From the NCBI GenBank assembly GCA_019058015.1, contig JAHLWH010000032.1, positions 1 through 35,868 of the forward strand: a stretch of 35,868 nt of DNA, in the 5' to 3' direction. The translations under genes and the position numbers were made by a program. This document shows, one piece after another, positions 1-35,868 of the stretch; position 1 is the first letter of the stretch, and each line of letters opens with the position of its first letter. The DNA is from Promethearchaeota archaeon. Lineage in GTDB: Archaea; Asgardarchaeota; Lokiarchaeia; Sigyniarchaeales; SOKP01. Under the pieces are notes generated by a model that saw nothing but the letters and a program-made list of their open reading frames with translations, ran no database searches and was not told the origin of the DNA.

Positions 1-221
1 GCTCGAAAGACTGAAATTTTTCTTTAACTTTAAATTCTTAGTTGCTCTTGTCAAAAAATTAATAAAAATTGAAATTTTATTGGAAAATATCTTGATTTTT
101 AAATGATTTTTTATAAAAAGCTTATTTTGAAAATTAAAGGAAGGTTTACACCATAAAAATTAGAGAAATACATAAAGAATTAAATACTTTTAAATACAAA
201 TATATTCTAAAATAATATAGG
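1..221 (+). promoter_or_regulatory. Putative CRISPR leader with TATA-like box
   Basis: AT-rich, ORF-free stretch directly 5' of repeat 1. TTTTAAATA at 188-196 lies ~25 nt upstream of repeat 1, typical archaeal TATA spacing. Confidence 0.65.
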
Positions 222-338
222 GTAGCAACAAAATTAGCTTCATAAAGAAGATTGAAACCCGATTATATTAAACACTAGCCTTGCCGGATGATCAGTAGCA
301 ACAAAATTAGCTTCATAAAGAAGATTGAAACTGGTAGA

Positions 339-1015
339 AATGAACAACACAATTAATGAAGTTCTTGAAAAACTGCATCAAAGAAGAGGACTTCCTCGTC
401 TTGAAATAGAAGGATGTAATTATCCGATAAATAAAGATTTTATTGAAAGGTATAAAAAGTCTAAGGCATCAATGCCTGAGCATCATGAAGGATTTTCTGT
501 CGTACATTTTGATGCGGAGAGAGGCTCGAATTGGAAAGAGTGGCTTAAACATGATGGATTCGGCGGACAGGTAGGTAGTGTAAATATACCTTCCGAATAT
601 TTAGAATATTTAGATGCACCTAAAGGAGATAGATGTGTCTATGCTATGAAAGATAAATTCGATAGACGAGATTATTATTATACTGAGATTTATCGTGAAT
701 ATATCTTGTTCAAAAAATCAGACTTGGTAAGGGTAATCAAAATTGCTTTAAAAACTAATAATAAGGTAGCAGAAGAGATTATCATAGGAAAAGAAATCGT
801 AGATAATGTGATTTGGGATGATTCAATTCCAAAGGGACCTGGCCTTAAGGTAATGGATGCTACTATTTGTTTGCGGATAGACCTGAACGAAGAACCAAGT
901 TATAAAATCTCTTTGGTGAAACCGTGATGGAATTTCATAGGTTACAGCCCCATTTCTCGTTTCGCACCCATGTCCCTGTGGGATTCGTTAAATAATGAAC
1001 AACACAATTAATGAA
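339..1015. repeat. 22-bp exact direct repeat flanking a 655-bp insertion inside spacer 2
   Basis: AATGAACAACACAATTAATGAA at 339-360 and 994-1015. Confidence 0.95.
340..927 (+). CDS. Orphan hypothetical protein (195 aa) inside the giant CRISPR spacer
   Basis: Uninterrupted 588-nt ORF. The ATG at 340 is preferred because the ORF-track TTG at 325 lies within repeat 2. No family recognised. Confidence 0.75.
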   Translation: MNNTINEVLEKLHQRRGLPRLEIEGCNYPINKDFIERYKKSKASMPEHHEGFSVVHFDAERGSNWKEWLKHDGFGGQVGSVNIPSEYLEYLDAPKGDRCVYAMKDKFDRRDYYYTEIYREYILFKKSDLVRVIKIALKTNNKVAEEIIIGKEIVDNVIWDDSIPKGPGLKVMDATICLRIDLNEEPSYKISLVKP

Positions 1016-1063
1016 TCTTAATAGTAGCAACAAAATTAGCTTCATAAAGAAGATTGAAACACC

Positions 1064-1575
1064 AATCAGAAATTTTATTGAAAACTTCACTGATCGATTT
1101 TTTGAGATCGCCCTCATCTACAGGTCCCGTGGAAAGAATTTCAAAAATATTGTTAATTACGACAATTTCCACGTTTGCATTTCCTCGCGATCCCATGAAC
1201 GTCTCGTCAGCAAACAACACGCCTCTTGGAAGGGTTTTTAATTCTTGTTCAATTACTTGTGAATTTTATTGAAATACCTGCGAAACAAAGCTCTTTTTAA
1301 AGCGACTTAACTTATCTTGAGGAACTCCCCATCTTAATGATGTGCCTGTAAGCGGATATTTTAAAACAAACAGCTCGTAAAGGATCTTTTTAATTTTTTG
1401 CTGATACAACAGCAAATTCCACGCGTCAACTTCTTTTCCAAAGCGCTTGTTGCATTTAGAGCACTTGACCCTGTGAATCCTTTTATTTGTAGGTACATTA
1501 TACCCGTCATATACGAGAAAACTTATGTAAGCACACGGATTTTGGGACTCTGATTTAGAATTCTTTTCTTGTCGA
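1064..1575 (-). mobile_element. DDE transposase remnant (IS1/IS1595/IS6-like architecture), pseudogene
   Basis: The minus frame reads NPC...DGYN...HRVKCSKCNKRF (Zn ribbon), an HTH-like segment (LTGTSLRWGVPQDKLSRF), an in-frame TAA at 1266-1268, then VLFADETFMG (first catalytic Asp). It breaks off at repeat 3. No start codon or terminal IRs seen; boundaries approximate. Confidence 0.7.
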
Positions 1576-1785
1576 ATTTAAAGCGTTTTGAGAACAAAAA
1601 AGAAGAAGGATATCACATTTCTCGATATAGTCATTCATATATTTAATAAAATCTTCTCGAGCATCTTCTTCACAGAATAACACATCATCAATTTCAGGAC
1701 GATTAGTCAAATCTTCAGCGATTTTTGAGATTTGAAATTTCTCTGAATCTTTCATAGAATAACATATGAACATATAAGCTCCCAT
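1555..1785 (-). pseudogene. TIR-domain protein, C-terminally truncated
   Basis: MFICYSMKDS (box 1) and IEKCDILLLFCSQNALNS match TIR_2. The ORF ends around the catalytic-Glu helix, where the transposase remnant begins. Confidence 0.75.
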
Positions 1786-1926
1786 TAATTGAATTCCCTT
1801 GTAAAAAATTTAGCTTAAATTTAAATATTAATTTTTTAAATCATAAGTACATATTTGAAAGTTTTCTATAATTATTAGATTTCATTAAGAATGCAATCAA
1901 TTTATAATTTAAATTAAGTTATTAAA

Positions 1927-3378
1927 ATGACAATTGTTGATATTGGAGAGAATTTACACGATAAAATAGCTAAATTCTTGGAAATTCATAATAACCCAGT
2001 TAAAAGGCTTTTAAAAAAGGTTTTAGATTACTTTAGGGAATGGTGTGGAACTTTAGATAATGCAGAAAAAATTAAAGATTTACTCTGGGGTATAAATCGA
2101 ACTATTGAACCATTTAGTCATAAAATTGAGGGAAAATTCCCCGATTTTACTGCTGGAAAAGATCTCAACCAAAAAGGATATGGCATAGATGGTCTTTTGG
2201 AAATTAAGCATAAAGCTAGGAGAATAAAAAAAGAAGATCTTATAGAATATATTGCTCGAAACGACTATTTAAAATATATTGAATATTGTATGAAGAAGTT
2301 AAATAATTCGGATAAAGTAACAGAGACATTAAGATATTTAAAAAGACTAAACAAATTGATCGAAGTAGACGTATTAAAGAAGGAAATTGTAAATAAAAAT
2401 AGTAAAGAAATCAATCGTGAATGTATTAAATTATGTAAACTTTATTCTGATGAAATATTCGACAAGATTTTAACATTTTTAGTAGATATTTCACTTGAAT
2501 GGCTAAATAAATTGTTATCAATATCAAGAATGCCAGTTACAGATTCAGAAAATCCTGAAAAATTTCAAATAGACTTACATCTTCATTCACATTATTCTGA
2601 TTGTGGAGCCCAATCTGTAGGTGAAGTATTATGTAAAGCCAAGGAAATAGGGTTAAAGACAATTTCTATTACTGATCATAATAATTTTGATGGGGTGTGT
2701 AAGGCAATTAAGATAGGTTTGATATTTAATATTGATGTGATCCCGGGAATAGAGGTGGCTACAGGAGTAAATAAAAATAATAAGTGGATTGAAGATAGAA
2801 GGGATATATTGGTATATTTTCCAAACTTAGATGAATTCCAAAAATGGGTTTTAAATGGATTTGACTCATATACTAATAAATTACTCGAAAAAGCATCAGA
2901 TAGAATTCATAATAAAAAATTATGGGGAAATGTTCCAGTCAATACAGTACTAGAATGGGCTATTGATCATGGAGGTGTGAGTATTTTAGCTCATCCAGGT
3001 TATTATAATTATGAAACCTATGAAAATATAATTAGATTATTAAATAAGGGTCTTAAAGGAATTGAACTATTCAATTTAAAATACACTAATTATAGCCATT
3101 ATGCTAAAAACTCCTTAAAAGAGGTTATTGAACTTTTTTTTAACATGATAAAAAAGTTTACAAAATATAGTGCTTCGGAAAGAAAACCAATTTTTACAAT
3201 TGGAAGTGATTCACACTCATTAGATACTGTAGGAATTATCATTTTAAGCTCTGAACTTGTTTTTAAGATAATTTCTTTTTATGATTATTCTAAACCAGCT
3301 ATTAACATTATAACAAGCCAATATAGATGGTTTGAGCAGTTAATTTTTAAATTCTTAAAAAATTCGATCTTAAGTTAA
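1927..3378 (+). CDS. PHP-family metal-dependent phosphoesterase with ~210-aa N-terminal extension
   Basis: Motifs DLHLHSHYSD, ISITDHNN, PGIEV, ILAHPG, GSDSH. Confidence 0.88.
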   Translation: MTIVDIGENLHDKIAKFLEIHNNPVKRLLKKVLDYFREWCGTLDNAEKIKDLLWGINRTIEPFSHKIEGKFPDFTAGKDLNQKGYGIDGLLEIKHKARRIKKEDLIEYIARNDYLKYIEYCMKKLNNSDKVTETLRYLKRLNKLIEVDVLKKEIVNKNSKEINRECIKLCKLYSDEIFDKILTFLVDISLEWLNKLLSISRMPVTDSENPEKFQIDLHLHSHYSDCGAQSVGEVLCKAKEIGLKTISITDHNNFDGVCKAIKIGLIFNIDVIPGIEVATGVNKNNKWIEDRRDILVYFPNLDEFQKWVLNGFDSYTNKLLEKASDRIHNKKLWGNVPVNTVLEWAIDHGGVSILAHPGYYNYETYENIIRLLNKGLKGIELFNLKYTNYSHYAKNSLKEVIELFFNMIKKFTKYSASERKPIFTIGSDSHSLDTVGIIILSSELVFKIISFYDYSKPAINIITSQYRWFEQLIFKFLKNSILS

Positions 3379-3507
3379 GCAATTTTATAATATCTAAATC
3401 CACAGTTATTATATCCACCCTATAAGAATAAATAGGGCATACTATAATAGATTCTAAACTTATTGATGAAATTATTAAAAAATCAGCTTTTTATGAGGAA
3501 AAGAAGT

Positions 3508-3987
3508 TTAAATACATAAAAAGGAAAAAAATGCGCATTTAAAATTTTTAATTTCAGAAATATTATTTCCACCTAAGTTTAATTCTCTCAAAGTTGTAAG
3601 ATGTATTAATTCTGACACATAAGAGATATTATTTTCATATAAATTTAATTCTTCTAAATTCTTTAATTTCTCAACCCCCTTTTATCTCTGTAATATAGTT
3701 TTCTTCTGAATTTAAAACTTCTAAATTAATAACTGAAACTAATCCTTTTATTTGTGAAATTTTATTGATACTAAGATCTAATTCCCATAATTTTGTTAAA
3801 GAGTCAAGGACTTTTATTTCAGAAAAATTATTTTCTGATAAATTAAGAACCTTTAAATTGTTAAATGTAGTAAGTCCTTTAATCTCAGTAATGTAATTTC
3901 CTTTTAAATTTAGTTCTTCCAGATTTATCAATGCTTCTAAGCCTATTATTTCTGAGATTTGGTTATTACTGAGATCTAATAATACAT
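3508..3987 (-). pseudogene. Leucine-rich repeat (SDS22/internalin-like) protein, frameshifted
   Basis: 22-aa LxxLxLxxNxIxxIxGL repeats. They continue past the ORF-track stop after a frameshift in the G5 run (forward C5, ~3675-3679) as LEELNLYENNIS...LRELNLGGNNIS. The ATG at 3987 is out of frame. Confidence 0.8.
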
Positions 3988-3992
3988 TTTTA

Positions 3993-5140
3993 TTATTTAT
4001 TTACCAATTTTAGAATTTCTTCTCCAAAAACTTCTTTGAAAATTTTACTCATTTCTGGAGTTAATGAATATGAACGAAATATATTAGCAAATTGAATTAA
4101 AATATTTCCCAATTCTATTTCCACTCTTTTAATATATGTTGAAATTTTTTCTTTAACCATTCTGATGTTTTTTTTTAAGGAAAATCATAACTTTTAACTG
4201 ATCTTCAATGATAAAATCTCCTATTATATAACGTTCTTCAAAGTCTACAGAGATAGTTCTACCAGCTTTGATTTCTTCTCCCCAAAGATCAACTGCTTTA
4301 AGAAAACTACTTATGAGATCAACACTTATAACTTTTTGAATGAATTCAATACTAAAGACAACAGTACCACTTGCAACATTTTGAATTAGTATTAATTGTA
4401 TATTCTCTATATCTGGATCTTTAATAAATGGCATAGTAATAAAATTATAAATGTCGTTTCCAGTATTATTTACTTCTTTATATAAATAATAAGGCTTTTT
4501 AACATATTTTTCATCAAAAATCTTCTTCCTTCGAATATCATTTATTAAATCTAAAACTGCACCTTGTACATTTTCCATTATACCTAATGGTACTCCAAAG
4601 GCAATTGTCATACGATATTCTAATGCGGCTATTTCACCTCCATTAATACCAATCATTTTTATACCATTAGGATTTGAGTAAGAATTCAAAATATCAAACC
4701 AATACTGGAAAATTATATCAAGATTTAAATCAAAATCAATCTTTGGTAATTTATATACAATTTTTCCTGCAATCTGGCTGAAATTTATTCTATTAGGAGT
4801 ATAAATATAGGCATTATATTTTGAAGGCATTGTATAAAAATTCAAAATCAGTTCATTAATTTCATCAGCGTAGCAACCAGAAATTAGCTCTCCTTTATGA
4901 TCTTTAAAAGCTTGTCTAAAAATCTTAAAATATTCGTTTAATTGAGTTTTATCGAAATTTTTAATTCCTCCTGCTAAAATAACAATTGTATTATTTAAAA
5001 TTGGCTGTTCTAATTTAAACCCATAATTATTCAATTCATTTATTACTTCTTCCCATTCAGCAGTATCAGTTTTTCCAAGCTTTTTTAATAAAAAACCAAT
5101 ACCTAATAATAATAAAATCCTAGTTGTTAGAAGAAGATGT
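3993..5140 (-). pseudogene. SLOG-domain + longin-like domain fusion, 5'-truncated and frameshifted
   Basis: SLOG-like motifs IVILAGG, ELISG and GINGGEIAALEYRMTIAFGVPLG. C-terminal ASGTVVF...VDLISSFLKAVDLWGEEI is longin-like. A shift at the A9 run (4168-4176) extends the frame (TSEWLKKKISTYIKRVE...) to TAA at 3993-3995. The frame is open upstream of 5034 to ~5140 without an ATG. Confidence 0.6.
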
Positions 5141-5367
5141 TCCTAATGCTATCAGAGTGAATTTACTAGTTAAGTTAGTATATGGTGAAATAGGACAGAA
5201 ATTTGGAGTAAAATATGGTGAAATTTTTAATAGAATTGGTGCTGGATTTTTGAAAGATATAGCTTAGGATAAAATAATTAATTTTCTATTACTTTTTCTA
5301 AAAATTTAAGTTTAGATGAGCTTAAATAAGATTAAAATGGAACTTATTAATCAAATCAAATATCCAT

Positions 5368-6410
5368 CTAAATTGCTTTTAAGAATTTAATGATTTCATC
5401 AATCTTTTTATTATTTAGGATCAATTTTGAGGAATTATATATTGAATAGGGTAATTTTTCGGAAATAACATACTTTTTAATTTTTTTTAAAGCTTTTGTA
5501 ATATTATTATAAGAAATATGCTGCTTTTAAGGAGTAATATTTATTTTAATATTTTCAAAAAATTGTTTTATTTCATCAATTGAAAATTCCGCATATTCTT
5601 CGTGTAGAAAGAGACTAATTAGTATATTCATGCCAATTAAATTACCGTGAATATAATGTTCTTGAGAAAATGATTCTAGGCAATATGCCAGAAAATATTC
5701 GCTTCCTTCTTCAGGCCTTGCATTCCCCCATTCTTCACAAAGTACAACTTCATTATAAAATCCATCAACTAAAGCTTTAATTCCTTTTTCAGTCACATCC
5801 TTAATTTCAGATCTTGCTTCTATTAAATTAACAGCAATATTTCTTGCTCGATTAAATAAATTTTGGTTAAGATTTTCGTTTGTTTCATCTTTGGCGAGTT
5901 TCCAATCTCCTAACGCTGTAGTAATTGAAATTGTATCCGAAACTCTTGCTCTGTTTAAAAATGGAGGAGCGATTTGAATTAAATCATAATCGATAAAAAT
6001 ATCTTTTGGGTGGCTCTCTCCAATATATTTTACTTTATTATGGATTCTTACGGCAATGAAGAACATAAGAAAGCATCCACAGAAATAATCGATGGTATCA
6101 ATATTAAGTCTAAATTTAAATCAAATTTATCTCTTAAATACCAAGCTAAAAATTTTGCAGTATCACAAGTTGTTCCTCCACCAATCCCTATTAAACTACA
6201 ATTTTCTAAAAGATGATATTCAAAATTCAAAGCTAATGTTTTTAAATGGTCGATTGCCATATTATTATTAAATTTAAGGAAAATTGGTTTATGTGTGATT
6301 TTTGGTTCTATAATTTTCCATGGTTCTTCCATTGCGACTAAAATATATTTATCGAGAGAGTTAATTTTTTCAATTGAGAGCCAATTTCCAAAAATAGGTT
6401 TTTCAGTCAT
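5368..6410 (-). pseudogene. Glycerol-1-phosphate dehydrogenase-like (EgsA/AraM, Fe/Zn-ADH family) pseudogene
   Basis: GIGGGTTCDTAKF, IPSIISVDAF, RPEEGSE and HG motifs. 1-nt frameshift near 6056 and in-frame TAA at 5527-5529; the frame continues to TAG at 5368-5370. Confidence 0.8.
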
Positions 6411-6686
6411 AATAAAAATAGTAATTATATAAAATTAAAAATATTAATAAATAAATTGAAAAAATAAAAAGAACTAATTATCATACGATTTTTTGCGTTT
6501 TTCCTAATTTTAATAATTTTATTCTTGAAACCGAATATTATTGCAGCAATTCTTAAGATATAAAGAAAAAATTATTGTAAAGATTTTCTAAATACCCAGC
6601 TCATTTTAAACGATTATCATAACTTCTTTGAGCAGATATATTTAAAAATATAAGTCTTATTTTATATTAGAAACTGGAGTTTAAAA

Positions 6687-7346
6687 TTGATCGATAAAAA
6701 CGAGTTGTTAAAGCTTTTACCAAAGTTAATAAGGGAAGACGACGAGATAAAGGGTGCAATAATAACTGCTCTCTCCAGAGTGGTTGCTACAAAAGAAGAT
6801 ATTATAAGAATTATTGAACATTCCGACAGACGATTTGAAGCCCTTCAAGAGCAAATGAATAAGCGATTTGAAGCCGTAGATAAGCGATTTGAAGCATTAA
6901 TTAAAGAAATGAATAAGGGTTTTGAAATAGCCAGACAAGAAAGAGCCCAGTTACAAACTTCTATAAACTCGTTAGGACGTCGAGGCGATATAGGGTTGGA
7001 AAATGCTATTTTATGCCTCTTAAATGATAATTTAATTCAAGAAAGTATAAATACAAGTGAAATTAAAAAAGAAAAACTCAATGATAAAGAAGGTAAAGTA
7101 TTTGGGGAAAATTATTCAACTGATATCGATATATTGGTTCAGAACGCTAAAACGATTTTAATTGAAATAAAATTCCATGCAGACAATAGCGACGCTTATC
7201 AACTTATTAAAAAGGCAGAATTATATAAGTATCAATTTAATAGGAACTACGACGAGCTAATGATTATTTGTTTGGAAATTACACAAAATAATTTTGAGCA
7301 AATTGTAAAGCAGGGCATTAAAGTAATTGCGGGAAAAATTGTTTGA
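6687..7346 (+). CDS. Coiled-coil + PD-(D/E)XK nuclease-fold protein (DUF3782/paREP-like)
   Basis: Short RFEA repeats (DRRFEA/NKRFEA/DKRFEA) and TDIDILV...LIEIK. TTG start preceded by GGAG. Confidence 0.8.
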   Translation: MIDKNELLKLLPKLIREDDEIKGAIITALSRVVATKEDIIRIIEHSDRRFEALQEQMNKRFEAVDKRFEALIKEMNKGFEIARQERAQLQTSINSLGRRGDIGLENAILCLLNDNLIQESINTSEIKKEKLNDKEGKVFGENYSTDIDILVQNAKTILIEIKFHADNSDAYQLIKKAELYKYQFNRNYDELMIICLEITQNNFEQIVKQGIKVIAGKIV

Positions 7347-7451
7347 AAAAAAATGATTTTTCCTTTAATAAACAATACTTGAATTTTTTTTACAATAATT
7401 TTTTATTTTAAATTTTTTATATCTAATTTAGATTTTGCAACAAATAATTAT

Positions 7452-10400
7452 TTGATTGAGCACAATAACATGGCAAAGGTAAAAGATAATTTGGCCTATC
7501 CGTATGTAACGGTATTCAAAAAGAAGCCGTTTAGATCATTTACTTTTGCCATAGATGACGATATAGGAAGTTTTTTTATACCTGAATATGATAAGATTGT
7601 GAAAATTTTTCGGTTTTTTGAAAAAAATTTATTAAATTTTAAAAATCTGAATTTAGAGAATATATATTGGTTTCTTTTATTGGGGAAATATTTAAGGGAA
7701 GATATATCTATAAATCTCAAAAAGATCATTAATTTCATAACAGGATGTGAGATTTTTGAAGAAAATTCCCTAGGATTTAAGTTCTCTCCTGAATCTAAAC
7801 AGAGAAAACCGGATAATTGGTCAACTTTTTTTGCTTTAGCCAGTTTAAATTTATTAGGAGAATTAGATGTTTATTTATCTACACATCCAAGAGAAAATAT
7901 AAAAGAAAAGATTATTAATTTTATTTTTAAGACCAGAGATAAAGGGCGTTTTGTTCATTGTTTAAACAAAAATTGTACAATTTGCCAAAAAACAACGCCT
8001 ATTAGAACAAGTTTTTTTGTAATAGAAGCATTAATTCTTCTAGATTTTGATATCAAATTACAACAAAATGTGTTTTTAAAATATTTTAATGATTTAAAAA
8101 AGAAATATTCTATAGTATTTCAATTACTGATTCTTAAATATTTTGATTTAATTTCTGATATCGAGACTAAACACTTAAAATATTTACACCAATTTCAACA
8201 AAATGATGGTGGTTTTAGTTTTAAGGAAAATATTGGAAAAATTAATGAAACATTTTGGATTATTTATGTTTTGGAAAACTATTCCTGGTTGCTTGATTAC
8301 AATCGTGGAAGGATTTATTCTTTTCTCTCAACGAAAATCAAAGGCTTAAATCATGATTATAGTTCATTTAATACCTTGAAATTGATGGATATTTCGAAAA
8401 TTATTTTAATGTGCTCATTTATTTGGTCTAAATTTATTGAAGAAGTTGAGAGAACTGTTTTTAGACATTTTGATATAAATACTTCTTTAGACTTAAATAT
8501 TTTGAAAAAAGAGTTAGGAATAAATGAGGGAATACCAGAAATTCTTAGATATATTAATCAGAAATATTACTTTAATTTAGAGATTTTAGATAATGAAATT
8601 GAATTTAATAATTATTTAAGAAATTTAACCCGAGAAAATGCATATTTAGCTAAATCAGTATATGCGTCGATAAAAAATTCTAGCGTCATCTATTTAAATA
8701 AACTTCTGAATGACTATAAATACAATTACCCAAATAAGCCAAAAAAAATTAGGGATTTGATCCTCCTAATAGAAGATTTAATTTCGCACAACTTTTTCCT
8801 AGGTCGAATTCTTCGGAAAAACATGATTTTTTTTAGTAAATATTATTTATATAAAGACAAATTTATTTATGAAGTAATTAGAATTGATTCTGATATAAAT
8901 AGCGAAGAAATAATTAATGAAAAATTTAAATTGGAGGAAATCAAAACAGATATTTATAATATTATAATTAAATTAAAAGATACACCAAAAAAGATTAAAG
9001 AAGAGATTAAAAGCTTAATACTTGTAAATGAATTCGATTTAGCAAAAGAAAGGTTAAAATACAATGTTAAAAATGCTTTAATGGAAGCCGATTTTTTAAA
9101 TGAAAATATTGAAAATTCCTTTTCTACAGATTTTAAATACATAAATCCAAATTATCAGTTATCCAATGAGATAGTGGAATGGAACAAGAATTATTCGGAA
9201 ATTCGAAGCAAATATTTTAATTTACAAAATTATTTTAATGAAATTTTCAAGGAAAAAGAAAATTTAAAAAATTTCAAATTAATTTTGAATAAATTGGAAG
9301 ACATAATTGACAAAAATGAACAAAAAATTTATTCTTTAATTGATCACTTTAAAAATTTGTTTAGAGAATCCCTAGAGAAATCATATTCTAATGAAATTGT
9401 CCAACAATTATTAAAAGTATGCGAACATCTTAATTTAGAAATCACGAAATTAGATACGCAAATCTATGAAATATCACATAAAATTACTTCTAAAGAAAAA
9501 TCCATTAAAAAAGCTCAAAAGAAGGTTATCTCAAAATGGATATTAATTAAAGAAGATGCAGATACATTTATTGATTATTTCCTAGAAGGATTTAAGATTT
9601 ATGAAAATGATAAAAATGAAATGAAGGAAATAGAACAAAGTACTTCTTTGATGATTAATGAACTCAAAAACACAATTGATTTAATCTTAAAGGAAAAAGA
9701 ATATCAATTAGCACTGGAAATTATTGAAGAGAGAACTGAGAAGCATTTAAATGAAAAATTAGAATTAATCAAAAATTCTCAATCTCAGTTAAAGGAACAT
9801 ATGAAGAGTAAGAGAAAACTTACTCTTCTTCTAAAGAAAATTCAAGAAGATTGGAATAAATTAGAGCAAAAAATAATTGAGAAACTTGACAATTATCGAA
9901 ATTCTATTGAAGATAAAGTTATTCAAGAACGCGAACTTGAGAAATTAAAAGAATTTGACAATTTTATAAAGAGCAATATTTCAATTTTAAAAGAACAATT
10001 AAGAAAGAAAGAAAATGAATGTGCGAAAGATTTAAATTATCAAAAACTTAAAATCGCCAATTTAAACTCTCGAATTGCTGAACTTTCTAAAAAGTATTCA
10101 GATCTCAACGAAAAAGTTAAAGATAAAGTAAAAGAACTTGCTAAAATTGTAGTGGATTTTCAAGAGAAATCAAAGTTATGTATGTTATCATGGAATAAAT
10201 TCATAGATCTATTTAAAAATAATTTGAATGATTTAAAAAATAAATATACAAATGAGATTATAAAACAAGAGATACTATCAACTAGCTCACAATCTAAAAC
10301 AAATCTCATAAAACTAGATGATTTAAAGAAAAAATTAAATCTAAAATGTAATGTGTTGATCGAACGGATCAATGAGATGATAGAAATTACAAAATTAGAT

Positions 10401-11882
10401 GGAGAATTGGATGAAAATGACAAAGAGCTTCTTGTTCACACTGATGATTATTATAAGAATAAACAATTGCGAAATTTTATTGAAAAACAAATAGAGAAAT
10501 TAGGAAATGATTTCGGAAAATTAGTATCTCTATATGAATCTGCAATAAAAAATAAATCTCTTAAACTTAATATTTTAGAAATTCAAAATAGAATAGAAGA
10601 TTTTAATACCCAGCAATTAAATTTAGAAAGAAGTTACCAAAATGAAATTTTAAAAATTGGTATAAATATAAATAGAGATGATTTCTTAGCGAATAGAAAT
10701 TTTTTCAATACTGAACTTAATAGATATAGGGATATTATTGATGAAATTAACAAAAATACAATACTTTTTAATCAACTTGTAAATTTCATCGGTGGAGAAT
10801 TCAACCCTTTAAGAATCCAATTACGGGAATTAAATAAATCCTTTCAAGATGAATCTGAAAAAACAAATGATTACGATAAACTATTAAATAATTTTAGCGG
10901 TAAAATCTTAGAATTATCTGAAACTACAAATATTTCTTTCAATGAGATTGAGCAAGGAATTAGTACCACGATGATTAAGAATGAAAGTTTAAAAATATCA
11001 AATTCTGAAATTCGAGAAGTACTCGTTTTTATGAAAAACCAATTTAATAAAGAATTTGAAGAATTTAAGGAAAATGTATCAAAAAAATTTGATTTGATTA
11101 AAAACGACGCTTTAAAAAAGAATTTGATGCAATTTATAAATAGAAATCAGATTTTACTTAATCAAATGCTTGGATCCTTAGAACGAAAAGTTGAAGATAA
11201 ACTAGAAATTAAAGATTTTAAATCTACAAGTATTATGGTTCAAAGAAGAGTAAAAAAAATACGAGAAAAATTAAAATATATTGAAAATGAAACCTCTAGA
11301 CTTAAAAAAGAATTTAAAAAATCATCTCCTACATTCAATACAAAAAATAAATTTCTTTTTGACGATTTTAAACATTTTCTGCATGAGTATAATGAGATAA
11401 TTAATGAGAAAATTAAAAAATTAGAGCAATTAATACTTAAAAGTTATATTACAATTGTTATTAAGGCGGTTAAAGACGAATATATAACAATATCTTTTTT
11501 GGCACACGAACTTAAAATTAAAAAAGATAAAATCCAAACATATATTATCACTTTGATTGGTGATAATGATTTACCAGGAAAATATGACCCTGAAATTCAG
11601 TTATATTATGAGAATCTTGAAATTATTAATAATTTAAATCCTGCTAAGTTAAAAGTTATTAAAACCACCAACTTCAGATTTTATGAGATTCTTAATAGAT
11701 TAAGATTCATTGCCAGCCAATATGGATCAGTTATATCTTTAATAGCTGCTTTATTTACAATTTCTATAGCCCTTAATAATTTAACAGGAGGAAACCCTTT
11801 AATAGTGTTTTTTCCGTTAATAATTACAGCTGTTATTATTTTATATCTCTTATTAAGAAAGCAAAAAGAAGAGAAAATATGA
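7452..11882 (+). CDS. Large membrane-anchored protein: prenyltransferase/squalene-cyclase-like alpha barrel, winged-helix/PCI-like modules, long coiled coils, 2 C-terminal TM helices
   Basis: GFKFSP..PDNWSTFFALASL and QFQQNDGGFS...TFWIIYVL (prenyltransferase repeats). PCI-like ends LIKLDDLKKKLNL...LDGELD and YITISFLAHELKI...LPGKYD. Hydrophobic hairpin plus basic tail at the C-terminus. Alternative start ATG 7470. Confidence 0.7.
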   Translation: MIEHNNMAKVKDNLAYPYVTVFKKKPFRSFTFAIDDDIGSFFIPEYDKIVKIFRFFEKNLLNFKNLNLENIYWFLLLGKYLREDISINLKKIINFITGCEIFEENSLGFKFSPESKQRKPDNWSTFFALASLNLLGELDVYLSTHPRENIKEKIINFIFKTRDKGRFVHCLNKNCTICQKTTPIRTSFFVIEALILLDFDIKLQQNVFLKYFNDLKKKYSIVFQLLILKYFDLISDIETKHLKYLHQFQQNDGGFSFKENIGKINETFWIIYVLENYSWLLDYNRGRIYSFLSTKIKGLNHDYSSFNTLKLMDISKIILMCSFIWSKFIEEVERTVFRHFDINTSLDLNILKKELGINEGIPEILRYINQKYYFNLEILDNEIEFNNYLRNLTRENAYLAKSVYASIKNSSVIYLNKLLNDYKYNYPNKPKKIRDLILLIEDLISHNFFLGRILRKNMIFFSKYYLYKDKFIYEVIRIDSDINSEEIINEKFKLEEIKTDIYNIIIKLKDTPKKIKEEIKSLILVNEFDLAKERLKYNVKNALMEADFLNENIENSFSTDFKYINPNYQLSNEIVEWNKNYSEIRSKYFNLQNYFNEIFKEKENLKNFKLILNKLEDIIDKNEQKIYSLIDHFKNLFRESLEKSYSNEIVQQLLKVCEHLNLEITKLDTQIYEISHKITSKEKSIKKAQKKVISKWILIKEDADTFIDYFLEGFKIYENDKNEMKEIEQSTSLMINELKNTIDLILKEKEYQLALEIIEERTEKHLNEKLELIKNSQSQLKEHMKSKRKLTLLLKKIQEDWNKLEQKIIEKLDNYRNSIEDKVIQERELEKLKEFDNFIKSNISILKEQLRKKENECAKDLNYQKLKIANLNSRIAELSKKYSDLNEKVKDKVKELAKIVVDFQEKSKLCMLSWNKFIDLFKNNLNDLKNKYTNEIIKQEILSTSSQSKTNLIKLDDLKKKLNLKCNVLIERINEMIEITKLDGELDENDKELLVHTDDYYKNKQLRNFIEKQIEKLGNDFGKLVSLYESAIKNKSLKLNILEIQNRIEDFNTQQLNLERSYQNEILKIGININRDDFLANRNFFNTELNRYRDIIDEINKNTILFNQLVNFIGGEFNPLRIQLRELNKSFQDESEKTNDYDKLLNNFSGKILELSETTNISFNEIEQGISTTMIKNESLKISNSEIREVLVFMKNQFNKEFEEFKENVSKKFDLIKNDALKKNLMQFINRNQILLNQMLGSLERKVEDKLEIKDFKSTSIMVQRRVKKIREKLKYIENETSRLKKEFKKSSPTFNTKNKFLFDDFKHFLHEYNEIINEKIKKLEQLILKSYITIVIKAVKDEYITISFLAHELKIKKDKIQTYIITLIGDNDLPGKYDPEIQLYYENLEIINNLNPAKLKVIKTTNFRFYEILNRLRFIASQYGSVISLIAALFTISIALNNLTGGNPLIVFFPLIITAVIILYLLLRKQKEEKI

Positions 11883-11972
11883 ATGATTAAGTAATATTTT
11901 TAAACAAGTTATGAGGATTTTTTATTAATAAATAATAATAATATTTAACAAAAATTTTGGAAAGAAGCACGA

Positions 11973-12374
11973 ATGAAAGAAGCGAGAATTCTCAATATTG
12001 ATACAAGAGGAAGAATAGTAATTCCAAATATCTTCCGAAAATCGTTAGGGATCGAGGATGCAACCCAAATAATGATAATAGCAGATAGTGAGAAGAAAGA
12101 AATCCGAATCTATCCCGTAGGTTGGAGTGGAGAAAAAGATACCGTTAAATTCAAAATTTATATGAATGATGTTGCGGGTTCATTAGCACTAATTGCAAAA
12201 ACCATAGGTGAATTAAATATCTCTCTTATTTACGGTGAAGCAATCGTTATTGAGAAAGGAAAATTAGCGATATGGAACGTAATTGCACCCATTCCTGAGG
12301 GTTTAAATATTGATAATATAATTGAAACATTAATTCAAAGAGGAAATGCTCAGAAAATTGAGATAATTGAATAA
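11973..12374 (+). CDS. AbrB/MazE/SpoVT DNA-binding domain + ACT domain regulator
   Basis: IDTRGRIVIP..FRKSLGI (AbrB fold); KIYMNDVAGSLALIAKTIGELNISL (ACT). Confidence 0.8.
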   Translation: MKEARILNIDTRGRIVIPNIFRKSLGIEDATQIMIIADSEKKEIRIYPVGWSGEKDTVKFKIYMNDVAGSLALIAKTIGELNISLIYGEAIVIEKGKLAIWNVIAPIPEGLNIDNIIETLIQRGNAQKIEIIE

Positions 12375-12462
12375 TAAACAAGCGTTAAAATAAAAAATAC
12401 AAAATATGATTATATCAATAGAGTATTTTTTTTAAAGAATTATAACAAAATTATGAATTATT

Positions 12463-13146
12463 ATGGCTAAGAAGAAGATTAAAAAAGAAAAATTAGAAAA
12501 GGATGAAGATTTAAGTGAGCCAGAAGCTAAACAAGATGGACTTAGTTTTTTAGAGACTGCTTTGAAAAAAAGTAAAGATAGCAAAAAAGCTTTAGAAGAA
12601 TTTATGCTAGGAAAAGCAGAGTCAAAAACTGAAGAAACTGCAAATAAGGAATATGATAATATCGAGATAACCCCACAATTGACATCTGAAACCAGTCAGG
12701 ATGATAAAACGACTTCTGAGGAGTCGGGTATAAAGATCGAGGTTTTGGAGGATTTTAAAGAAATTGAAGATTTATCAACAACACCTCATAGAGAAGAATT
12801 GGATTTATATGAGAAAATGAGTGGTTTTTTTAATGAATTATTTAATAGTTTTAGTGATAGATACACAAGATGGGAGAATTCTACTGGAAAGATTTTATCT
12901 ATTTTACGAAAAATGAGAAAAATAACAAAAAAAAACACAGAACAGCTGATAAATTCAATAGAAAATTTACTTGCAAAAACACAAAAAGGATTAATTGATT
13001 TTAAAATAAAGCGCAACGAAATCGAAAAAATTTCAAACACTAATTTTGGGCTAATTTCGAAAGATTTTAAAAAAATATTAGGCCTTTTAGAATTACAGAT
13101 TCAAGAATATCAATTAAAAAAAGAAGTTTCAGATCTTTTTCCTTAG
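12463..13146 (+). CDS. Hypothetical protein, acidic low-complexity N-terminus + coiled coil
   Basis: 227-aa ORF with host-like codon usage. Confidence 0.7.
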   Translation: MAKKKIKKEKLEKDEDLSEPEAKQDGLSFLETALKKSKDSKKALEEFMLGKAESKTEETANKEYDNIEITPQLTSETSQDDKTTSEESGIKIEVLEDFKEIEDLSTTPHREELDLYEKMSGFFNELFNSFSDRYTRWENSTGKILSILRKMRKITKKNTEQLINSIENLLAKTQKGLIDFKIKRNEIEKISNTNFGLISKDFKKILGLLELQIQEYQLKKEVSDLFP

Positions 13147-13168
13147 ACCACCATAATAGAGCAGATTC

Positions 13169-13786
13169 TTGAATTTTATCCAATATTTCAGTAAATCTTC
13201 TTTCGTTGACCATATGGAATATTACATACAAGAAAATTTAACACGAGAAAATGTTTTAAATAATATAATCTCAGGCACTAATAACATCATTCATATCATT
13301 GGAAATTTATTTTATTCAACCGAGAATCCAAAAAATAGTTATTTTATTACTAATGATTATCAATCAGTTTCTATTTCAGATATTAATTATGCTATAAAAA
13401 AGACTACTACTACAAAAAAACCATTCATTTTCTTTAATGTACGTATTTTCAATCTTTTGGAAGATCAATTACCATCAATTTTAAAGATTATTTCTAAGAT
13501 AATTCAAAATTTCGATCAAAACGAGATAACTGGAATTATTGTAAGAATTTTATACGATTTTAACGATAATACAAGGCAATTAATTTCAAATATATATAAT
13601 AATCTGATTGATGGGTTTAGTCAAGGAATTTCTGTATTGAAAGCACGACAAAAAATTCTTCTAAATAATATTGTGCCAAATGCTGACCAAAAAGATATAG
13701 ATATGCATCAAGACATGAATGTAGAATCAATCATCGCCCTTAATTCATTTCTTCTTTTTGGAAAACCCTGGAGAATGCTCGAATAA
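13169..13786 (+). CDS. Degenerate CHAT (caspase-HetF) domain protein, predicted inactive; start uncertain
   Basis: IIHIIGN ~ HFAGH; PFIFFNV ~ LVFLNAC; IYNNLIDG..QGISVLKARQ ~ FY..L..G..GEAL..AR; FLLFGKP ~ FVLYGDP. Confidence 0.6.
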   Translation: MNFIQYFSKSSFVDHMEYYIQENLTRENVLNNIISGTNNIIHIIGNLFYSTENPKNSYFITNDYQSVSISDINYAIKKTTTTKKPFIFFNVRIFNLLEDQLPSILKIISKIIQNFDQNEITGIIVRILYDFNDNTRQLISNIYNNLIDGFSQGISVLKARQKILLNNIVPNADQKDIDMHQDMNVESIIALNSFLLFGKPWRMLE

Positions 13787-13869
13787 ATTATTAACCATAG
13801 AAAGAAAAATAATTTAAATATCCAAAATTATTAAAACATAATAAATAAAATAAAAGCAAGGAAATTCGT

Positions 13870-14400
13870 ATGGATAGAATATCACAATTAAGACTAGAAA
13901 ATACTAAACTAAGAGATAAGGTAAATGAACTCGAACAAAAAATTATCTCCATTGTCGGTCTAATTCAACTTTTTCCTTCCGGAATTGAAGGTAAAAAAGA
14001 AGCACTAAATGAGAAAATTTTATCAGTTATAAATTCAACTGTATCTAGTTTAAAAATAATAACCCCTAAAATTGGACCTTTCTATTCTGAAAAAATTTTA
14101 AGTGTAGCTAAAAAGGGAATCCCTGTGCTTATGATAATTAATGACAGAAGATTTATACCACAAGAATTTCAACAATACTACGATGATTTAAAAACAAAAT
14201 CCAATGTAAGTATTGTGAATAACCCTGTTGTAAAATATCTCTTAGTCATGAATGAAAAAGAAGTTTTATTCAGTGCAGCATCCTTAGTCAAAAAAGAATT
14301 ATCTAATTCTATTTTAATAGGAACTCTTGTAAAAGAAAAAAATAAATTATTGAGAATTGAACAGATCGTCTCGAATATGCTTCCATCCTTTATGAGATAA
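13870..14400 (+). CDS. Coiled coil + PLD-like fold lacking the HxKxxxxD motif
   Basis: LKIITPKI...VAKKGIPVLMII...VKYLLVMNEKEVLFSAASL aligns with PLD (LxIxSPY...RGVxVxII...HAKxxIxD...GSANL). Confidence 0.6.
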   Translation: MDRISQLRLENTKLRDKVNELEQKIISIVGLIQLFPSGIEGKKEALNEKILSVINSTVSSLKIITPKIGPFYSEKILSVAKKGIPVLMIINDRRFIPQEFQQYYDDLKTKSNVSIVNNPVVKYLLVMNEKEVLFSAASLVKKELSNSILIGTLVKEKNKLLRIEQIVSNMLPSFMR

Positions 14401-14525
14401 TGCCAGTAATAAAAGATTTTCAAAACACATCATTTAATTCCTAAATTAAAATTAATAATTTTATCTGTTTTTATTAGGAACAAGATTTATTTATATATTA
14501 AAGCAAACTTTAATTCAATTCTACT

Positions 14526-16724
14526 ATGAACTCAATTATAGATTCAAGAAAACTCTCAACATTGTTTGGAATTAAATCTGCTTTTTTTCAAAATTCAATT
14601 AAATACTTAAATCAATCAAAAAGAAAATCAAGAAAAGCTTATGATTTTTATTTTAACAAATGGAAGAAATCTTTTGGAAAATTATATAAATCACAAAATC
14701 TTACACACCAACTATTCCTAAACCATACATATCTATATTATTTAGTAAAGACCATTATTTTACATTTCATAGAGAGACAATTACAAAATATTCAAGAAAA
14801 AAATAAAACAAAAGACGTATTTAATAAAAAATTAAAGCATTTAAAAATAAATGAGATATTCAATTGGCTTTCCAATGCTGATTCATTTACTAACTTAATC
14901 GTAGATCAAATAAGGAATTATAAAATTTCAAATGAAGATTTATTTTTTCATATTTATCAAGAAATTATTGATCCATCTGCTCGACATGAAAGAGGAGAGT
15001 ATTACACTCCAAAAAACCTAGCTAGATTGATGATTGAAGATGCTTATTCATTAGGCATGAAAGTTCTTGATTGTTCATGTGGATCAGGTATGTTTTTAAT
15101 GGAATTAATAAAAATAATATTAAATTCTACTAAAAGTAATAAAGAGAAAATAAAAGATTTAAATAATATTTACGGATTAGACATAAACCCAATAGCAATT
15201 TTAGTAACTACTGCAAATTTCCTTTTAAATATTCAAGATATATATAAAAAATTAGAGGCCTTTTTACCTGCCATTAACGTTTATCGATTTGATCCATTAA
15301 ATCCAACAGATGATTTTCTATTTCCTTATCAAGATTTTAAAAATAAATTTGATTTAATAATTGGAAACCCTCCTTGGTTAACATATAAAGATGTAAATGA
15401 TAAAAAATATCAAATTATTCTTAGAAATTTAGCAGATAGTTTAGGAATAAAACCTCAGAGTCAATATATTACTCATATCGAGCTAGCTTCATTATTTTTT
15501 TACCAGACTCCCAAATTATTTCTAAAAAATAATGGGACAATTTTTTTAATCTTAACTAAAAGCGTCTTAACCGGTGGTCACTGCTTTAAATTTCGAGCTT
15601 TCAAGTTTTTCTATGATTTAGAAATCTGGGATTTTGAACAATATACTTTTTTTAATATGGATTTCATAATACTCAAATCAAAATTTGATTATTCCCAAAA
15701 TAAGATTAATGGTATATCTAAAACTTTAATTGAAAGTAAATATCCAATTCCTACAAAAATATTTGACCAAAATTTGAATTTAATTAAAGAAACCAATTAT
15801 TTCTCAGTTGAGATAAGCAAACAAGGTGCAAAATCTATTATTCCAAGTGAGCAATACGATAATTTAATTAAGATATCAACAAGTTGTTATAAAAAAAGGT
15901 TCTTTCAAGGAGCTACATTAGTCCCTCGAGCTTTAACTTATTTTACCATAGCTGGTGTTCAAGAAACTGATAATATTTTAATGATCTCTCCTGACATAAA
16001 CTCCATAAAACAAGCCAAACCACCTTGGAATAAAATTTTTTTTAAAGAAGAATTAATTGAAAATCATTTTCGTTTTAAAACATTTTTAAATAAAGATCTC
16101 GTTCCATTTGGCATAAAAAAAAGAAGAAATATCTTTCTTCCCGTTAACGAGAAATTAAATTTTTCTAAGAAATACCTTGAAAAACTTCCTTACGGAGAAA
16201 AGTTTTATAAAAAAATTAATAATTCCTACAAGAAATTCAAGAAAGGAACAAGCAATATTAACACCCTTTTTGATAATCTAAACTATTGGAATAAATTAAG
16301 CAAACAAAATTTAAATAAAAAATATTTAGTAGTTTACAATGCAAGCGGTTCCAAAATAAAATCTGCAGTAATTAATAACGAGAAAGAAAAAATCATTATT
16401 TGTTCTGAAAATTATTATTTCTCAACTAATAACAAGGAAGAAGCCTATTATTTAACAAGTATTTTAAATGCACCTATCCTCAGTGAAAACATCAAGATTG
16501 TAAAAAGCAGTCGGCATATTCACAAACGACCATTTGATTTTCCTATTCCTAAATTTGATTCCAACAATTCCAATCATCAAAAACTATCGAAGATTGGAAT
16601 GAAAGCAGAAAAAAAAGTAAATGTTATTGTCCAAAAAGATGAAAAAATTAGTGTAATAAAAGTGAAAGAAAAGATTAGCAATATTCTAGATGAAATAAAT
16701 AAAATTGTTCAAAAAATAATCTAA
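14526..16724 (+). CDS. N6-adenine DNA methyltransferase (gamma class, Eco57I/type IIG-like M + TRD, no nuclease domain evident)
   Basis: GEYYTP, VLDCSCGSGMFL (motif I), GLDINP, IIGNPPW (motif IV), long C-terminal TRD-like region. Confidence 0.9.
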   Translation: MNSIIDSRKLSTLFGIKSAFFQNSIKYLNQSKRKSRKAYDFYFNKWKKSFGKLYKSQNLTHQLFLNHTYLYYLVKTIILHFIERQLQNIQEKNKTKDVFNKKLKHLKINEIFNWLSNADSFTNLIVDQIRNYKISNEDLFFHIYQEIIDPSARHERGEYYTPKNLARLMIEDAYSLGMKVLDCSCGSGMFLMELIKIILNSTKSNKEKIKDLNNIYGLDINPIAILVTTANFLLNIQDIYKKLEAFLPAINVYRFDPLNPTDDFLFPYQDFKNKFDLIIGNPPWLTYKDVNDKKYQIILRNLADSLGIKPQSQYITHIELASLFFYQTPKLFLKNNGTIFLILTKSVLTGGHCFKFRAFKFFYDLEIWDFEQYTFFNMDFIILKSKFDYSQNKINGISKTLIESKYPIPTKIFDQNLNLIKETNYFSVEISKQGAKSIIPSEQYDNLIKISTSCYKKRFFQGATLVPRALTYFTIAGVQETDNILMISPDINSIKQAKPPWNKIFFKEELIENHFRFKTFLNKDLVPFGIKKRRNIFLPVNEKLNFSKKYLEKLPYGEKFYKKINNSYKKFKKGTSNINTLFDNLNYWNKLSKQNLNKKYLVVYNASGSKIKSAVINNEKEKIIICSENYYFSTNNKEEAYYLTSILNAPILSENIKIVKSSRHIHKRPFDFPIPKFDSNNSNHQKLSKIGMKAEKKVNVIVQKDEKISVIKVKEKISNILDEINKIVQKII

Positions 16725-16749
16725 CTAATTTAAATAGAAAATTGAAAGA

Positions 16750-17370
16750 CTAGGCAGTTTCTTGCTCAGGCATTTCACCCTGAAGCTTCTTATAATGATT
16801 TAATACCCCTTGGCGTGCAGCATAAACAAATCCTCGCTTCACATTAACTCCCGTTATAGCTATCGTCTCATAGATTAGCGTTTGATTTAACTTTGCTTTA
16901 TCAAGTACCTCACGAATTTTATTTATCTCTATAATATCTTCTAAATCCCGTTTATTTGCACAAACAACAAGTGGAACTTCCGCTGGGTCTGAAAAACTTT
17001 TAGAAATTAATCTATCTCCATAAAATTGTAATAATTCTTTTAAACTCCATATATTTTCTTCCCACTGGTCGATTAAACTGTCCCAAAAGAAGAGGATACA
17101 ATCAGTTCCTTTGAGGACCGTTCGTCTCTGGAATTTGTGGCGTCTTTGACCGGCGACGGTATAAACTTGGAACACCACATTGCTTACTCGGGCTACCACT
17201 CTATCAAAGAACAATGTACGACCAGTTGGATCAGCTATCTGTTGCATATCACCTGAAGCAAGTCCCTCTTTCTTGTATACCCACTCTAAGGCAGTTGTTT
17301 TTCCTCCTAAAGATGGACCCCAGAATACAACTTTGAAAACCAGTGTTCCATCCCCGCGACGACTTGGAAT
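16750..17370 (-). CDS. MglA-family small GTPase (206 aa), ATT start
   Basis: G1 GPSLGGKTT (upstream of the ORF-track start), RTLFFD, YTVAGQ (MglA TVPGQ-like G3), NKRD. The frame extends to ATT at 17370-17368, 6 nt after AGGAGAGGA. Confidence 0.88.
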   Translation of the reverse strand: MPSRRGDGTLVFKVVFWGPSLGGKTTALEWVYKKEGLASGDMQQIADPTGRTLFFDRVVARVSNVVFQVYTVAGQRRHKFQRRTVLKGTDCILFFWDSLIDQWEENIWSLKELLQFYGDRLISKSFSDPAEVPLVVCANKRDLEDIIEINKIREVLDKAKLNQTLIYETIAITGVNVKRGFVYAARQGVLNHYKKLQGEMPEQETA

Positions 17371-17559
17371 ATTTAATCCTCTCCTATTAAAAATTTTTTA
17401 TTTATTAATTTTGATAAGTAAGATTGTTATAAAATTTATAAGAATTCTCTTAAATTAATGTTATCTAAATTATATTAATTTAATATTGTTTAAAGTATTT
17501 AAATAATATCTACTAATAAGATATCTCAAAATTTGAGTCTGACGGTTAGGTATCTTCTC

Positions 17560-18087
17560 ATGATTGATGATAGCAAAGATGAAATTTTAATTGGTTTGAT
17601 AGCAGATACACACATCCCTTCCCGATGTGTAGAAATTCCTAAAATAATTATTGATGATTTTTTAGATAAGAGTGTGGATTATGTGTTTCATTTGGGCGAC
17701 TTTACTGAGTATCGTGTGTATGAAGAGTTACAAGATATATTTGGAAAGCACAAGGTCATAGGAATTAGAGGAAATATGGATGATTCGAAAATTAATGCAG
17801 AATTACCTGATCGCTTAGAATTAACTGCGTATGGATATAATATTTTGTTATTACATGGCTGGGGTGGTCCTAATATGGTGATACGACGTTTAAAGAAACA
17901 TGTTGATTTGGAAAAATATCATATTATATTATTTGGACATATACACAAGCCATTAACTGAAAAGGTTGAGAATCAATATTTCATTAATCCAGGGACCCCA
18001 ACTGATAAAAAATTCACGGACATTAACTCATATGGATTTTTAACTTTATCAAAGGAGAAAATTAAACCTGAAATTCGTTATTTATAA
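17560..18087 (+). CDS. YfcE/Vps29-family metallophosphoesterase
   Basis: ADTH, HLGDF, RGNMD, LLHG, FGHIH, INPG motifs. ATG 17560 preferred over TTG 17533. Confidence 0.88.
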   Translation: MIDDSKDEILIGLIADTHIPSRCVEIPKIIIDDFLDKSVDYVFHLGDFTEYRVYEELQDIFGKHKVIGIRGNMDDSKINAELPDRLELTAYGYNILLLHGWGGPNMVIRRLKKHVDLEKYHIILFGHIHKPLTEKVENQYFINPGTPTDKKFTDINSYGFLTLSKEKIKPEIRYL

Positions 18088-18113
18088 TCTTTTTTTCATT
18101 AATCTGTTATTTA

Positions 18114-20561
18114 TTACTTAGATCTGTCGTTTGCTACTTCTATGCATTTTCCTATAGTAACGACCTCATCATCCTCATGAAGATCCATTGCTTTAACTCC
18201 TTGTGTGACTCTGTGGCTAACTCTAATTGAATCACAATGGATTCTTATAACTTGTCCTTTTTTTGTGCCTAATAATAAATCTTTCCCTGCAGCCCGTTGT
18301 ATTGCGATTACTTCATCATCCTTCGATTTACAATGAATATTTATTACTCCTTTTGCGTTTCTTGAGGTTTTTCTGTATTCTTTAACCGAACTACATTTTC
18401 CTAATCCTTTTTTAGTTAAAGTGAGAATTTTAGTTTTCTCATCCGTTAATAAAGCACCGATTACCTCATCATTTTCACGTAATTTTATACCCCTCACGCC
18501 CATTGCTGTCCTTCCTAGATTTTTAAGTTGTTTAACGTCAAATCTAGCGGCATAACCATTTTTTGTTCCAATAAAAATATCTTTATTCTCATCTTCGAGT
18601 TTTAATACTGTTATCAACTCATCATTTGGTCTGATTTTGATTGCAATTATTCCACTTTTAGAAATTTTTGAGAAATATTTTAATAAAGTTTTCTTGACTA
18701 ACCCATTTTTAGATACAAAAATAAGTTTATCATCTTCTGAGAATTTACTGATCGGAATCATATGGGCGATTTTTTCATTTTCTTTTAATTTTAGTAATCT
18801 AATGATTGAACGACCTTTAGATGTTCGTGATTGTTTTGGAAGGTTATAACATCTTAAGGAATAAACTCGTCCCTTACTAGTAAAAAATAGGATAAAATCA
18901 TGAGTAACACATGAGAAAATATCTTGTATGAAATCTTCCTCGTCCATTTTTATAATTTTTTTTCCTTTACCGCCCCGATGTTGTAGTTGATAAACTTCTG
19001 TTGGGATTCGTTTAATATATTGATTGCTAGTAAGTATAACAATAGTTGATTTAACTTTGATTAAATCTTGCCGTTTAATCTCTTTTTGATGAGATAAATC
19101 TAGGATCTGTGTTCTACGTTTATCACCGAACTTTTTGGATAATTCTATTAACTCATTTTTTATAATTTTATATCTTATTTTTTCATCTGCAATAATTTCT
19201 TCAAGTTCTTTTATCTTAATGATTAAATCTTTTTTATCATCTACCAGTTTTTGTCTTTCTAAGCTTGTTAATCTTGAAAGTCTCATAGCTAAAATTGCCT
19301 CAGATTGAATTTTGGTTAGACTATATTTTGTTATCAATTTTTTATTTGCTTCTGCTGCGTCTTTAGAACTTTTTATTATTTGAATGATGTTATCAATATC
19401 ATCGAGAGCAATTAATAAACCTTCAATTTTATGTAATTTCTTTTTAGCCTCATCTCGGTCAAATACAGAACGTTTATATACAACTCTTTCTCTATGATTT
19501 AAATATTCTTTAATTAATTCAAGTAAATTTAGGATCTTAGGTTGTAATCCCTTATTTATTAGTGTTAAATTAATTATATTAAATGAATCTTGGAGTTTTG
19601 TTTTTTTATAGAGAATATTTTCAACAAGTTTAGGTTCTCCATCCTTGGAGAGTTCAATAACTATTCTCATACCCTTTTGATCTGACTCATCCCTTAAGGC
19701 TTTAATATCTGGCATCTCTTTATTGCGAATGAGTTTTGCAATTGAATGCATAAGAGAAGTTTTATTTACTAAATAAGGGATTTCTGTTATTACAACTGCT
19801 GTTTTATCTTTTTTAATGTTTTCTACAGAAATTTTTCCTCTTATTATTAATTTTCCACGACCTGTTTCATATGATTGTAATATGCTTTTGGGATTTATAA
19901 TAATCCCTCCAGTTGGGAAGTCGGGACCTTTTATAATTTTTGAGAGTTCTTTAATTGAAATTTCTGGTTTTTCAATTTTCGCAATAATACCATTGCAAAT
20001 TTCAGTTAAATTGTGCGGTGCCATATTAGTCGACATTCCAACTGCAATCCCACTCGTTCCATTCACTAATAAAGTTGGAAATTTTGAAGGTAAAACTTTT
20101 GGTTCTTTATTTGATCCATCGAAATTATCCATAAACTCTACTGTCTCTTTTTTAATATCTTCAAAAATTTCATTTGAAATTTGTGCTAGCCTTGCTTCTG
20201 TATATCGCATTGCTGCTGGTGGATCTCCATCAACAGAACCAAAATTGCCATGGCCTTGAATCAGAGGATATCTTATCGAAAAATCTTGAGCTAATCGAGC
20301 TAATGAATTATAAATGGCTTGGTCTCCATGAGGATGATAATCACCAAGCACATACCCAACTATTTTAGCACTTTTAACAAATGGTCTAGTATAAAGGAAA
20401 TTGTCTCTATACATTAGATAGAGTATTCTTCTATGGACCGGCTTTAATCCATCTCTAACATCAGGAATAGCTCGCCCAACAATCACGGACATTGCATAAT
20501 CAATATACCTTTCCTCTAACTCAATTCCAATTTTTTTTTCTAAAATCTTTTCTGAACTCAT
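18114..20561 (-). CDS. gyrA: DNA gyrase subunit A
   Basis: DGLKPVHRR, YHPHGD, catalytic AAMRYTE, GyrA-box QHRGGKG, C-terminal beta-pinwheel repeats. Confidence 0.98.
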   Translation of the reverse strand: MSSEKILEKKIGIELEERYIDYAMSVIVGRAIPDVRDGLKPVHRRILYLMYRDNFLYTRPFVKSAKIVGYVLGDYHPHGDQAIYNSLARLAQDFSIRYPLIQGHGNFGSVDGDPPAAMRYTEARLAQISNEIFEDIKKETVEFMDNFDGSNKEPKVLPSKFPTLLVNGTSGIAVGMSTNMAPHNLTEICNGIIAKIEKPEISIKELSKIIKGPDFPTGGIIINPKSILQSYETGRGKLIIRGKISVENIKKDKTAVVITEIPYLVNKTSLMHSIAKLIRNKEMPDIKALRDESDQKGMRIVIELSKDGEPKLVENILYKKTKLQDSFNIINLTLINKGLQPKILNLLELIKEYLNHRERVVYKRSVFDRDEAKKKLHKIEGLLIALDDIDNIIQIIKSSKDAAEANKKLITKYSLTKIQSEAILAMRLSRLTSLERQKLVDDKKDLIIKIKELEEIIADEKIRYKIIKNELIELSKKFGDKRRTQILDLSHQKEIKRQDLIKVKSTIVILTSNQYIKRIPTEVYQLQHRGGKGKKIIKMDEEDFIQDIFSCVTHDFILFFTSKGRVYSLRCYNLPKQSRTSKGRSIIRLLKLKENEKIAHMIPISKFSEDDKLIFVSKNGLVKKTLLKYFSKISKSGIIAIKIRPNDELITVLKLEDENKDIFIGTKNGYAARFDVKQLKNLGRTAMGVRGIKLRENDEVIGALLTDEKTKILTLTKKGLGKCSSVKEYRKTSRNAKGVINIHCKSKDDEVIAIQRAAGKDLLLGTKKGQVIRIHCDSIRVSHRVTQGVKAMDLHEDDEVVTIGKCIEVANDRSK

Positions 20562-20598
20562 AATTTCACTCTAATTTTTAGTGATAAAATAAATAAAA

Positions 20599-22611
20599 TT
20601 AAATATCCAAGACTTTTACATCCTTATATTTATCTGTAATAAATTTTTTTCTGGGTTGGACGTCATCTCCCATTAATTGAGAAAATATTTGATCAGTTTC
20701 AATCAAATCTTCAATTTTAACTCGTAAAAGTGATCGATTATCTTTATTCATCGTTGTTTCATATAACTCTTGAGGATTCATTTCTCCCAAACCTTTATAC
20801 CGCTGTATTTTTATAGATCCCTTGTTTTCCATTTTTATTTTGTATTTTTCCATTAAATCCTTAACTGTATTATCCCTTTCTTTGTCATTAAATGCATATC
20901 TTGTAAAATTTCTATAATGAATTTTGTATAAAGGGGGTAAAGCAATGTAAAGATGTCCCTTTTCAATTAATGGGCGCATATATCTAAAGAAAAAAGTTAA
21001 TAAAAGTGTTTCAATATGAGATCCATCGATGTCTGCATCACACATAATAATAATTTTGTGATAACGAAGTTTAGCTAAATCGAAAGGTTCATCATCTATA
21101 CCCTCAATTCCTGCGTCAATGGTTTTAATCATTGCTTGTATCTCGTTATTATTAAGAATTTTATGAATTCGGGATTTTTCAACATTTAGAATTTTCCCTC
21201 GTAAAGGTAAAATTGCTTGAAATTCTCTATCACGCCCTTGTTTGGCCGAACCACCAGCCGAAGATCCCTCTACAATAAAAAGTTCGCATTTTTCTGATTC
21301 ACTTGAAGAGCAATCTGCAAGTTTACCGGGTAATCGAATTGAATCTAAAACAGATTTCCTACGAATTAACGATTTCGCTTTTTGAGCAGCATCTCTTGCT
21401 TTTTTTGCTTCTAATGCTTTATAAATTATTGATTTTGCAATCTCCGGATTTTCTTCCAAATATTTTTCTAATTCATTAGATACAATCCTACTAACTATTT
21501 GTCTTATTTCAGGATTTCCTAGTTTTATCTTTGTTTGGCTTTCAAATTGTGGATCAGGCAACATTATTGAGAGAATTGCTGTTAATCCTTCTCTAACATC
21601 TTCACCTGATAATATCACGTCTTTAAATTTCTTAAATTTTTCATTTTCAAGATATGAATTCATAACCCTTGTTAATGCACCTTTAAATCCGGTTAAGTGA
21701 GTACCCCCTTCTATAGTATTAATTGTATTTACAAAAGTTAAAATGTTTGTCCCATAACTTTGATTATATTGCATAGCTACTTCAACTAAAATTTCTTCCG
21801 TACCAGATTCTTTTTTTTTAACAAAAGCTTTTTTAAGATAAATTGGAGTTGGAATCAATAATTTCTTATTTTTATTAAGAAAAGATACAAAATCTATCAA
21901 GCCCCCCTTAAAATAATATTCAATGGGTTCTTCAATATTTTCATTTAGGATTGAAAATTTTGTGTTGGGAGCAAGAAAAGCTAATTCTCTCACGCGATTA
22001 GATATTTTACTAATATTCCATATATCATCTTCGGGATTAAAATCAAATATTTCATTATCTGGATAGAATGAGATTTTGGTTTCAGTTATATTTACTTCAT
22101 TTTCTGGTAAATTTATTATTTCAGGTTCGGAAACACTTACGCCTTTAGAAAATATTTGTTTATAAAGTTTTCCCTCTCTTTTTATTTCAACAATCAATTT
22201 TTCAGTTAGTGCACTCACAACAGAAAGCCCCACTCCATGCAAACCACCTGATATCCTATATGCTTTACTATCAAATTTACCTCCTGCATGTAAATGCTCA
22301 AGAATAACTTCTGGAGTGTATTTACCATATTCTGGATGTTTTCCGATTGGAATTCCACGTCCATTGTCGATAATCTCAACAGAATTATCAGAATTTATAA
22401 TAATATCAATTTTATCGCAAAATCCTGCCAAACTTTCATCTATTGAATTATCAATGACTTCAAAAATAAGGTGGTGCAGTCCATTTTCCCCAGTATCGCC
22501 AATATACATAGCAGGTCTTTTTCTAACTCCTTCTAATCCCTTTAAAACTTTAATACTTTCTGCATCATAAACGGAATTGTTTTGATTTTGGGGGTGTTTA
22601 TTTGAATCCAA
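20599..22611 (-). CDS. gyrB: DNA gyrase subunit B
   Basis: VRKRPAMYIG, EVIDNSIDE, SGGLHGVG, EGSSAGGSAKQGR, PLRGKILN, DADIDG, QRYKGLGEMN. TTG start with purine-rich SD. Confidence 0.98.
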   Translation of the reverse strand: MDSNKHPQNQNNSVYDAESIKVLKGLEGVRKRPAMYIGDTGENGLHHLIFEVIDNSIDESLAGFCDKIDIIINSDNSVEIIDNGRGIPIGKHPEYGKYTPEVILEHLHAGGKFDSKAYRISGGLHGVGLSVVSALTEKLIVEIKREGKLYKQIFSKGVSVSEPEIINLPENEVNITETKISFYPDNEIFDFNPEDDIWNISKISNRVRELAFLAPNTKFSILNENIEEPIEYYFKGGLIDFVSFLNKNKKLLIPTPIYLKKAFVKKKESGTEEILVEVAMQYNQSYGTNILTFVNTINTIEGGTHLTGFKGALTRVMNSYLENEKFKKFKDVILSGEDVREGLTAILSIMLPDPQFESQTKIKLGNPEIRQIVSRIVSNELEKYLEENPEIAKSIIYKALEAKKARDAAQKAKSLIRRKSVLDSIRLPGKLADCSSSESEKCELFIVEGSSAGGSAKQGRDREFQAILPLRGKILNVEKSRIHKILNNNEIQAMIKTIDAGIEGIDDEPFDLAKLRYHKIIIMCDADIDGSHIETLLLTFFFRYMRPLIEKGHLYIALPPLYKIHYRNFTRYAFNDKERDNTVKDLMEKYKIKMENKGSIKIQRYKGLGEMNPQELYETTMNKDNRSLLRVKIEDLIETDQIFSQLMGDDVQPRKKFITDKYKDVKVLDI

Positions 22612-22872
22612 AAATTAATCCTTCCTACCTATTTTTTTCTAATTATATTTGATTTAATATAGGTGAAAACGTATTCTTTATTTGTAGGCTTCTATATAAA
22701 TATAAGACAATTAACGATATAAACCTATAGGAGTTTTTTTTATCAATTTTGGAAAATAAATTATCAAAATCTATAATGAAAATTAGAAGTTATTATTGTT
22801 TTCCGAAATATGTTGCAAAATTTTATACAATTATTATTTAGAAAATTCTCTGTTCTAGAAAGATGATATCAT

Positions 22873-23760
22873 TTAAATCCAATTTTTCCTATGATCTCTT
22901 ATTATTTTAGCCATTCTTATAAAATTATAGAAATCCTTATCTACATCGTGAGTTCTAACAATATGTGCACCATTATAAACGGCAATAGCCGTAGATGATA
23001 ATGATCCAAAATATCTATCTTTAGCATCGGGAATATCCAACGCATTTCCAATAAAAGATTTTCTGGATATCGCAACAAGTATTGGTTTCTTTAGAGATCT
23101 TAACTTATAAAGTTCGTTAATTATACCGATATCATATTGGAAGGTTTTTTCCTTAATCCATGCTCCAATTCCGGGATCTATTATGATTTTATCACTTGCA
23201 AAACCCTCATCCTCTAAAGATTTAATTGATTCATGTAATATATCCGAAATTTTTTCAATTAATAGGAGATCTCCGGGAATATTTTTTGATGCCATTAATA
23301 TTATGGGAATTTCCTTTTTGACTATAAAATCCTTTAGAGTCACATCTGTTTTAAGATTAGACACATCATTAATAATCATGTATTTATTGTGTTTACTTAT
23401 TGTTTCATAACACATTTCTGCAATCTTTTTGTATTGGGTATCAACGGAGATTATTATCTCTTGTGGGATTAATTTGCATACCCTTTTTATTACAGGAATT
23501 ATCCGATTCAATTCTTCATCGATAGAAATTTTTGCAGACCATGGAGCAGTCGAACGCGCACCAATATCTATAATTTTAGCACCATTTTGAATCATATTTT
23601 CAATAATGGAAGATAAATCATTTAAATCCATTAAAACAGAACCTTTATAGAATGATTCTGGACTTAGATTTATTACTCCTATAATTGTAATTGGGAAAGA
23701 ATCACCTATCTCTAAGCAATCAAACAATTTAATGTTAATTAAACTCATATGATCCTGCAC
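22873..23760 (-). CDS. folP: Dihydropteroate synthase
   Basis: GVINLSPESF, IIDIGARSTAP, SVDT, INDVS, DPGIG, SRKSFIG, IVRTHDV. Confidence 0.93.
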   Translation of the reverse strand: MQDHMSLINIKLFDCLEIGDSFPITIIGVINLSPESFYKGSVLMDLNDLSSIIENMIQNGAKIIDIGARSTAPWSAKISIDEELNRIIPVIKRVCKLIPQEIIISVDTQYKKIAEMCYETISKHNKYMIINDVSNLKTDVTLKDFIVKKEIPIILMASKNIPGDLLLIEKISDILHESIKSLEDEGFASDKIIIDPGIGAWIKEKTFQYDIGIINELYKLRSLKKPILVAISRKSFIGNALDIPDAKDRYFGSLSSTAIAVYNGAHIVRTHDVDKDFYNFIRMAKIIRDHRKNWI

Positions 23761-23865
23761 GTCTCTAAGAAGTTCTTTATTATAAAATAATAAACATTAT
23801 GAAATAATAATTATTTCATTTTATTATAATAAGAAAATTGTCTTGAGTCCGTAATAGATGATTAT

Positions 23866-24651
23866 ATGATTGTTAATAGCGTAAAATTGCCAATTATTAA
23901 ATCCAATGATGATTTACTTCAAATTATTTTAGATACATTCGAGGAAAAAGATATTATTCTTGGAGATAAAGATATTGTGGTTATTTCTGAGAAAATTATT
24001 GCTACTGCACAAGGAAGAGTTGTAGATCTTACCAGTATTGGAAACGTTTCAGATCAAGCAAAAGAGTTAGCATTAAAATATAAAATGGATGAACGTATAG
24101 TAGAATTGATATTAAACGAAGCGGATATGGTATTAGGTGGAATAGATACTGTAGTATTAGCAGAAATCAATGGATTGTTAATTGCCAATGCAGGAATTGA
24201 TCATTCGAATTCGGGTGGTGAAAATTTTGTTGTGTTATTGCCAAAAAACCCTCAAAAAACCGTTAATGAATATCGAGCATTCTTTATGAAGGAATTTGAT
24301 CTTAAAAATTTAGGAGTAATTTTAGCGGATTCAAGGGTCCAGCCTTTAAAAAAAGGAACCATTGGTGTAGCTATTGCTGTTTCGGGTTTTGAACCAATTG
24401 AAGATTGTCGAGGTCGTGCCGATTTATTTGGAAGACTACTTCAAATTACCCAACGAGCTGTAGCAGATGACTTAGTGAGTGCAGCTCAAATTTTACTAGG
24501 TGAAGCTGATGAGCAAACACCCATTGTTATAATTAAAGGGGCACCAATTACTTTTATTGATAAGCCACCAAGTTCTATGCAAATGGATCCTGAAGAATGT
24601 TTATATATGAATATATTTGCACAATATCTACTGAAAAAAAAAAAACGATAA
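23866..24651 (+). CDS. cofE: CofE-family gamma-glutamyl ligase (F420-0:L-glutamate ligase or FolC2-type)
   Basis: DIVVISEKII, ANAGIDHSN, GVILADSR..PL..GTIGVAI, DLFGR.L, GEADEQTP. Confidence 0.85.
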   Translation: MIVNSVKLPIIKSNDDLLQIILDTFEEKDIILGDKDIVVISEKIIATAQGRVVDLTSIGNVSDQAKELALKYKMDERIVELILNEADMVLGGIDTVVLAEINGLLIANAGIDHSNSGGENFVVLLPKNPQKTVNEYRAFFMKEFDLKNLGVILADSRVQPLKKGTIGVAIAVSGFEPIEDCRGRADLFGRLLQITQRAVADDLVSAAQILLGEADEQTPIVIIKGAPITFIDKPPSSMQMDPEECLYMNIFAQYLLKKKKR

Positions 24652-24707
24652 AAAGAAAGAATAGATTTAATTTTTATCCCAAATAAATTAACAAAATGTT
24701 AGCTATT

Positions 24708-24736
24708 ACGTTTGGGATCCCATTTGATCCCAACGT
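24708..24736. terminator. Stem-loop between convergent cofE-like and vapC genes
   Basis: ACGTTTGGGATC-N6-GATCCCAACGT, an 11-bp stem with a 1-nt bulge. Confidence 0.4.
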
Positions 24737-24933
24737 TAACCACGATGAAAAACGCAAGGTTTTTAAAATGGGAGGAAAATGGTTGAGACTAAAAATATAA
24801 CAGAATATGCAACAGTTAGAAATAGAGATGAATGGGCTTCCGCATTAGTAGCAGCAGAATTTCTTACTTAATAAAATCCTTCGAAATTTTTTACATTTGG
24901 AATACAGATTGAATTTCTTAAAAGATACTTCTT

Positions 24934-25389
24934 TTATTTATCTTTCTTATTATTTTTAATATAATTTTCACAGAATTCCTTAGCTGTGAGGATATCCGTA
25001 AGGCTTTTAGCTTTTTCGAATTCTAGATCGTTTGTAATTAAACAAGATGCTCGTTCTAGTGTAGAACTAGCAACTATGATACAATCAGGTAATTTTAAAT
25101 TAGTTTTATACTTAATTTCTCCAGATTTATCTGCTAATTTTAGATCAAGATTAATGATTTTATAATTTTTATTGGAATATAGCCCTGCAAAAAATTCATC
25201 TTTATCTTTTAATTCATTAGTTTTATTATAACCTATACTTAATTCAGCGATAGTTACGATAGAAACAATGGCTTTTATATTACCTTCATCAATTTCATTT
25301 AATATAGTTTTAGAAAATTCATAAAATGGCTCTTCTTTATTTTTTACATTTAAGAAGATATTTGTATCTAATGTAATCTTCATTCCCAT
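24934..25389 (-). CDS. vapC: PIN-domain toxin (VapC)
   Basis: ITLDTNIF, SIVTIAEL, LKLPDCIIVAS, LITND. Confidence 0.9.
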   Translation of the reverse strand: MGMKITLDTNIFLNVKNKEEPFYEFSKTILNEIDEGNIKAIVSIVTIAELSIGYNKTNELKDKDEFFAGLYSNKNYKIINLDLKLADKSGEIKYKTNLKLPDCIIVASSTLERASCLITNDLEFEKAKSLTDILTAKEFCENYIKNNKKDK

Positions 25390-25613
25390 TCTTCCCGCAA
25401 ATTTCTTTGAAACTTTACACTACTAATTTTCCAGGGTTTTTGCTTTTCTAATATTTCGGAGATTTTATTGGTTCCAGACTTTCTAATAATTATTTCATTC
25501 TCTTCTAAATTAAAGATTAATCGGTCTCCTTGGACAATGCCCAATCTATCCCTAATTTCCTTAGGGATTGTTATTTGTCCCTTTTCGCTAATTACAGAGG
25601 TACCAATTATCAT
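25380..25613 (-). CDS. vapB: AbrB/MazE-fold antitoxin (VapB)
   Basis: SEKGQITIPKEIRDRLGI..GD; overlaps the PIN gene start. Confidence 0.9.
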   Translation of the reverse strand: MIIGTSVISEKGQITIPKEIRDRLGIVQGDRLIFNLEENEIIIRKSGTNKISEILEKQKPWKISSVKFQRNLREEWE

Positions 25614-25761
25614 AAATAATTACTTTATAATTCCTACAAAAAAATAAATCTTTTCATACTAATAAGTTTTACTCACAATTTCAAATTGTATTATATTTTA
25701 TTTTAAATGAACATATTTTTAAAAAAAGATTTAAACTGTCTTTTATTTACTTAATTCGAAA

Positions 25762-27063
25762 ATGAAGGAATCAAAATATATGACAATTGAGGAAGCTCTG
25801 AAAAAGGATTCTATTAATGTAAATTTGAGAGGTTGGGTATATAGAGAAAGAAAATCTAACAAATTTGTATTCATTGTTTTAAGGGACGAATCTGACATAA
25901 TACAATGTGTTATATCTAAAAATAAAAATCCAGAACTCTTTGAAAAAGCTGAAAAACTAACAATTGAGTCTTCAATAAAGGTGTCTGGTGAATTAAAGAA
26001 GGATGAGAGGGCTCCCACCGGCTATGAAATTTCTGTAACTGATTTGGAAATTATCCAAATTGCCGAACCGTTTCCAATTACCGAACATCAATCACCTGAA
26101 CTTTTATATGATAATAGACATCTTTGGTTAAGATCAAGGAAATTAAACGCAGTTTTAAAAATTCGACACACAGTTGTTGGAGCTATTCATGGGTTTTTTA
26201 GAAATCATGGTTATTATGAATTTGACGCACCAATTTTCCAACCTACCCAATCTGAAGGTGGTGCTACATTATTTGAAGTTAAATATTTTGAAGATAAGAT
26301 ATATCTAAGCCAAACATGGCAATTATATGCTGAGGCAGCGATCTTTTCCTTAGGAAAAATTTACAATATGGGACCAACTTTTAGAGCAGAAAGATCAAAA
26401 ACTTCCAGACATTTAGCAGAATTTTGGATGGCTGAAATGGAAGCTGCATGGATGAAGTTTGATGAGGTCACCGAAGTTGCAAAAGATGAAATCAGATTTA
26501 TTATACAAGAAGTTTTAAAACATAATAAAAAAGAACTTGAAATTTTAAAGAGAGATATTAAGCTGCTGGAACATTACATGAAAACAGAATATCCTACAAT
26601 TAAGTATGCAGAAGTTTTAGATATTCTTAATAATAAATACCAAATGAATGTCCCTTGGGGTAAGGATTTAAGAACCATTGAAGAAGCAAAAATAGCCGAA
26701 CATTTTAAAGTTCCTGTGGTTGTCACACATTATCCCATAGAAATTATGGGTTTTTATAAACCACCCAGTGAAGAAAATCCTAAAGAAGCATTATGTTTTG
26801 ATATGCTAGCTCCAGAAGGATATTGTGAAATTATAGGTGGGTCAGAAAGAAATACATCCGTGAGTGATATGATTCAGAGATTAGAAGCAGATGGCGAAGA
26901 TCCTAAAAATTATGACTGGTATTTTGATTTGAGACGATATGGTAGTGTTCCTCATTCAGGTTATGGTTTAGGTGTGGAAAGAGTAATCAGCTGGGTCTGC
27001 GGATTAGATAACATCAAAGATGCCATTCCTTTCCCTAGAACTATGTTAAGAAAAGCACCTTAA
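25762..27063 (+). CDS. asnS: Asparaginyl-tRNA synthetase
   Basis: OB-fold LRGWV, motif 2 FRAERSKTSRHLAEFWMAEME, EIIGGSER, DLRRYGSVPHSGYGLGVER (AsnRS-type rather than AspRS-type signatures). Confidence 0.9.
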   Translation: MKESKYMTIEEALKKDSINVNLRGWVYRERKSNKFVFIVLRDESDIIQCVISKNKNPELFEKAEKLTIESSIKVSGELKKDERAPTGYEISVTDLEIIQIAEPFPITEHQSPELLYDNRHLWLRSRKLNAVLKIRHTVVGAIHGFFRNHGYYEFDAPIFQPTQSEGGATLFEVKYFEDKIYLSQTWQLYAEAAIFSLGKIYNMGPTFRAERSKTSRHLAEFWMAEMEAAWMKFDEVTEVAKDEIRFIIQEVLKHNKKELEILKRDIKLLEHYMKTEYPTIKYAEVLDILNNKYQMNVPWGKDLRTIEEAKIAEHFKVPVVVTHYPIEIMGFYKPPSEENPKEALCFDMLAPEGYCEIIGGSERNTSVSDMIQRLEADGEDPKNYDWYFDLRRYGSVPHSGYGLGVERVISWVCGLDNIKDAIPFPRTMLRKAP

Positions 27064-27178
27064 TAAAGAAATCTGATTGTGGTACTTCAGTCAAATTTTT
27101 TAGAAATATACAATTATTAACAATGAGTTATTTAAGAGAAGTTTATTCTAAATTATTTAGAAGTTTGGTTTGTTATTA

Positions 27179-28651
27179 ATGGAACTCTACAATTACATGG
27201 GATATGAATTAATCGAAAAGATAATAAATAAAGAAATTATAGTTAAAGATTTAATTCAATCAGCATTTGACAGAATTGAGACAACTGATAATCTTATTTA
27301 TTCCTTTATTAATTTATCAAAAGATAAAGCACTCAAAAAAGCAAAAGAATATGATATAAAAATACAAAAAGGTAAAAAAGTTGGAAATCTTTATGGATTA
27401 CCTTTAGCAAATAAAGATTTAATCTGCATAAAAGGTTTTCCTACTACTTGTTGTTCAAAAATATTGGAGGGATATCATCCTCCATACAATGCTTTCGTCA
27501 CTGAACGTCTAATAGAACAAGAGGGAGCAATTCATATTGGAAATACAAATATGGATGAATTTGCTATGGGAAGTTCTACAGAAAACAGCTGTTATGGACC
27601 TACATACAATCCATGGGATATTTCAAGAGTTCCTGGAGGATCAAGCGGTGGTTCTGCGGCTAGTATCGCATCAGGACAAGCAATATTAGCTCTAGGAAGT
27701 GATACAGGTGGAAGTATTCGATGTCCTGCTTCATTTTGTGGAGTTGTAGGATTAAAACCGACGTATGGAAGAGTCTCTAGGTATGGTTTAGTGGCATTTG
27801 CCAACTCATTAGACCAAATTGGAACAATAACTAAATGTGTATATGATACAGCATTATTACTTGAGATTATAGCTGGTAAAGATCCCCTAGATTCCACTTC
27901 AGTAAATATAAAAGTAGATAAATATACCGAAGAATTAAAAAAACCACTCGATAAAAAGATTTTAGGAGTACCCGAAGAATTTTTTGGAGAAGGGGTCAAT
28001 AATGAAGTAAAAAGCTCAGTAAAAAAATCAATTGAAAAATTGAAAAGTTTAGGAGCAACTACAGTAGAAGTGACAATTCCACATCTTGAATATACTGTTG
28101 CTACGTATTATTTACTATGTATGAGTGAAGCAAGCTCGAATTTAGCGAGATATGATGGATTAAGGTATGGAAAAATGAGTCAAAATTTAAAAGGTGATGT
28201 TTATGATGTTTTTAGCAGAACCAGAAATGAAGGTTTGGGAGCTGAAGTAAGAAGAAGAATCTTTTTAGGCACTTATGCTTTATCTGCTGGATACTATGAC
28301 ATGTATTATATTAAAGCTCTGAAAGTGAGAACTTTAATCAAAAATGATTTCCAAGAAGCCTATAAAAAATGTGATTTTATTGTTTGTCCAACAATGCCCT
28401 CAACAGCGTTTAAAATTGGAGAGAAAGTAGATGATCCATTACAAATGTACATGGATGATGTGCTAACATGTCCCGTTAACCTTGCTGGTTTACCTGCAAT
28501 AACAATACCTTGTGGGTTTGACAGTAATGATTTACCTATAGGTTTTCAAATTATTGGCAATTATTTTGACGAAAAGGGTATTCTTAACATCGGATATCAA
28601 TTAGAGCAAGAACTGAATATTTATCGAAAAACTGTGCCTGCAATAAAATGA
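27179..28651 (+). CDS. gatA: Asp/Glu-tRNA amidotransferase subunit A
   Basis: ANKD, TNMDEFAMGSSTE, PGGSSGGSAA, SDTGGSIRCPA, SSNLARYDG, GTYALSAGYYD. ATG 27179 preferred over TTG 27170. Confidence 0.96.
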   Translation: MELYNYMGYELIEKIINKEIIVKDLIQSAFDRIETTDNLIYSFINLSKDKALKKAKEYDIKIQKGKKVGNLYGLPLANKDLICIKGFPTTCCSKILEGYHPPYNAFVTERLIEQEGAIHIGNTNMDEFAMGSSTENSCYGPTYNPWDISRVPGGSSGGSAASIASGQAILALGSDTGGSIRCPASFCGVVGLKPTYGRVSRYGLVAFANSLDQIGTITKCVYDTALLLEIIAGKDPLDSTSVNIKVDKYTEELKKPLDKKILGVPEEFFGEGVNNEVKSSVKKSIEKLKSLGATTVEVTIPHLEYTVATYYLLCMSEASSNLARYDGLRYGKMSQNLKGDVYDVFSRTRNEGLGAEVRRRIFLGTYALSAGYYDMYYIKALKVRTLIKNDFQEAYKKCDFIVCPTMPSTAFKIGEKVDDPLQMYMDDVLTCPVNLAGLPAITIPCGFDSNDLPIGFQIIGNYFDEKGILNIGYQLEQELNIYRKTVPAIK

Positions 28652-28661
28652 GGTAAAAACC

Positions 28662-30137
28662 ATGCGTATCCAAAATAATGAAATAATAATTGGATTAGAA
28701 ATTCATATTCAATTAACAAACCTTAAAACTAAACTTTTTTGTAGCTGCAGTAATGATTATCGAGGTACAGAACCTAACACTCATGTTTGTCCTATTTGTA
28801 TTGGCTTACCAGGTTCACTTCCTGTTGTTAATAAAAAAGTAATCGAATTTGCTATTAGATTAGCATTAGCCTTAGATTGTAAAATCAATAATCAATTTTG
28901 GTTCTTTCGAAAGAATTATTTTTATCCGGATCTCCCTAAAGGATTCCAGATTAGCCAGTATAATAAAGCAGGGGGCAAAGCTTTTGCAGATGGGGGAAAA
29001 ATAACTATTAGATTAAATAATCATAAAAAAGATATAATCTTGAATAGAATTCATCTTGAAGAGGATCCTGCACGGTTAGTACATAAGGGAAGCATATCAA
29101 CTTCACCATTCACTTTAGTAGATTATAATCGTTCTGGTGTTTGTTTGATTGAAATTGTTTCTGAACCCGTCATTAGTTCTCCAGAAGAAGCTAGAGAATT
29201 TCTCAAACAATTAAAATCAATCGTTCAATATACAGGAATTTCAAATCTCGAGCTTGAAGGTTCAGTTAGAGTTGATGCAAATATTTCGATAAAGGGCTAT
29301 GATCGCAGTGAAGTTAAAAATATCAACAGTTTTAAAGAAGTTGAAAGAGCTTTAAGACACGAAATTATTAGGCAAAAAAACATACTTAAGAGAGGAAAAA
29401 AATTAATTCAGGAAACAAGGCATTGGGATGATAAAAGAAGGATCACAATTCCATTACGAACTAAGGAATTGGAGGAGGATTATCGCTATTTTCCTGAACA
29501 AGATTTAGTTCCAATAGAAATTAATAACGATTTTATTCAAAAAGTTAAAAGTGAATTACCAGAAATGCCAAATGAGAGATCAGTAAGGTTTCGAAAAGAA
29601 TATAGATTGACTGAATTTGACTCATATAATTTAGTTTTGGATAAAAATTTCGCTGATTTTTACGAAGAAGGAGTAAAATCTTACCCATCTTTTGGGTTTG
29701 AAGAATATAAATTATATTGTAATTGGTTAATGAATGACATTTCGAGATGGTTAAATAATAATAATAAGACAATAAAAGAAACCAAGATAACACCAAAGCA
29801 TCTTGTAGATTTAATAAATGCTATTAAAAATGGTAAAATAACTGGAAAAATAGCCAAATCTTTCATTCCAGATCTTATGGTGGGAGTTAATGTTAAAGCT
29901 TTAATTGAAAAAACAGGTAAGAAAAGAATTTCTGATAAAGAATATATTCTTAAAATTGCAAGAGAAGTAATTACAAATAATCCAGATATAATAAAAGATT
30001 TTAAAAAGAATCCACGAGCTTTAGAAGCCTTAATTGGAAAATGTATGAAAAAAACAAAGGGTCGATTAGACCCAGAATTAACTCGGGAAATCTTATTAGA
30101 CTTACTTTCTAATAAAATAAAAAAAATAGAAATATAA
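28662..30137 (+). CDS. gatB: Asp/Glu-tRNA amidotransferase subunit B
   Basis: IGLEIHIQL, TKLFC, RKNYFYPDLPKGFQISQ, HLEED, EVKNINSF, DYRYFPE, C-terminal YqeY-like domain. Confidence 0.96.
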   Translation: MRIQNNEIIIGLEIHIQLTNLKTKLFCSCSNDYRGTEPNTHVCPICIGLPGSLPVVNKKVIEFAIRLALALDCKINNQFWFFRKNYFYPDLPKGFQISQYNKAGGKAFADGGKITIRLNNHKKDIILNRIHLEEDPARLVHKGSISTSPFTLVDYNRSGVCLIEIVSEPVISSPEEAREFLKQLKSIVQYTGISNLELEGSVRVDANISIKGYDRSEVKNINSFKEVERALRHEIIRQKNILKRGKKLIQETRHWDDKRRITIPLRTKELEEDYRYFPEQDLVPIEINNDFIQKVKSELPEMPNERSVRFRKEYRLTEFDSYNLVLDKNFADFYEEGVKSYPSFGFEEYKLYCNWLMNDISRWLNNNNKTIKETKITPKHLVDLINAIKNGKITGKIAKSFIPDLMVGVNVKALIEKTGKKRISDKEYILKIAREVITNNPDIIKDFKKNPRALEALIGKCMKKTKGRLDPELTREILLDLLSNKIKKIEI

Positions 30138-30142
30138 TTTGA

Positions 30143-30493
30143 TCAACCAGCTAAAGCTTTCTTTGCGGCATCTAATTTTAATTTAATTATTCCAAGCTTA
30201 GCTTCAGTAGTTGCAATTACACAGATAATGTTCCCAGCTACTTCAGAAAATAAAAGTTTACCGTTTGTATTTTCTAATGTAGCACTAATAAATGAACCTT
30301 GCTCTAATTCTTTTGTAGCTCTTTGACCCACTTTAAGAATCAAATTAACCATGGCAGAGATTGCATCACTATCAATCCAGCCGGGAAGAGCTTCACCTAA
30401 AATTCCTGCAAATTTCTCAATTAAAACTGCTCCATGAACGCCTTTAATTTCTTTTAAGGATTCTAATATTCCTTGAATATTTTTCTCTCCCAT
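30143..30493 (-). CDS. Roadblock/LC7 (MglB-like) protein
   Basis: LKEIKGVHGAVLI...DSDAISAM...ELEQG...LENTNGKLL...AKLGII. ATG 30493 preferred. Confidence 0.85.
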   Translation of the reverse strand: MGEKNIQGILESLKEIKGVHGAVLIEKFAGILGEALPGWIDSDAISAMVNLILKVGQRATKELEQGSFISATLENTNGKLLFSEVAGNIICVIATTEAKLGIIKLKLDAAKKALAG

Positions 30494-30841
30494 AAAAATC
30501 ACATTATATTCTAAGTAAAATAGGATTTTTAAATTATATTTATAAATATGTTAATAAAATTTAATTAAATTTAAAACTATTTTAATTTAACGAAAATATC
30601 CGTATTTTTTACATGTTAATATTTTGAAATAAAATTTTTCCTAATCATTTTAAAAATTCTTAATTTAATTTCATAATTGGAAATAAGCAACTGGATTATG
30701 AAAAGGGAGAGAAAAATTTATAGATTTGCAAAAATCTTTTTTATATAGTTTCAATTTTTATTTATAGTAAAATTTTAAAATGAAAAATCAAATTCCTATT
30801 AAATTATAGTTTATTTATAAATCAAACTGATTAAATAGACC

Positions 30842-31987
30842 ATGGTTAATATAACATATCGTCATTATAATGAGGGAGACGAGAAGCAACTTGCACAGTT
30901 ATTTGTTGATGCGTTTCAAATGACAGGTCTTTTACGAATTGAAACAGAGAGAAACTGGCATTGGCGTTATCCTTCTGACCCAGATTTTGAACCTGAGATG
31001 ATTCAAATTGCTGAAGATGTAGAAAATGATAGACTCGTAGGCATGGTTATTGTTAATCGAGTTGAAAGGGTGCTTTTTAATAGTAATGAGTATTTAGTAG
31101 GTGATGTTAATGATGTTAGCACAGATCCTCGTTATACGCGCCGGGGGATTGCAAAAAAATTAATGGAGATGGCATTTGATTATATGCAATCAAGGGATTG
31201 TGATTACTCTCTCCTTACAGCAGATCCTAAAGGTTTTCCACGAGAAAAAATTTACTTAAAGATGGGATATGAAGATGTTGAACATGGGTACACGACCATC
31301 GGATTTCCATATTTTCTTAAGTTTATTAAAGATAGTCCACTTTTTTCCCCAGCACTTCCTCTGTTTGCTACATTAAATTATGGTTGGAGATTTTTAAATC
31401 GATTAAGAATTAAATTTGACTCATCCTTTAAAAATCTCTCATATGAAATCGTGCATAATAATAGACATTGGGAAGTTATGGATGTCATAAATCGAATACT
31501 TTCCAAAAATTATACCGGTTTTTATCCATATAATCGAAGGATATATCGATGGATGCGAATCAACGTACCCAATAAAGATTATGAACCAACTTATATTCTC
31601 ATCAAAAAAAATAGTGATATAATTGGAGGAGCAACTCTCACAAGTTCTCGATTGGTCTCAAAAAAACTAAAATTCAAGTTTGGATTCTCCCTTCTTCATG
31701 AAATTTATCTTGACAAAACATATTTCATGAATAAAAGGGATTTGCATTTTGGGTATTTATATTTAATTGATAAAATTCTTAAAGCAACTGTTCGACGGAA
31801 AGAAGGAGCTTTTTTATATCTAAGTGCAAAATCTGATGATGACTTAAGAAAAGCACTTACTAATATAGGACTCTTTCAACAGTGCATGGATGTTACTATG
31901 TTAAAGCCCATGAAAAATGGTTTATCAATCCCGAAATTTGAAAAACCTCTTTATTGTCCAACCTATTTATCAATGGGATTACCATAA
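30842..31987 (+). CDS. GNAT-family N-acetyltransferase
   Basis: Motif A VSTDPRYTRRGIAKKLM; YLKMGY. Confidence 0.85.
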   Translation: MVNITYRHYNEGDEKQLAQLFVDAFQMTGLLRIETERNWHWRYPSDPDFEPEMIQIAEDVENDRLVGMVIVNRVERVLFNSNEYLVGDVNDVSTDPRYTRRGIAKKLMEMAFDYMQSRDCDYSLLTADPKGFPREKIYLKMGYEDVEHGYTTIGFPYFLKFIKDSPLFSPALPLFATLNYGWRFLNRLRIKFDSSFKNLSYEIVHNNRHWEVMDVINRILSKNYTGFYPYNRRIYRWMRINVPNKDYEPTYILIKKNSDIIGGATLTSSRLVSKKLKFKFGFSLLHEIYLDKTYFMNKRDLHFGYLYLIDKILKATVRRKEGAFLYLSAKSDDDLRKALTNIGLFQQCMDVTMLKPMKNGLSIPKFEKPLYCPTYLSMGLP

Positions 31988-32035
31988 CTTTTTTTATATT
32001 TAATCTCAAATTATAAATAAAATTCCTTTATAGAA

Positions 32036-32203
32036 ATGAATTCTGAACTTTTTGGAGGTATTGCTAATGGAAATATTGCCCCAATAAAGGTTTTTATGGA
32101 AGGACATCTCAAAACAAAGGGAAATATGGCTGATTTACAGAAATTAGAAATATTTATTTTTCTGCTTAAAATAATGTTCAAATCTTTATTATGTTGTTAT
32201 TAA
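32036..32203 (+). pseudogene. C-terminal fragment of an SCP2 sterol/lipid-binding domain
   Basis: MNSELFGGIANGNIAPIKVFMEGHLKTKGNMADLQKL matches the SCP2 C-terminal G.LNP..AFM.GKLK..GDM....KL pattern; the N-terminal half is absent. Confidence 0.6.
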
Positions 32204-32549
32204 TTTTTTATGGAGATAATAGTGATATATGAGGATTTGCAAGAATCTGACTTTTTTCTTTTTTTCCTTATCCCAAATTCGTGAAGTAGATAATTTCATA
32301 AAGTTGACCCGCAATTTTTAAAAGAACCACCTGAAGGAAGATATAATGATAATCGAAAAAATTTGAAATATTTAGAATATTTTTAAAAAAAGAAATAACT
32401 AATTTAATAAATCATTCATTGGATTTCATTCTTAAATTTCTTCTAAGATCCATGAAAGTATAATTTCAAGAAGTTTTTTTTTTTTTAAGTTTGTTCTTTT
32501 CATGTTTGGTCATTTTTGAAATAATTAAAAAATTGAAGGAAAAAAAGAA

Positions 32550-32711
32550 ATGATCATATGCAAAACATTTTTTGGATATTTTAACAAAATAGAAGAGGAT
32601 GCTAACGAATTTCTTCAATCAGTAGAATTAAGTATTGAAGATGTGAAATTCACACGGTCAGAAGATAAAGACGGCGCGATTCATCTAACTCTGTTTTATC
32701 AGGTTAAATAA
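32550..32711 (+). CDS. Small protein (53 aa), Cse60/DUF2758-like pattern
   Basis: MIICKHFFGYFNKIEEDANEFLQSVELSIEDVKFTRSEDKDGAIHLTLFYQVK. GAAGGA upstream; followed by a terminator-like hairpin. Below the ORF-track cutoff. Confidence 0.55.
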   Translation: MIICKTFFGYFNKIEEDANEFLQSVELSIEDVKFTRSEDKDGAIHLTLFYQVK

Positions 32712-32752
32712 AAAAAAAAAATTAATCTCTTCGAGACTATTATTTTTTTTTA
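32710..32752. terminator. A-tract / TCTC-TTC-GAGA hairpin / T-tract
   Basis: Inverted repeat flanked by poly-A and poly-T directly after the small ORF. Confidence 0.5.
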
Positions 32753-33119
32753 TAATTAATAGCATAAATTCAGAATATTACAAAATATTTCTTGAGAAAT
32801 CACCCATCCCTAACTAAGTTAAAATTTTATTAAAAATTATTTTATAATTTTTTGTAATAATTATATTTAATTTAAACTAAACTTTTATGGACACAGTAAA
32901 TTTAGTTGAGATATTCAAGAATAATGTTAGGTTTTTTCGATATTTCTATTCAGAAAATAAATAGTAATAGTCAATTTAATACACATTTAATTTAGTCTTT
33001 AAGACATTTGTTTTTGTAATATCGATTTTTTCTTGTAATAACCTGAAATTTGAATATTGAAATTTCAACATCCTATTGAGAAAAAAAAAAAAACCAATAT
33101 CGATATTTTTGTCGATATA

Positions 33120-33130
33120 TTTATATAAAA
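33120..33130 (+). promoter_or_regulatory. TATA box of the repeat membrane protein gene (likely leaderless)
   Basis: TTTATATAAAA centred ~28 nt upstream of ATG 33153. Confidence 0.5.
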
Positions 33131-33152
33131 TTTAGACCAATTAGTATATGTT

Positions 33153-35576
33153 ATGTCTACTAAAAAATTAACAGCATCAATTATATTATTAGTAATTGGT
33201 GGTCTTTTAATACCAAGTGGATTTGTAATAAACGATTACCTTCGTAGTGAAGTCTCTAAAGGCGTTCCTACTGCTCTTTTGGGAATTCGGGAGGAAGTAA
33301 TTCCAGAAATTGAAGATAATATCAAGACTCAAGCAATTCCTGATGTTCTTTTGGGTATTCAAGATGCAGCAGTTCCAGAAATTGAAGACATGGTAAAAGT
33401 TCAAGCAATTCCTACTGTCCTTTTAGGAATTAAAGGGGAGGCCGTTCCAGAAATTGAAGACATGGTAAAGGTTCAAGCAATTCCTGAAGTTCTTTTAGGA
33501 GTTAAAGGGGAAGTAGTTTATCAATTTTATGCATCAGTTAATGCTTCGACTGCAGCTCAGATCATGAATTCAACCATAGATTTTCTATGGGCCTATAATT
33601 TTTTATTTGATTATACTAAAGCTAAAGAACATTACTTCAATAATTATACTATCCAAAAAAATACAACATGTCCCGTTATGGGTATTTCAGAATATGCTCA
33701 TTATATGGTAAGCCCATTACTAACTAACCTTAGCTATACACCCGCCGCTCAAGATTATTTATTATACGGCAACGCACTTTATGGTTTGCCAGGTTTAATA
33801 ACGGATCTTGAACAGGGTATGGGGATTTTACAATTTTTAGGGTATTATCAATTAGCAGCGGATGGAAATATGACAATAAATGCTGCAATGCAAGCGGGTT
33901 ATAATGCTACTTGGTCCCAACTCCAAATAATGGCAGGATATATAACTGGATATTTATGGGAGAATGTGGTTCCTGGAGTTGTTTATTCAATGACTAATTA
34001 TTTGCCTAATGAACTTGCAGAAGTTATGTTCTATGAGCAGTGGGCTAATTGTACGGTTGTTCCAGGTGGAATCGACTTAGGTGGTGGACTTAAGGGCTTA
34101 GAATTAAATTGTACAGAACCATCCAATCTCTCACTTACGACATCTGAAGCTCTCTGGAATTCGACAAATCCATCGTCCTTTGTCAATGATACTGGGATTC
34201 TGATATGGGCTGAAGCAGCATCTCCAAATGTTACCATTCAGATTCAATTAATGACAACTTTCAGTCTGGATCCAGCCAATTTTACCATAATTCTCACATG
34301 GTTATTTACCACAATTAAAGACAACGTTGTTCCACCTCTCTTTGAGGCTGATCGAGGAATCTCAGCAACAACTTTTGCAGAATATCTATTCTATGAACAA
34401 TGGGCAAATTGCACGATGAATGGTATGCCTGTCTATCCGACTGGGCTTGACTTAGGTGGAGGGCTCACAGGGTTAGAAGTGGGATGCCCAAGCCCATCTA
34501 ATATTTCGCTCACAATAACTATAGCTCTCTGGAATTCAACAGATTCTTCGGCATTCGTTAATGATTCTGGAATTGAGAAATGGCTTGATGCAGCTACAGA
34601 TACAACAATTCAGGCAGAGTTAATCTCAACTTTTGGATTGAATGCAACTGAATTAGGATTAGTTCTCAACTGGTTATGGGTTAAATCATTTAAAGATAAT
34701 GTCGTTCCACCTCTCTTTGAAGCTGGTCAAGGAATGTCAACAAATGCTTATGCTGGAATTCTCTTCTTTGAACAATGGGCTAATGGTACGGTTCTTCCAG
34801 ATGGATTACCTTTAGATAGTGGACTCACGGGTTTTGAAGTGGGTCTTCCAAGTCCATCCAATATTTCGCTTATGATAACTACAGCTCTCTTTGATGATGC
34901 AAATTCTTCTGCTTTTGTCAACGCAATTGGACTTGATAAGTGGGTTAAAGCGGAAGGAAATTATAGTTCTGATGAATATAGTGAATTAAAAACAACTTTT
35001 TCTTTAAGTGAGAGCCAATTGAATTTAACTCTTACCTGGTTATTTACCACATTTAAAGAAAATGTTGTCCCAGTTCTTGCTGCCGAAAATTTAGGAATGT
35101 CAATAGAAGATTATGCAGTAATCTTGTTCCTTTGACAGTTGTCTAATTGTTCACTTATCCCAGATGGAATTGAAATTCCGATAGGAAACGTTACACTAAC
35201 AGGTTTAGAAGTGGGTATTCCAACTCCAAGTAATATTTTGCTTTCGACAGCTCAGGATCTCTGGGATTCAACAAATACCTTAGCGTTAGTTAATGAGAAT
35301 GGACTTCAGAAATGGTATGCAGCGGCAGATCCGACCTCTGATGCTTACAGTGAATTAAAGGCAACTTTTGACTTGACTGATACCCAAATGGGAATGATCA
35401 CTAATTGGTTAGCGAATTTTAGAGATGAAATTGTCCCAACTCTCGCGAAAGAACAAATGGGATTACCAGCAGATCCATATACACTAGGTAGTGGGTTATT
35501 CCTTGGAATGGCTATAGGAGGAGGTTGCTTGGCAGCTCTCGGTGTAGTTGTATTAATATTATCTAGAAGAACATAA
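33153..35576 (+). CDS. Repeat-rich surface glycoprotein with N- and C-terminal TM helices; one gene interrupted by in-frame TGA at 35133-35135
   Basis: The two ORF-track ORFs are in the same frame and the repeat pattern runs across the stop (ILFL*QLSNCS vs ILFFEQWANGT). Many NxS/T sequons. Confidence 0.8.
33264..33515 (+). repeat. 3.5 x 72-bp (24-aa) coding tandem repeat
   Basis: VPTALLGIREEVIPEIEDNIKTQA / IPDVLLGIQDAAVPEIEDMVKVQA / IPTVLLGIKGEAVPEIEDMVKVQA / IPEVLLGVKGEV. Confidence 0.92.
34020..35470 (+). repeat. 4 x ~120-aa (~360-375 bp) coding repeat
   Basis: Recurrent F(Y/F)EQWAN(C/G)T...GL(T/K)G(L/F)E...PSN(I/L)SL...LW...FVN..G..W...EL.TTF.L...WL..F(K/R)(D/E)NVVP. Confidence 0.88.
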
Positions 35577-35868
35577 AGGAATCAGGGCTAATAATAATAT
35601 ATAATATAAAAATTAACTTTCTTTTTTTTTTTTATTTTTTTCATTGACAGATTTAATTATTTTTTGGATTTTCAACTTTTTTTCAAAAAGAAATATAAAG
35701 AATAATGTAAAATTATTAATTTTTAATTATCATCGATATTCGGGATTTTTAGAAATGTTCTTTCAGTAATTTTTAAAATTAGAAATAATCTTCTCAAATC
35801 AAATAAAGTATTTAATCATTCGAAAAATTTTCCGTATTTTCCTTTACCTTGTACAAATTCCTTTGAAC

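What the first reader, a model, noticed from the sequence alone, without database searches (positions are those of the whole stretch)
295..1060. A whole gene sits inside a CRISPR array as a 692-bp 'giant spacer'
Seen: two perfect 37-bp repeats (295-331, 1024-1060) enclose 692 bp instead of ~36 bp. The interval holds one intact 195-aa ORF (340-927) in the array's transcription direction, with its ATG 8 nt after the repeat and no room for its own promoter. Both repeats and the ORF are undamaged while most neighbours to 6.4 kb are pseudogenes. Established: arrays are transcribed from the leader, and Cas6 cuts repeats to leave an 8-nt 5' tag (here AUUGAAAC). Inference: processing would release a crRNA-tagged mRNA with a 16-nt 5' UTR, so the array would act as an expression platform for a cargo gene. 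Best candidate here for an undescribed system.
Basis: partly seen in the sequence, partly recalled or inferred. Interest (0 to 1): 0.92.

Follow-up and report, generated by a model that had tools for sequence, protein, structure and literature searches.

The report
Foreign gene recombined into a CRISPR spacer
A CRISPR array of an Asgard archaeon really does hold a whole gene between two repeats, but it looks like a normal 37-base spacer split by DNA that recombined with it, not a new expression system.

Summary
Repeats 295-331 and 1024-1060 are perfect, 692 nt apart, and enclose an intact 195-aa ORF (340-927). The same structure occurs in a second MAG (L021; 2 differences in 692 nt, different leader-proximal spacers). 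Independent k=31 contigs of two runs bridge both junctions at chromosomal depth.

The interval is not a giant spacer. An exact 22-nt direct repeat (339-360 and 994-1015) flanks 633 nt. The 7 nt before it, the 22 nt and the 8 nt after it add up to 37 nt, a normal spacer length here (36-39). The 22-mer is the gene's own 5' end.

Best reading (0.6): a foreign DNA with a 655-bp period (small circle, concatemer or tandem copy) recombined with a spacer that matched it. Spacer-protospacer recombination is known from experiments in staphylococci.

The event is single. This repeat family and this gene occur in 2 of 154 and 2 of 400 related genomes. Repeat 3 abuts a truncated transposase-like remnant, so the array is cut short.

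The protein belongs to a rare family (39 representatives in 1.84 billion) with no known domain or fold. Leader-driven, Cas6-released expression is possible (same strand, no T5 run) but untested, as no RNA data were available.

The parts
1..221 (+). CRISPR leader. The window starts at the contig start, and its first 17 nt equal the last 17 nt of contig C258, which carries the type III cas operon.
   Evidence: It is 83% and 81% identical to the stretches preceding arrays on C158 and C192. The 17-nt end overlap is, and the cas genes on C258.
222..258 (+). CRISPR repeat 1 (37 nt, leader-proximal)
259..294 (+). Spacer 1 (36 nt). It is replaced by two different spacers (39 and 40 nt) in L021.
295..331 (+). 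CRISPR repeat 2 (perfect); its 3' end is ATTGAAAC
332..338 (+). 5' 7 nt of the split ancestral spacer
   Evidence: 7 + 22 + 8 = 37 nt. The 14 normal spacers in this genome are 36-39 nt.
339..360 (+). 22-nt direct repeat, copy 1: the core of the spacer and the first 21 nt of the ORF
   Evidence: D15; shuffles reach at most 13 nt
340..927 (+). Intact ORF of 195 aa from a rare family of unknown function. The predicted fold is alpha/beta with long antiparallel strands.
361..993 (+). Unique part of the inserted DNA (633 nt). With one repeat copy the unit is 655 bp. GC is 36% against 29.4% for the genome.
928..993 (+). 66-nt non-coding tail of the insert (GC 45%). It has no RNA family hit, no significant fold and no similarity to the flanks of relatives.
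994..1015 (+). 22-nt direct repeat, copy 2
   Evidence: D15
1016..1023 (+). 3' 8 nt of the split ancestral spacer
1024..1060 (+). CRISPR repeat 3. It is perfect, not a degenerate terminal repeat, because the array is cut off here.
   Evidence: Terminal repeats of the other arrays carry 3-4 mismatches.
1066..1571 (-). Fragment (about residues 20-187) of a 436-aa transposase-like ORF that is intact elsewhere in G002. It is multi-copy and abundant in metagenomes, and it abuts repeat 3.
   Evidence: It is 85% identical to G002:C14:1377-1882. The intact ORF is L036:1320-2630. Depth reaches 484 in run X6. No Pfam or NCBIfam family matched; 'transposase-like' rests on motifs read by eye.

Best explanation
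A normal 37-nt spacer of a type III-associated CRISPR array was split when foreign DNA carrying an identical 22-nt stretch recombined with it. That stretch is the first 21 nt of a small gene plus one base upstream.

The product reads: repeat, 7 nt, 22-mer, gene plus 66-nt tail, 22-mer, 8 nt, repeat. A single crossover with a 655-bp circle gives exactly this. So does copying or ends-in recombination from a donor in which the 22-mer recurs every 655 bp, such as a concatemer or a tandem gene copy.

The spacer had most likely been acquired earlier from a relative of that element. In that case the immune memory itself supplied the homology.

The insertion is fixed at chromosomal copy number. It is shared by two lineages, and the array went on gaining or turning over leader-proximal spacers. 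The array was later truncated behind repeat 3 by a transposase-like element.

The gene is most likely a passenger. Read-through from the leader and Cas6 cutting could release it as an RNA with an 8-nt tag and a 16-nt 5' UTR, but that is inferred, not shown.

Shown: the anatomy, that the structure is real, that it is shared, and that the gene is rare and of foreign type. Inferred: the recombination mechanism, the form of the donor, and any expression.
For: 1. An exact 22-nt direct repeat sits at both ends of the insert. The longest repeat in 300 shuffles was 13 nt.

2. The parts add up as 7 + 22 + 8 = 37 nt. This lies inside the 36-39 nt range of all 14 normal spacers of the genome's arrays.

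3. The 22-mer is native to the gene, not arbitrary target DNA. Its last 9 nt encode the Ile-Asn-Glu that precedes the conserved LEKLHQ motif, and the same 9 nt occur in the closest relative, L022.

4. The insert has no terminal inverted repeats and encodes no transposase or integrase.

5. The structure is real and stable. It occurs in L021 with different upstream spacers. k=31 contigs bridge both junctions in 2 of 4 runs laid, at the depth of the flank.

6. The gene looks foreign. It has a single copy in the genome. It occurs in 2 of 61 relatives and 2 of 400 genomes of the phylum. Otherwise it is found only on short unbinned metagenome contigs. Its GC is 36% against 29.4% for the genome, the 93rd percentile.

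7. There is a precedent. A review passage reports recombination between CRISPR spacers and their targets in phages, citing Varble et al. 2019 and Watson et al. 2018 (PMC8616872, passages seen).
Against: No donor was found. There was no hit in viral contigs, phage records or plasmid records. No free circular form or un-inserted spacer showed up as a joint in the contigs laid, although contigs drop rare variants.

The identity between spacer and gene stops abruptly at both ends of the 22-mer: 1 of 7 and 2 of 8 flanking bases agree without gaps (read). For a spacer taken from a mere sequence variant of the gene one would expect scattered mismatches instead. The spacer's own 3' part would put a stop codon after codon 8.

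A 655-bp circle is smaller than any replicon I know of (recalled), so the donor must have been a by-product or a tandem or concatemeric form.

In relatives (L023, L024) the gene follows a paralogue, but the 66-nt tail shows no trace of one.

No cas1 was found in the genome, which is 94% complete. How the spacer was acquired is therefore open.
Confidence: 0.6

Rival explanations
1. A larger circular plasmid or virus integrated by one crossover at the spacer. Most of it was later deleted, leaving only the gene and 66 nt next to the second copy of the 22-mer.
For: The neighbourhood is decaying and rearranged. There is a truncated transposase-like fragment abutting repeat 3, a TIR fragment and a split Fe-ADH gene. 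This reading avoids the need for a 655-bp donor. In relatives the gene lies among other genes.
Against: No deletion junction can be recognised, and the tail matches nothing in the relatives. The deletion would have had to spare exactly one intact gene and both 22-mers.
Confidence: 0.15
2. One reading: the array serves as an expression platform. The leader promoter drives the gene, Cas6 releases a crRNA-tagged mRNA, and the arrangement is kept by selection.
For: The ORF is co-directional with the array, with its ATG 8 nt after repeat 2. No run of five or more T lies on the + strand between 222 and 1060, and the first T6 is at 1098. Cas6 and type III genes are present. The insert differs from L021 at 2 of 692 nt (0.29%), against 60 of 5935 nt (1.0%) in the adjacent flank. 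My own Poisson estimate from the counts gives P of about 0.03.
Against: It is a single event: 2 of 154 genomes carry the repeat and 2 of 400 the gene. Both differences between the copies are non-synonymous. At this divergence an intact ORF is expected by chance.

The whole first 6.9 kb is 98.7% identical between the two genomes, while the next 5 kb is 95% and later stretches of the window mostly 94-96%. The low divergence therefore reflects the history of the locus, not of the gene.

Type III complexes bind the 5' tag and crRNA 3' ends are trimmed (recalled). That would cover the start codon or degrade the message.

No RNA data were available.
Confidence: 0.1
3. The gene plus tail is a mobile cassette that inserts by site-specific recombination or transposition. 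The 22-mer would be its attachment core or a target-site duplication.
For: Identity ends sharply at both ends of the 22-mer, as at an att core. The unit is one promoterless ORF with a short tail, like an integron cassette. L024 carries a 30-nt tandem duplication of the same 5' end of its gene copy.
Against: The insert has no terminal inverted repeats. The tail has no significant structure (z = 0.31) and no Rfam hit. The genes tested within the first 7.3 kb include no recombinase. The genome holds no second copy of the 22-mer or of the cassette. A target-site duplication is excluded because the 22-mer encodes conserved residues of the gene. An insertion that leaves 7 and 8 nt summing with the core to a normal spacer length would then be a coincidence.
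Confidence: 0.1
4. It is an assembly artefact: a spacer and a protospacer-bearing element were joined through a shared short word.
For: Both genomes are metagenome assemblies, and the shared 22-mer is close to a common smallest k (21; recalled).
Against: Two assemblies with different upstream spacers give the same junctions. Logan contigs (k=31, longer than the 22-mer) run unbranched across both junctions in runs X1 and X3, at the depth of the flanks. Even an artefact would need a 655-bp cyclic element in the sample.
Confidence: 0.02

Closest known systems
Spacer-protospacer homologous recombination (staphylococcal phages and CRISPR loci; Varble et al. 2019 and Watson et al. 2018, as described in the review PMC8616872)
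   Same: The homology between a spacer and its target serves as the crossover site, joining invader DNA to the array. The insertion lies inside a spacer, and the shared sequence is duplicated at both junctions.
   Different: In that work the outcome was phage genomes carrying CRISPR loci, followed by transduction. Here a 655-bp gene-sized piece is fixed in the chromosome of an Asgard archaeon with a type III system. Only 22 of the 37 spacer bases are shared, and no donor is known. I saw only the review's passage, not the original papers (PMC6533911 is not held).
Prophage integration into CRISPR repeats (phiAP1.1 in Streptococcus pyogenes; bioRxiv 10.1101/2020.10.09.333658, abstract seen)
   Same: A foreign element sits inside an array and alters what the array transcribes.
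   Different: That integration is site-specific and goes into the repeat, carrying a whole prophage. Here the site is a spacer, the repeats are untouched, the insert is a single gene, and no integrase is present.
IS elements and Tn7-like transposons that land in CRISPR arrays (PMC11837452, search listing and start of abstract only)
   Same: The array is interrupted by mobile DNA. The remnant at 1066-1571 next to repeat 3 is of this kind.
   Different: The 655-bp insert has no transposase, no terminal inverted repeats, and a 22-nt duplication that belongs to the gene itself.
Integron gene cassettes (recalled knowledge)
   Same: A promoterless single ORF with a short tail is inserted downstream of a resident promoter, possibly from a circular form.
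   Different: No attC-like structure, no integrase, no second cassette, and only one occurrence.

Membership tests
CRISPR array (type III-associated) | Three or more near-identical direct repeats separated by unique spacers of uniform length | tested here: met
   There are three identical 37-nt repeats, and spacer 1 is 36 nt. The same repeat family forms arrays on 4 other contigs, with 14 spacers of 36-39 nt in all.
CRISPR array (type III-associated) | Conserved AT-rich leader upstream of the first repeat | tested here: met
   Bases 1-221 are 83% and 81% identical to the sequences in front of two other arrays.
CRISPR array (type III-associated) | Effector and processing genes in the genome (Cas10, RAMP proteins, Cas6) | tested here: met
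   C258 carries Cas10 (HD plus palm2), five RAMP proteins, a Cmr3-like protein and two CARF proteins. Cas6 is on C217 (PF10040, E = 3.2e-12). The subtype is unresolved, as the NCBIfam hits fall below their cut-offs.
CRISPR array (type III-associated) | Adaptation gene cas1 | tested here: not met
   PF01867 was not found in G000, which is 94.4% complete. The control search hit 7 of 14 known genomes. Absence is not proven.
CRISPR array (type III-associated) | Cas6 cleavage 8 nt from the repeat's 3' end, giving an AUUGAAAC tag | not testable with these tools
   The repeat ends in ATTGAAAC. The cleavage site is recalled from other archaeal systems. No RNA run was available.
Spacer-protospacer recombination product | Insertion inside a spacer with both neighbouring repeats intact | tested here: met
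Spacer-protospacer recombination product | The shared sequence is duplicated at both junctions, and the remaining parts rebuild a spacer of normal length | tested here: met
   The sum 7 + 22 + 8 = 37 is, against a normal range of 36-39 nt.
Spacer-protospacer recombination product | The shared sequence belongs to the incoming DNA (a protospacer) | tested here: met
   The 22-mer holds the start codon and the conserved I-N-E codons of the gene family. Nine of its nucleotides are shared with relative L022.
Spacer-protospacer recombination product | A donor element carrying the protospacer can be identified | tested here: inconclusive
   No relative was found in viral contigs, phages or plasmids. 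The relatives found lie on short metagenome contigs of unknown nature.
IS element or transposon insertion | Transposase gene and terminal inverted repeats with a short target duplication | tested here: not met
   The ORF matches no family in Pfam, PHROGs (best E = 0.048), PADLOC or NCBIfam. No inverted repeat lies at 361/993. The duplication is 22 nt and native to the gene.
Integron-like gene cassette | Structured attC-like recombination site and a nearby integrase | tested here: not met
   The fold of 920-1023 has z = 0.31. No Rfam hit. None of the 7 ORFs tested within 7.3 kb has a recombinase domain. The rest of the window was not scanned.
Oversized spacer acquired by Cas1-Cas2 | A single foreign fragment between duplicated repeats, without internal terminal duplication | tested here: not met
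   The interval carries a 22-nt terminal direct repeat whose flanks complete a 37-nt spacer. No cas1 was found.

The most novel reading that the evidence does not exclude
CRISPR spacers can act as landing pads that capture genes from the very elements they target. This captured gene would then be expressed from the array's leader promoter and released by Cas6 as a crRNA-tagged, short-leader mRNA, giving an integron-like gene-capture role for a CRISPR array in an Asgard archaeon.
Probability: 0.1. Interest if true: 0.8.

Novelty: new variant of a known kind. Interest (0 to 1): 0.5.

Why it matters
It appears to be a natural, fixed footprint of recombination between a CRISPR spacer and matching foreign DNA. 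That process has been shown in laboratory staphylococci but, as far as my three literature searches reached, has not been described as a gene captured inside an archaeal array.

If the reading holds, immune memory can also be a route of gene gain.

It also warns annotators that 'giant spacers' may be split spacers. It gives a simple signature to screen for: a long inter-repeat interval whose ends share a direct repeat and whose remaining parts sum to a normal spacer length.

The captured protein belongs to a rare family with a confident predicted structure but no known fold. It is a candidate accessory gene of an unknown Asgard mobile element.

Tried and rejected
**Function of the ORF**
- No family was found in Pfam (40 family members scanned, where only one member had a zinc ribbon), PADLOC or NCBIfam. 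The best PHROGs hit had E = 0.048.
- The AlphaFold model is confident (pLDDT 87.8, pTM 0.79), but no fold match emerged. Foldseek against PDB gave a best E of 0.11. VIA-align wide gave a best Z of 5.7, to beta-barrel and YceI-like chains, which is below the noise level the tool states. BFVD gave a best E of 0.085.
- The ESM Atlas returned no usable hit.

**Tail of the insert (928-993)**
- No Rfam hit and no significant fold.
- No similarity to the family profile in any frame.
- No similarity to the flanks of relatives.

**Ideas tested and dropped**
- The sequence upstream of the gene in L023 and L024 looked like a reversed CRISPR repeat end. It is the C-terminus of an upstream paralogue.
- The 4702-nt and 2353-nt inter-repeat gaps on C158 and C192 looked like further gene-sized spacers. 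They separate distinct arrays, with degenerate terminal repeats and their own leaders.
- A 37-nt, 86% match of window 336-372 to C18 lies inside another coding frame and looks like AT-rich chance.

**Syntenic locus**
- The same-genus genomes G001, G003 and G004 hold neither the repeat nor the flank. No pre-insertion allele could be seen.

**Expression**
- No RNA holder was listed.
- Runs X5 and X6 hold only internal pieces of the ORF (247 and 153 nt). They bridge no junction and say nothing about habitat or structure.

**Not tested**
- Whether a DNA-targeting (type I) system is present.
- Archaeal promoter motifs inside the repeat.
- Recombinase genes beyond 7.3 kb.

Supplementary files of papers were not consulted.

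Full report
**1. Observation**

The window is the start of contig C20 of a 3.84-Mb genome that is 94% complete. A near-identical contig bears the record title 'Promethearchaeota archaeon' MAG, which places the organism among the Asgard archaea.

Three identical 37-nt repeats lie at 222-258, 295-331 and 1024-1060. The first interval is 36 nt and the second is 692 nt. ORF 340-927 (195 aa) is on the + strand, and its ATG lies 8 nt after repeat 2.

Bases 1-221 are 83% and 81% identical to the stretches that precede two other arrays of the same repeat family (C158, C192). They are therefore a leader, and the array reads on the + strand.

The genome encodes a type III effector set on contig C258: Cas10 with HD and palm domains, five RAMP proteins, a Cmr3-like protein and two CARF proteins. 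The last 17 nt of C258 equal the first 17 nt of the window, so this operon probably sits just upstream. A Cas6 gene lies beside another array on C217. Cas1 was not found.

**2. It is real**

L021 is a contig of a second MAG, assembled separately (handle G002). It is 98.7% identical to window 222-6921 over 6707 bp. It has the same 692-nt interval between perfect repeats and the same internal 22-nt duplication, with only two differences (644 C>T, 646 A>C).

Upstream it differs. L021 has two other spacers of 39 and 40 nt where the window has its 36-nt spacer 1.

Logan contigs are built with 31-letter words, which is longer than the 22-nt duplication. In run X1 one contig covers 303-1059 with no difference (depth 23.2; flanking contig 20.9). 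In run X3 one contig covers 323-1052 and carries the two L021 alleles (depth 9.48; flank 11.5). X1 and X3 belong to one study and may be the very samples the MAGs came from. They are therefore an independent assembly method, not independent samples.

No joint for an un-inserted or circular form was listed, but contigs drop rare variants.

**3. What the interval is**

An exact 22-nt direct repeat lies at 339-360 and 994-1015. The longest direct repeat in 300 shuffles of the interval was 13 nt. It is flanked by 7 nt (332-338) on the left and 8 nt (1016-1023) on the right. Together these make 7 + 22 + 8 = 37 nt. All 14 normal spacers of the genome's arrays are 36-39 nt.

The interval is therefore an ordinary spacer interrupted by 655 bp: 633 unique bases plus one copy of the 22-mer.

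The 22-mer comprises one base plus the first seven codons of the ORF. Its 3' half encodes the Ile-Asn-Glu that precedes the conserved LEKLHQ motif of the family. The same nine nucleotides occur in the closest relative, L022. The duplicated sequence thus belongs to the gene. It is not a target-site duplication of arbitrary spacer sequence.

The insert has no terminal inverted repeats, and its ORF matches no transposase or integrase family. Its 66-nt tail has no RNA family hit and no significant fold.

**4. The gene**

The protein has 9 relatives at 41-64% identity on short metagenome contigs. A profile search found 39 representatives among 1.84 billion proteins. No Pfam domain was found in 40 members, apart from a zinc ribbon in one.

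The AlphaFold model is confident (pLDDT 87.8): an N-terminal helical part followed by a sheet of long antiparallel strands. It matches nothing convincingly in PDB or in the viral library.

The gene is found in 2 of 61 close relatives and 2 of 400 genomes of the phylum. In both cases these are G000 and G002, and both hold the same insertion. It was not found in viral contigs, phage records or plasmid records.

In the relatives L023 and L024 the gene follows a shorter paralogue. In L025 it is frameshifted and lies beside metabolic genes.

The insert's GC is 36% against 29.4% for the genome, the 93rd percentile. A foreign origin is likely, but the kind of donor is unknown.

**5. Mechanism**

The layout is: left spacer part, shared 22-mer, gene side, then the upstream side of the gene, the shared 22-mer again, and the right spacer part. 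This is what a crossover within the 22-mer produces between the spacer and a circular molecule of 655 bp. Copying from a donor in which the 22-mer recurs every 655 bp gives the same result.

Spacer-target recombination has been reported in bacteria (review passage).

Three weak points remain:
- No donor was found.
- Identity stops abruptly at both ends of the 22-mer.
- A 655-bp circle is very small.

A larger element followed by a deletion, or a site-specific cassette, therefore remain rivals. I put the homology-driven model at 0.6.

**6. History of the locus**

Repeat 3 is perfect, whereas the terminal repeats of the other arrays carry 3-4 mismatches. Five bases after repeat 3 begins a fragment on the minus strand (1066-1571) of a 436-aa ORF. 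That ORF is intact on another contig of G002, with 85% nucleotide identity. It is highly abundant in one metagenome, at depth 484.

The ORF has a zinc-finger-like N-terminus and D..D..E-like motifs that I read by eye, but no family hit. The array was thus cut short by a mobile element.

The first 6.9 kb of the window are 98.7% identical to G002. The next 5 kb are 95% identical, and later stretches mostly 94-96%, with one stretch at 98%. This locus therefore has a more recent common history than the rest of the two genomes. The different leader-proximal spacers show that the arrays kept changing afterwards.

**7. The expression idea**

Some facts are compatible with it. The ORF is on the array's strand, no run of five or more T lies between 222 and 1060, the first T6 is at 1098, and Cas6 is present.

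Other facts count against an adaptive platform:
- The event is single.
- The only two substitutions between the copies are non-synonymous.
- At 0.3% divergence an intact ORF is expected by chance.
- From recalled knowledge, type III complexes bind the 5' tag and crRNA 3' ends are trimmed, which would mask the start codon or remove the message.

A side inference follows. Because maturation trims the 3' end, a crRNA carrying the first 29 nt of the old spacer could still be made. It has the same sense as the ORF's mRNA and so would not target it.

None of this could be tested, because no RNA run was listed.

**8. Verdict**

The feature is real and unusual, with a clear scar that points to recombination between a spacer and matching foreign DNA. 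It is a new natural variant of a known process, not a new system. Interest is moderate (0.5). The bold reading, spacer-guided gene capture with array-driven expression, remains possible at about 0.1.

Supplementary files of papers were not consulted.

Noticed in passing
L024:250-309: In a metagenome relative of the gene, the first 30 nt of the ORF (from the ATG) are duplicated in perfect tandem. This is the same 5' end that is duplicated in the window. It may be a slippage event, an artefact, or a hint that this gene start is recombination-prone.
   Followed up: partly
window 1066-1571 (-); L036:1320-2630: The window holds a fragment of a 436-aa ORF with a zinc-finger-like N-terminus and DDE-like motifs (read by eye). 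It matches no Pfam or NCBIfam family. It is multi-copy and very abundant in a marine sediment run (depth 484). It is probably an undescribed Asgard insertion-sequence transposase.
   Followed up: partly
G000:C158 (L027:1731-2075, - strand): A 114-aa STIV B116-like protein (PF08960, E = 1.9e-21) lies between two tandem CRISPR arrays, next to a Card1-type CARF fragment. From memory, this family includes viral and cellular ring nucleases that degrade cyclic oligoadenylate.
   Followed up: no
window 1-6921 versus 6900-35868: Identity to the sister genome G002 is 98.7% over the array-proximal 6.7 kb. It drops to 95% in the next 5 kb and is mostly 94-96% further on (one stretch 98%). This suggests recent gene flow or a sweep of the CRISPR-proximal block.
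   Followed up: partly
window 1555-1785 (-), 5527-6410 (-): A 76-aa TIR-domain fragment and an iron-containing alcohol dehydrogenase split into two overlapping ORFs. The block next to the array is decaying.
   Followed up: no
window 3556-3980: Degenerate 66-nt periodic repeats on the minus strand encode leucine-rich-repeat-like units (ORF 3671-3931). It appears to be a remnant of a longer LRR protein.
   Followed up: no
window 7452-11882 (+): A 1476-aa ORF is rich in predicted coiled coil and has a C-terminal hydrophobic segment. It was not analysed.
   Followed up: no
G000:C258 (L026:2180-3607): A 475-aa Gtr1/RagA-like small GTPase (PF04670, E = 4.3e-12) sits directly upstream of the type III cas operon.
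   Followed up: no
L023:134-575 and L024 upstream of 250: The gene family occurs as tandem paralogues (a shorter copy followed by a longer one) sharing the LEKLH..PRLEIEG N-terminal motif.
   Followed up: partly

Follow-up and report, generated by a model that had tools for sequence, protein, structure and literature searches.

An intact gene lies inside the last spacer of a short CRISPR array at the start of the window, by which we mean the whole 35,868-nt stretch of Promethearchaeota DNA that was analysed. The interrupted unit is the trailer-end spacer, and is the oldest surviving unit of the array. Our preferred explanation, to which we assign a probability of roughly 0.55, is that an old spacer of this type III-D-associated array recombined over 22 bp with a donor of 655-bp periodicity, and that the insertion is by now a fixed and inherited single copy.

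Three matches to the 37-nt CRISPR repeat, all with 0 mismatches, were found in the window (Table 1), and none of 100 shuffled sequences gave any. The second inter-repeat segment (332–1023) measures 692 nt, instead of the ~37 nt of an ordinary spacer. The initial annotation had described a 22-bp direct repeat within this segment, recombination of which would excise a 655-bp unit and leave 37 bp behind, and every one of these numbers was confirmed. The two copies are 100% identical, with a start-to-start spacing of 655 nt, and subtraction of 655 from 692 leaves 37 nt, which falls in the 36–40 nt range of spacer lengths in the other arrays with the same repeat. When the segment was subjected to 1000 mononucleotide shuffles, the longest exact direct repeat was 7–14 nt and a length of 22 was never reached. 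The 22-nt identity is present once per junction, whereas the remaining 7 nt and 8 nt of the spacer are unlike the flanks of the gene. The start codon of the open reading frame (ORF) had also been placed correctly inside the repeat, and lies in the left copy.

Table 1. Features of the interrupted CRISPR array and of the adjoining DNA (window coordinates)
Feature	Position	Strand	Remarks
CRISPR leader	1–221	+	87% mean column identity with the upstream DNA of the arrays on C192 and C158 (same genome), up to the first repeat
CRISPR repeat 1, 37 nt, 3′ end ATTGAAAC	222–258	+	0 mismatches
Spacer 1, 36 nt	259–294	+	Missing from sister MAG G145 at ≤3 mismatches
CRISPR repeat 2	295–331	+	0 mismatches
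Left 7 nt of interrupted spacer, TGGTAGA	332–338	+	Identical in L011
22-nt direct repeat, left copy	339–360	+	Holds the ORF start and codons 1–7
Intact 195-aa ORF	340–927	+	Same orientation as array transcription; homologues found; model pLDDT 87.8
Possible 22-codon micro-ORF (hypothetical)	927–995	+	One-base overlaps with the stop of the ORF and with the following ATG
Tail, 66 nt, 45% G+C	928–993	+	Co-linearly similar to the DNA 3′ of the L016 homologue
22-nt direct repeat, right copy	994–1015	+	
Right 8 nt of interrupted spacer, TCTTAATA	1016–1023	+	Same 8 nt in L011
CRISPR repeat 3	1024–1060	+	0 mismatches; last repeat, non-degenerate
IS-like element, internal fragment (506 bp) with stop codons	1061–1571	−	Abuts repeat 3; 85% identical to G145:C14
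Truncated TIR-domain gene fragment	1558–1809	−	TIR_2, E = 8.8e-7, profile positions 2–69 of 122

The initial annotation had raised the concern that the insert might belong to an unrelated contig joined through the shared 22-mer. Such an assembly artefact, in which a de Bruijn loop is traversed through the 22-mer, gains some ground from the facts that the two assemblies in which we found the insertion are both metagenomic and that the arrays are fragmented in the window's metagenome-assembled genome (MAG). We nevertheless regard it as hardly credible. The second MAG of the same genus (G145) was assembled independently, and its contig JAHLWE010000209.1 (locus L011) has the same architecture, in the order repeat, same 7 nt, 22-mer, gene, tail, 22-mer, same 8 nt, repeat, and same IS fragment. 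From repeat 2 to repeat 3 the two loci differ at 2 of 766 nt, and these strain-level differences argue against an artefact. The two spacers that lie upstream of the interrupted unit in L011 are missing from the window's genome; since the upstream spacers differ both ways, the MAGs represent two strains that have the insertion in common while the remainder of the array differs.

Public sequencing runs gave a consistent picture. A single 757-nt Logan contig of run X1 spans 303–1059 with 0 differences and thereby crosses both junctions, and the word length of the Logan index is 31, which exceeds the 22 nt of the repeat; the k of the Logan assembler is, we presume, also 31. The depth of this contig is 23.2 and that of the flanking contig of the same run (1032–1500) is 20.9. 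This even depth of insert and flank speaks against an artefact, and also against mobility, for which a comparison of coverage had been proposed as a check. Run X3 contains a 650-nt contig over 301–950, and run X5, from another study, contains a 247-nt piece of the gene with two L011-type differences, at 644 and 646. The copy number of the insert in its own genome is 1, and the ORF is uninterrupted in both strains. The insertion is thus a real, fixed, single-copy, and inherited feature of the chromosome.

With respect to strain differences, the insert (2 of 692 sites) has changed less than the adjoining decayed DNA (14 of 866; Fisher p = 0.010), while the comparison with a neighbouring PHP-domain gene (10 of 1452) gave p = 0.36. 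Both of the differences within the ORF alter the protein (A102V and M103L); constraint on the insert rests on the low substitution count, and not on an excess of synonymous changes.

The start of the window is the end of the contig, and the 221 nt that precede repeat 1 align with the upstream DNA of two other arrays of the genome, which identifies them as the leader and indicates that the array is read on the + strand. The identical repeats with regular spacers, the conserved leader, and the cas genes that adjoin the same repeat type elsewhere in the genome mark the locus as a CRISPR array. There are 20 copies of the 37-nt repeat genome-wide (≤3 mismatches), and within the family the repeat type is present in 2 of 135 genomes, namely the window's own and G145. 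No cas genes were seen among the window ORFs scanned. On contig C258, however, an array at 6–267 is followed by genes for Cas10, Csx10 (TIGR02674, E = 1.5e-82), and several Csx7-type RAMP proteins, and we therefore assigned the system to type III-D. A Cas6 gene is located on contig C217, beside another array of the genome. The window contig itself carries gyrA, gyrB, and the genes for AspRS, GatA, and GatB, and is therefore chromosomal. An Rfam scan of 1–1300 at permissive thresholds returned weak CRISPR-repeat rows only (E 1.8–5), along with chance rows.

Cas1 (PF01867) was not found in either the window's genome (G000, a 94% complete MAG) or G145 (90% complete), yet the leader-side spacers differ between the two strains. 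The genes for adaptation may have escaped assembly or may be provided in some other way. Two of the genome's array contigs, C158 (L026) and C192 (L027), share one spacer at their starts, in opposite orientation, and probably join there, judging from this overlap. Between the arrays on C158 we noted a fragment of a Card1-type CARF gene and an STIV B116-like gene (L026:1734–2075), the family of which we take to comprise ring nucleases and viral anti-type-III proteins.

The inserted ORF belongs to a small protein family. We found 10 homologous proteins in a search of 5.8 billion proteins, and 39 cluster representatives at E ≤ 0.001 in a set of 1.84 billion. Among 400 Asgard genomes the gene is present in two, both in one genus. 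The G+C content of the 655-bp unit is 35.6%, as against 29.4% for the genome, and the GC3 of the ORF is 0.27, as against 0.18–0.22 in six host genes. Taken together, the narrow occurrence and the deviant composition point to a foreign origin of the gene. The ORF has no match in Pfam, NCBIfam, or PADLOC, and a single PHROG row at E = 0.048, in keeping with the initial annotation, which had noted the lack of a recognizable integrase, transposase, or Rep. When 40 family members were compared with Pfam, zinc ribbons were found in one, and the protein atlas held no usable match for the ORF. Foldseek searches of PDB and BFVD with the structural model gave no match at E ≤ 0.001. The best VIA score of the model (Z = 5.7) was to generic β-sheet and barrel chains, which is no convincing match; the lack of one in comparisons of a predicted model is not the same as a new fold. 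The frame of the ORF is open upstream into repeat 2, and the ORF listing starts at TTG 325; a longer product that starts inside the repeat is formally possible, to judge from the open frame.

Outside the two Asgard strains we located four metagenome loci with homologues, at least two of them of bacterial appearance; all four lie outside CRISPR arrays. By eye, the homologues show DNA-level conservation at the 5′ end of the gene. The L016 homologue, which is 56% identical to the ORF, has an exact 30-nt tandem duplication from its ATG (L016:249–308), making this the second duplicated 5′ end in the family; it could be a footprint of recombination or a contig error. A shorter paralogue with the same N-terminal LEKLH..PRLEIEG motif lies directly upstream of the homologue at L015 (L015:124–573), and L016 retains only the last ~30 codons of an upstream paralogue (L016:~145–243), from which it appears that members of the family tend to occur as tandem pairs. 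On the low-G+C metagenome contig L017, the homologue (96–691) is frameshifted and the next gene (758–1411; DUF2225) has one in-frame stop. Pseudogenization, sequencing error, or the use of another genetic code could account for these lesions.

The 66 nt behind the ORF had been called a non-coding tail. The length is correct, but the description as non-coding is not assured, given that a possible 22-codon ORF fills the tail exactly. The test for such an ORF was made post hoc, and 1866 of 200,000 shuffled tails are likewise exactly filled. Similarity of the tail to the 3′ flank of the L016 homologue is co-linear, with a score reached by 23 of 2000 shuffles, and the tail is probably the native 3′ flank of the gene, on the strength of this alignment. 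Positions 968–985 of the tail are 83% complementary, over 18 nt, to 825–842 inside the ORF (IPKGPG codons), which may represent a 3′ stem or chance.

The 22-mer encodes residues 1–7 of the ORF (MNNTINE), which align with MDNSKINE and MSEEYIND of homologues, immediately ahead of the conserved LEKLHQ. It thus arrived together with the gene, and this argues against a target-site duplication generated by a transposase, by a casposase, or by off-target Cas1–Cas2 integration of a 633-bp fragment. While direct repeats do flank the insert, as such an event would leave them, a duplicated target would not be expected to encode the conserved N-terminus of a gene family. In addition, the ends of the insert lack terminal inverted repeats, no transposase is present, and Cas1 was not detected in either MAG. 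The insert is thus no transposon or IS element by these features, and we consider a target-site duplication very improbable.

According to our preferred reading, the trailer-end spacer and the 5′ end of the foreign gene would have had 22 bp in common, and the simplest and most likely reason is that the spacer derived from a relative of the carrier of this gene. Recombination over these 22 bp would then have put one 655-bp unit, consisting of the gene and its 66-nt 3′ flank, into the spacer and have duplicated the 22-mer. Two aspects of the junctions underlie this proposal. Each of them joins a spacer flank to a gene flank via the same 22 bp, which is the product expected of a reciprocal crossover, and the tail lies directly before the second 22-mer, so that the donor must have had the tail ahead of a gene start, i.e., a 655-bp period. 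The donor may have been circular, at 655 bp, or have held the unit in tandem, as both forms would give the same product; tandem paralogues are present at two of the homologue loci. Inferred here are the step of homologous recombination, where the spacer came from, and what form the donor took. What is observed at the locus, a stretch shared at each junction between unlike flanks and belonging to the incoming DNA, is nonetheless what spacer–target recombination would leave.

Several observations count against this explanation. A homology of 22 bp is short for homologous recombination, although archaea may be able to use such short homology. The 7-nt and 8-nt flanks of the spacer match no gene flank, and the right flank would need a 2-nt gap if the spacer derived from a relative of the gene. 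The route by which the spacer was acquired is a further difficulty, as Cas1 was detected in neither MAG. Neither a donor nor an uninterrupted spacer allele was found in the genome itself, in the genome and viral contig collections (genome_contigs and viral_contigs), or among the contigs of four runs. Across genome_contigs and viral_contigs, the 22-mer occurs only in the two MAGs and, as one chance match, inside an unrelated Bacillota gene; viral_contigs contained no copy. A comparison of the insert with viral and plasmid sequences had been proposed, and it revealed no relative in viral_contigs, phages, or plasmids. Two other leads were set aside: an 86% match to the 37 nt on the genome's own contig C18, considered as a donor, sits in a coding region and not in an array, and a similarity between spacer flank and gene flank, seen by eye, was too weak to use.

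The initial annotation had gone further and proposed a single-crossover, attL/attR-like integration of a one-gene circle at a partly matching spacer. The geometry it invoked stands, and the 22-mer is indeed native to the gene, whereas the free 655-bp circle and current mobility found no support. In its full form, this explanation holds that the unit is a mobile, non-autonomous mini-circle that integrates and excises site-specifically, with an attP in the 5′ end of the gene, the matching spacer as attB, and a recombinase provided in trans. Besides the geometry, the two ORFs with one-base overlaps tile the whole unit, as they might in a compact circle (although the shuffled tails cited above sometimes do the same), and the duplication at the ATG of the L016 homologue hints at a recombination hot spot in the 5′ end of the gene. 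However, the search for the circle junction and the empty spacer, which had been suggested as a check, gave neither joint in 4 of 4 runs compared as contigs, which drop rare variants. The insert is present at the depth of its flank and as a single genomic copy, and it is common to two strains with otherwise different spacers. The homologues occupy ordinary linear loci outside of arrays, and no recombinase is linked to any of the four. The insert also does not resemble an integrase-driven element, in that its one ORF has no family match and there is no tRNA-type target (neither a tRNA nor a tRNA fragment was found in 1–2000). A recombinase could conceivably have acted on the insert in trans, but overall we consider a mobile mini-circle unlikely. 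We also rejected a viroid-like or Obelisk-like origin, as the unit has no rod fold (−153 kcal/mol vs. a shuffle mean of −144.4; z = −1.48, with 20 shuffles of the + strand only).

The DNA beyond repeat 3 bears on another alternative. Because the IS-like fragment lies directly against this repeat, the array has been cut off there. A full copy of the element in G145 has a 436-aa ORF between 23-nt terminal inverted repeats, and this ORF has no family in Pfam or NCBIfam. Together with the cut TIR-domain gene, the fragment makes 1061–1809 (minus strand) a decayed patch. Farther downstream, 3556–3980 holds five copies of a direct repeat, spaced 66–132 nt apart with a period of 66 nt, and no long ORF on table 11, and may be a broken repeat-protein gene, leucine-rich-repeat-like by eye. 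The IS fragment and truncated TIR gene that abut the array suggest a rearrangement-prone region, in which a linear fragment might have been anchored at one end by the 22-bp homology and joined illegitimately at the other, or have been copied in by a replication template switch, the second 22-mer arising from repair. A linear donor would need no 655-bp period. On the other hand, the ends of the duplication would have to coincide exactly with the limits of the identity between spacer and gene, and the junction of tail and ATG is like a natural stop/start overlap, suggesting that the two were natively contiguous. For these reasons, we view such an origin as unlikely.

The insertion has consequences for the guide encoded by this unit. 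Type III guides are defined from their 5′ end, with an 8-nt tag from the upstream repeat retained and the 3′ end trimmed. On this basis, a guide should still form from the interrupted unit, and it is doubtful that integration destroyed the spacer, as the initial annotation had supposed. The new guide should be identical to the gene beyond the 22-mer, and because guide and ORF would share one sense, the guide would be unable to base-pair with the transcript of the ORF. The start of the ORF lies 16 nt downstream of the Cas6 cut expected near position 324, no T-run follows the ORF, and its transcription from the leader, within the pre-crRNA, is probable.

A more far-reaching possibility, which we consider quite improbable, is that the 655-bp unit is a minimal, fully coding circle (195-aa and 22-aa ORFs) that uses spacers raised against it as landing pads. 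Once in the array, its leader-expressed, Cas6-cut RNA would be both crRNA precursor and mRNA, with a 5′ end ~16 nt before the ATG. If this were true, CRISPR arrays could serve as gene-capture and expression platforms, somewhat like integrons.

Spacers are usually seen as passive records. If our preferred reading of spacer–target recombination is correct, the locus would be a natural, inherited footprint of this process in an Asgard archaeon, in which a gene of the target has ended up inside the immune memory, intact and oriented with array transcription. Arrays would then also be entry points for foreign genes, and their transcripts may carry messages besides guides. The precise junctions at the locus make these ideas testable by reads, PCR, and small-RNA data.

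The insertion can be compared with several known systems. Integron gene cassettes are promoterless units of ~0.5–1 kb that consist of one ORF and a short 3′ element, and they are arranged in an array with one upstream promoter. The 655-bp unit resembles them in its single ORF and short 3′ element within an array that has an upstream promoter, but its tail has no attC-like single-stranded DNA hairpin (z = 0.31 and 1.32; 119 and 186 of 200 shuffles, respectively, fold at least as well, one value for each strand). As with IS elements that interrupt CRISPR arrays, foreign DNA breaks the array, and the same array ends in an IS fragment; unlike them, the unit has no transposase or terminal inverted repeats, and the repeat that flanks it belongs to the gene.

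Spacer–target recombination and prophage insertion into CRISPR repeats are already known. In the literature accessible as full text, we found no description of a gene stably integrated in a spacer with a spacer-restoring repeat. According to a preprint (Varble et al., 2020; 10.1101/2020.10.09.333658), prophage PhiAP1.1 of Streptococcus pyogenes integrates into CRISPR repeats and, like the insert described here, lies inside the array between attL-like and attR-like duplicates. That event is integrase-driven, uses the repeat as attachment site, and introduces a whole prophage with an anti-CRISPR, whereas here the site is a spacer, and the insert has one gene and no integrase. A related process is the spacer–target recombination observed in phages in laboratory work (Varble et al., 2019, Nat Microbiol, as cited in the review PMC8616872), where a spacer likewise crosses over with the sequence that it matches in the targeted element. 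The products there are reported to be phage–CRISPR hybrids, through which CRISPR loci are spread in staphylococci by transduction. In contrast to that case, only 22 of 37 nt are shared at the locus described here, and the outcome is a fixed, inherited 655-bp insertion of one gene in a chromosomal spacer of an archaeon.
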